NCBI RefSeq assembly: GCF_018977255.1
Contig: NW_024704742.1
Span: 18,416,001-18,480,000, forward strand
Length of the DNA: 64,000 nucleotides
Direction of reading: 5' to 3'
From: Callorhinchus milii
Taxonomy: Eukaryota
Position numbers and translations under genes: made by a program. The notes under the pieces are model-generated. The model was not told the DNA's origin. It searched no databases and saw only the letters and a list, made by a program, of their open reading frames with translations. Below, piece by piece: positions 1-64,000 of the stretch (within the stretch, counting starts at the first letter, position 1; every line of letters begins with the position of its first letter).

Positions 1-194
1 GACACATATCCTTGAGGCAAGTCATAGTTTCAACTATTTGTGACTGGAAATGTTCAGCTTCTCAACTACTGCAGGCCTGCTTTAAGATCTGTACGCATTG
101 TTTGTAGATCATACACAGCTTTACCATCACTTTAAGGATAAGCACTTTAACCCACAAATGGTGGAAATTCTACCTCGGAATATGTATTTGTTGT

Positions 195-1290
195 TGGCAA
201 CCACTTTCGCTCTCACCTCTCCCTCCACTCCCTACTTGATCTCCTTCAATCAAGTTTCCACCCTGCCCACAGCACCAAGCCGGCGCTTGCCAAAGTCATA
301 ATTACACCTCTGTCTCTGTACCTAGGGTTCCCTCTGCTTCCTTGTCATCCTGGACCTGTCTGATGCCTTCGACATAGTTGATCATGCATCCTCCCTCGAC
401 CGCCTCTCCTCCCTCAACCACCTTAGGTAGACCTCACTCGCCTACTTACCCAACTGAAATCACTTTGTCTCCTCTCACTTTTTTTCTTCCAGCCCCTGCT
501 GGGTTACCTGTGCCATACCCCAAGGTTCCATCCTTGACCCCCTTCATTTCCTCATTTATATACTCCCTCTCAACAGTGTCATCCGTAGACATGGGGCCAA
601 CTTCCAAATGTATGTGAATAGCACCTAAATATACTCCGTCTCCGCTGTGACCCCAGGTCCACCAATGTTCTTCCTCTTGCTTGTCAGACATCAATAAGTG
701 GATGAGCTCAACTTACTGCAACTGAATGATGACAAGGTGGGAACTATACTCCTCAGCTCCTGTCAATGCTTTTTCACCTATGGCTCTGACCTCCTTAACC
801 TCCATGGCCTATCCCTCAGACTTACTGAACCTGTTTGCAAGGTTTGATTTCCAGTTATCCTTCCTACCCCACATCTAGGACCATTTTCTCCACTTCCCCA
901 CATTGCCAGCCTCCGACTTTACCTCACACCCAACACAATCAAAATCTTTATCCACACATTCGTCACCTCCCGTCTCAATTATTCCAATGCCCTCTTTGCT
1001 GGTCTCCATAGTTCCATCTTTTATAAAATCAAATTAATTTGAAATTCTGTTGCCCGGATCCTCACTCCAGACTCCACTCACATTCGTGTATAGAACACTT
1101 CGTGCCCTGCCACCTACTCCCTCTCCAACCTGCTTACACCCCAATCCACTGACTGCCTGAAGATCTTACCCTTCGACCATGCCTACAGTCACCTCCCCAC
1201 AATCCTGGCAGCATCAACCTCTGCCATAGTTATGAGCTACCCTGTGTGAAGGGCGTGACATAAATGCAAGTTGTTGTTATTATTGTTGTC
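195..1290 (+). mobile_element. Degenerate L2 fragment with tail
   Basis: Frameshifted RT remnants (LDLS.AFD, P.GS.L.P) and a (TTG/TTA)n tail. Confidence 0.8.
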
Positions 1291-2843
1291 TTTCTTATAC
1301 ATTTGTCCATTTCTATTATTTATCACGTGACAATGCAAGTTTTTTTTGCGAGGAATTAATATTCATATATGAATTTAGCCTAATCACTGTGGAAATATTA
1401 TTTCACAGATTAAAAGGTAATTTTAATAATAAAGTTATTATATAAATAAAGTCCCCTTCCCCTCTCGGGTCCTAATCCAAGACTGTTCAGCGCCTTGGGA
1501 CGTCCTCCCAAAATGAAAGGCGCTTCACAAATGTAATTTTGTATTGAATATTTTACTCTTAGAAAAATCATTTTTGCAGTATACAATGGCTAGAACTCAC
1601 TTCCATATTAGGAATGTTGCAAGTGTATAGTGCATATGCATGATCTTGTCTAAAATCACAAGATTAAGAAATGTAGCTATATATTAGGTTACTGATATAT
1701 TTTCAGGTAAAACTGAAGTTGAAGGAAATACGTCATTGTTATCTTTAACAATATAATGGTGGGGCTGAGGTAAAATGTTTAACAGCCACAAGCTTATTAA
1801 TGTGAGGTTTGTGGTTCTGGAAAATAAACGTTGAAAGAGTTAATACCTAGTCATGTTTTATTTTGGGGTATGGGCATATCAAAGGATACGCTGCTTGTGG
1901 AATGTACCATTGGAACAAGTCTCCTATTCTCTGAGCTAAGATAGATAAGATTGTAGTAGTATGAGGACCTACAGGTTTGGCCTCAGGGAGAAATTAATTC
2001 ATGGGTATACTGAAAATAATATTCTACACTTAAAGGAAATTGTTCCCCACTGTATGCTCAAACAACACTGATACATTTGGTCCTTCTTAGACAAAGCTTG
2101 AGAAATTTATCACCAAATGTAACAGCCATAAAAGTACACTTACCACAGACAAAACGGATGCATAGTAATAGCTCTAAGAAAGTAGGACTCATTGGGTGTG
2201 TGCCGACAGGGTAGAGGGGAGGAGGAGAGGATGAAAATCCATGACCTCAACCCCTCCCACCTCTATGTATCCCAGGAATACACTGTAACTGCATCTCAAG
2301 GCACTACTGTTGTGAAGGTACCTCACTGTACACCAACAGCTTCCTCCTCACTTCTGCAGTGTTAAGTAATAAATAAACCTTGCATTGGTTCTCAGAAAAA
2401 AACACTTGTGTAAGTTATTATAGATACTGATTAGGCTGTAGAACATTAACTGCTTGGCTTCCAATTGTATTAGTGTCAGAATATCAACAGAACAGGTGGG
2501 TCATAACCAATTATTTGATAACCTATTGACATTGCAGGGAGGTTAGTGTAGCTAATCAGGTTTAACAGTAATCCCCTTTGACATTGTATGATTTCTAACA
2601 TAAGCACAAGTAATTGCTTTGAAAAGTTCAGCTTGAACCATTCATAAATACATTGATGTGTGAATACTTTGTATTTGAAGACGGTACAAAGTAAAAGCTG
2701 TATGAACTGAACTTTAGATGTCAGCATCAACAGCTTTGCTAAATGTTTTATAAATAAATGGAACCTCTGAGAAAAACCTTTATGAGTTATTTGAAATAAA
2801 GTCTCACAAAAAATTCTTCTGTTGCTTGATTAATCTTTCACAG

Positions 2844-2962
2844 AAATTGATGCTGGTGAAATCCTGCAAATGTTTGGAAAGATGTTTTTTGAATTCTGCC
2901 AAGAATCTGGTTATGACACAATCCTTCGTGTTCTGGGCTCCAACGTTAGGGAGTTTTTGCAG
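2844..2962 (+). CDS. GUCY1B1: Soluble guanylate cyclase beta-1, internal exon (human exon 4 equivalent), H-NOX domain; upstream exons lie outside the window
   Basis: cag|...|gt, 119 bp; translates [39 protein letters not shown], matching the vertebrate beta-1 H-NOX sequence. Not in the ORF track. Confidence 0.97.
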
Positions 2963-3209
2963 GTAAATATGATTCTGTTTGGAGATACAATTATAAAGAT
3001 AATCATAACAAATGACTTCTCTGTGAATATTCAATGACAGTAATGTACAGAAAGCAAAAAGAAGCAAATCTGAAATAAAATGCTATGGTGAGTAAATCAT
3101 ATGCTGTTTGGTAAAAATTAACATTATAATGGCATTTCCCATTGATTATTCACACTCTAATGTTTTAAATAGAGGTCAGTTTGCCGCTGTTGGCACTTCT
3201 TGTCTAATG

Positions 3210-4060
3210 AAGTACACCACCTGCTCCCTTGACCCCACCCCCACCCCTCTCCTTACCTCCCAGCTCCATCCCCAGCTCACCCCTCTACTCTCCTTCACCA
3301 TCAATCTCTCCCTTTCATCTGGCACCATTTCCATCCCCTAAAAACAGCTACAATAACTCCCATCCTGAAAAAACTTTCCCTGCACCCATCCCTGTCTTCT
3401 AACTACCAGCCCATCTCCAACCTCCCTTTTCTTTTGAAGGTCCTTGAAAGAGTCATTGCTTCCCAGCTTCACTCATTCCTCTCCTACCACTCCCTTCACG
3501 AGCCACTCCAATTGGGTTTTCGTGCTGCTCACAGCACGGAAACTGCTCTGGTCAAGGTGACAAACGACATTTTGTCCATCTGTCACCAGGGCATCCTCTG
3601 CCTCATCGGCATCCTCGACCTCTCTGCTGCCTTCGATACTGTGGACCGCTCCATCCTCCTCCACCGCCTCTCCTCTCACCTCAACCTTTAAGGTTCTGTC
3701 CTTGAATGGTTCAGGTCTTATCTCTCACACCGCCTCCAATTTGAGCATCTTATTTGACACCTCAACTCTCCTTTCTCCCCCATATACATGCCATGACCCG
3801 CTCAGCCTTCCTCCACCTCCGCAACATTATTATTATATTATTATAACATTGCTCGACTCTGCTACTGTCTCACCCCTCAGACCGCTGAAAACCTCATACA
3901 TGCTTTCGTCACCTCAAGGTTCGACTACCTCCCTCCTTGTCAGCCTCCCCAACTCTTCCCTCCACAAGCTGCAGATCATCCGGAACTCTGCAGCTTGTGT
4001 CCTCTCCTGCATCAGACTCTGTGACCCCATCACCCCACTCGCGCCCGGCTCCCCTGGCTT
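3210..4060 (+). mobile_element. Degenerate L2 RT fragment
   Basis: KVLERVIASQL...[18 protein letters not shown]...[11 protein letters not shown]; internal deletions. Confidence 0.88.
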
Positions 4061-6930
4061 AGATCAAGTTATAACAGAATTGCCATGTGGTAATATTAAT
4101 CTTAACAGACAAAAATAAAAACAAATAAATACTGAATATTTTTACATTTACCTATGCTTGCCCTTTTTCCCCTTCTGTTTTTTTTTCGTCTCATTCATGC
4201 CCATTTTTAAAAGATTTGATTCAGTGTGATCATTTTCTACATATTTTAACACTTGTGTCTAAAACAAGTTATTTTCTTCTGCTGCTTCCTTGATCCTAAT
4301 GTTTATTTTGGAAATTAAATGCCTCTATAGAAAATAGTTTTTCAGTGGTTGAAATTTGGCTTTATAGATCTGTTTTATAGCTAATGGAAAGCTGAACTAC
4401 TGTACTAGGAAGTTGAAGCTGTGAACAAGAAAACCTGTCAGAGTTTCCCATGGAGAGATTACGAGCTGAAGAGTAAACCCATTTGTGTTGTCCTGAGAGT
4501 CAAGCCATCATTGTAATAATGTTAAATTCCTAAAACTATCAAAAGTATGTTACACTTGCATTCTGTAGTTTGGGAGTAAGTTTAAAGCAGCAGGGAGCTT
4601 AATCTTTCACTCACCAATGTTCACATCAGACGACAATAATAATACTCCTATACATACAGTGGTACATTTAATGAATAAGATCAAGTGATTTCCAGATCCT
4701 TTTAATTTCAGGATCTTGTACAAAAAGGGTTTCAGCCAGTTTGGTTGTACAGTATTCGAATATATTGTAGTAGTCCGCTAAAAGCTGGGTTCATGACTAG
4801 GAATCATTGACTGCTTAAGTCAAGAATGATTCTTTTTACGATCAAATATAACCGGACAGGGAGAAAAATTAAAGGAATAGCAGTAAAGTGAAAACAGTTC
4901 TTTTGAAAATCCTTTTTTTCCTTCTTTCCAAAGGAAAATTTCTGCCAACAAATTTGCCTCTGTTAGTTCAGATAGTTGCTATTTTATATCATATTAATCA
5001 ATTAGTATGGGGGGGCAAAAGTTACTCTTATTTTTGGATTGTGTTTCACTTAAACATAATTAAACATAAACACAAAATAGTGAAGATAATGGTAGAAAGC
5101 CCGCAAACTCTGGAAAAAGCTGGTTTGTTTTGTAGCAGGAATGCAAACCAAAGATTGATCGAATATTGTGGTTTGGAGCAACTTCAGTTCAGTCGATTAG
5201 GATGTCATCCTTTCTCATGGGAAGGAATCCAGCTTTCCTTAGCATTTTCTATCTCTTTTGGCTGTAAGAATACTGTGCAAGATGATTTGGAGGCAATCTC
5301 AATCTAACTCCTTGTGGGTACATCCACCAGAAAACTGTCATGTCTGGTTTGTTGTGGAGGATGAAAGGAATCGAATGATGGTGAATTATCACAATAACTT
5401 TTACAAACATTTGAAAAGGAAACAATATTAAAGGGTATAGCGAAAAGGCAGGGAAGTAGAACTGAACAGTAGCTCTCACAGAGAGCCAGTACAGACTTGA
5501 TAGGCTTCGGTCCTGAAAAAAGCTATGATTTCTAGACTTCTATAGCACAAGGCAGCACATAATTGAGTAAACAACTGGCTCTAAATCAAAAGGGTTACTC
5601 TAAGGACACACCATTTGGGAAGGGAAATAGTTGTACTAGTCCATCAAGGGGTTTAAACATTGGGTGAAGAAATGTATACAAAGCTTTACTCTGTGCCTAT
5701 TCCTGTGGTGATTTGTGAGTGCTGATTGCTCACAGTTAGAGATCAAACATAGATCAAACAAACTGTTCCTTTTCCAAGCATAGATGCTTCTCATCATGAT
5801 GAGCAAAACATTCATCCAAAGATAGATAAATAAAATAATTTTCTAACCTTATTTTTTAAGTTTGGGATATTTGGTAAATGATGCAAGCGATGCATTTAAT
5901 TTCTAAATCTGAACAAAGTCAGTGTGGATTGCTTCATAGAATCATGGAATTTTACAGCACAGATTTCTAAAATTTCTCTACATGTTTATATAATGTGATA
6001 ATTTACCTCCTTGGTTAATAATATTTCAGCAGAGTAATAACATCATAATATTGTAATGAGGTTTTGGAGGACCAATATTGATGTGACTTGGGAACTTACT
6101 GCCTGTTAGCGGCTTGAGGTAGTCACAATATTACATGTTGTACTTTTCAAATAAGCACCATGATAAAGTGCTTCATTAATTTGCTGATTGTAACGAATGC
6201 AGAAGAATACAAAAACTGAAATGAAATGTTAGCATAAAATCCGCTATTTAAAAGCTGTGACCCTTCAAGTGGTTGTCCCACAAAATATCTTCGCAGTCAG
6301 TTTGTTATAAATAGAAACATGGGATGTGATTGTAAAATAGCAAAAAATGCACTTGCTGGCAAAAGTACCATTTTCTGCTAAGCAGTAAATGAAGATTTAT
6401 TTCAAATAAAATTTGCAGGCGCATAGAGATTGGTAAACATTGCCAATAGCAGAAGAGTCTCAGCTTTCAATTTATTTTTCATTTTTTTTCAACAAATTAT
6501 TTTTGTTGAAAATGAATTTTTTTTAATGTTTGGTTAAAAGAAGAATTGCAAAACTTTTGGAATATAATTGCTTTTTTTTCCAAATGAACAAGAACATATT
6601 AGTTGAAGCCATGGGCTAGATTGTATAATGCATCTTACAGTTGATCTATGGTTTTGACACTGAATTTTCCTGGTGCATCTCCAGTAACAGCACATGTGAT
6701 AAGCGAGGCAACAAAGCAGTTCTTGCCAGTTTCATAAAACCCACAGTATATTTCCTTGTTACATAATGCAGTATTTTTCACAAAGATGCTAATCAATAAG
6801 GATTTTGTAATTGAACTTATATCAAACATCTATGAAAGCATACTTTATATTAACATCACTGTTTATGTAATAATAACTTTTATCATATGTTAAATTTCAG
6901 TTATAATTACAACTGATATTTTTTTTTCAG

Positions 6931-7128
6931 AACCTAGATGCTTTACATGATCACCTGGCTACAATCTACCCAGGAATGCGTGCACCATCATTTCGATGCA
7001 CAGATGCAGACAAAGGGAAAGGACTTCTCTTGCATTACTATTCGGAGAGGGAGGGTTTACAGGATATTGTAATTGGAATAATTAAGACAGTGGCACAGCA
7101 GATTCATGGCACTGAAATAGAAATGAAG
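6931..7128 (+). CDS. GUCY1B1: sGC beta-1 exon (ex5 equivalent) with haem-ligand His105 and YxSxR motif
   Basis: ttttcag|AAC...AAG|gt, 198 bp; [23 protein letters not shown]...HYYSEREG...EMK; His codon at 6946-6948. Confidence 0.98.
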
Positions 7129-7804
7129 GTAAAATTACTCTCTTTATACAGTCTTAGCAACTGAGAGTGAACATTTCATTATAATAAGCATTATGGTAAA
7201 TTATGGGTTGCACATTTTTTGTAAATGATACTATGCACGTTTGTACAACTAAAACTCCATTTGATTGAGTACAGTTATTACTGTATCAGTTTGCGTGACA
7301 ATTTATATTGAACTATCATCCTGGTCAGTTTAAGCTCACTTTTTGCAATTTGGGTTCATGCTTTAAATTGGGAAAATAGCAATTCAACTTTGTTTAGTCC
7401 CCGTGTAATTTCAGTCTCTCTGCATGTTCTGCCTTTGGCTGATCATTTACATGAATGGCTTCTTTTGCCACTTTACTGCAGTTTATTAACAGCAACCTTT
7501 GTCATTCAGTTTACAATCATGCCTTTACTGCTTCATGTTTTGGCTGTTACAATTATGTTATGCCCCCATTAAGACTGCTACAATTCATTTTAGTTGAGAC
7601 CAATTGGGCTTGGACTGCCAACATTCATACTGCAATGAAAATTACTTCAAATTACTTCACTGACAAAGTGATTATTTCCACATGTTTGCCTTCTTAAATT
7701 AAATTAATTCCAGTCTTAAATTTAATGTTGAATTGTCTGATGTGGAGGAGACTAGATGGCATTGCAGCAAACCATCTTGTCCACAATGTGGTGACTTAAC
7801 CCCA

Positions 7805-8118
7805 GTGGAGTCCTGTAGCTCATTGGTTAGAGCACTCGCTTTGCAATTGAGGGACCTGAGTTCAATTCCAGGCAGGGCGAAACCTTGGGCAAGTTTCCTA
7901 AACCCACACGCCTAATAATAATCCCTCAAAAAAAAAACATTGTGCTGCATTGGAGTGTCCCACAAACTGCTGTGCGCAATTGGCTGCCGCATTCGCCCAC
8001 AAATATACAGTCAATTCACTTTACAGTATATTCTGTGAAGAGCTTTGGGACGTCTAGAAGACGTGAAAAGCGCGATATCAAATGCAAGGATTATTATTAT
8101 TATTATTATTATATTATC
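7805..8118 (+). mobile_element. tRNA-derived SINE, variant with rearranged middle
   Basis: Same head and tail as 12530-12848 but a different central segment. Confidence 0.87.
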
Positions 8119-10980
8119 TTGAAAAGTTATCTGGAGACTTAGTGCATTAAATTTGCATTGCATTATGCAGAGCACCTTAGCGTCTAAATTCCAGTGGCTT
8201 TACCTTAAACAAGTTATAGGGTTTTCAAGTTAATCGAATGATTTTTGTTTACGTGAGAATGTTATCACCTATCAACTCTGGCATGTGAATGATTGTCTCT
8301 GGAAAGGACTGAACTGAGTGTCAAAAGAGCAACTAATCAGAAAGAAACTCCAGAGCCGGAGAACAAGGTCATTATTAGGCTCAGGCCCATGTCTAGTGTA
8401 TATTAACCCTGGTATCAATACTAATATTAACAATGATCATGAATGGAAACCATAGCAAAAATGAGTCAAGAAGGAGCAGTGGGTCAATGACCTGAAAGAT
8501 CTCTTCAATTAAGTTATTCTGAGGGAGGATGTCATGGAGCCTCAGACATATCTACTTAGTCATCAGAGGCCACATTAAATTCTGAAGAGTGCTTTGAGAT
8601 GTTCTCTCAACGTGATAGATGCTATATCAAATAAAAAGATTTTGTTTATTTGCAAATATATAGGATACAGCAAAACAATGAGTTTACTTAGAACAATCCA
8701 ATTACAACATGTATACAGTGCATTTTACATAGAAGGATGTCCCAATGGGCTTTACTGGTATGATGGACAGATACCAAATATGGTAATTGGAATTGTAAAG
8801 ATCTTGACCAAAGATATCATGAAACAGAAGCATTTAGGGGTTTTTGAAGGCATGGAGAGGTATCAAGGCATAGAAGCTTTGAAGCAGAGTTCCAGAGAGT
8901 ATGGACATGGTGACTGAAGGCTTAGTCGCTAAAGGTAGAGCAAAGAGATTGGTGAGTTTTGCCATATTTTAGCAGGACAGTGTGTCAGATTGTTGGGCTG
9001 CAAATTCATTAACGTTGATAGTTTGAGGAATAAGTTAACACTCTTGTTTTGCTGGTTAGAAAGTTTATCAACAATCAGATTCAATGCATAATCTTCCGAA
9101 AATATTAAATATTTTCTGTGTGCTTGGAGATACAGAAGAATTACAATGAATTGAAAGGGGATGTCAAGGTACAGAGTGCGCACATTGCTGATATATTGTG
9201 AATTTTAAATGTCTGTTGTGAACTGAAGTTGATGGAAGACCTGAAACCTGAAAACATTTCTTTATTTCAAACAGAAAAATATAATTAAATTTTTACATTT
9301 ATATAGCACTTTTCATGTCAGAAGGATGTCCCAAGGTGCTTTATAGTCCTGGGCTGGGAGCTGAGGGAGTGGGGAGGGGAAAGATAACTGAAAGCTCAAT
9401 CAAAGAGGTAAGTCTTGTGACCGATCTTGGAACAAGGTCAGGGAAAGAGCGAGGCATTAACTCATTGCATTTCTCTGGTGAGAGAAAAAAATGTACTACA
9501 TCAAAGTCCTCAAAAGATTTGTTATGAAGGATGCAGAGGAGAAAGGAGAGTGGTTTGACATCTTTGAAGTCGTAAGTGATGATTTATCTTGATGTTTAAA
9601 AGTATAGTAACCATGGCAATAGCGTGCTCCGATCCTGCCAATTGAGATCATTGGTGCGGCTCCTGCAGTGTGACCTGCAGGTATTACAATTCATTAGCGG
9701 GAATGAGAGAAGAAGCCTCAGTTCAGAATTTCAATTTCTTTTGTGTAATTGATTCTAGCTCATGTAACTCAAAGCTAACTACACGCCACATAACATTTTG
9801 GAGTCGGTTAACAGGTATGAGACAGAGAGTGATTCAGCTCCATATTGTTAGTTCAAGCTTGGATTACATTATACGAAGAACAGTGTAATTTATGTGTGCT
9901 TCACCCACAAAATATACGGTCATTTCACTTTGCAGTATATTTTGTGAAGTGCTTTGAGACGTCTCGAAGACGTGATACTGCGTTATACCAAATGCAAGGA
10001 TTATTATTAAATGTTTTTTAAAAAATGAGCAGTCTGACCCTGGATTCTCATCTGTTGACAGTCTAGTACGGTAACACACTTGCATTATCAAATGAGATTC
10101 ACTGTTAACTTAAAAACCTGACATTCACTGTTTAAATGATCTTACCAATTAAATATTTTTTGTTATAGAATCTATATGCACAGTTATATATTCACTTTAG
10201 CTAGAAGTTTTAAAAAAAGGCAAATATTTCTAAAGTGATAATGTACTTTAGATTTTTTAAAATTATATTTAGGAGTTTTTAAATATGTAGCCCTACTTCG
10301 TATGTGGTGATGTGGCAGTACCGTCGTTGAATAAATGTTGTGTTTATAGGATAGTAAACCTAACATGACTTTAGCTGCCATATAAAGCTAAGTGATGATG
10401 ACAAAGCTTGTGGCATTACAGTTTATGCTGCTTTTGGAATGTTGCTGTGTGAACATGGTATCTACATGAGTACTTTATGCTCATAGAGAATCCCACTCGT
10501 ACTGCCAAAGTCTGTAAATTTAATAGTCATATAAAAATCGGACACATCATCCACCAAGGTCAGTGCATTTACCAATGATCAGAAAATCACCCCAATGTGT
10601 TTCTATTACTTCCCTCTTGAATAAAATGTCTGCATTCAGTTTCACAAACTGAGAATATTTGAAAAGCATGCCCTTATTTTTCCCCCAGGATGGTTTATGA
10701 TGTTTCTTATTTTCAGTTTAAAGGTACCATGTCACTTTTAGAACATCAGTTTTAGAATATTTTACATTAGCAAATATGCCTCTATAATTTTTTTTATATA
10801 ATAAAGTTGTTAGGTTAATTGAAATACTGAACAGCTGTATTAGATTTTAAACTCATTGTGAAGGTCACTGCATTCTTCCGATTGAAGAAACAGCTGATGA
10901 AGGATCCTTAGATACTGTTGAGATTACATTTAAAAGATCAACAAATCTTGCTGATTTCTCTACTTGCTTAAACTTTTAAG

Positions 10981-11211
10981 GTGATTCAGCAGAGGACTGA
11001 AGAGTGTGATCACATTCAATTCTTGATTGAAGAGAAAGACTCAGCAGAAGAGGATTGCTCTGAAGACCAGGATCGTTTTGAAGAGAATGGTACCCAAGAG
11101 TCCAGGATCAGTCCAGACACATTTTGCAAAGCATTTCCTTTCCATATTATGTTTGATAGGGAGTTCCTGGTGACACAGTGTGGGAATGCAATATATCGTG
11201 TTCTTCCACAG
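10981..11211 (+). CDS. GUCY1B1: sGC beta-1 exon (ex6 equivalent)
   Basis: taag|GTG...CAG|gt, 231 bp; [11 protein letters not shown]...[12 protein letters not shown]...YRVLPQ. Confidence 0.97.
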
Positions 11212-12005
11212 GTAACCATCCAATAATAACCCTTTCCATTTGCATTGGTAAACTGGTAATCTCACTCACAGAATCTCTAAAACTTGCTGGTATACGTAAT
11301 GGAAAGATGTCATCTAGGTGAAGTGTCGTTCCAAGCTTAGTTAAAGCAAGTTGTTGAACCTAGTCAAGAGACCTTTGACTGATAGTATTAAAAGATAAAA
11401 TATTACCGATTACAATAAATTCAGAAGAACTAACTTATAAATTTAACAACTTCAAAGAATGTCTCCATTCCTCATCTAGAACTTTGCTTATATTTGTGCG
11501 CTTTTTTTAAATTAATTTCTCATTAATTGGATCGGATCTCGATAAGAACCACCATAACTGGATTTGCACCTGCCACTGTCAATTATGAATATAAGGACAA
11601 AAGAGTCCCAAAGGAATTTGGATGACATCCATGACCTGGTGGATGCAAGTTGATAGAACATAACAGCCAATAATTTGTAATCTCACTCACGTAGGCCCTA
11701 AAGCTTGCTGGTATACACAGTGGACAAATGCTACACTCGTGTAGGGTCATTCCAAGTTTAGATTTGAAGCAAATTGTTGGACAAATTGTTGATAGAGGGG
11801 CATTTGACTGAATGATATGAACTAAACAATAGTTTTATATTTTATGGAAAGTTTTACTTTTTCATCTTTATGCTCATTAATTAAGGATAGAATTAAAAAA
11901 AATTATCTTTTTATTTATTAACTATGGAATAGATTCATTTTCAGTGATATTGTTTCAGGTACAGTAGTGTCACATCAATTGTATTTAATTTGTTCATTGT
12001 TTTAG

Positions 12006-12122
12006 CTGCAGCCTGGAAGCTGTAACCTCTTGTCAGTTTTTTCTCTGGTTCGACCACATATTGACTTCACCTTCCATGGAATCCTCTCCCACATCAACAC
12101 AGTCTTTGTGATAAGAAGTAAG
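12006..12122 (+). CDS. GUCY1B1: sGC beta-1 exon (ex7 equivalent), PAS/H-NOXA region
   Basis: tttag|CTG...AAG|gt, 117 bp; [39 protein letters not shown]. Confidence 0.97.
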
Positions 12123-12223
12123 GTAACCTGAGTCTCTTTTTGTGCACGTAGAGCTAATTCCCACTAATGTCTAGTTCGGGATTAGTTTGGGTCATTAAAA
12201 TATGTCCTGGTGTTTCCCTCTAG

Positions 12224-12357
12224 GAAGGATTGCTGAATGTTGAAAAAGCAGAATCTGATGATGACCTGACAGGTGCTGAAATCAGCTGTTTGCGTTTGAA
12301 GGGCCAGATGATCTACCTACCTGAAGCTGACAATATCCTTTTCCTGTGCTCTCCCAG
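12224..12357 (+). CDS. GUCY1B1: sGC beta-1 exon (ex8 equivalent)
   Basis: tag|GAA...AG|gt, 134 bp, after a 101-bp intron; EGLLNVEK...[22 protein letters not shown]. Confidence 0.97.
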
Positions 12358-12529
12358 GTATGCACTTCACTTGTGAAACATCTATGTAGCGGGTTACGTT
12401 AGTGGCAATCGACAAACAGCCCAGAGGTAATTTGTGTAATTAGATTTTTTTTCTCTCAAAACAATGGTTGTTTGAACTAGAACCACAAGCTCCCATGAAG
12501 CCACGAGGCTGTTAAATACACCAACACCA

Positions 12530-12848
12530 GTGGAGTCCTGTAGCTCAGTGGTTAGAGCACTCACTTTGCAAGCGAAAGACCTGAGTTCAATTCCAGGCAG
12601 AGGGCGAAACCTTGGGCAAGTTTCCTTACTCCACACGCCTAATAATAATCCCTCCAAAACAAAAAACAATAATAAATTGGTCATTTTCAATCTACGACTG
12701 TTTGTGGGACATTGCTGTGCGCGATTGGCTGTCGCGTTCGCCCACAAATATACAGTCAATTCACTTTACAGTGTGTTCTGTGAAGCGCTTTGGGACGTCC
12801 TCCTAACGTGAAAAGCGCTAAATCAAATGCAAGGATTATTATTATTAT
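12530..12848 (+). mobile_element. tRNA-derived SINE with L2-type tail
   Basis: A box TAGCTCAGTGG, TTTGCAA anticodon-like loop (Ala-like), B box GAGTTCAATTCC, L2-like 3' stem-loop, (ATT)n end. Confidence 0.9.
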
Positions 12849-14292
12849 AACATCCCTAGTGTTAGTGATCTCCTCATGAGAGTCCACAATATGATTATTA
12901 TTCAATGCATAGTCACGTTTGGTATTTGTCCCAGTGTACAAATAACCTTTTAAGTGACGGCACAAAGGTGAGACTGGATCTTATTACTATTACCAGAATA
13001 TATTTTGTTCCCTGGTAGATTTTTCAGATATACATTGGTGTAGTTAAACAGATATCATAGTTCTTTGGTTCATTGAATTTGTCTGCATCTTGTCTTGGTC
13101 TGTAAAATGGTTTTGAGCACAGCAGATGATGAGGTCTAAATAAGACACAAGAGGCTTCAAATTCTATCTAGTCATAGTTTGTAAGATGGTTTGTCCTAAA
13201 ATGTAAACCCAGTCCTTTTTAAGAACTGGAAAACTAGCAAATAAAATAAGATTGAATTTAAGAATTTTCCACAGTTCTGTGTACTCTTAAATTTTAACTC
13301 GAAGAGATCATAAGAATTGGACTTTCGGACCTTAAGAAATAAAACATAGAGAAGCGAGATAAAGAAAGGAAAGTGTGGAGAGAGAAGCAGCTATTAAAAA
13401 GGAAGTGAGTTTACAGAACTTTTTCCATAATTTTTTGCTTTCAGTAAAATTTTGTCAAACTTAATGTAGTTAAATTAAAAAAAACAAGGAAATGATACCT
13501 TGATTTGGATTGTACCAAACTCTTGGAATATAAACATTCCCAGTTTTGTTCGTATGAAGTTAATAAGTTATAGAATATATTGTTTCATTGAAATCTGTAG
13601 TTAGTTATATTGAAGTCTGGTTCTTTGCGTTTTTCTTGATTATTTATCCCAAATAAATAGATTCAACACTTACCACTTATAAATCGGTTGCATTGAGGAG
13701 CCCATTCATTGCATGTGTCTGCAGCTGACCAGCTCGTTTGTCACTTGCGGATTGGCTTTCCATGGTAAAATAGGAAACTTCTGGTTCACTTGTGGTTCCT
13801 TACTCCTGCACAGTGAAGGGAGAAGTGATGTCGGTGGCAAATTAATGACCATTTTAGCCAAGTTCTGGGTTTTCACTTTACCTGTGTGCATAAAACATGA
13901 AGTGATTTTGCAGTGACCTGCTGACTGGGAAGGTGTCTATTTATTTCTCTTTGCACTCTCTGCACAGTAAAACCCACTTTCATGCTTCATTATAACACGG
14001 GGTGCGATTTTAAAGATCCCAAATGGTGCAATATAATATGTCTGCAATATGATGTGTCCTAATTATATATTAGGATATAAATTTTACTTTTTGAACTGTT
14101 AGCAGTAGGCATGTTTTACATTGGCTTTTATGCGATTGCAACAGTGATGGTTGATAACATTTATTAATTTGAAACCTATTTTACAAGTACAGTTGGTTCA
14201 GCAATGGGAAAACAAAGGCAGCAAGTTGCTCTGATTGGAATGTTTTGATGAAGTTAATGCTTTGTTTTAAAAAAATATCATGTGTAATTTAG

Positions 14293-14490
14293 TGTGATGA
14301 ACTTGGATGACTTGACCAGAAGGGGCCTTTATCTAAGTGATATCCCACTGCATGACGCCACACGTGATCTGGTTCTGCTCGGCGAGCAGTTCAGAGAGGA
14401 GTACAAGCTTACACAGGAGTTAGAAATCTTGACTGATCGACTGCAACACACCCTTCGAGCATTAGAAGATGAAAAGAAAAAGACAGATAG
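14293..14490 (+). CDS. GUCY1B1: sGC beta-1 exon (ex9 equivalent), coiled coil
   Basis: ttag|T...AG|gtaag, 198 bp; [25 protein letters not shown]...EDEKKKTD. Confidence 0.98.
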
Positions 14491-14736
14491 GTAAGCTAAC
14501 CAGCATTTCAAACAACATTTCAAAAAAAGGCGGCCTTTTAATAAATGACTAGCTCCTCCAAACAATAATAGTTTTGAGTTGGAACCGTTGATTGGGATGA
14601 AAGTTTTTTTTTAATGTGTATCTAAGATCTTAGAATGCTTTGCTGATAGTGAATCTCACTGTTTAACATTGGTAACAAAGTAGAATTCCGTGCGTTGAGG
14701 TACCTTATTCCAGTAAAACATTCACCTGTTTTTCAG

Positions 14737-14974
14737 ATTGCTCTATTCAGTTCTTCCCCATTCTGTTGCCAATGAGCTGAGGCACAAACGCCCCATTCCT
14801 GCGAAGCGGTATGACAACGTCACAATACTTTTCAGTGGCATTGTCGGATTTAATTCTTTCTGCAGTAAACATGCCTCAGCAGAAGGGGCCATGAAAATCG
14901 TAAATCTTCTCAACGATCTTTATACAAGGTTTGACATCCTCACAGATTCACGCAAGAACCCTTACGTGTACAAG
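14737..14974 (+). CDS. GUCY1B1: sGC beta-1 exon (ex10 equivalent), start of cyclase domain
   Basis: tttcag|A...AAG|gtgagt, 238 bp; [16 protein letters not shown]...[11 protein letters not shown]...NPYVYK. Confidence 0.98.
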
Positions 14975-15585
14975 GTGAGTGCAGAATTCTTGTGTTTCCC
15001 CAACCCACCACCCCTCCCCCCCCAATCAAAACGGCAGATATTACAACAACTTGCGTTTACATGGTGCCTATTGCACAGGATAGCGTCTTAGAGCACTGAA
15101 ATGAAAAGGTTCCACTTTCTTTTTTCTACTGGTTCCCGCAGACCCATTTGGGAAGTGGAAGTAAGTTCGTTGGATGATAAAACGATTCTAAACTGCTTTT
15201 TGTCAGTAAAAAGTAAGCCATTAGTGATTGACTTGATCAGGGCAATCTTCAATGTATCTCTGATCATCAGAGACAGAAAATGACAGCATGATATACTTGC
15301 CAGCATTCTTCAAAGTCCTTTAGCTCCCAGCTGAATAACCTTGGCCACCTCTCTCAGACAGTTAAACGTTTTGCATTTTATAATGTTCTTTTGGTGATGC
15401 CCAAATGCCCAGTATCCGAGCACATAATCCAAAATTATAATTTTCTTAAACTTTATAAACTATTAAATTTATTTGACTGCCAAAAAGGAATGTGAAAGTC
15501 TAACTAATCATTATCTTAAGAAAACATGGATCAAATTTTTAATCCTGGCAAAAACTTTAATGCTCGCTTAATACTCATGAAACCA

Positions 15586-15772
15586 TAACAATAATAATAA
15601 TCCTTGCATTTGATATAGCGCTTTTCACGTCGGGAGGACGTCCCAAAGAGCTTCACAGAAGACACTGTAAAGTGAATTGACTGCATGTTTGTGGGTGAAT
15701 GCGGCAGCCAATTGGGCACAGCAATGTCCCACAAACAGTCGTAGATTGAAAATGACCAATTTAATTATTGTT
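15586..15772 (-). mobile_element. 5'-truncated copy of the same SINE
   Basis: Reverse complement of about 12670-12848. Confidence 0.85.
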
Positions 15773-18206
15773 AATTAAATTATTGTTAAATAAACCATAG
15801 AATTTATAGCACAGAAGAAGGCCATTCAGCCCTTAGTGCCTTTTGATTTAAGCTGCATATAGAAATTGGTAGTTCGGACATTAATGTATTTTGCATATTA
15901 TTAACATCTATTTAAATAAACAAGTGTAGGCTTAATTGTGTAAAATTATCAGAGAGTGAACTGAAATCATCAGTTGAGACAAATAATATGGGATGTGTCC
16001 CTTAGTACATTCTGAACTTTTATATAACCTGAGCCATCAGTGTATCTGCAAGAAGCACTAGGAGCAAGATTTAAGTAACCACTAAATTAGAGTATGTGAA
16101 CAGCAGTGAGCGATGTCTTTTATTTGAGTGGGAGACCAAGCCGTTAACTAAGGCTTCCAATGAGGCGACCTTGTTGTTTTCCATTACCTCCAAGACTGAC
16201 TTGTGCACAGTTCGCTGACCAGTGGATTATGGATGTCAGAAATATAGAAATATGCCAATTCTGCCCACCAGACTTCCCAACTCCTCCCTCCACAAGCTGC
16301 AGATCATCCCGAGCTCTGCAGCTAGTGTCCTCTGCCACACTAGGCCTCGAATGGCTCCTATCCCCAGAGAATTGAGTTGAAGATGAATGACCTTTGTTTA
16401 TACTTTGGGGTTTGTTGACTAGGACACTGAAAGAAACACCCTAGGTCACAGGGCTATCTTTGTTACAGTTTCCTGCTTTGCCCTACCATTACATAATAAT
16501 AATAATTCTGACACTAGATTTTATTGGCTTAAATATAGTTCAATACAATGGTAGAATATTCTTATACAACATATTCATTATATCTGGCCATTTAGGTTAG
16601 GCTTCGGAGATTAATTACCAATATACATGTGAGTTATTGATTTTTAAATTTGCTGCCCATTTTAATATTGTTAAATGCATTTACTATTCATTAGTTTCAT
16701 ATATTTAAAAAGATGCATCGCTGTTACACTATTTGGCACAATGTATGATTCACTTGAACTCTATCAGTTAATGCTTCAGTCAGTATACAGGCAATGAAAT
16801 CCCTAAAGGAAATATTAGAAAGCATTTTAGATTAATGGATTGGTCTTTGTTTAGAGCAGTATATTCGTTGTAATGTTAAAGAAAACCTTTTATAAATTAA
16901 TATGTCCCTTGGTGCTTTTTTTTTAAGCTGCAGTTTCATGTCAATACAACTTAACATCACACCCATCACAACAGATAACAATCACACTAATGAATTAAAG
17001 TATTTTATTTATGTACATTGACCATAGAAATAAATCTGAATGTGGTGCAGAAGAGTCTAATGCACTTATGCATAGGGGGAATATGGTTTTAGCTAAGTTT
17101 CAGTGTGAACCCCATTCACTATGCAGGCACACAGCCAGTCCACTTGTTTCACGAGGTCACAAGATTGGTTCAGATCGTAAGACCCTTTGGCTTATCTGAT
17201 CCCATCCCTCTAGAACACCCACCGTACCATACTCCCATCACAGCATCAAGCTGCTTTTTAAATGTGTCCTGTGTATTGGCCTCCACCACCTTTCCTGGCA
17301 ACCTGCTCCACCTTGTGAGTAAAGAAAGACTTCCTGGTGTCTCTCCTGAAATTTCCCTTTGCAATTATAAACCTATATCCTCTTGTTCTATTGTCTTGGT
17401 GCATCCTAAAGTAAATCCTGCTCACCGGGCAACTTTTTTTTTGCTAAAATAGCTGACATCTGGGTCATTAGGTTGCCCCAATGGAACTTCTTGTTTCACA
17501 TATCTGAAGCAAACAGGAAATGATGTTGGCAGGCACCTAATGGCTTCGAAATTGACCTTTATTTTAGGACAGGAACCAGCCAGTGTGCAGGAAGTGAGCT
17601 GGCTGGTTGTACGTGCACTGTGAAATGTGGCTCACTATAATTTGTAGATATGAATAGCAATTGCAATGCTCATATTATTACTATTTCATAGATCAATATT
17701 ACAATCAATTTTAAAACCCCCCACAAAAATCCATCTTAAATGATCTAAACACATAATTTTGGAAAGAATTTGTTTTGACGCCACTACAGAAATTTTCTAC
17801 AAAGCAGACATACAGTACATTCACGTGCAAATGTTTTCTGTGTCTCTGGTTAAATCCCCCAAATCAAGAAACAGTTCTGTTAATTCACTGCACATTATAT
17901 ACAGCATTAGGCTATGTGAACCAATGTGAACTAGTGTGACAGAAAAATAAGCTGTCAAACCTAATCAGCTGATTTTCAGAAGAGACACCAATGATGAATC
18001 CAAGTTAGCTCGTCTCAATACTTAGCTCTTTGGCCACACTTTCTGTCATCTTTCCTCTCCCCACCCTCTTCAGCTTCCACCCCTCAATTTGGGTGCCCAG
18101 CCAGCAGTGCAAAGTATTTTGAGGGGTCTTGCGGATGTGAAAGGTGCCATATAAATGTCAATTGTTCTGTTAACCAACATATAAAAGGGCATGTTGTCTT
18201 ATCCAG

Positions 18207-18347
18207 GTGGAAACAGTTGGTGATAAGTACATGACTGTGAGTGGCCTGCCAGAGCCATGCGTCCATCACGCTCGCTCTATCTGCCACCTTGCTCTGGACA
18301 TGATGGAGATAGCAGGACAGGTGATGGTAGACGGGGAACCTGTTCAG
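18207..18347 (+). CDS. GUCY1B1: sGC beta-1 exon (ex11 equivalent), cyclase domain
   Basis: ccag|GTG...CAG|gtaagt, 141 bp; [47 protein letters not shown]. Confidence 0.98.
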
Positions 18348-18689
18348 GTAAGTTATGGAAAATTTAATGTGTGATAAAATCACACATTCCTCCCGACATC
18401 CCGGTCACATGCTGCAGACATTTATCATGAATAACAATAAATAATAATCCTTGCATTTGATCACATGGCGGAGCCATCTCAAAGCATTTCACGGAATTTA
18501 TTGTAAAGTGCAGTGTTTCATATTTTGTAGACAAAAACAGCAGCCAATTTGTGAATTTGTGAAACATAGCAGCCATGATGTGAATGGCCAATGAGTATTT
18601 GCACATCATCACAAATTCCATATTGTTCTTTGCACTTGTGCATTACAGAACCCATCTGTGTACGTCACAATTGGGAATTGATTGATGGT

Positions 18690-19400
18690 TTCCTGATTGG
18701 CTCCCATCGTCACCTTCACACCTCAGGCACTGACAGCATCACCATCCACGGTTGCACACTTCACCTTCATAAGCGAATCCGGAACCTTGGGGTCTTGTTT
18801 GACCCTCAACTATCCTTTCTACCCCACATCCATGCCTTGAACACTCTGCCTTCCCCCACCTCCGCAACATCGCCGGGCTCTGCCACTGTCTCACACCGCA
18901 GGCCACTGAAACCCTCATACACGCATTCATAGCATCGAGGCTTGACCTTGCAAACTCCCTGCTTGTCGGCCTCCCTGACTACTCCCTCCATAGGCTGCAG
19001 ATCATCCAGAACCCTGCAACCCGTGTCCCCTCCCGCACCAGGCTCCATGACCCTGTCACCCCCTCGTCGCCCGACTCCACTGGCTTCCCATCACACAGAG
19101 GATACAGTTCAAGATCCTGGTCCTTACTTTCAAAGCCCTCCATGGCCTTGCTCCCCACTACCTCTGCGTCCTCCTAACCCCCTACCATCCTGCCAGCTAC
19201 CTCCGCTCAGCGGGCTCTGGCCTGCTTCATGTCCATCGCCGCTTTGACCGTGTTTTCGTTTACCCTGCTTCCCCCCTGCCCTCCATCCTCCCCAATTCCG
19301 CCCCCCAGCTCGGGTCTGAAACACTGACTGTCCAGAGCCTTGGGACATCCTCCCAATGCGAAAGGCCCTATACAAATATAATGTAATGTTGTTGTTGTCA
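18690..19400 (+). mobile_element. 5'-truncated L2 with tail
   Basis: LIGSHRHL...[17 protein letters not shown]; 3' stem-loop and (TTG)n. Confidence 0.85.
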
Positions 19401-22400
19401 CTTTAATAGGAATAGGCAGTCCATATTTGAACTACATGGTAGTGATATTAACTGGTCAGTCATGGCTTTGCGTAACCATTTTTCTCTTGTTCCTCTCTTC
19501 CATCATTCCTTTGAAAAGTTAAACAACACGCTTCATAGAAAAATTAGTGAAACTTTATTTCAAGTTTGTAAGCTTTTAAATCTTCCATCAAAAGATTAAT
19601 ATAGACTTTGAAACCATAGTAGAAAATAATTTGATTTAGTTAGCCGAACATTAGCGGGAATGCCAACATTCACTCCAATGTTTTTGCAGAAATTTATCAG
19701 GACAGCTTTTATTAATTACATACAAAGTTCTTTTGAATGATAAGATCTTTATGATAGAACTTTAGTCTCAAAAGACCAGTTTTTTGCCAGGATTGAAAAT
19801 TTGGATTTTAACATTGTTTTTTTAACCCTGTGAATGTTGAAGATTTTGCCCAGTAGTTCTGTGGTTCATAGGATATAGCAAATTGATTGGGTCTAACTGC
19901 TTATTCTAATTCTTATCTGAAGAGATGATGAGACAAAATTACATGATGATGTGCTCCTGCTAGATTTCGCTATGTGTTTGTCTGTGACAGACAAGTCTGT
20001 CGGCTTCTTGGACATACCAAAACAGCAGCATATTCCACCTTAGTTGAACAATTGGATCCAAATCGGTGTTTTGCCAACAGCTTTGCCAATGCCTTTGCCA
20101 ACATATTTCAAATTATTCTTTTCATTATTATAAATTCTGAATACAAGAATCAGAAACTTAGAAAACATCTATCATAATTGACAAATATATTGTACCACAT
20201 AGCATTGCTGTTTATGTGGTGAAGTTTTAAAGCTGAGAATATTTCTATTTCTGGAAACATTCTTGCACTGTTATGTCTATTCAAAACACACTTGTATAAC
20301 TCTACTTTTTACAAAGCGTTATCGAAATTATTAAAGTTACACCATTTGGTCCATGGCTCCTTTGCTCCTTCTGTAGCAACTCAATATCTGTCTCTTTTAT
20401 GGACTTCACCCATCACTCTGTACAGGAATACCAGTATTGCACAGATACATCCAAACAAGCAAAAGCACTTAGGAAAAATTATTCATTTTCCCATTTCTCA
20501 ATTACCGTCTAGTTCTGATCTCCTTCCCTCCACATGCAACTCCTATGCTTCAGGAACTCAGAAAACATTACCTCATTTGGGCAGAAATGACTATTTTGAC
20601 TGGGTTTCTGAGTCATATATCCATTATCTGTGTGAAAAGATCCCTATTCTAATCTATTTCAAATATTCAGCCAAAGTAAGGTAGTTAATGAAATAAGGAT
20701 ACAATTTTGACTACGTTATTAAGGAAAGAGGCATACCATAATGATTGTCTTTTTAGAAATCAGATACTTCCTGAGATTTGTAATACTGTCTATTTTGACT
20801 TCTTGATGACTTTTATATGCAAGGATTATTATATATTTTTCCTTGAACAGTGAGTGCTATTCATTTTTGGGTGGTTGTGGCCTGAATGAGTCACTGAGTT
20901 ACTGTTGGTAATCGGGAGATGAAGTGCTATCTGTGCCATTATCTTCATGGCCCATCAGTATTAATTGTATGTTATCTTAGCTCAGTCATATTCAGTCTCA
21001 AAAAGATTTCTGAGCCAGGACCTCCAATGATGTCATGACTGTTCATACTGTTTATATTCTTAATATTCAACAATTGAAAGAACAAAGAAAATGGATTTTC
21101 TCGTTAATCATAATTATTTGTGAAATTTTGATTGCTTTAAAAAGTAGTTTTGTTGCGTTCATTACTGTTGATTATTTCCTGAATAAAAACAAATTGCATT
21201 TATCTGGAGCCTTTCATATCGGGAGCACACCCCAAGGCTCATGTAGATATTCCATCAGTTTGAGGTTATTTGATTTAATGCCTAAATCTGTAAACACAAA
21301 GTAATCATTTTCTACAAGCTGAGTCTGCACATCAGCATTGTATATTGTAGTACAAAATATAATGATCAATATATATCCAATGTTAGCACAGATAGGTAGA
21401 CTGGGATTCTCATCGATTCTAAAGACATTGGATGAGATAACCATCTTCCTTTCCCCCTTCCCTCACACCGAGACAGCACGATAATTGCACATCTATATCT
21501 GTAAGGGACTGCAACAGTAAGTTAGAAGTTGTCGTGGTCAGCAATCCTCCAGATAAAATTGGTTATTCACTTCATGGCTGTTTGTGGGACATTGCTGATG
21601 CAACTTGACTGCCATATTTATCTCCGAGACCCTAACCTTCGTGAACAGTGCTATATAAATGTACGTTGTTGTTGTTCAAAGTCCAAAGTCACTACACTCT
21701 TCAGTAAATCTTTTGCAATTCTTTTGAGACATTTCAACAATGTGATAATATACTATATCAAATGAAAAGCTTATTATTATTTTAGTTAAGCTAACACTGA
21801 AGAAGCAGTGCCCTAACTACAGGTGAAGTTTTTAATATTTGGTGATTGAAGTTAAAAAAAAATGTCTGCTATCTTCTTAAACAATGTTACAACTTAAAAG
21901 CAAAATAGCTTCTTATTAGAGATCAACGTTTATTACATTCAATATCCAGCAAAAGAAAATCCATGTTACGTACAAATTTGATTTTTAAAATTATAGTTAC
22001 TGTTTGCACAAAACTAATTTTAAAAATAAACCCAAATTGAGAATAAAAGTTTATAAGTTACATTAAAGACATGTTTGGAATTGAAGACTAATGCTTCTTG
22101 AGCATCAAGAAGTATGTGCATAAATCATAATATTGTTTGCATGTTGTCCAATAAAGGCTCCATCATCTTCAGCTTTGCAATGGAAAAAAATAGTGACAAG
22201 CAACTTAAAAGTGTTACTGTGGCGTGTGCCAATAATATTGTACCCAAAATTATGACTGTTTGATATGCTGAGATGAAACAGCTTTTAAGTGGTGTCGCTG
22301 AAGGAAAACAGACTGCTTTTTTCCTTCAGGGATTTATTTTTAGTTCTTGTTTTTAAATGGTACCGCATGATTTAAACCACTTTAAATTTTTCTTCAGTCA

Positions 22401-23134
22401 GTGCCAGAATTTTGTTTTGCAATGTTCATCAAAGCATATTTTTAAAATAGTTTGTTTACCAATAAATGCAATTAAAAATTTAGGATTACATACTCATCTC
22501 GGACGGAAAATGCCCTGGAAGTTTCATTGAAATCACTAATACAGCTTAATAAGAATATAAGAAATGCTAGACAAAAAAAGACCAAGGTCCATCTAATTCG
22601 CCTTCCACCATCCTGGCGATTGCATGCACATATATTCCAAACTACTTATGTACTATACCCCATAATGTGTGTCTGGCTTGTGTCTGGCTTCTGACACAAA
22701 TCTCAAAGTGATTTAAACCTGTTATGACGCCTACTCTTTTAAGTAAAAGCCTCATGAAAGGAATGAAAGGAATAAAGCTACAGGTTCCATCTTTGAAGAT
22801 TGAAGTTGCTAAGAGTTGCTGTTAACTATAACAACTTTGACATTAGGAAAATCCCTCTCTTGCACTGCTGGTATAATATAAAACATCTTACCCTACAGTT
22901 AATGCGCCCCTCATTACTAACCTCCATTCTCAGGATGCATCACGTCTATTCCAGTTTTTTTATTATCGGTACTATAATGATCAATGTTTCACCCAATTTA
23001 ATTCTCATCTTTCCTCACTAGATTGTTGTATATGCTCTTCTTAACCTCATGTCCTCTCTGTGTAGCAATCAAAACTCACCACGCCATCTCCTACTTTAAA
23101 TAATTCCTGTTAAAACTCACCCTCGACATCAACT

Positions 23135-23378
23135 AACATAGGAACATAGGAACAGGAGTAGGCCATTCAGCCCATTGAGCCTGTTCCGCCATTTAATTAG
23201 ATCATGGCTGATCTATATCTTTACTAGAATTTCAATTTCCCGCTTTCCCCACATATCCTTTAATACCGAAAATCTGTCAATCTCTTGCTTGAAGGTGTGG
23301 ATGGATCCAGCATCCACGACCTTTTGGGGGAGAGAGTTCCAGATTTCTACCACCCTTTGAGTGAAAAAATGCTTCCTA
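23135..23378 (-). mobile_element. CR1 3' end fragment
   Basis: aacataggaacaggagtaggccattcagccc...; similar to 51170-51420. A + strand relative lies at about 32995-33170. Confidence 0.75.
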
Positions 23379-23758
23379 AAATGAAATAGTGAAATAGATT
23401 TATTTAATTATTCCTGCTACTCTATTCATCCTTGTTGACACACTAATATGTTGGCTTGGATCCCTCACCTTGATTTTTATGTTCTTGTCTGTTTGTTCTA
23501 AATTCCTTTTAAATAGCACTCAGGTAATTCAACTGAATGTCAAGCTGCTTTGATGTCAAGAGAAGTAATCTACCATCACTGTTTCAAATACGTTGACAAC
23601 ACACTGTGGTCTCAGTAACCTGCAAACATTTCTATGTGTACACAACCATGCAATACATAAACTCCTACATTTTACATATGTGTCACAGTTTCCTAACTCG
23701 ATTGCTGCTGGTGTGCCAAGATATTGCATAATCTTTAACCTTTTTTTTCCCATTTCAG

Positions 23759-23913
23759 ATTACCATCGGGATTCACACTGGAGAAGTGGTTACTGGTGTC
23801 ATAGGTCAGAGGATGCCTCGCTATTGCTTGTTTGGAAATACTGTTAATCTAACCAGCAGGACAGAGACTACTGGAGAAAAAGGGAGAATTAATGTCTCAG
23901 AGTACACATACAG
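23759..23913 (+). CDS. GUCY1B1: sGC beta-1 exon (ex12 equivalent), catalytic signature
   Basis: ttcag|ATT...AG|gtgag, 155 bp; [51 protein letters not shown]. Confidence 0.98.
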
Positions 23914-24930
23914 GTGAGGGATATTAAGAATATGCTTTTTTTCTAAAAAATATTTTAGATATAAGATAACATTTAGGCAACAGTAATGCTGTTGTGAGGT
24001 ACAGCTGTCATCATAAACCACAAAAGTAAAACTTGAATAGCTGCATGAACAATACAGTTATCATCTCGCGACAGTGGGGTCTAATTTGTTACATTTTGTA
24101 GTAAGCAATCCTTGATGACAATAATAACAATAATCTTTCATTGATCTTATTCAGAATTCAATTGAGAACTTCTCAAAACATTCCAGAGAGTTTGCTCCAA
24201 AGTAGTGATTGTATTTTTAGGCAAATGTGGCAACCAATTTACCCACAGCTATGTCCCACAAACAGCCATAATTATCATTCTTTTAATCTGGGGAACTGTT
24301 AGTAAAGACACTGGGAGAAATTCCATCTCTTTTCAAATAGTGCAATGGGATCTTTAGAGTCCACCTAAATAGGCAGACAGGATCTCCATTTAGCATCTCA
24401 TCTGAAGGATAGCATCTTTGGCAATGCAGCACTCCCCAGTAATTCTATTGTAAAATCCTGCAAATAACACAGCAAGATGCCCTTATTTTAGAAACAAAAT
24501 CCCCTTTTTTCCATACTTGAGCAAACTCAGTAATCTATAACTACAGAGTGAATTGCACATTTGAAAAAAATCCTTTTTGCAAATCAGAATTAAGATTTTA
24601 CTAACTCTAAATCGTAAACTGTAGAAAATACAATTTAGATCTAATTTATTTTGTACAATTTCTACAGAATCAAGGTAAGTAAAGACTTAAAACCAATTTC
24701 AAAAATCAATCAATCCTGGTTCAAATAAGGCACCGCTCATACCTACAACCGAGATCATTTAGCCAAGAATGTGTCAACCCTAGCCTTCATTCCTACCTCC
24801 AGAAAAGCAGAAAAAAACATATAAATTTGCACTTCTCTCACTTTCTTGCCTTTGGCTTTCTGAGTTAGCTTTTAATGCTGAAGATGAAATATGTGATTGA
24901 TATTACAATATAGACTTTTTTTGTAATTAG

Positions 24931-25063
24931 ATGTCTGATGGGTGCAGAGAATTCAGACTCACAGTTTCAACTGGAGTACAGAGGTCTGGTTAGTATGAAG
25001 GGCAAGACGGAGCCAATGAAGGTTTGGTTTCTCTCCAGAAAATGCACTGAGACTGAAGTGTGA
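24931..25063 (+). CDS. GUCY1B1: sGC beta-1 probable terminal coding exon, ending ...RKCTETEV*
   Basis: ttag|A TGT CTG ATG...; [43 protein letters not shown] then TGA at 25061-25063. A weak donor GAA|gtgtga after 25057 is an alternative end. Confidence 0.9.
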
Positions 25064-26247
25064 CTCATCCAAGAACAATGCACTTGGACCCGAAACACTG
25101 AAAATGCAAAACTTCTTTAATATATTGTGAAGCGTTTACTTTCAATGAAGGACATTTTTATAAATTTCCAATGAGTAGCAAGATGCTATTTAATCTTTAA
25201 CATTGTTCCTCTTATTTTTATTCTATCATGAGAATAACTGACTGACACCAGCAAACCCTTTTTTTAAAGTAGTTGTCACAAGTGAAGTCTCGCAGTGCCA
25301 AGATTGAGTGCAAAGTGCTGAAATATTTAATTAATCATACCAGGAAACAACCTGCCTCTAGATTTTTTTTATTGCATGCCTTTTCATGACATTGATCAGT
25401 ATTGTTTTTAACTGTCACTGATGGAATTAACATGACTGAACACCTGACAGACACGGAAAGTGCCAAACTAAATTCTTCCCATTCACTAAAGCTTCTCAGC
25501 CTAGTTATAGTGGTAACATCCAGCAATTTGAAGTTTACAAAAATGTCAGAATGTTGTTTGAAATTATAGTTGTAATTAATGTCTGTACGTCAGTCTGTAG
25601 TCCTGCTAACAATGATACAATTTCATTGTTCACCTCCTCCCCATTCTATGTTAATGGAAACAATGACTTTTACTGATTTCTAACCTCAAAACCTTCTAAC
25701 TTCCCAATAGTATCCACTATTTTACATATACTTCCAGGTAGATTTCCAACATTCCTGTTCCACATACTCATAGAACAATAATTAACATTATGTTCACTGT
25801 ACTTGACAGAGAAATGAGTGTTTTAAGTCTTGGGTTGTATACCATACTACTGTTGTAACAAGGTTAATCCAATGATAATTCAATGTGTCTGTCCCGTCTA
25901 TATTGCATAAACATTGAAATCCGATGTCTTTAATTTTTGACTTGTTAAGGAGCCTTCTTAGAGTTCTGTGTCTTTGTTAAATGTATTTATATAAATTACC
26001 AACATAAAAAATAATATAACAATAATACTTCAAATATAGAGGATTCATTTTTCGTGAAATTACTTTACAGTTAGTCAACATAAACGCTATCCTTGTGAAA
26101 GATTTGTTCAGTATGAATGCACTAACTTATTATTACTAGCTTATTTTAATAACACATTTTAGCCACATAAGGCACACAATTATATTGGGATGGCAGGGAA
26201 ATTAGTGGGGGAATTTTAAAAGATAAGAGTTAAGCAGATTGTTCCTT

Positions 26248-26632
26248 ATTACAACAACAAATTACAATTGGATAGCACTCTTCACGTCGGAAAGACGTCC
26301 CAGGGCACTGGACAGTTAGGTTTTTCTTGGACCCGAGCTGGGAGTTGGGGTCATGAGGGGTGGAGGGCGGTGAGGGGGAGGTGAGGGGCGGAGTGTAGCC
26401 GAAGGCACGGGTGAACAGTGAGGACTTTCGATGGGACTTGAAGAAGGCAAGAGAGTGGATGAGGCGGAGGGATTGCGGGATAGAGTTGAAGAATGTGGGG
26501 GCACAGATGCTGAATGCCTGACCAGCAATGGTGGGGTGGGAAGTGCGGGGGACCTGAAGCAGGCTGATGTCTGCAAAGCAGTATGAGCAGACAGCTTGAT
26601 ATGGGGTTAGGAGGTCGGAGAAGTAGGGGGGG
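26248..26632 (-). mobile_element. L2 3' end
   Basis: PTIAGQAFS...NSIPQSLRL; tail (CAA)n on +. Confidence 0.82.
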
Positions 26633-27827
26633 GAGCAAGAGATGAATATATCGCTATTCCTGGTTTGATGCATTGGTTTGTGGAGTGAACTTAATTGTAC
26701 CCAAACATCTTATGGCTGATGAAGAAGCTGTTGCTGGAACTGCCACCTGCCCTCCAAGATGCCACTTTATTTTTGCAAGATCAACAACTTTAAGGAGGCA
26801 GTTAGTTGCTGGTACAACTTTTTGCTTAGCCTCTCCAACAACTCTACGCCTTTGCCTACTGTGCGTAACAGCTCAAGTTTCTGGAGTATGCTGGGATACA
26901 TAGTGATGTCCTTGCAGAAAACAAGAAAAAAAAATTATCCTCAGTACTGAGATGAGAAAACAATTGCGCACACATGCAGTTAAAGTATCTCAAGTACTCT
27001 TCCCTCTTGCGTGGTTTCTAAGTCTGCCTTCCTTATTCAATTCCCAGCTACCTTGTTAGAGGGCCCCTACTGTCCCAACCTATAATTGATTGCAACTCTT
27101 CACACTTATTGAACATTGCTATCGTCAGTGATGATAGCAATGTTCCGAAAGTGAACGCTGCCCACAAAGTATTTCTACACTATTTTCCTATTACTTTTTA
27201 ACTGTTTTGCTCCTAACATATTTCTCCCCCATGATGGCAAAAATATGCCTAGTTGACTAATAGAAATAATGAACAAAATCTTTGTAAAATAAATGCGCAT
27301 ATTCAATGTGTGGAGCCCTCTGTGGATACATTTTCAAATTAAAGATAAATAATTGGAAAAATATTCAATTCAGTCTCCATTTCAACACTGTTCTTCACAC
27401 AGTTCTTAAAAAGAAACCAGCTTTTAAAGTGTTTTCCACAATTCTGCGTAATCTTAAATTTTATGACAAAATGGTCTTGCAGACTGGATACAATATCAGG
27501 TACACATTTAGGTCTCTTAACTCTTTGTCTAAGGTCTACACAATTTACGCTTTTAGATTTGTTCCTAGAATCATAGTAGAATAGATGGCCATTTGGCTCA
27601 GCAAACCTATGGTTGTCTTTCATTAGAGCTTACTTTATCCAAATTCCAAGCTCCCTACAAATTCATTGTAATATTCTCCCTCTGCAAATATTTATTCAAT
27701 TCTCTTTTAAGAAATATTTTCTCAGCCATAATAGCTATTAGCAGCATTCCATATTCTAACAACCACCTTCATGGGAGGATTGCTTATGACTTTCTCTTTA
27801 ACACTTCCAGTCACTATCCTCAGCTAA

Positions 27828-28113
27828 CAATAATAATCGTTGCATTTGATATAGCACCTTTCACATTGGGAGGATGTCCCAAAGCGCTTCACAGGATTTT
27901 CTGTGAAGGGGAGTTACTGTATTTGTGGGTGAACGAGGCAGCCAATTTGTGCACAGCAATGTCCCACGAACAGGCATGAAGTAAATAATCAATTTTATCT
28001 GGGGGATTATTGTCCAGGACACTGGGAGAAACTCCCCTCTTTTTTCGAATAGTGCACTGGGATCTTTGACATAAACCTGAACAGGGAGGCAGGACTACGG
28101 TTTAACATCTCAT
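27828..28113 (-). mobile_element. Deu-core SINE (SacSINE1/AmnSINE-like) fragment with L2-type tail
   Basis: Contains the recurring block aatagtgc..tgggatcttt..c.tc.acc....ggcag....g...ggtttaac.tctcat, also at about 24115-24440, 30760-30955, 52680-53010, 61085-61170 and, inverted, 63225-63395. Family assignment is from memory. Confidence 0.65.
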
Positions 28114-29749
28114 AATGTTCCCCATCACTCCTCCCCCCATGGTTATGAACCAATGGGACTATTATTTCATTATTTTTTCAAAACTTTTAATAATTTTGAA
28201 ATGCTCTATTAGATTCAATCTTTACCTTCTCTGGTTCAGTAAAATCCCTAATTTTCAGCCATATCCTCAGAACTTTTCATCTCTGATATTATCCTTCTGA
28301 ATCATTCTTTCCATAATGAGGCACCTAAAATGTCACACAGTGGCCAAATCAACGATCAGCATAAATGTAATAATTTGTTCATACTTGCCTATTCAATGTC
28401 CTTTACGTAAATCTCAGGATCCCATTTGCTCTTTAATAGCCTTTTTTTAAACCGACACCATTAAAGATCTATGTCCACTTCTGGATCTTTCTGTTCCTCA
28501 ACATCATTAAAATTCTTACCAAGTGCTTTCCTTTCTTCTTTTTCCCCAAATATGGCATTCAGAAACATTAAACTGCATCCACCTCCTATCTGTTCACTTT
28601 GCTAAGTAATTAATGCTGTAAAACCAATACTTTCATTATTTTTTTGTACAGTGGACTTGACTTCTGGTCCACATCCCTTTATTTTCTTTCAAACAACATG
28701 ATTGTGCTTTTCCATCCTGTTTTCTTAATGGTATATTGAAATTTAAATATTGCATAAAAACCTCTGAATTGCAAAAATAGGAAATTAAAAATATCTAAAA
28801 AATACTAGTATATGGTATTCTTTGCAGCTTCTTGCACTTTATCCCCTAATTTGGTGTGATTGACATATTTATAAATTGTTCTCCTTACATGTCTATTTCC
28901 AAATCAACAACAAATTACAATTGTATAACGCCTTTCACATGGAACAAACTAAGGTTCCTGCACAAAATCCTGGGTACTCCAATAAAATCCAACAATCCTG
29001 AGAAACATCCCTTTACACCCTACAATTTGCTTTGAGCCATTCCGCTATAATAATCACTCCAACTCACCACTTTGCCTGTAATACCATGTACATTAAGTTT
29101 CTCAACCAGGCTGGTATGAAGCTATTTATCAAACACATTGTGAAAATCCATATATACGTCAACTATATTTCCAATATACACATAGTCTGACATAGCCAAG
29201 TATGTAATTATTATTATTAATTACACGGCAATTCATTTAATAATCGACATGACTTGTTTTTACAAGTCCATATTGACTTTACCAGATCAATTCCTAGCTT
29301 TCAAAAAATCCATTCCATATTATGATCTTTCTGAGGTAAACTAATTGGACTATAATTCCATTGCTATTCTGTTTCTTGTTTTAAACAGTGATGTAACATT
29401 TTCCACACTCCAGTTCTTTGGCATAATTCCCATTTTCAAAGATTGCGGCCATGCATCCGTTAATCCTGGTAGCTGTACAGACAGGAAGATAAACAGTAAC
29501 AGTATACTGGTATAGTATAAAAGTATATGTGGCTCGTTTAGTGTTTTTTAAAAATGTTTTAATTCAATGAAAACCTATTAAAATGAATATCAGGACAGAA
29601 TAAAATTGTGATTGAAAGTATTGATGTGACGTGATCAGTCATTTTGTACATCACACAGATTGTGACATATAAATTAATTTGCAAATGACCATATCTTTCA
29701 GAATGGTTCCATTTCAAGACAATTAAAAGGACTGCTTCCCTTATATCTG

Positions 29750-30012
29750 ATGTTCTTAAGCTTTTTGTCCCTGGTGTCCTCTGTTCTACCATTGGCAGCT
29801 GTGCTTTTAGCCACTATCCCACGAAACTCTGGAAAAGTCTCCCTCAAGCTCCTCCATCTTTAAGACCTTCCTCTTTGATTGTGCTTATGGTCACACCCCC
29901 ACCCACTGGCTCAGTGTCGGGCTCCGCCACTATCAAACGCTCTGAGATGCTACCCTGCGTGAGGGTAACATCTCAGAGCTACCCTCTCTTGCGATTGCAA
30001 GTCATTGTTGCT
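29750..30012 (+). mobile_element. L2 3' end (second tail subfamily)
   Basis: Similar to 35530-35905 and 44310-44555 (aagcgctctgag..ctaccctgc.tg.aggg tail). Confidence 0.7.
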
Positions 30013-32010
30013 GTTATCTGAAGCTCGGACTTCTTGGAATGGACAACTTGCTTTTCCTAGTACATGTACAACAGCCTTGGTACTGGTATCATCTGAAAAG
30101 GTCCTCGGAATTTGGCACAAGCCAGTAATGTAATTGGCCAGACTGCATTCAATGTAATGTTAGTTGTGCATATTAAATCAGAACTGAAACAGTCACAATG
30201 TTATGAGAGAGTCTTATCGAAAGCAAAATAGATTCCAGAGGAATCAGTATGTTCTGCTGTTCAATTGCAATCTGATGCTGGATTTATTGCAAGAACTGAC
30301 AAGAATTCACTGCCAAATTTCTAGAGGAGCCACAACATTAACTTCAATATTTCCAATTATGTAGAAGTTTTCAAGTAAAGACAGAGATAAATTGATTTAC
30401 TGAATTTCCACTAACATAACTTAAGTAGTTGTGTATTCTGGCCAACTACATTTGAGGTGCACAATGTTCACCTAACTTAAATATCTGTTTTATTGGCATT
30501 AAAGAAGCTTAACTCAGAAGGTAAATACAAATAATGACAAGATTTATCCCCAAATTCATTCTATTTGTTTATTTCTTTAACTTAACACTTGTTGTAAAGT
30601 TTTGCTGTCACCAGATTACTCTATGGTGCCTGTATAACTTCCATCTCATCAGACTAGACCAATCACAGGCTGTCTTCTCAATCTTCGGAGTATTGCTATA
30701 TCTTGTTGTGAATATAAGCTGTGATTTCTACACTGCCGACTGCAGAAAGTCCCTTTTCTTTTTGCTGTGGAATCTTTAACGTCTACTTGAACAGGCAGAT
30801 GAAACCCCAGTTTAACATCTCAATTGAAGGCCAGAACGTCCAACAGTGCAGCCATCCCCAGCTCTTCATTGGAGTATCAGTTAGACTATACGGGTTCCAA
30901 GTTCCTTTGTGGGGCTTGAACCCACAACTTTCTGACTCAGAGGCAATAGAGCTACCAACAGTTGTTGCTGATTGTGGGGCACAGTGTTTCAGTGATTATT
31001 CATAATTGACTGTGTGCACAATTGCCTGCTGTAATTACCTGCGAAATACAGCCATTACACGTTACAGTAAACCCTGTGAAGCATTTTGAGATGTGCTCCT
31101 GACGTTAAAGGCTCTATATCAAATGCAAGGATTCGTCTTATTACTTATATTTGCGAAATACCGGCTTAAATTTAACGCTGCAGTACAAAACTCTGGCAAT
31201 CTGTTTCATTATATGAGGTGCATGGATTGACAAAAAGACTGAGAGAATGACAAATGGGCTCCTCTTTCCTGATGCAAGCAGCTGTCCTATTTCTCCTTGA
31301 TACAAATGGAAGTGTGGATGAGATTTGGCAGAAAGTGTGTGTAATGGCATGCTGAAACGTTTGAGTGCTGTTCTCCGCTATGATTACACTGTTCTCTCTT
31401 ATAATATCTCAGTCAGAGAATAGGACATGCCAAATTGTGTTAACTGCACCAATTAATTGAATTGGCTGCATTTAATCACACAAGAGCTGTTAATAAAAAG
31501 GCAGATTGATGTCCTTCACACTACCCAAGCAATTACCTCTACCTTTTTCATTCCATAACAGCTTACACTGTGTCTGCTTGATGTCCGCTATTATAGTGCA
31601 TCTAATTAAATATTGCAGTCTACATTCTGTGATTCTTAAAAATGCTAAATAATCCATATAGTAATGCTAAATGCCAACAAATCTATTTCCCTTCCTAAGA
31701 GCAGAGGGGGAAAAAATCAATATCACATTAAACTGCCACATTGGATTTTATCTGCTTTGATGCACCTGCTCTTGGTTCTAACAGTTTTGTTCATCTGAGC
31801 ATTTTGAGTGTTTGACCTTCGGTTAATGCATGTTTGTGCTTACTTTATACTTTTTACATATTAATATTTAAATGGTGATGGTTTAGTATAAGGTGATCCT
31901 TACATTTGATAGATCACCTTTCATGTCAGGAAAAATCTAAAAATTTCACAGGATTTAAAGTGGAGTGACTGTGTATTTTGTACATGAAGTTTTCATGAAT
32001 CTATTAGACT

Positions 32011-32040
32011 GGTGACATGTGGTGACATGTGGTGACATGT
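32011..32040. repeat. 3 x GGTGACATGT tandem repeat
   Basis: Three exact 10-mers. Confidence 0.9.
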
Positions 32041-34575
32041 AAGAATAAAGAAGTGAAAAAGTAAGAACAGTTTAACGGCAATGCCGAGGAAACATGTAGT
32101 ATGTTGCCTAGAAAATGGATTGACGACTAACTGGATAAAAGTCCAAGAGCTCCCGCAAGTGGGGTGAATTAAGCTAAGTTTTCCATTTGGATGCAGGATC
32201 ACCAAAGGAACACTGAGCATAGGGTTTGTGGAGTGGCACAGAATTGGTTTATAGTCTGGGGACACATTTTTGTGGACTCCGCATTTACCTGTAACAAAAT
32301 GATACATTCCAAATTAATTAACCCCACTGGATCACGCAAAATTAAAACACTATTTGGATCAAGGCAATAATGATTCCGTTATCACCTTATTATAGATGAT
32401 TTTCCAGTTAGAGCCACTAAATAGTGAGCAGAAGTGGGAATCCTGACTGTATTTTATCGCTCACTAACAGGCATATTCGAGTAACATAATAAAGGGACAG
32501 ATCTCATTATACTGTGGTGCAAATTATGAAATGTGTTGATAGATTTGGTGTCAAAATTATCACAATAGATCTGCAAAGGCACATTACAACTGTCACCCCA
32601 TTATATACAAATAATGATTTCAAATACAGCAGAGCCTATTAAGTATCCTTAATAAAGGATCCAGAAGTGTATCATAATGGCTTGTAGAAACACGACACAA
32701 ACTATTTTTGTAGAGGATTTCATGCAAGTTCGCTGATGTACTTTCAATTACCAAAAGGAATCCTAACTTGGATTCTTTAACCAAGGAATTTCTTTTGAAA
32801 TGGTTGAGCTTCAGGACCCATAGTCTTACTTTATCTTATTGTACTTTGCTTTATATGACATTTTGAGTACATAATTTATGCATCCCTCTCTAAATTAGGC
32901 TGACATTTTTACTAACGGGTGAGATTTTCACTAAAGGGTGCTAAAGGTACTATTTCCAGTGGATTTATTTTCATCCTTTAGGAGGGAAATCAGGCAGCAT
33001 TTTTTTCATGGAAAGAAAGGGTAGTGGAAATCTGGAACTCTCCCCCAAAAGTCTGTGGATGCTGCATCCATTCAAATTTTCTAGACTGAGGTGGATAGAT
33101 GATTGTTAGGTCAGGGTATTGAGTGATGTGAATGGCCTGAATGGCCTACTCCTGTCCCTATATTCCTACGTTGCTTTCCAATAATTTCCTAATAGAAATT
33201 TCACAGTCAATGTTTCTCCAATGAACTTTGGTTGTGGTGTATTGCCAAGTTCCTGACTCACTGAGCAGTGGACGAAACATATCCCTCAGCGGACCAATTT
33301 TAAACTTAAAAAAACAGTTTTGCTGACATACTAAATTGATGGGCTATGTAATTTTGATCCTGTTCCATTGAGACATATACAGTATGGTATGTAATCTTGG
33401 TTTTCATATTTTGCCAATTATCCATGTAGGCCACCAAATGAAAATAAGCATTACAAATTAAAGAAATAGAAACCCAGAGTACTGGAAATACACACTAAGT
33501 ACTTAATGTGAATTTTCTGTTCTTATTTCCATTTTCAGCATTTTGCAGATTTGCTTTTTATAATTTAAGATTAATTGAGATTACTATTACTATTAAAGGT
33601 ATATGTTTGTGTACAAGCTACAATATATCCAATTTCCACAAAGTGAACAAGAGTGTGTGAATATGTACATATGTATGTGTGTGTAGGATTCCTTATCCTC
33701 CACCGCACAATTGTCATCACAATATATGGAGAAATTTCACACTGATTGGAAATGTGTTGAACATCTTTTACTTCACTTTGTTTTTCCATATTTTTGCTGT
33801 TTATTTATATTAAGGAGTTATTCTGCTCTATCTGACCTTGGAAAGGAGTTGGGCTATTATTCTTTGGCTGCTGGTAAATTGGCCAACCTTTTCTTTTCGG
33901 GTTTTAAAGTGAACATTAGCAAAGACTGAGACCTGTACCAGCAATTAGAGAATGATATGTGCAGATTCAAATCTTAGGCCTGACAGGATACTATGAATAA
34001 TTCAAGGTTCTATTTGAAAATATACTAGGGGTCAAGCAAACACTCCTCGTGATTGTTAATTTAAGTGAACGTGCAGACATGAATAATGATAATAATATTA
34101 ATAATCCTTACATTTGATATAGTGCCGTTCACGTAGGAATAATGTCCCAATGTGCTTCACATGATATACTGTAAAGTGCAGTGACTGTGTATTTTGTGGG
34201 GTTTATCAGGGTAGCATGATGGAAAATTGCACTAATGGATGAACGACCTATGTTTGGTGCTAATTTAAGTATCGCTGGTCATCAAGTAACTGCAGTGAAG
34301 GGAGTTGTTGTGCCCTCAATGCAGACTGCAATGCAAATATTAATTTGTTACGACTTTGTTAAAGCCATGAAGGAGGAAGTCTTTCAACATTCTGCACCGT
34401 AAAGGCACAGTATTCAACTCTAGTTTTAACCTTGAATTAGTGAGGATAACAAAATCACAGAATTTTGAGTGGGAAGTGAGTGTGAGAGCAATGACTACTA
34501 CTGGTATAATTACACTAACAATTTGCATTGTTCACATTGTTTTACTAATCAAAGTGATACCAGTCACTCCCTGTA

Positions 34576-34684
34576 CAGGGTGACCAAAATGTCATGATAT
34601 CTATCCTATTATTTAAAAACAAAAATATCATAGTTTAAGACTTATTAGACATTGTAATGGTATCAGAACTTTTTGGTCACCCTG
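34576..34684. mobile_element. Tc1/mariner-type MITE, 109 bp
   Basis: TA|CAGGGTGACCAAAA...TTTTGGTCACCCTG|TA; 26-bp TIRs with 4 mismatches; TA on both flanks. Confidence 0.82.
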
Positions 34685-35529
34685 TAGTATTGAAGAAGTG
34701 AATTAAAGCTGCCCTGAATATGTCTTGAAGCATTGACTCTAATGCCTCCATGGTAGCAGTGAAAGTATTCATGTACAAGGTCCTACTCTGGCCATGGCCC
34801 GTGTAAGTCAAGTCTCTACTACAAGCAGCACATTGTTGTGATGCTCTCACTGGCAGACTGCAATCAAAACACCAGAGGAAGCTCTTTTCTCATGTTCTTA
34901 TATCAGATAGATGTCTCGGGTTGCAGTGATGCGCATTTTACAATCCACTAGGTATTTCAGGTTCCATAATTGTTTGCTTCATAATGTACTGATACCTGAC
35001 ATCCTGAAAGTTGCTTTTAGATCCAGGATCGAACAAAGTTGCCTGGATTTCACTCACTACTGCATGCTCAGCAATGTACATTCATTACATCACTCCTCTA
35101 ACTAACGTTCCCCCCTGTGCTTGTTATATCCATTACAAACATATGTTGTTACCATTTGTCCTAGTGGGCAATGATGTTGTTTTAAATTGCCTTTTATTAT
35201 CAGTATCCTTCAGAGGCTAATAAATTCTGATCTGCTGCTCTTCGTCAAAACTATGTTACTGTGCAGCACTCAGTATTGTACATTTTAGCAGGTATTCTTT
35301 GGGAACTGCTGGAATACAGCAAACCATATAGACTCTCCATGATTTTTACTGGATCAGATTATCTTCAGTGTGCAAATTTAAAAGCATTACTTCAAGCACA
35401 GCACCAAAATAGACTTCACACCACAGCAACTTAGAAGAAAGATTTGAGATGAAAATAACAAGCAAAATCAATAAATAGGATTTCAAAAATCAGTGTAGAT
35501 GTGTTGAACTTATTCTCAAGTAACTCTCC

Positions 35530-35908
35530 CTCAACGCTCCACTGGCTCCCCATTACCGAACGGATTGACTTCAACCTCTTCACTCCCGGTGCACCTCCCT
35601 ACCTCTCCAACCTCCTCACTCCCCAGTCCACCACCCGGCACCTCCGCTTGACTGGCACCAGCCTCCTGCTTGTCCCTCGCACCCTCCGACCCATCAATGA
35701 AGGTCGTGCTTTCAGCCACTACCCCCCGAAAATCTGGAAGACTCTCACTCAATCCCTCACCTTGCCACCTCCTCCGCTTTTTTAAGTCACTTGTGAAAAC
35801 CTTCCTTTTCGACCGTGTTTACAGTCACCTTCCACCCCCGGCTCAGAGTCAGGCTCTGCCACTGTTAAGCGCTCTGAGACGCTACCCTGCATGGAGGGCC
35901 ATTGTTGT
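35530..35908 (+). mobile_element. L2 3' end
   Basis: LHWLPITERIDF...GRAFSHY.PKIW...KTFLFDR. Confidence 0.8.
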
Positions 35909-35988
35909 TATACCACTATGGCTATTTTGGGCTCAACTTTATGCTTATAGATCCAAAATTCTGTTTAGTATTTCCCAGTAAGACTGCT

Positions 35989-36693
35989 CCAGTCGGGGAG
36001 CGGCAGCAGGACAGCGCGGGGAGGAGCCTGGGCCTACTGACCCAGGTACTTAAACTCGACGCCGGAGCGAGTGCAGCCAGTCGGGGAGCGGCAGCAGGTC
36101 AGCGCGGGGAGGAGCCTGGGCCTACTGACCCAGGTACTTAAACTCGACGCCGGAGCGAGTGCAGCCAGTCGGGGAGCGGCAGCAGGAGAGCGCGGGGAGG
36201 AGCCTGGGCCTACTGACCCAGGTACTTAAACTCGACGCCGGAGCGAGTGCAGCCAGTCGGGGAGCGGCGGCAGGACAGCGCGGGGAGGAGCCTGGGCCTA
36301 CTGACCCAGGTACTTAAACTCGACGCCGGAGCGAGTGCAGCCAGTCGGGGAGCGGCGGCAGGACAGCGCGGGGAGGAGCCTGGGCCTACTGACCCAGGTA
36401 CTTAAACTCGACGCCGGAGCGAGTGCAGCCAGTCGGGGAGCGGCGGCAGGACAGCGCGGGGAGGAGCCTGGGCCTACTGACCCAGGTACTTAAACTCGAC
36501 GCCGGAGCGAGTGCAGCCAGTCGGGGAGCGGCGGCAGGACAGCGCGGGGAGGAGCCTGGGCCTACTGACCCAGGTACTTAAACTCGACGCCGGAGCGAGT
36601 GCAGCCAGTCGGGGAGCGGCGGCAGGACAGCGCGGGGAGGAGCCTGGGCCTACTGACCCAGGTACTTAAACTCGACGCCGGAGCGAGTGCAGC
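35989..36693 (+). repeat. Tandem array of 8 x 88-bp GC/CpG-rich monomers at the L2 5' end
   Basis: AGTCGGGG starts at 35991, 36079, 36167, 36255, 36343, 36431, 36519, 36607; units differ by only 1-2 substitutions. Confidence 0.97.
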
Positions 36694-36918
36694 TAGGGAG
36701 GGGAGGGAGGTGTGGGGACGGAGCGGGGAACTGCGACGTCATAGATTAGTTTTCAGGTGAGTGCGCGCGCACAAAAAAAAAAAAAAAAAAAACCCTCTGC
36801 GCCCCCCCCCCCCAGGGCTCACATCAGAGCCCACTATGGTCCTGTTGGGTTCGATGCCCCAATCTGCGGGATAATGCCATCCACCTGACCGCGCGCTCCC
36901 GATCCCCGCGTGCACACT

Positions 36919-39900
36919 ATTGCTGCCGCTTTGACCCGAGCCCCCTCATTCCCTACCTCCCTACTCCCTCCTCTCTTCCCCCAAACCCTCCCCCCTCTGC
37001 AACTCTCCCGTTGTGTCCTCCTCTCTCTGCGTCCCTCTCCTCTTCTATCCCCACTTGACCCTCCCACAACCTCCCTCTGCTCCAGCCTGGGAATCCTCCG
37101 CCGGGCTCACCGTGGCACTCGGCGTTGGCTGTCCAGCAGCAGCCACACCGACTGCCCCATTCCCCACCACTCTCGCCACCCACCCCGGACACAGACCCGG
37201 GGAGTCAACCTCTCCTCCCTCATCCCCATCTCCCCCACCCCTGCCTCACAACCTGGACCCCCCTCCCCTCCCACACACCCTTCTGTCAACCGCTCCCTCC
37301 ACATCGGACTGCAAAATGTCCGCTCCCTCTGCAACAAGGCCCTGGTCATCAACGATCTCATCCTTGATGAGAACGTTGATATCATGGCCTTGACAGAAAC
37401 GTGGCTCACCCCAGGCGACACCTTCCCCCTCACGGAGGCCACGCCACCCGGCTACACCTCCCACCACATCCCCCGCCCCAACCGCCGTGGCGGTGGTGTT
37501 GCCCTTATCTCAAGGACACCACTTGCCCTATCCCCCTACTCCACTGGCTCTTTCCCCTCCTTCGAGCACCTCACCCTCTCCCACCCCTCATTCCTCTCCC
37601 TTAAAATCCTCCTCCTCTACCGGCCCCCTAAAACCTCTCCCACCTTCATCTCTGACATTTCAACACTCCTCACATCTCTTTGCCTCTGCTCCGATCGCCT
37701 CATCATCCTGGGCGACTTTAACCTACACTTCACCCCCTCCTGCTCCATCTCCACAGACTTCTCTTCCCTGCTCTCCTCACTCAACCTTTCCCTACACATA
37801 AACTCCCCCACTCACAGTCACGGCCACCCACTCGATTTGGTGATCACCCGGGGCCTCAGTGTCTCGGATGTCACTATTACCGACAAGGCCATCTCCGACC
37901 ACTACTTCATCTCCTTCACCACCTCCACCCCCCTCCCCACCTCCACCAGACCCACCACCATCTTCTACCGCCCTTGGAAGAAGTTACCCCCACAATCCCT
38001 AACCGATGCCTTGGAGTCCTCTGAACTCCTCTCCCTCTGGCCTTCAACCCTCACCGACCCCTCTTCTCCTCTCTCCCTCCTCCACAATATCCTCTCCTCC
38101 ACACTCGATACTCTTGCCCCCATCACTTCCCGCACTGTCTCCTACTCCCGCTCCTCCCCCTGGTACACCACCCACCTCCGCTCACTGAAATGCCAGGTGC
38201 GGGCTGCTGAGCGCACCTTTGTCAAATCCGGCTTAACGGTCCACCGACAAATCTGGCTGGACCTCCTCAAAATTTACCGCTCCACTCTAGCCTCGGCCAA
38301 GTCGTCCTTCTACTCCAGGATAATCCTGGAGGCGAAGAACAACCCCAGGCTACTGTTTTCCACCACATCCCGACTCCTCCGTCCCCCCCGCCACCCCGCG
38401 CAGGTCATCTCCTCCAACCTTCACTGCGAGGAGATGCTGGATTTCCTTGAATCCAAGATCAAGGGAATCCGCTCCGCGGTCACTTCCCCTCCAACTTCCA
38501 CCCACCACCCACCCCTTCCCTCCCACACTCCGACTCCTACCCATCCTCCCCTACACACCTTCGTACCCGTTTCCCCACCCTCTGTCACTGAACTCATCCT
38601 ATCCCTAAAACCAACCACCTGCTCCCTTGACCCCATCCCCACTCCACTCCTTATCTCCCAGCTCCATTTTCTTGCCCCACACATCACTGACATCATAAAC
38701 CTGTCCCTCTCCTCTGGCTCTGTCCCCATTCCATTAAAAACTGCCATCATCACGCCCACCCTGAAAAAACCCTCCCTTGATGCGTCGCAGCTATCAAGCT
38801 ACCGGCCCATCTCCAACCTCCCCTTTCTCTCCAAGGTCTTGGAAAGAGTTGTCGCCTCCCAACTGCGCTCTTTCCTCTCCACCCATTCTCTTTTTGAACC
38901 CCTTCAGTCAGGTTTCCGTGCTGCTCATAGCACAGAAACTGCCCTGGTCAAGGTCACCAATGATATCCTGACCATCTGTGACCAGGGCTCCCTCTGTCTC
39001 CTCGTCCTCCTCGACCTATCGGCAGCATTCGATACGGTCGACCACACTATCCTACTCCACCGCTTGTCCTCCCACCTCAACCTTCAAGGCACTGTCCTTG
39101 AATGGTTTAGGTCGTACCTTTCTCACCGTCTTCACTTCGTCTCAACGAATGGCTTCTCCTCCACCCCCCGTACTGTCTCATGTGGTGTCCCTCAGGGCTC
39201 TGTCCTCGGTCCCCTCCTCTTCACCCTCTATATGCTCCCCCTTGGTGACATCATCCGCAAACATGGGGTTAACTTCCACATGTATGCGGATGACACCCAA
39301 CTCTACCTTTCCTCCTCTACTCTCAACTCCACGACCACCGATGTCCTGACAGCCTGCCTGTCCGACATCGAGTCCTGGACGAGAGACAACTTTCTTCAGC
39401 TCAACGTGCAAAAAACCGAGGCCCTCCTGATTGGCTCACGTCAGCGCCTCCGCACCTCAGGCGCTGACACCATCAGCATCCAAGGCTGCACTCTCCACCT
39501 CTCAAAGCCAGTCAGGAACCTCGGCGTTTTGTTCGACCCTGAGCTGTCCTTTCTCCCTCACATCCGCACCACAACTGGCACCGCCTTCCATCACCTCCGG
39601 AATATCGCCAGATTACGGCACTACCTCACCCCTCACGCTGCTGAAACCCTGGTTCACGCCTTTGTCACCTCAAGGCTGGACTATGGGAACTCTCTCCTCG
39701 CCGGCCTTCCCGCCACCTCCCTCCACAAGCTGCAGGTCATTCAGAACTCTGCAGCTCGTGTACTGTCCCGCACCAGGCTTCGGGACCACATCACTCCCAC
39801 CCTCGCTCGCCTCCACTGGCTCCCCATCCCCCAGAGGATTGATTTCAAGATCCTCATCCTCACCTACAAGGCCATTCACGGCCTTGCTCCCTCCTACCTC

Positions 39901-40179
39901 TCCAACCTACTATCCCCCTACCTACCTGCCCGTACCCTCCGTTCCTCTGGCTCCGGTCTGCTCCACGTCCCCCGCCCCAACCGCCCTACTATCGGTGGTC
40001 GGGCCTTCAGCCTCTCAGCCCCGAGGCTCTGGAACTCCATCCCCCAGTGCCTTCGCCTTGCTTCCTCCCTTTCCTCCTTCAAGGCCGGTCTCAAAACCTT
40101 TCTCTTTGACCGTGCCTTCAGCTCCCCTCTCGACTCTCTTCCTCCTCCTCGCTCCCTCCCTTCCCTCCCCTCACCCTGA
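36919..40179 (+). CDS. L2 ORF: Pro-rich N-terminal extension, APE endonuclease, reverse transcriptase
   Basis: Motifs LQNVRS, LTETW, LGDFN, LDLV, SDH (APE) and [33 protein letters not shown] (RT). Start placed at ATT 36919, which aligns with the ATG of copy B. Confidence 0.92.
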
Positions 40180-42988
40180 CCATTTCCCCCTCCTCTCTCC
40201 CCTCCCTTCCCTCCCCTCACCCTGACCATTTCCCCCCTGCTCGGGTCATGACCCAACTGTGCAGCGCCTTGGGACGTCCTCCTGACGTGAAAGGCGCTCT
40301 ATAAATGGAATCTTGTTGTTGTTGTTGTTGTTGTTTTGTCATAAAATTTAAGATACCACCAAAGTGTGGGAGATGCTTGATTTGGAAGGAATGTTTTTGC
40401 ATCTCATAAAAAAAACAACTTCTAAATTAAGACTCCTCAGTTGCATGTGAACTTACGCTTTATGACAGAATGGTTTTACAGGCCAAGATGTTGTGGGATT
40501 TAAAGCCTGATGTTTGTCTTTCAACTGATCTGTAACTATTACATTTTATTCTTCTGCTTTTACTTATTGTCACTGTCACAGACTCTGCTTTTGCCTTTAT
40601 TCCCCAAGCACCTCCTCTTCTCCATAGTCACCCGATCTCCCTGGCACTCTCTCTGGGTTGATATCTTCAGGGTGGTCTTGCTGGCAATGTCTGCCATGTC
40701 AGCTCTTGAGCATTTCCCCTGGGCGTCACATAGTTTTCTGTCTCCTCTCCATCATTCTGTCTGTTGATTCTGCTCTGATTGAGTTCTCAAGTCTATTATT
40801 GGCCACCCAAATGAATCCAGGGAGAAGCCACAAACCAAGCTCCTGCAGGGTCTCAGTACCTGCCCTATTTAGCTCTCATCTTTATTCTGTCTTGCACCAA
40901 TAAAACTCCATTCACTCTTAAGCAATTTAGTTGTTGTTAAGCCCTGCATTAACCTGGTCTAACTTTTTTTTACAATATCCAATAATACTTTCTTAACTAA
41001 AGTATTTGCAATTGAAGGTGAGTTTCAGTGTTGGGGTTAGCAATGGCTTCAGTGGGTTTTAGTTGGGTCAGGTCATTTCTTTAGTAAAATCTACTTGTAT
41101 ATAGCAACAACTTGTATTTATATAGCACCCCACATGTAGGGTAGCTTCCCAGAACACTCGACAGTGGCGAAGCATGACTCTGAGCTGTGGGGAGGTGACC
41201 GTAGGCACGGTTAAAGATCTTCAGGTACAATCTGAAGATGGGGAAGGATAAATTCTTTTAAGTAAGGACCATTTGCATCTGCGTAATGCTGGAGGGTGTG
41301 AAGAATGACAATATATTGTTTTGTACAATACAATATATTGTATTGTTTCAATACACTATTCAATGCCTTGATTCTGCTTATCCTCATTCCCTAAAGACTC
41401 TTCAACAACCTCTCTCACACACATTGAATTGTGCAGAGTTACATAGAAATATATAGAATGTTACAGCACATATATAATTAGTTAAACTATGCCAGTGTTT
41501 ATACTCCACATTAGTCTCCACACCTCCTAATCTCCTCTCCTATATTCCTCAATTTCCTTCTCTCTCACGTATTATTGATAATTTCTGCTTCAACAACAGC
41601 TTCTAGCAGTGAGTTCTCCATAAATATCATCTCTCTCAATATCCCTTTTATTTGATCAAATTTGTTCTTCCCTCTGTCTGTGTTGTTTGTCAAGAAAGGT
41701 CACCACCTGGTAGCAATAATAGTTGTGACATTGGAACATAGTCCATAATCTTCTCTGCGTCAGAAAATCTAACTATGAAGATACTGATTCATGTTCATCA
41801 TTGATGAATCATTTTAAGCGATCTACAGGATGTATATATAAAAAATAAACTGCATTGAAGTTATTTTCTATTTGTTCACACCATTGTTTTCCTCACCCGT
41901 TTCCTCATTGACTAACTTGGAGCACTTACTATTTGCAAACCTGACAGTGGTGATGATCAAAGTGTAGAGCACAAATGTTATATCCTTCCTCATCCCTTAG
42001 ACAAGAAATAGCTGATTCCAACAATGACCAATTTTCAATAGCAGTGAAAGGGCAGACTCTGCTATATTGCCAGTAATTGCAGGCTTGTTCACTGCACAGC
42101 AAGTCTGGCTCATCAGCAGGACCTGGAAGGGCAGACCAGTCACTGGGGGCAGGGAGTCATCCCACTCAGCTCCTGTTAACCCTGCAAGCCAAAGCCATAA
42201 CCGGTAGGGTGGTCCTAGCTGGACCAGCAGCGGGAAAGCTTGCCAGACAGCAATATCAATGGCAAACTATGCAGTTTTGGCCGATTAGATTCCAGCAGTA
42301 CCCCACCCCACACTCTGAGGTCCCCAAGCCTTGGTTCCTGCCAACCTGCACCTAATGCTCTCCAGAATGAACATGATGCATCCCTCCAGGGAGAGTTTGT
42401 GTTCCATTCCAACAATCTATCTCTGGAATTTCCATGCACAGGTGGGATGCATGGAATTCTCAGCTTGGTTTGGATACTCTTAAGCATGGTGATGGGTTTC
42501 AGCTTGTAGCAGATACCTGGCTGACCAAAAAAAAACAGCATTAAAAGATTGGTTCAGATAAAGAAGCCCCTTTGACCTACTTTACCTGATCCTTCCATAT
42601 CTACCATCTTCCTACAACAGAATCAAGCTGTTTTGTAAGTGACGTTTGATTGGATAAAGTTAAAGGATCAATTAAAAATAATCTATGGCCATTTATTTCT
42701 TTGAGTGAAGCAAGTCATTCAATCAGATAACTCAAAAAGTAACCCTTTAGAAGGTCCATAGTCACTTACAATGTGGTTTGATATATAAATTTAGTTAGAA
42801 TGGTTTTAGTTCAACAGTGGGACACTGCTACCAACACCCTGCTTGAGATGTTCCAATACCACAAACATGTGGTAGTGGTATTGTAGTGTTCACTTTGAGA
42901 ACTAGCATTGACAGTGTCCAATGTTAGTTCAGGTTTGGATTCAAACTTGTTTCCTCAGATTAGAGCTCAACATTGGGGAGAAATGTAT

Positions 42989-44196
42989 TATATCCAGTCA
43001 GCCTAACGTCAGTAGTAGGGAAACTTCTAGAGACTATAATCCAGACAAAATAAATTTTCACTTAGAAAAATATGGGTTAATAAAGGGCAGCCAACACGGA
43101 TTTGTTAAAGGCAGGAAGGATGATGGTAGTGCAGTTGATATAGTTTATATGGATTTTCAAAAAGTGTTTGATAAAGTGCCACAGAAGAGGTTGGGACAGT
43201 GGCAGCATGGATACAGAACTGGATGGAATACAGAAAGCAGAGAGTTGTGGTGAACGATTGTTTTTCTGACTGGGGGTGAAGTGTGCAGTGGTGTCCCCGA
43301 GGGGCAGTATTGGGACCACTACTCTTTTTGATCTATATAAATGGGTATAGACTTGGGTATAGGGAATAGAATTTCCAAGTTTGCAGATGATACTAAGCTA
43401 GGAAAAGTAGTAAACGGTGAGAATGATAGTAGCAGACTGCAAGAGGATATAGATAGCCTGAAACGATAGGCAGGCACATGGCAGATGAAGTTTGATGTGG
43501 AGAAACACGAAGTGATGGATTTTTAGAGGAAGAATGAGGACAGGCAATATAGCTGATGGTACAATCTTAAAGGGGGTGAAGGAACAGAGAGACCTGGGGG
43601 TTCATATAAATAAATCTTTGAAGGTGGCGGGACAGGTGGATAAAGCTGTTAAACAAAGCATACAGGATACTTGGCTTTACAAATAGGGGCATAGAATACA
43701 AAAGTCGGGAAGCTATGATAAATCTTTATAAAACATTGGTTATGCCTCAGCTAGAGTGCTGTGTTCAGTTATCAGGAGAGGGTAGAGAAGCCAGGATTAT
43801 TTTCCTTGCAGCAGAGAAGGTTAAGAGGAGACTTAATAGAAGTTTACAAAATGATGAGCGGATTTGCTAGGGTGAAGAAGGAGAAACTATTGCCACTGGC
43901 AGGTGGGTTGATAACCCAAGGACACCGATTTAAAATAGTTGTAAAAGAAACAGAGGGGAGTTGAGGAGAATTTTTTTCACAGAGTGAGTTGTTTGGAGCT
44001 GGAATGCATTGCCTGAAAGGGTGGTGGAAGCCAATTCGATAATAACTTTTAAGAGAGAAGTAGGTAATTATTTGGGGAGGACAAGTTTGAAGGGGAGAGC
44101 AGGGGAGTGGGATTGATTTGGATAGGTCTTTTAAAAGAGCTGGCACAGACACGATAGGCTGAATGGTGGTCTTCTGTGCTGTATAATTCTATGACT
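42989..44196 (+). mobile_element. Degenerate CR1 LINE (RT to 3' end)
   Basis: QHGFVKGR, VDIVYMDFQKVFDKVP, KFADDTKL, RRLRGDLIEVYK; CR1-type 3' end ...attctatga. Confidence 0.88.
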
Positions 44197-44309
44197 CCAC
44201 AGCAGATTCGAGTGATATGATGGTTGTTTCATAAGATACTTGTTTGAATTAAACCGATATCCAGTGAAGCAGTACTGAGATCCATTGAAAGTGCACCCTC
44301 CGCATCACC

Positions 44310-44555
44310 ATTTGAGGTCACACTTTCAGCCACTACGCCCTGAAACTGTGGAAAACTCCCCCTCAATCCCTCCACCTTGCGCACTCTCTCTCCCCTTTTT
44401 CAAGACTCACCTGAAAACCTTCCTTTTCGACCGTGCTTACGTACACCTCCCCGCCACCCCACCTCTGGCTTGAAGTCAGGCCCTGCCACTGTTAAGCGCT
44501 CTGGAGACACTACCCTGCGTGGAGGGCACTATATAAGTGAAAGTTGTTGTTGTTG
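44310..44555 (+). mobile_element. L2 3' end
   Basis: [14 protein letters not shown] and (TTG)n tail. Confidence 0.78.
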
Positions 44556-45177
44556 AAATATAGACCCCTGCAATTCAAAACGGGAAAGGGAGTGCTGAAA
44601 TCTTTGGGCTCCACAATGAGTCATGGTTGAAGGGTGAACAGGTTGGAATGCAGTGCTCGAATCTGAAGTCAATGCATAATTATCAACTGAAATTTCACTA
44701 TATGATGAATATCAGCTCAAATCTATCATGAGGTTTTGCATCTCATTGTGTGACTGGAGTCAAAAATGTTTAAAGTTTGTTTAAAATAGCCAGAATAAAA
44801 GGAGAGCAAATGATACATTTACATCATGTACTGTTACAGTAATTAGAATAAACATGACAAATGTAGATTGTTTTCACTAGAACACACAGAAAGTTAGAAA
44901 GGGGTCTTCTAAAGATCTTAAAGACTGAAAGGTTTGAGAGGTGAAATATTGGTAGATTATTCCCACTGGTTGCTGAATCTGTGAGAAGTGCTCTGAGTTT
45001 AGGATTGTCACTGTTTTTCTTTTAATCACTCAGAATTTAAGTGAGAGTTGCAGGAGGTAAAATGTAGCTAGTTCCATTCAATGATTTTCAATATCTGCTT
45101 TTGATACAATAAAGGACTGAAACTGGAACCAGATTTGACGATATGAGATATGATTGACATTATTGCTCATCCGCAAG

Positions 45178-45183
45178 TTTATT
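45178..45183 (-). promoter_or_regulatory. Candidate ASIC5 polyadenylation signal (AATAAA on -)
   Basis: tttatt on +, about 325 nt past the stop codon; based on position only. Confidence 0.3.
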
Positions 45184-45507
45184 CAGATTTGCCTTCAATT
45201 TTTAAACAATAAAATACTTAAATTCTTATGTTATTGATAAATATATGGATAAAAGTGGCTGTTTGGATTTTTGTTTCATAGATGTAAAAATTCATGAAGG
45301 AAACAGAAATTGAGAATAAATGTGTGAGATTTGAGCCCGGATTCATTGTGTTCTCACATCAAATCTGTTATGAAATCTCACAAATTTACCCCCAGTAAAT
45401 ATTCCCTCCCTTGGACATTCTCTTCAATTACAGCTTGTTCAGCTTGTTCAATAAAATGACCAGGTTAAAAAATACCCACAAGGATTCTCTCTTCTCACCC
45501 AATTGGT

Positions 45508-45701
45508 TTAAAAGACTTTTGGTTGCTTTGTTTCTTTGCGATGAGAAATCTGAATGACAGAAATGTTGTTCACACCATCTGGCAGTTTTAGCAACCAAAC
45601 TAATCCCAGCCAATAGGATTTGATGATAAGGTATTCGAGGATTTCAATAATAGTTATGCAGCTTGCACCACAGAACAACCCGAGCTGTCCTCCGATGTCA
45701 C
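45508..45701 (-). CDS. ASIC5: ASIC5 terminal exon, TM2 with GAS selectivity motif
   Basis: cag|GT GAC...TAA; GDIGGQLGLFCGASCITIIEILEY...KQPKVF*. Confidence 0.95.
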
Positions 45702-45756
45702 CTGTGAAATGGCAATAGAAAGAAACATCTATCATCACTGACTTTAAACTCATCTA

Positions 45757-46406
45757 CAACAACAACAAAATTACATTTGTATCGCGCCTTTCACATCGGG
45801 AGGACATCCCAAGGCGCTGAACAGACAGAGTTGCGGACCTGAGCTGAGGGTCGGGGTGGGGGATGGCAGGGGGGGAAGCAGGCAGATTGAAAGCAAGGAC
45901 AAAGAGGAGGGTCTTAAGTTGGGTCTTGAAAGTGTTGAGGGAGGGGGTGAGACAAAGAGACTGCGGGATGGAGTTCCAAAGAGTGGGGGCAGAATGGAGG
46001 AAGGTCCACTCAACGATAGTGGGGCGAGCAAGACAGGGAACGTCAGGCAGGCCAGAGCCTGCTGAGTGGAGGGAGCGAACAGGGTGGTAAGGGGTTAGGA
46101 AGTTGGAGAGGTAGGGGGAGCAAGACTGTGGAGGGCTTTGAAGGAGAGGACCAGGATCTTGAACTGTATTCTCTGTGTGATGGAAAGCCAGTGGAGTTGG
46201 GCAAGGATGGGGGTGTTAGGGTCGCGGAACCTAGTGCGCGGAGAGGACACGGGCTGCAGAGTTCTGGATGATCTGTAGCCTGTGGAGGGAGGAGTTGAGG
46301 AGGTCGACCATCAGTGAGTTTACATAGTCGAGCCTCAATGTAATGAAGGTGCATATGAGGGTTTCGGCGGCCTGCGGTGTGAGACAGTGTCGGAGCCGGG
46401 GGAAGG
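45757..46406 (-). mobile_element. Older L2, 3' part (interrupted by copy B)
   Basis: Degenerate L2 C-terminal coding sequence, 3' stem-loop and (TTG)n tail; continues at 50193-50548. Confidence 0.85.
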
Positions 46407-49400
46407 CAACAACAACAACAACAACAAGATTCCATTTATAGAGCGCCTTTCACGTCAGGAGGACGTCCCAAGGCGCTGCACAGTTGGGTCATGACCCGAG
46501 CATTGGGGGAAATGGTCAGGGTGAGGGGAGGGAAGGGAGGGAGCGAGGAGGGGGAAATGGTCAGGGTGAGGGGAGGGAAGGGAGGGAGAGAGGAGGGGGA
46601 AATGGTCAGGGTGAGGGGAGGGAAGGGAGGGAGCGAGGAGGAGGAAGAGAGTCGAGAGGGGAGCTGAAGGCACGGTCAAAGAGAAAGGTTTTGAGACCGG
46701 CCTTGAAGGAGGAAAGGGAGGAAGCAAGGCGAAGGCACTGGGGGATGGAGTTCCAGAGCCTCGGGGCTGAGAGGCTGAAGGCCCGACCACCGATAGTAGG
46801 GCGGTTGGGGCGGGGGACGTGGAGCAGACCGGAGCCAGAGGAACGGAGGGTACGGGCAGGTAGGTAGGGGGATAGTAGGTTGGAGAGGTAGGAGGGAGCA
46901 AGGCCGTGAATGGCCTTGTAGGTGAGGATGAGGATCTTGAAATCAATCCTCTGGGGGATGGGGAGCCAGTGGAGGCGAGCGAGGGTGGGAGTGATGTGGT
47001 CCCGAAGCCTGGTGCGGGACAGTACACGAGCTGCAGAGTTCTGAATGACCTGCAGCTTGTGGAGGGAGGTGGCGGGAAGGCCGGCGAGGAGAGAGTTCCC
47101 ATAGTCCAGCCTTGAGGTGACAAAGGCGTGAACCAGGGTTTCAGCAGCGTGAGGGGTGAGGTAGTGCCGTAATCTGGCGATATTCCGGAGGTGATGGAAG
47201 GCGGTGCCAGTTGTGGTGCGGATGTGAGGGAGAAAGGACAGCTCAGGGTCGAACAAAACGCCGAGGTTCCTGACTGGCTTTGAGAGGTGGAGAGTGCAGC
47301 CTTGGATGCTGATGGTGTCAGCGCCTGAGGTGCGGAGGCGCTGACGTGAGCCAATCAGGAGGGCCTCGGTTTTTCGCACGTTGAGCTGAAGAAAGTTGTC
47401 TCTCGTCCAGGACTCGATGTCGGACAGGCAGGCTGTCAGGACATCGGTGGTCGTGGAGTTGAGAGTAGAGGAGGAAAGGTAGAGTTGGGTGTCATCCGCA
47501 TACATGTGGAAGTTAACCCCATGTTTGCGGATGATGTCACCGAGGGGGAGCATATAGAGGGTGAAGAGGAGGGGACCGAGGACAGAGCCCTGAGGGACAC
47601 CACATGAGACAGTACGGGGGGTGGAGGAGAAGCCATTCGTTGAGACGAAGTGAAGACGGTGGAAAGGTAAGAGCTAAACCATTCAAGGACAGTGCCTTGA
47701 AGGTTGAGGTGGGAGGACAAGCGGTGGAGTAGGATAGCGTGGTCGACCGTATCGAATGCTGCCGATAGGTCGAGGAGGACGAGGAGACAGAGGGAGCCCT
47801 GGTCACAGATGGTCAGGATATCATTGGTGACCTTGACCAGGGCAGTTTCTGTGCTATGAGCAGCACGGAAACCTGACTGAAGGGGTTCAAAAAGAGAATG
47901 GGTGGAGAGGAAAGAGCGCAGTTGGGAGGCGACAACTCTTTCCAAGACCTTGGAGAGAAAGGGGAGGTTGGAGATGGGCCGGTAGCTTGATAGCTGCGAC
48001 GCATCAAGGGAGGGTTTTTTCAGGGTGGGCGTGATGATGGCAGTTTTTAATGGAATGGGGACAGAGCCAGAGGAGAGGGACAGGTTTATGATGTCAGTGA
48101 TATGTGGGGCAAGAAAATGGAGCTGGGAGATAAGGAGTGGAGTGGGGATGGGGTCAAGGGAGCAGGTGGTTGGTTTTAGGGATAGGATGAGTTCAGTGAC
48201 AGAGGGTGGGGAAACGGGTACGAAGGTGTGTAGGGGAGGATGGGTAGGAGTCGGAGTGTGGGAGGGAAGGGGTGGGTGGTGGGTGGAAGTTGGAGGGGAA
48301 GTGACCGCGGAGCGGATTCCCTTGATCTTGGATTCAAGGAAATCCAGCATCTCCTCGCAGTGAAGGTTGGAGGAGATGACCTGCGCGGGGTGGCGGGGGG
48401 GACGGAGGAGTCGGGATGTGGTGGAAAACAGTAGCCTGGGGTTGTTCTTCGCCTCCAGGATTATCCTGGAGTAGAAGGACGACTTGGCCGAGGCTAGAGT
48501 GGAGCGGTAAATTTTGAGGAGGTCCAGCCAGATTTGTCGGTGGACCGTTAAGCCGGATTTGACAAAGGTGCGCTCAGCAGCCCGCACCTGGCATTTCAGT
48601 GAGCGGAGGTGGGTGGTGTACCAGGGGGAGGAGCGGGAGTAGGAGACAGTGCGGGAAGTGATGGGGGCAAGAGTATCGAGTGTGGAGGAGAGGATATTGT
48701 GGAGGAGGGAGAGAGGAGAAGAGGGGTCGGTGAGGGTTGAAGGCCAGAGGGAGAGGAGTTCAGAGGACTCCAAGGCATCGGTTAGGGATTGTGGGGGTAA
48801 CTTCTTCCAAGGGCGGTAGAAGATGGTGGTGGGTCTGGTGGAGGTGGGGAGGGGGGTGGAGGTGGTGAAGGAGATGAAGTAGTGGTCGGAGATGGCCTTG
48901 TCGGTAATAGTGACATCCGAGACACTGAGGCCCCGGGTGATCACCAAATCGAGTGGGTGGCCGTGACTGTGAGTGGGGGAGTTTATGTGTAGGGAAAGGT
49001 TGAGTGAGGAGAGCAGGGAAGAGAAGTCTGTGGAGATGGAGCAGGAGGGGGTGAAGTGTAGGTTAAAGTCGCCCAGGATGATGAGGCGATCAGAGGAGAG
49101 GCAAAGAGATGTGAGGAGTGTTGAAATGTCAGAGATGAAGGTGGGAGAGGTTTTAGGGGGCCGGTAGAGGAGGAGGATTTTAAGGGAGAGGAATGAGGGG
49201 TGGGAGAGGGTGAGGTGCTCGAAGGAGGGGAAAGAGCCAGAGGAGTAGGGGGATAGGGCAAGTGGTGTCCTTGAGATAAGGGCAACACCACCGCCACGGC
49301 GGTTGGGGCGGGGGATGTGGTGGGAGGTGTAGCCGGGTGGCGTGGCCTCCGTGAGGGGGAAGGTGTCGCCTGGGGTGAGCCACGTTTCTGTCAAGGCCAT

Positions 49401-50192
49401 GATATCAACGTTCTCATCAAGGATGAGATCGTTGATGACCAGGGCCTTGTTGCAGAGGGAGCGGACATTTTGCAGTCCGATGTGGAGGGAGCGGTTGACA
49501 GAAGGGTGTGTGGGAGGGGAGGGGGTCCAGGTTGTGAGGCAGGGGTGGGGGAGATGGGGATGAGGGAGGAGAGGTTGACTCCCCGGGTCTGTGTCCGGGG
49601 TGGGTGGCGAGAGTGGTGGGGAATGGGGCAGTCGGTGTGGCTGCTGCTGGACAGCCAACGCCGAGTGCCACGGTGAGCCCGGCGGAGGATTCCCAGACTG
49701 GAACAGAGGGAGGTTGTGGGAGGGTCAAGTGGGGATAGAAGACGAGAGGGACGGAGAGAGAGGAGGAGAGAGCGGGAGAGATGCAGAGGGGGAGGGTTTG
49801 GGGGGAGAGAGGAGGGGGGCGGGAGGGAGGGGGTGAGGGGGCTCGGGTCAAAGCGGCAGCCATAGTGCGCACGCGGGGACCGGGAGCGAGCGGTCAGGTG
49901 GATGGCATTATCCCGCAGATTGGGGCATCGAACCCAACAGGACCATAGTGGGCTCTGATGTGAGCCCTGGGGGGGGGGGGGGGGGGCGCAGAGGTTTTTT
50001 TTTTTTTTTTTTTTTTTGTTTTTTGTGCGCGCGCACTCACCTGAAAACTAATCTATGACGTCGCAGTTCCCCCGCTCCGCCCCCACACCTCCCTCCCCTC
50101 CCTAGCTGCACTCGCTCCGGCGTCGAGTTTAAGTACCTGGGTCAGTAGGCCCAGGCTCCTCCCCGCGCTGTCCTGCTGCCGCTCCCCGACTG
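46407..50192 (-). mobile_element. Full-length LINE-2 copy B (same family), one 5' monomer, three 1-bp frameshifts; in the last ASIC5 intron, sense to ASIC5
   Basis: Reverse complement of copy A with few substitutions outside one block; ORF split into track ORFs 49417-49872, 47436-49658 and 46606-47553; (CAA)n tail at 46407-46427. Confidence 0.95.
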
Positions 50193-50548
50193 AGCAGAGC
50201 GGATCATGGCGCAAATATGGGATAGAAAGGATAGTTGAGAGTCGAACAAGACTACAAAGTTCGGGACTGGCTTACTAAGCTGGAGCAACCATGGATGGTG
50301 ATGCTGTCAGCGCCTGAGGTGTGGAGGCGCTGACGGGAGCCAATCAGGAGAGCCTCGGTCTTGTTAACATTCAATTGAAGAAAGTTAGCTCTCATCCAGG
50401 ACTTGATGTCTGACAGACATTCTGTCAGGACAGAAGTAGTCCTGGAGTCAAGGGTGGAAGCAAAGAGGTAGAGTTGGGTGTCATCCGCATACATGTGGAA
50501 GTTAACCCCATGTCTGCAGATGATATCACCAAGAGGGAGCATACAGAT
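50193..50548 (-). mobile_element. Older L2, RT part (upstream portion of the interrupted element)
   Basis: [25 protein letters not shown]...LFDSQLSFLSHI; joins the 45757-46406 piece. Confidence 0.85.
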
Positions 50549-51169
50549 GTTGTGGAGGAGCAAAAAAATCCCAGTTCATCCAGTCTCTGCTCATAGATGA
50601 AACCACTCATCCATCGTATCATCCTAGTAAAACTCCTCTGCTCCCCCTCTATCGCCTTGACATCTAACTAACAATTTATATAGGCTTAGCATTTTCTCTT
50701 TGCTTTTCTATCCTGCACTTCTATATATAAAATTTAAGGTTCCATTAGCTTCCATTAGCTGCTGGAATTCTATTAGGTGGGGTCTCTCGTCAACACTGCT
50801 GTAGGATCTTTAACATTGCAATGAATAGGCAAATGGGATCTCTGTTTGGATGGCCAAGTTTGTAATATGCAAAATAGGAGTATTTGTTTAATGTCAGAAT
50901 GCATATACAGCATCCAAACACCCACATATCCAAGTACTTACATGTACTGTAAGGCAACAGATCATCAGGTTACTGGGTCTGACACAAGTGAAATTTGCCA
51001 ATTAAACTTTGAATTGAGATCATGCTTCAGCATACAGCAGTGCATTTGTTACCTTTGTATGCCCAAAGTTATGCAAACCATTCCTTTTTACAAGTACTAA
51101 ACTTTCTAACCGTAAACGATTTAAATAAAGTGATAAATGACTAATTTAAAATGTTCTATGCCCATATCT

Positions 51170-51900
51170 ACATAACATAACATGTAGGAGCAGGAGTAAG
51201 CCATTCGGCCCTTCGAGCCTGCCCCGCCATTCAATCATGGCTGATCTTCTAATCTAACTCCAGCTAATAACCTGACCCTACCTTATCCCCATATCCCTTA
51301 ATCCCTTTTGCAATAAGAAACCTATCCATCTCAGCCTTGAATATGTTCAAAGACAGAGTATCAACAGCCCTTTGGGGTAGTGAGTTCCATACATTCACCA
51401 CCCTTTGAGTGAAGAAGTTCTTCCTCAACTCAGTGCAAAAGGGCTGGCCTCTGATTTTAAGGTTGTGACCCCTGGTTTTAGTTTCTCCAACCAGGGGAAA
51501 CAATCTCCCACTATCTACTGTATTATGCCCTTTGATGATCTTATAGGTTTCTATAAGATCCCTCTAATTCTTCTATATTCTAGAGAATAGAGGCCCAAAT
51601 TTGTCAGCCTATCCTCGTAACACAACCCCTTCATCCCTGGTACTAACATAGTAAATCTACGCTGCACCCCCTCCAAGGCAAGTGCATCCTTCCTTAAATG
51701 AGACCACCAAAACTGGACACAGTATTCCAGGTGTGGTCTCATCAGGGCCCTATACAGTTGCAGCAAGACTTCCCTACTCTTATACTCTAATCCTTTCATA
51801 CTGAATGCTAACATATTGTTCGCCTTCCTAATTGCTGCTGCACCTGCAGACTAACTTTCTGCGATTGGTGTACAAGGACACCCAAGTCCCTCTGGACGCT
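51170..51900 (-). mobile_element. CR1 LINE 3' portion
   Basis: LYRALMRPHLEYCVQFW...LEGVQRRFT; TRGHNLKI...FFTQRVVNVWNSLP. Confidence 0.9.
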
Positions 51901-51929
51901 AACATATTCTGATATGGGTCCACATCCTC

Positions 51930-52270
51930 CGCTTCATCCGCTCCTTCCGCTCAGCGGGCTCTGGCCTGCTTCACATCCCCTGCCTTGCCCGCTTCACTAT
52001 TGGTGGACAGGTCTTCTGCCACTCTGCACCCAACCTCTGGAACTCCATCTCTTAATCCCTCCATCTCGTCCCCTCTCTCGCCACTTTCAAGACCCATCTC
52101 AAGACCCTCCTCTTCAACCGTGCTTCCGATCTCCCTGCTTTCACTCCTGCCCTCCACCCTCCCCCACCCCGACCCCCAGCTCGGGTCCGTAACTCTGTCT
52201 GTCCCACGCCTTTGGACGTCCTCCTGACATGAAAGGCGCTAAATAAATGTAATTTTGTTGTTGTTGCTGT
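51930..52270 (+). mobile_element. L2 3' end
   Basis: C-terminal coding remnant, stem-loop cgcctt...aaggcg, (TTG)n. Confidence 0.8.
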
Positions 52271-52374
52271 TGATTGTATAATATCCCAGTAAAAATGGAA
52301 TCACTGCATCAAAGAGTTTGCTTCCACACTGGACACTGAAACAAAACGACTACTTAAGTGGCAGCCCAACTCAC

Positions 52375-52466
52375 CAATAAGTTCGGATATTGGCAGTTTC
52401 TTCTGCTGCTGAGTTAATTCGGAGTTGAGATCTTCGTAAGCGATATCAATGCAAACAAAGTTTTCC
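52375..52466 (-). CDS. ASIC5: ASIC5 exon (ex9 equivalent)
   Basis: caag|G...G|gtgagt, 92 bp; ENFVCIDIAYEDLNSELTQQQKKLPISELI. Confidence 0.94.
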
Positions 52467-54440
52467 CTTGAGAATAAATAAGACAAAACGTTAGTTAAAT
52501 TTTGAAACTGGTTCAAATTTAAAAATTTGCATTGCCAAATCAAACTAGTTCTGTTTTGCGCATGTTTGATGGTGAATCTACCGTCCGAAGTCAACAAAGT
52601 CTGAAAAACGTGGTGCGAGCACACTGCCTAGTGAATTCAGGACATCTGAGCTAGTAAGCAATTGTAGATCTCAGTCATAAAAATAATAATAATCTTTGTA
52701 TTTGATATAATGCATTTATAAGGCCTTTCACATCAGGATGATGACTTAAAGCGCTTCACAGACAATGTTCCCTGTAGGTGAATGCGGCAGTCAATTTGAA
52801 CACAGCAATGTCGCATGAACAGCCATGAAGTAAATGACCAATTTAATTTGGGGAATTATTGACTAGGACTCTGGGACAAGCTCCCTTCTCTTTTTAAATA
52901 GTGCTATGGGATCTTTCAAGTCCATGTGAATAGGCAGGCAGGACCTCAGTTTAATGTCTCATCTAAATGGTGGTACCTTCAATAATAAAACACACTCCTG
53001 TGCTGCATTGGAGTGTCCCACAAACTGCTGTGTGCAATTGGCTGCTGCGTTTGACCCACAAAATATACAGTCAATTCAGTTTACAATATATTCTGTGAAG
53101 CGCTTTAGACGTCTCAAAGACGTGATAAGGTGCTATATCAAATGCAAGAATTATTATTATTTACATGATGGCTGTTTGTGAGACATTGCTGTGTGCAAAA
53201 TGAATGCTGAGTTCACATAAAAAATAGTCACTGCACCTTAAAGTAAAGTCCTGTGAAGTGCTTTGATATATTTCAAATACGTGATAAAGCTCTATAGAAA
53301 ATGCAAGGATTTTTATTATTATTTCCAGCTATAAATCTCAGTCATTTTCTTTCTTTTTGCTCTCCATTTGTTTGTTCAATTGAAATGTTAATAACACTGA
53401 GAAGACTGGTCTAACATTTTGAATGCAGTGTGCAGGAGAGATGGAGACTTACACAGGTTGAGAGGAAGTTTGATTTCTCCATATGATCTGGACTAATGAT
53501 TATTTATCACACCAATGTAAGCAATGTTTGGCTATTTGTAAATCCGATAAGGGAGGATAATTACGTACTGACATAAAAAAACAAGCAACATATTTTGGTT
53601 CCTATATTTTGCATGGTTAAGTCTGAGAGGTTATTTGCACTTTTCATCAGTGGATTAACAGCTCATGTTGATCATTTTGTATTTTTTTGTACTCAAGATA
53701 ACCAGGATGTTTGATTAATAATGGTTACAAGCTTTGAGAAATCATGTGTAAATAATGGATACAGTAAACAGAAAGTTCCTTGGTTACTGAATATCTAACA
53801 CTTCAAGACTTATTATCTTTCTGTCAAGTACTGACAAGTACATGCTATATTGAAAGCTAAATGTCCGAATTGAGTTTGGCTGCTGACTAACTGCCTCTCT
53901 GCATACAGCACATTTAATAATAATAAATAATAGTAATATACAACCTGAAGAGATGTCTGAGGAGTACTGAGCAGTAGCCATTTTTTAACCATTCTGTTAC
54001 GACAGCGGGCTTGTTTTATGTGCCCGAACCATTGTGTTATTATAGGGTCTGACTCTATAAAATGAAATAGTAATAATCTGCAGAAATAATGGTGAGATAT
54101 CCCACCTTCTGCATAAGATGAAAGCAAGAAAGAATGTTCACAGGGGCTTGTCAAATTGTTGCGTCTCAGAGCATTTTGCAAGCAATTTCTGTATAGTGTA
54201 GTGACCTTGGGACGTCCTTCCGACGTGAAAGGCACTATATAAATGTAATCTTCTTGTTGTTGTTATGCGGAATTAGAAATAAGACAACCTGATCTGACTC
54301 AGAACATACATATAACAGCACCCAATGAAGGTGACCTCTGTGACTTTTGAACTGAGGAATGCTATCTAGTCATTTTATTTAACAGCTACAAATACAAACA
54401 TTTGAAGCTTTCCCTCTGATAACCTGCAGATAGTACTCAC

Positions 54441-54609
54441 CTGATATACTCCTTGGTTTTCTGAAATTTTGTGGAAAAAAAATGCAACCCTTTGTTACTT
54501 GGAAAAGTGGAATAAGAGACACGAGTGGCATATTTTGTCTCTTGACACGGAGCGGGGCAGTTGGATCTGTATGGACCTGCTTTGCAGAGTCCCTCTTTCT
54601 CTATGAAAT
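54441..54609 (-). CDS. ASIC5: ASIC5 exon (ex8 equivalent)
   Basis: tag|AT...AG|gtgagt, 169 bp; YFIEKEGLCKAGPYRSNCPAPCQETKYATRVSYSTFPS...EYIR. Confidence 0.94.
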
Positions 54610-54995
54610 CTAGAAGATAAAGAGGAAAAGCACAATTTTAGTTTTGCTCCCAACCAATAGTTGAATATATTTGTTAAAAATAACAATTAGATTTGCAAAT
54701 TATAATTCTCAGTACCTGGTCTGGGAAACAAATGAAGCAAATTGTACTTGTGAGAACTCTTCTCCAAGGGAGGAGCTTAGTTCAGTACAAAGTTCTCACT
54801 AGCTAGTTGGTGTGATGTATGTGAGGTTCTCTGCATGAGATGCACTTTATGTCCTGAGACAATTTACAGGATTTACACTGCAATTTTCTCATTCAAGTTT
54901 TTCTTCAACCCCCTGCCCCTGGCAAGTCAAGTTACTCCAATGGATCAATGATTAAATGTACTATGCAGACCTAATACTCCCAAAGATCATTATAG

Positions 54996-55208
54996 TAATG
55001 ATAATAATAATCCTTGCATTTGTTATAGCGCTTTTCACGACTTCCAGACGTCACAAAGCGCTTCACAGAATATAATATAAAGTGAATTGACTGTAAATTT
55101 TGTGGGCAAAACATGGCAGCTAATTGCGCACAGCAGTGTCCCCCAAATAGTCGTGGATCGAGTGACCAAATTATTATTGTTTGTTTTTACTTGAGGGATT
55201 ATTATTAT
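54996..55208 (-). mobile_element. 5'-truncated copy of the same SINE
   Basis: Reverse complement of the SINE body and (ATT)n tail. Confidence 0.82.
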
Positions 55209-55449
55209 CATTGTTCAGTGAATGAGCCGATCACAGCTTGGGTGGCAGGAAACAAGGTTTACATTTGGTCTCCACTGCACTGAATGAGGGAGGGTGGAAA
55301 TCAGTCTGATCTTGATCTTGTTCTTGACCATGGGCAAGTGACCTCCACGTGAAATTCACATGATCTAAGCTGGGGACATTTTGCAGCTCTGCTGAGGCAG
55401 TTTCCATGATTCGTTAGCCTTCTGACATTCATTGAGATCTAAAGTTTGC

Positions 55450-56345
55450 AAACAAGGTCTGAAGGATAGGGAGCCAATGGGGTCGGGCGAGAGTGGGGGA
55501 GATGGGGTCATGGAGTTTGGTGATGGAGAGGACATGGACTGCAGAGTTCTGGATTATCTGCAGTCTGTGGAAGGAGGAGTTGGGAAGGCCGACAAGCAGA
55601 GCATTTGCATAGTCGAGCCTGGAGGTGAAGAAGACATGAATAAACGTTTCAGCGGCCTGAGGGGTGAGGTAGTGGCGGAGTCAGGGGATGTTACGGAGGT
55701 GAGGGAAGGCAGAGCGTGTCATGTCTTGGATGCGGGAAGAAAAGACAGTTGAGGGGTTGAACAAGACACCTAGGTTCCTGACTGGCTTGGTGAGTTGTAG
55801 TGTGCAACCATGGAGGTTGATGCTGCCAGAGCCTGAGGTGTAGAGGTGCTGGCGCGAGCCAATAAGGAGGGCCTCAGTCTTGTTTACATTCAACTGTAGG
55901 AAGTTTGCCCTCATCCAGGACTTGATGTCTGTCAGGACAGCAGTGGTCCTGGAGTTGAGGGTGGAGGCAGAAAGATAGAGTTGGGTGTCATCCTCATACA
56001 TATGGAAGTTGACCCCATGTCTGCGGATGATGTCACCAATGGGGAGCATGTGAATATTAAAGAGGAGAGGGCCAACGACAGAGCCCTGGGGGATGCTAGA
56101 CGCAACAGTGCGGGAGCTGGAGGAGAAACCGTTAGAGGCAACAAAGTGGAGATGGTGAGAAAGATAGGAATCGAACCAGGCAAGGGCAGGTCCGTGAAGA
56201 TTAAGTAAGGAGGAGAGGCGGTGTATGAGGATGGAGTGCTAGACAGTGTTAAAGGCAGCAGAGAGGTTGAGGAGGACAAGGAGGCAGAGGGAGCCCTGAT
56301 CACAGATGTTCAGAATGTCATTTGTGACTTTGATCAGGGCTGTTT
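55450..56345 (-). mobile_element. Degenerate L2 RT fragment
   Basis: [25 protein letters not shown]...RNLGVLFNP. Confidence 0.85.
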
Positions 56346-56378
56346 CCATGAAATGCTACATTTAAGGATGTTACTTAC

Positions 56379-56435
56379 ACAGCAAGGGATACGCACAGTT
56401 GTAGTACTTTCCTGGCTCACATTCAGGTCCATGTC
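56379..56435 (-). CDS. ASIC5: ASIC5 small exon (ex7 equivalent)
   Basis: caag|GA...T|gtaagt, 57 bp, phase 1-1; GHGPECEPGKYYNCAYPLL. Confidence 0.9.
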
Positions 56436-57074
56436 CTTGAAAGACAAATAATCTATTTCAATAAATTAAAGCTTCCACGCCTGGTAAGCACTCATGCCAT
56501 TTGCCGTAATAATATATCAAATATTTGCCTTGCCAAGTTGAGATAGACTGGGATTTAGGGCTACGTTACATTGCAACCTGTGCACCCATTAAACTGCGTT
56601 AGCATCTGTGTTGCCAAAGCAATTTAGTGCTAAGCAAAGTATGGATTTATGTTGATCCTCCTCCCATTCAATAATGACAACACAAGCATTTCATTGTGGC
56701 CAGCACAAAGGGCATTAGGATAGATTAATACAGACAAGTTTTACATCACTCTTGTATTGATATAACTAATGCGTTGATTATACCAATATCTGTTTCAGCC
56801 CCAGAGTTGCCAATAATGCAGTATCATAGAATCACTGACTTTCATCACAGAACTAGTCTATTCAGCGTGCCATGTTTCAGCGATTATCTTAAGTGAAGGA
56901 TGCAATATCATTGCAAGTTGTTGTTGTAGGCTATTTCAACCTATATTGCCTTTGCCGTCTTTCTGTCAGAGCTATCCAGTTAATTCCAATGCCCTGTCTT
57001 TTCCATATAGTCATTTAAAATATATCCTTTTGAACTACTTGTCTAATTCCCTTTTTAAAGCCATGGATTCCACT

Positions 57075-59243
57075 TTGCCCACCCCTCGACTGAACCGCCA
57101 TGGTGGCGGGGTGGCTTTCAACTCCTGTTCCTTGATCAGCCTATCCCGTTACTCCTCTGGAAATTTCCCCTCCTTTGAGCACCTTACCCTCTATCACCCC
57201 TCCAACCTTACCCTCAAAATTCTCCTGATCTATCAACCCCCCAAGCCCTCCCCCACCTTCATCCCTGACATCTCCACCCTTCTATCTTCCCTCTCCCTTT
57301 GTTCCGAACACCTCCTCATCCTTGGCGATTTCAACCTTCACTTCAACCCCACCTGTTCTACTCCGCTGACTTTTCCTCCCTTATCCTCTCCCTCAATCTC
57401 TCTCTCAACATCCACTCCACCACCCACATCCACGGTCAGCCCCTCAACTTGGTGATCACTCGGGGCTTCACCATCTCGGACCTCACCATCATTGACAAAG
57501 CGATCTCGGACCATCAATTCATCTCCCTTAACTCCTCAATCACTCTTCCCAACGCCACCCAACCCACCTCCACCTCCTCCTGCCCCTGGAAAAAAATCTC
57601 CCCCCCTCCCTCTCGGCTGCCTTGGAGTCATCTAAACTCTTTCCCCTCTGGGCATCCTCCTGCAATGACCTATCCTTTGTGGAGTCCTGTAGCTCAGTGG
57701 ATATAGCACTCGCTTTGCAAGCAAGAGACCTGAGTTCAATTCCAGGCAGGGCGAAACCTTGGGCAAGTTTCCTTACTCCACACGCCTAATAATAATCCCT
57801 CCAAAACAAACAACAATAATAAATTGGTCATTTTCAATCTACGACTGATTGTGGGACATTGCTGTACGCAATTGGCTGCCGCGTTCACCCACACATATAC
57901 AGTCAATTAACTTTACAGTGTATTCTGTCAAGCGCTTTGGGAGTCCTCCCGATATGAAAAGCGCTATATCAAATGCAAAGATTATTATTATTATTATTAT
58001 TACTATTATTATCCTCCTTGGTCACTCTTCTCCACAGCTCCCTATTCTCCACTCTTGATTCCCTCGCTACCCTCTCTTCCTGAACTGACTCCTCCGTCCA
58101 CTCTCTCAGGCCTCACCCATCTTCACCTCAAATGCCAACTGCGAGGCGATGCTGGCTTCCTCAAATTCAAAGTCAAGGGAATCCACTCAGCTGACTCTGC
58201 CACTGCAACTGCAATCCCCTCCCCAACTCCTCCTCTAACCCCAGCCCCTACCCACCCCTCGCTCCACATCTTTGAACTCATCTCCTCCTCTCTCAGCACC
58301 ATCATAACCCATATGATACACACCACCTGCTCCCTCGACCCCATCCCTACCCCACTCCTTACCTCCCAGCTCCACCTCCTTATCCCTCCACTCACTGACA
58401 TTGTTAACCTCTGCCTGTCCTCTGGTACTGTTCCCACCCCTTTAAAAACCGCTGTCATCACTTTTATCCATAAAAAAACTCTCCCTAGACCCTTCTCTAC
58501 TCCCTAACTACTGCCCCATCTCCAACCTCCTCTTCCTCTCCAAGGTCCTGGAACAAGTTGTTGCTTCTCAGCTTCGCTCCTTCCTCTCCCGCCATTCCCT
58601 TCTCGAAACCCTCCAATCGGGCTTCTGTACCGCCCACAACACAGAAAACACCCTGTCCATCTGGGACCAGGGCTTCCTCTGCCTCCTCGTCCTCCTTGAC
58701 CCTCTGCTGGCTTCGCCACCATCGACCACTCTGTCGTCATCCTCACCGGGGTGTGTTGCATTATTGAAAGCAGGGAGATCGGAAGCACGGTCGAAGAGGA
58801 GGGTCTTGAGATGGGTCTTAAAGGTGGTAAGGGAGGGAGTGAGGTGGAGAGACTGCGGGATGTCCTTGGCCCCTCCTACCTCTCTGACCTGCTGATTCTC
58901 TACCAACCTGCCCGCTCCCTCCATTCATCGGGCTCCGGCCTCCTCTGTGTCTCCCGCTCGACCTATCCTACCATCAGTGGCCGGGCTTTCAGCCTCTCTG
59001 CCCCCACACTCTGGAATTTCATCCCACAGTCCCTTCGTCTTGCTTTCCCCTTGCCTCTTTCAAGGCCGGTCTCAAGACCCTCCTTTTCGATTGTGCCTTC
59101 GGTCACCCTCCCACCTCTCTGCCTTCCATCACTCCTACTCCATCCCTCCCCCTTGCTCGATTCCTGACTCCTGACTATCCAGGGCCTTGGGATGTCCTCC
59201 TGATGTGAAAGGCGCTCTATAAATGTAATTTTGTTGTTGTTGT
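57075..59243 (+). mobile_element. Degenerate L2 (APE to tail) with a nested SINE and an inverted insert
   Basis: RHGGGVA...[10 protein letters not shown] (APE), [10 protein letters not shown], 3' stem-loop and (TTG)n. Confidence 0.85.
57679..58010 (+). mobile_element. tRNA-derived SINE inserted into an L2
   Basis: Same family as 12530-12848; flanked by TATCCT at 57671-57676 and 58010-58015 (possible TSD). Confidence 0.9.
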
Positions 59244-59774
59244 ATGTAAATTTGAACTCCCTCTCTTCTAAAGTCATTTGAAAGCAATGCTCTGCTATAT
59301 TTATTGAAATACTTAGGCTTTTTTTTCATCTTAACTCCTGCTTTGGAAGTTGTGAAAGTTATTACAATTATCCACCATCTTCCCTGACTGTAAGAAAATC
59401 CGTTGATGTTGTTGATGCCTCTACTCTCCACCAACAGAGTGTCAGATTAACCCAGGTTTAAAGTACTAACTTGACATGTTAACAAATGCAGGGACCTTGA
59501 CATTTTTATAGGAGCAACATTTGTATTATTCCTAAATAAATTAAATTTAGTGTAGAATTTAGGGTCTGGGGATGCCTGTCCTCTGGTACTGTTCCTACCC
59601 CTTTAAAAAACGCTGTCATCATTCCTATCCGTAAGAGGAAATATAGCAAATATTCAAAGCTTCCTTATTGTCACCGTAATAAACTGTTAGACACATACAA
59701 CTTTGAAGTATTGTTTTCACTGATGACCATAAACCCGTTAGTTGCTTTTAACAGAAAATTATAAATGTACTAAC

Positions 59775-59922
59775 CAGGCAACAGGAAAGGAAAGCAGCCA
59801 CAGTGTTGTTTGATATACTTTGATTTACACTCCTGCAAACATCTGTATGTTGTATAGGTGTCGTGATATTCCAGGCTTATGTGAGGGTTACATTCTCCCC
59901 ATGGGTATTCCTGGTTTATTGT
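59775..59922 (-). CDS. ASIC5: ASIC5 exon (ex6 equivalent), Cys-rich thumb
   Basis: 148 bp; TINQEYPWGECNPH...CLQECKSKYIKQHCGCFPFLLP. Confidence 0.95.
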
Positions 59923-60064
59923 CTATAGTAAAGAAACACAGATCCCAGCTGAAAACAGGCATTTAGGACAGTCGGAGATTTGAACTATAGATTGCCATGG
60001 CGCACACAGGAACAATAGGTGGAGTATCAAAGCACAACCAGTGCCTGTGGAACCGCACTCCTTT

Positions 60065-60533
60065 ATCCTCACCAGTACCAATCTCCATAGCCCCATCACC
60101 CCAGTCCTTGCCAGACTCCACTGGCTGCCTGTCATAGAATGGATTGATCTCAAGATCTTCATAATCATTTGTATCTCACTTCATGCTCTGGCACCACTCA
60201 ACGTCTCTGACTTCCTTACACCCCACTCCACTACCTGTTGCCTCCTCTCAGCTGGTTCCGGGCTCTTGCATGTCCCTTGTCCCTTCCACTCTACCATTGT
60301 CGGTCGTACCTTAGGTCACTACACCACAAAACTATAGAACTCTCTTCCTTAATCCCTCCGCCTTGCCACCTCATTCCCCGTCTTCAGATCTTACCTGAAG
60401 AACTTCCTCTTCAACCATGCCTACGATCATCTCTTTCTCCTCGGCTCGGTATCAAGTTCCATCACTGTTGAGCACTCCAGGATGCTAGCCCGGCTGAAGG
60501 GTATTTTATAAATACAAGTTTCTATTGTTGTTG
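60065..60533 (+). mobile_element. L2 3' end
   Basis: [21 protein letters not shown] and tail. Confidence 0.78.
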
Positions 60534-60683
60534 TAAAGCCCACTCTGTAAATTACAGCTCTATCCACTACACTATCTGGGTTCCTTAGTTAATTTTACTT
60601 ATCTTGTCAGAAAAAATTACAAAGGACTCCAAGTCTTATTCTGTTGATAGCCGTATGTTGTTGGTTTAATTTTTTTTGCTTAC

Positions 60684-60833
60684 CTTCAGTTGCCGTATTA
60701 CAGCATAGGCATGTATACCAACTCCCACAGACAGGCCCATGGTCTCAACCTGTGGTAGTTCATTGGGAGAATGGATCACAAAGTTCATCCCAGCATCGGT
60801 ATAACCAAGGGCAGGATTGTCTGTCATCTCTGA
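60684..60833 (-). CDS. ASIC5: ASIC5 exon (ex5 equivalent)
   Basis: 150 bp; SEMTDNPALGYTDAGMNFVIHSPNELPQ...VIRQLK; TDNPALG matches BASIC. Confidence 0.95.
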
Positions 60834-61474
60834 CTGTAAATTCAACAAAAAAAAATTTAGCTGAAAGGTTATAATTGGATCCAAAGTAGACATTTCCTTG
60901 CAAAAGTAGCTTGCAGCATAGAAATTTGCACTGGGGAAAATGGAGGAGGGGGGCAGGGGTCATAAAAATGGAGTAAAGTTTTAAGCATTTCATAATGAAC
61001 ACAAGGAACACATTATTAAATACCACAAACTTAACCCAATGTTTTATTTGATAACAGTTGTGGAACATTTTTAGAGCTGTATTGTTGATCAGGACACTGG
61101 GAAAATCTCCCTCCTCTTTTCAAATAGTGTTTTGGGTCTCGTTTTAAATTCTCATCCGAAAGACGGCAAGTAGGAGATAGAGTAACATTTCAAGTTAAAT
61201 CTGACCCTTCTTAACTGATATAGAGACAAAGACATAAGGAAGAAATAGAAATGAAGTAATCTGCAGTTCTGGTGAAAGTCTTAGACCTTTCTTTCAGGAT
61301 ACTGATCAACTTACTCCAATTTTAAGCGTTTTCCAGTTTTAGTCAAGTCTTCTTTATTAATCACTCAAAATATAAAACAAACGTTGTAATTGGAGAAATC
61401 TAAAATGACTTTATTCATTCAATTATTTTCAAAACTGGAGAAATTTCTTTTTCACTTTTAGATGAAACACAAAC

Positions 61475-61597
61475 CTGCTTGATATCAAATAGCACTCTTA
61501 GTCCCCTTCCTGATGTTTTCACTCGTCGTTTGCTTTTCAGATTCTGATGATTGAACGTATAGCAATTGCCATACTCAGTAAACACGTGCTCAAAATC
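61475..61597 (-). CDS. ASIC5: ASIC5 exon (ex4 equivalent)
   Basis: 123 bp, AG/GT bounded; DFEHVFTEYGNCYTFNHQ...SGRGLRVLFDIKQ, with the DEG/ENaC motif YGNCYTFN. Confidence 0.95.
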
Positions 61598-61972
61598 CTG
61601 AAAAGGGCATTGCAGGAAAGAGTCAAATTAGACTTACTTATCTTGTAGATTTTGAGAGTCCCAAAAAGTTATGATAAATATGCAGATACTCAGACTGTAC
61701 AAAACTCACTGCACTTTAGGTAGGTAATTCTGTAGTAAGTGTATTAATTGTGGATGATATGGATAGGGGATCCAGACTTCGATCAATCCACAAAATGTTA
61801 TTTATGTATATAAAACTTTTAAAATCAATAGTAATTTAAATTCATCTGCACTTAGTTATTTCCACAGTAAATTCCCATTCCTTACTCTTTGCCATTAAGA
61901 CATATTCTCTTTAGAATACTTTGTCAGGAGGTTTACCTCTTAAACAAGATAGATAAGTTTCATTTGATTTAC

Positions 61973-62207
61973 ATTTGGATAGCAGGGCTCTCCAGAGAAA
62001 TCACATTGTAATAGAGTGCTGTTATCAAGCTGGTAACCGTGCTCTTTGGTGAAATTCTTGATGCTGAAACTTTCATTGCCTTGAAGAAAGTTATTGACAC
62101 TTTCGGGAATGTTGTTTCCATCACCAGCATCAATGCTCAGAACTGCAGACACAATTTTCCATAATAAATATATTATGCTCACGTTGGCCACTGCTTTTTC
62201 TTGGTAT
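61973..62207 (-). CDS. ASIC5: ASIC5/BASIC exon (human exon 3 equivalent); exons 1-2 not found in the window
   Basis: cag|A TAC...AAT|gta on -, 235 bp; YQEKAVANVSIIYLLWKIVSAVL...GYQLDNSTLLQCDFSGEPCYPN, similar to human BASIC (LWHIVSKVL...LNNSTLLDCEFFGKPC). Confidence 0.93.
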
Positions 62208-63407
62208 CTGTAGAGAACAAAACACAATCACCATCTTACCATTTGAAAACTTAATAAGGACATTTGTATAAGTGACTCCATGATCCAAAATCCATCGCCA
62301 CTAAATGTGGAGCCAATCTTTTACTTGTCATTTCTATCTGTTGTAAATTGTTAGATTTCTCCTCTCTTTCATACACACAGAAACATACTCCGTTTATATA
62401 TTGTAACAAATAGCATGCGGTGAATCACATTTATGCACTTGGGCTAAAATAAAAATAGCAGTTGTGTTCAATTAGTTATTTTGCACATTTGTACAGTTTG
62501 TACAGTTTTGTTTCAAGCAGTACACATGTAGTATTAATTCAAGTCAAGGCATAGTAATTGAGGGCTTCCTTAACTGTTCTGGGATCCAATTTTGTGAGGG
62601 GTTATTTCTTCGCAAATTTCATAATATGAATTGTGTAATTCTTTTGCATGTAATGAATCTAATGAACTTTCCATAGTACATTTGATGCTATAGAAATGTA
62701 TATGGGGAAATGTTGTAGTAAAAAATCTGTTACGATATATCAAAATTTAGTCCCCAAAAACCTGGAATAAGATTTGTAAAACTCATAGTGTGAATCAACT
62801 GTGAAACTCAGCCATAACAAAATCAGAAATACAAGAAATCTAACAACTTAAATGACATTGGTGGAACTGACAGGTGGAAGCTGGATAAATCATGCAGCAA
62901 GCACATGTAGAGAAAATGTAGAGAAAAGTATCAAAACATATCAATGGTGCAGCATATTTCAAATGTTTCAGTAGAGATGCCAAAAATGTAGGTATACTAA
63001 AGCTAATATACTGACCAATTATGTACTAAATTGCAGGCTAAAACAGATGGGTTATATGATCAGCTTTGTATGAGAATGCATGACTTCCAGACAAATGCCA
63101 AATGGTTAAAGGATTTGAACGAATTACAGAATGAATTGTTCCTAACACAAAATCAAGAGATCCAACAGCAGTGCATCTGTGGTCTTTTCGAAAGGGCATT
63201 TATTGCTCATGCACACAGAGACTGCTAATGTTTATGGTCCCTTACATCTTTTTTGCCATTCTTTGGATGAAATGTTAAACCAATGTCCCATTTTCCTGTT
63301 CAGGTGGATGATGTTCAAGATCCCATCTCACTATTCAAAAAGAGAAGGGAGTTTCAACAAGTCCCGCCAAGAAAATATATCCTTAAAGGTATGGATTGTT
63401 TTAGTTT

Positions 63408-63810
63408 GAAGTGATCGACTTCAAGATCCTCACCCTTGTCTTCAAATCCCTCTATTCCTCTGCAATCCCCTACCTCTCCGACCTCCTCGCTCCTCAAAAC
63501 AGTGCCCATTGCCTTTGTTCCTCCGGGTCTGGCCTCCTCCTTGTCCCCCGAGTCCTCCGCTCCACCCTCGGCGGCCGTACCTTCAGCCACTATGCTCCGA
63601 GGCTCTGGAACTCCCTTCCTCACTCCCTTTGCCTCACCCCCTCTCTTCCTATTTTCAGGACTCTGCTGAAGAACTTTCTTTTCGACTGCGCCTTTTGTCA
63701 CCTTCCTCCCCCTCCCCCTGACTCGGCCCCAGGATCCGTTACTGTGAAGCACTCTGAGATGCCATCCGACATGGAGGGCGCTATATAAATACAAGTTGTT
63801 GTTGTTGTTT
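63408..63810 (+). mobile_element. L2 3' end
   Basis: IDFKILTLVFKSL...APRLWNSLP...; (TTG)n tail. Confidence 0.82.
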
Positions 63811-64000
63811 AGACTCAGTCAGAATCAACTTGACATAGGAGGCTGCCAGGCAAATAAACAGGGCATTAGATACCTGTTTATAGACAAATAAGCTTTGAAG
63901 ATTGAATTATCTTCAGTCTCGAGAAGAGATGCCTCAGAGGGGGATCTTATATAGATATGTGAGATTTTAAACGTGATTAAAAAAGTAAAGCCAGAGCAAT

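Follow-up and report, generated by a model that had tools for sequence, protein, structure and literature searches.

Full-length copies of a LINE in the genome of Callorhinchus milii begin at the first 2-4 bases of an 88-bp monomer (CCAGTC), whatever the number of monomers they carry, and the monomer number changes after insertion. The element is a young, ORF1-less, CR1-group (L2-like) LINE that is probably still active. The reading which we favour, and hold to be fairly probable, is that its 5′ UTR is a monomeric promoter array like the 5′ UTR of L1Md, in which monomers would start RNA at their own first bases. Two copies, A and B, lie in the window, i.e. the whole stretch of 64,000 nucleotides that was analysed. 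The features of the window are as follows.

35989..36692, + strand: 5′ end of LINE copy A, made up of eight CpG-rich 88-bp monomers (TRF, unit-by-unit variants)
35989..35994, + strand: CCAGTC, initiator-like motif at the start of unit 1, recurring at each unit start
36047..36054, + strand: TACTTAAA of unit 1, recurring every 88 bp; sole A+T-rich stretch of the unit
36693..36888, + strand: non-repeated 5′ UTR ('tether'), opening with CTAGGG (sequence)
36889..40179, + strand: single long ORF, 1096 codons from stop to stop (ORF list, Pfam)
40139..40236, + strand: 45-46-bp tandem repeat in the 3′ UTR (TRF, 2.2 copies in A)
40284..40333, + strand: 3′ terminus of copy A, in which a conserved tail motif precedes (TTG)7; no poly-A (sequence)
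46407..50192, − strand: LINE copy B, with one monomer (50106-50192) and a broken ORF (blastn of A against B, frame check)
50224..50560, − strand: older related LINE fragment hosting copy B (blastn, 81% to A 39214-39554)

The array of copy A was resolved by TRF as an 88-bp repeat in 8.0 copies over 35989-36693 (99% matches, score 1375), which bears out the eight near-identical units reported in the earlier note. Unit starts lie at 35989 + 88k. The array start given in that note holds and the end does not: base 36693 is the first of the non-repeated 5′ UTR, and the array proper stops at 36692. The 46-nt core of the unit matched nine times in the window (8 on the + strand, 1 on the − strand) and was absent from 100 shuffles. 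The unit is 69% G+C and, as counted before, contains 8-9 CpG: 9 in a circular count (observed/expected 0.88) and 8 where the 17A variant is present. TACTTAAA occupies unit positions 59-66 instead of the offsets 57-64 first assigned to it, while its placement at -32 to -25 from the A of the next CCAGTC was correct. Units 1-3 carry the variants 17A, 17A+23T and 17A+24G, respectively, and units 4-8 are mutually identical. The 17G of the TRF consensus is local to the copy A array, the commoner form genome-wide being 17A. The lone unit of copy B resembles unit 1 of copy A; a special role of the first unit was nevertheless dropped, because 17A is merely the commonest variant in the genome.

Downstream of the array, copy A (about 35989/35990-40333, + strand) continues into a tether with an A run of ~20 (about 36773-36792) and a C run of ~12 (about 36802-36813). 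The first 97 nt of the tether show a weak likeness to the unit (score 44; shuffles 32.4 +/- 4.8), and a degenerate ninth unit was rejected, as 22/1000 shuffles score equally high. The array-tether zone is highly variable among copies, with CTAGGG... and CCCCGGGG... forms and changing G-run lengths.

One long ORF only is found between the 5′ UTR and the tail of copy A. It contains Exo_endo_phos (2.6e-15, residues 143-338) and RVT_1 (8.3e-37, residues 626-879) domains of Pfam. Copies A and B have the same 3′ end, the conserved motif plus (TTG)7. This structure, a single ORF with an apurinic-type endonuclease and a reverse transcriptase (RT) and a microsatellite tail, fits the CR1 group. The relatives of the ORF are teleost fish proteins with 41-47% identity, one of them named after X-element; these matches, being to unnamed proteins, were uninformative for naming a clade. 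Rfam includes a family for the UnaL2 3′ element, a narrow model, and no match to this L2-type 3′ stem-loop was obtained at E up to 1 over 35900-40400. ORF1 is absent from copy A, as PMC13343379 states for chondrichthyan L2s; according to the same paper, poly-A within the CR1 group is unique to Zenon.

The copy A ORF has no in-frame ATG before codon 166 (36889-37390), a codon that lies inside the endonuclease domain. A conserved QNVRSL stretch is located upstream of this codon, and the Pfam match begins at residue 143. The two ATGs further upstream, at about 36836 and 36879, are out of frame, and each begins only a very short ORF. Since an in-frame ATG is absent before codon 166, translation may use a non-AUG start codon or be initiated in some other way. 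The 3′ UTR repeat also varies in number, with 2.2 copies in A and 3.2 in B (46505-46646).

Copy B is 98.55% identical to A over 3654 aligned columns (blastn). Its ORF is broken, the longest open stretches in the three frames being 762, 355 and 218 codons. The 5′ end of copy B is the C of CAGTC; thus the shared CAGTC start of A (near 35990) and B (50192), with eight units against one, was rightly recognized at the outset. The older fragment hosting copy B continues just beyond the 3′ end of B in flank alignments, in which no target-site duplications of copies A and B were seen. CTGCTC stands upstream of both window copies. It was rejected as a true 5′ leader on the count of position 1, which is C in only 22/73 copies, and before copy B it may derive from the older element into which B inserted.

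The 14-kb arrangement of A and inverted B (35989-50192) occurs three times in the assembly, on contigs 1, 8 and 44. The further two sites lie near 23.918-23.933 Mb of contig 8 and near 55.7-69.8 kb of contig 44. Both contain many single-base homopolymer deletions, and B has ~1.6-1.8 units there, not 1. They are probably haplotigs or unpolished duplicates, and the three eight-unit loci were not accepted as independent insertions: they are one locus, present thrice in the assembly.

Genome-wide searches were carried out on an assembly of 991.5 Mb. A two-unit query gave about 40 arrays. Two pattern searches blind to unit count were added, one for the array/UTR junction with up to 2 mismatches (34 places) and the other for a 5′ UTR motif 16-47 nt past the junction with up to 3 mismatches (49 places). 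The 93 loci examined, six of which duplicate others, were mostly 5′ parts; they were parsed with blastn, with edges uncertain by 1-2 nt. The genome holds about 495 unit cores and 286 unit-to-unit junctions and therefore roughly 200 arrays, with a mean of ~2.4 units each. The examined loci account for 303 of the about 495 units and cover about half of the arrays; the unit counts rest on an assembly that holds error-rich duplicates of the copy A locus.

All arrays found by the unit alone (27/27) are followed by the LINE 5′ UTR motif within 15-39 nt. Thus, for the half of the arrays that was examined, the unit is not a free satellite but belongs to the LINE; a monomer occurring mainly as an unlinked satellite, which the earlier note had named as a refuting finding, was not seen there. 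Across the 93 loci the arrays have 1-24 units, and all adjoin the 5′ UTR motif, three with a diverged motif excepted. The 3′ tail motif matches the genome 23,511 times with up to 2 mismatches, as against about 200 5′ arrays, so that ~1% of copies reach the 5′ UTR. The excess of tails may reflect extreme 5′ truncation, or abundant non-autonomous elements with the same tail.

The 5′ ends of the copies were tabulated, as the earlier note had advised. After removal of the six duplicates and of two arrays with a 5′ end beyond the sequence analysed at that locus, 85 independent resolved insertions remained (one start, at 66, was set by eye). The ends are not scattered: 73/85 lie at unit offset 1-7 (binomial p 3e-67 against 7/88). 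Within this range the starts were distributed as 12, 23, 18, 12, 2, 2 and 4 at offsets 1 to 7, respectively, and the other 12 fall at offsets 12, 13, 16, 30, 40, 43, 47, 50, 50, 61, 66 and 67. The start of RNA at unit boundaries proposed in that note is thereby well supported, as far as the phasing of 5′ ends in sequence can indicate.

The first bases of the copies were compared. Position 1 is taken as flank, because it is C in only 22/73 copies. AGTC is preceded by C in 37/57 copies (p 2e-10). Of the 18 copies whose first base is the A, 12 have G in front of it (p 0.004 against an expectation of one third), 5 have T and one has A. In L1 insertions, an extra G arises by reverse transcription of the cap. 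The initiator consensus is YYANWYY, to which CCAGTC matches. The frequent G in front of the A agrees with a capped Pol II transcript beginning at the C/A of CCAGTC. At 12 loci that start at offset 4 (GTC), the preceding base is T in 7/12 (p 0.07), as if A had been read as T.

The G excess bears on a quite different origin of the phased ends, namely RNA processing. Each unit would then be or contain a ribozyme that cleaves itself at its 5′ edge, and read-through or array transcripts would be trimmed mostly to one unit, which would explain both the sharp phasing and a mode of exactly one unit. HDV-like or twister-type ribozymes cut at their own 5′ edge in other non-LTR elements. Ribozyme-processed non-LTR elements are known (PMC8501958, in part). 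A G before the A start, however, suits a cap and not a cleaved end, and many copies are multi-unit. In addition, no Rfam family was matched over 35900-40400 at E up to 1, save for a chance miRNA-like match, and the fold of the unit RNA has a z of -0.21, 78/200 shuffles folding equally well. A self-cleaving ribozyme at the 5′ end was rejected as a candidate on the absence of an Rfam match and of excess fold stability, and we consider it very improbable.

According to the promoter-array reading, the 5′ UTR consists of 1 to 24 whole 88-bp CpG-rich monomers and then the non-repeated tether. Each monomer would be a Pol II core-promoter module with the initiator at its own first bases. The promoter activity of the monomers is deduced from their motifs and from the analogy with L1. 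Transcripts may begin at any monomer start, and daughter copies would therefore have monomers in whole numbers. The A+T-rich TACTTAAA of the monomer upstream, at TATA distance, may help; the initiator, not the box, seems to set the start. Arrays would be shortened by an internal start or by in-register deletion. Their lengthening or reshuffling would be due to unequal exchange in DNA and probably also to switching of the reverse transcriptase, in register, from one monomer template to another. A search for RNA runs over 36606-37800 gave none. Four runs in contig form were compared with 46300-50500; contigs do not reveal starts, and their coverage of the unit is not readable as expression. A unit-to-unit junction was seen in one contig of a run that is only guessed to be RNA, which indicates nothing firm.

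A strict version of upstream dependence was considered. Here TACTTAAA of monomer k-1 would be the TATA box for the initiator of monomer k, and a monomer would be without a promoter of its own. The first monomer would go untranscribed, at least one monomer would be lost per jump, singles would be dead on arrival and arrays would have to be regrown. The geometry (-32 to -25) agrees with such a role, as does the position of TACTTAAA as the only A+T-rich stretch of so G+C-rich a unit. On the other side, TACTTAAA is a weak TATA match, and its placement would arise by chance with ~7% probability (estimated as 6 of 88 phases). Although potential sources are most often copies with one unit, none of the 72 copies reaching the 5′ UTR motif starts at the array/UTR junction (CTAGGG), ~30 nt past the last TACTTAAA. 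Zero-unit copies were thus rejected (0/72), and TACTTAAA alone does not set the start, because no copy begins at that junction.

The distribution of unit number bears on the same question. It was obtained from the union of the two count-blind searches, which gave 72 independent loci. One unit is present in 32 of them, two in 10, three in 4, four in 5, and five, six, seven, eight, ten, eleven and 24 units in 1, 1, 2, 1, 1, 1 and 1, respectively; 11 are truncated inside a unit and 2 are unresolved. Single-unit copies are the largest class in this count-blind sample, with 32/59 complete copies. The subfamily with 85T in the last unit has a mean pairwise divergence of 2.15% (n=14) versus 1.13% (n=43) and is the older one. 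Its 24 loci comprise 15 with one unit and two truncated inside a unit, the rest having 1.4-24 units; mostly single-unit, it multiplied nonetheless with the same start.

The dominance of single-unit copies with the same start kept, the older 85T subfamily included, is not predicted by an obligatory upstream-unit promoter. A mode of one with a long tail would still follow from a few multi-unit sources with shortened daughters. The strict version also gains from the regrowth routes that were seen (in situ change, junction re-copies and block patterns, described below), and from the consideration that a lone unit cannot expand by unequal exchange, long arrays being then inherited or RT-built. A further point against it comes from two insertions with unrelated flanks, L016 (contig 40) and L050 (contig 6), whose common 10-nt leader suggests, for some RNAs, a start at the first unit or upstream of it. 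In both, the leader TAGAGCGGCA, which resembles unit positions 9-17, stands directly before the first unit; L016 has 7 units and L050 16, with different variants. On balance the strict version, with its consequences, appears unlikely. If true, the upstream-unit rule would offer a clean case, in nature, of a promoter that has to be rebuilt each generation.

Phased whole-unit arrays could also result from a single first-unit start combined with in-register deletion or duplication. In the corresponding model only the 5′-most monomer starts RNA, by means of an internal downstream promoter of the kind that many LINEs have, and the monomer number varies by RT switching, unequal exchange and deletion. 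Single-unit copies would then be self-sufficient and could be the commonest, whole-unit arrays would begin at the same bases, and differing unit numbers would be expected on the same 260-bp body stretch. The model is in line with the traces of template jumping and snap-back seen at 5′ junctions, and with the changes of copy number in situ. Each unit has the same start motif and context, however, and it would be hard to see how only the first could fire; moreover, mouse L1 monomers are individually active (PMC9022269 and PMC6454616, in the excerpts available). A single start of this kind seems to us quite unlikely.

The unit number is not tied to lineage. On contig 1, clusters with zero mismatches in the core comprise 28 arrays, of which 17 are singles and 6 doubles, the others having 6, 6, 8, 13 and 14 units. 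For 9 of the 14 longest arrays (5.7-13 units), the nearest neighbour has 0.5-3 units, with zero differences in the 260-bp body stretch. Because a single unit cannot misalign with itself, long arrays on such young bodies would be inherited or built during copying.

Changes in situ were also found. Loci L034 and L035 have a common upstream flank (1491 aligned bases, 14 mismatches, 99.1%) and the same junction, with 2 and 14 units, respectively; L079 and L098 likewise have a common flank, with 1 and 2 units. The remodelling of arrays suggested in the earlier note is thus well supported, one duplicated locus (L034/L035) having 2 versus 14 units. Within the arrays, units 14-18 of L065 repeat its units 8-12, and L050 contains a run of four cons/17A pairs. 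These block patterns point to unequal exchange or slippage in a multi-unit register.

Extra sequence at the 5′ junctions was compared with controls. Direct matches of at least 5 nt to the element head within 40 nt upstream were present in 9/73 insertions versus 1/70 controls (Fisher p 0.01), and those of at least 6 nt in 5 versus 1 (p 0.11); L051, with a tandem 10-nt re-copy, is an example. Inverted matches of at least 6 nt within 20 nt upstream occurred in 9/73 versus 4/143 controls (p 0.008), and those of at least 5 nt in 19/73 versus 28/143 (p 0.18). At L044 (contig 881), the 17 nt of unit positions 5-21 recur in inverted orientation without a mismatch, directly adjoining the 5′ end of the array. 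This inverted copy forms a hairpin-like palindrome with a 5-nt loop. Template jumping and snap-back of the reverse transcriptase are mechanisms from R2 and L1 work. The head re-copies, though modest in number, are consistent with template jumping or snap-back at the RNA 5′ end.

These re-copies would find a place in a two-unit rule, in which a monomer fires only the next initiator, each RNA is therefore without its driver, and RT rebuilds the array by in-register transfer of cDNA to another transcript. The end of the nascent cDNA, complementary to every monomer start, would move onto an internal monomer, and head re-copies at 5′ junctions and mosaic arrays would be by-products. Such a rule, which strikes us as rather improbable, would if true be the LINE counterpart of retroviral strand transfer via the R repeat.

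The nearest parallel to the favoured promoter array is found in mouse and rat LINE-1 (L1Md A, Tf, Gf), where excerpted descriptions likewise give tandem CpG-rich monomers of variable number and a non-repeated tether. Full-length 5′ ends of mouse L1 pile up at one monomer position, read as the start of the parent, in the excerpts of PMC6454616, which describe the way in which L1 monomers are regained as unclear. Tandem motifs of 70-100 bp occur in the 5′ UTRs of other mammalian L1s (PMC5381506, in part). Unlike L1, the present element has no ORF1 and no poly-A and ends in a (TTG)n tail; it is an analogue of L1Md, not a relative. The monomer is 88 bp here and about 200 bp in mouse L1. The mouse start lies inside the monomer and leaves an outermost partial one (PMC6454616, as excerpted), whereas here the start coincides with the unit edge, as set by the array/tether junction, and the arrays therefore have whole unit numbers. 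Young full-length mouse L1s mostly have two or more monomers according to the excerpts of PMC9022269, while the mode here is one. Promoter activity was measured in mouse L1, and is only presumed for the 88-bp monomer.

Other known elements have parts of this arrangement. In HeT-A of Drosophila, RNA synthesis is driven from the upstream repeat, by the 3′ end of the neighbouring element in a head-to-tail telomeric array. This is the same logic as in the upstream-unit proposal, with whole telomeric elements in HeT-A and 88-bp pieces inside the 5′ UTR of a dispersed element here. The insect LINEs jockey, I factor and F element have an internal promoter with a CAGT-type initiator as the very first bases. 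The start motif at the first bases of the element is common to them and to the present copies, which begin at CCAGTC in 73/85; the insect promoters are single-copy and rely on downstream elements, whereas here the start motif is repeated in each unit.

The suspicion that such an array was undescribed is weakened, as 5′ arrays in the CR1 group are already in print: the Fig. 4 legend of PMC13343379 (Genome Biol Evol 2026) reports some ORF1-less CR1-group elements with a 5′ 'repeating subunit'. Like the present LINE, these elements of the CR1 group have one ORF only and, near the 5′ UTR, a tandem array of subunits that is specific to the species; their subunits number 1-5 and measure 100-500 bp, against 1-24 copies of 88 bp here. 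The words tandem, monomer and promoter are absent from its main text, and an analysis of start sites, phasing or turnover was not found there. Searches of the literature for monomer promoters in L2 or CR1 turned up L1 studies only. Start-site phasing or array turnover in L2/CR1 was likewise not found in the literature searched; the supplements of PMC13343379, which lay outside the search, might list the family. The present analysis adds a unit of 88 bp in 1-24 copies, phasing in whole units, a likely cap signature and re-copies at the junctions.

It has long been asked how a LINE can keep its promoter, given that copying begins at the very start site of that promoter, and rodent L1 is almost the only system in which this has been studied. 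The 88-bp family provides an independent, very young case in a different LINE group. Its advantages are the small unit of 88 bp, sharply phased starts, a likely cap signature and 1-24 units on near-identical bodies, and start choice, unit loss and unit gain should therefore be legible from sequence and a few reporter constructs.

Two minor observations concern the surroundings and the sequence of copy A. At 35820-35915, ~75-170 bp upstream of copy A, there is a likeness to the diverged 3′ tail of a LINE or SINE, with a motif that includes GCGCT and ends in ttgttgtt, and copy A may have landed beside an older tail. Several other insertions, L024 and L051 among them, lie within tails of that same family. 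In a C-rich 150-bp stretch of 36890-37060, copy A has 16-22 substitutions against L018 (contig 44) and L069 (contig 8), nearly all at C positions, while the 1499-bp upstream flank has 0 mismatches. The nearest neighbour of copy A in this stretch is 5.5% away, whereas most copies have neighbours at 0%. Local clustering of mutations, gene conversion or an artefact of polishing could account for these substitutions.
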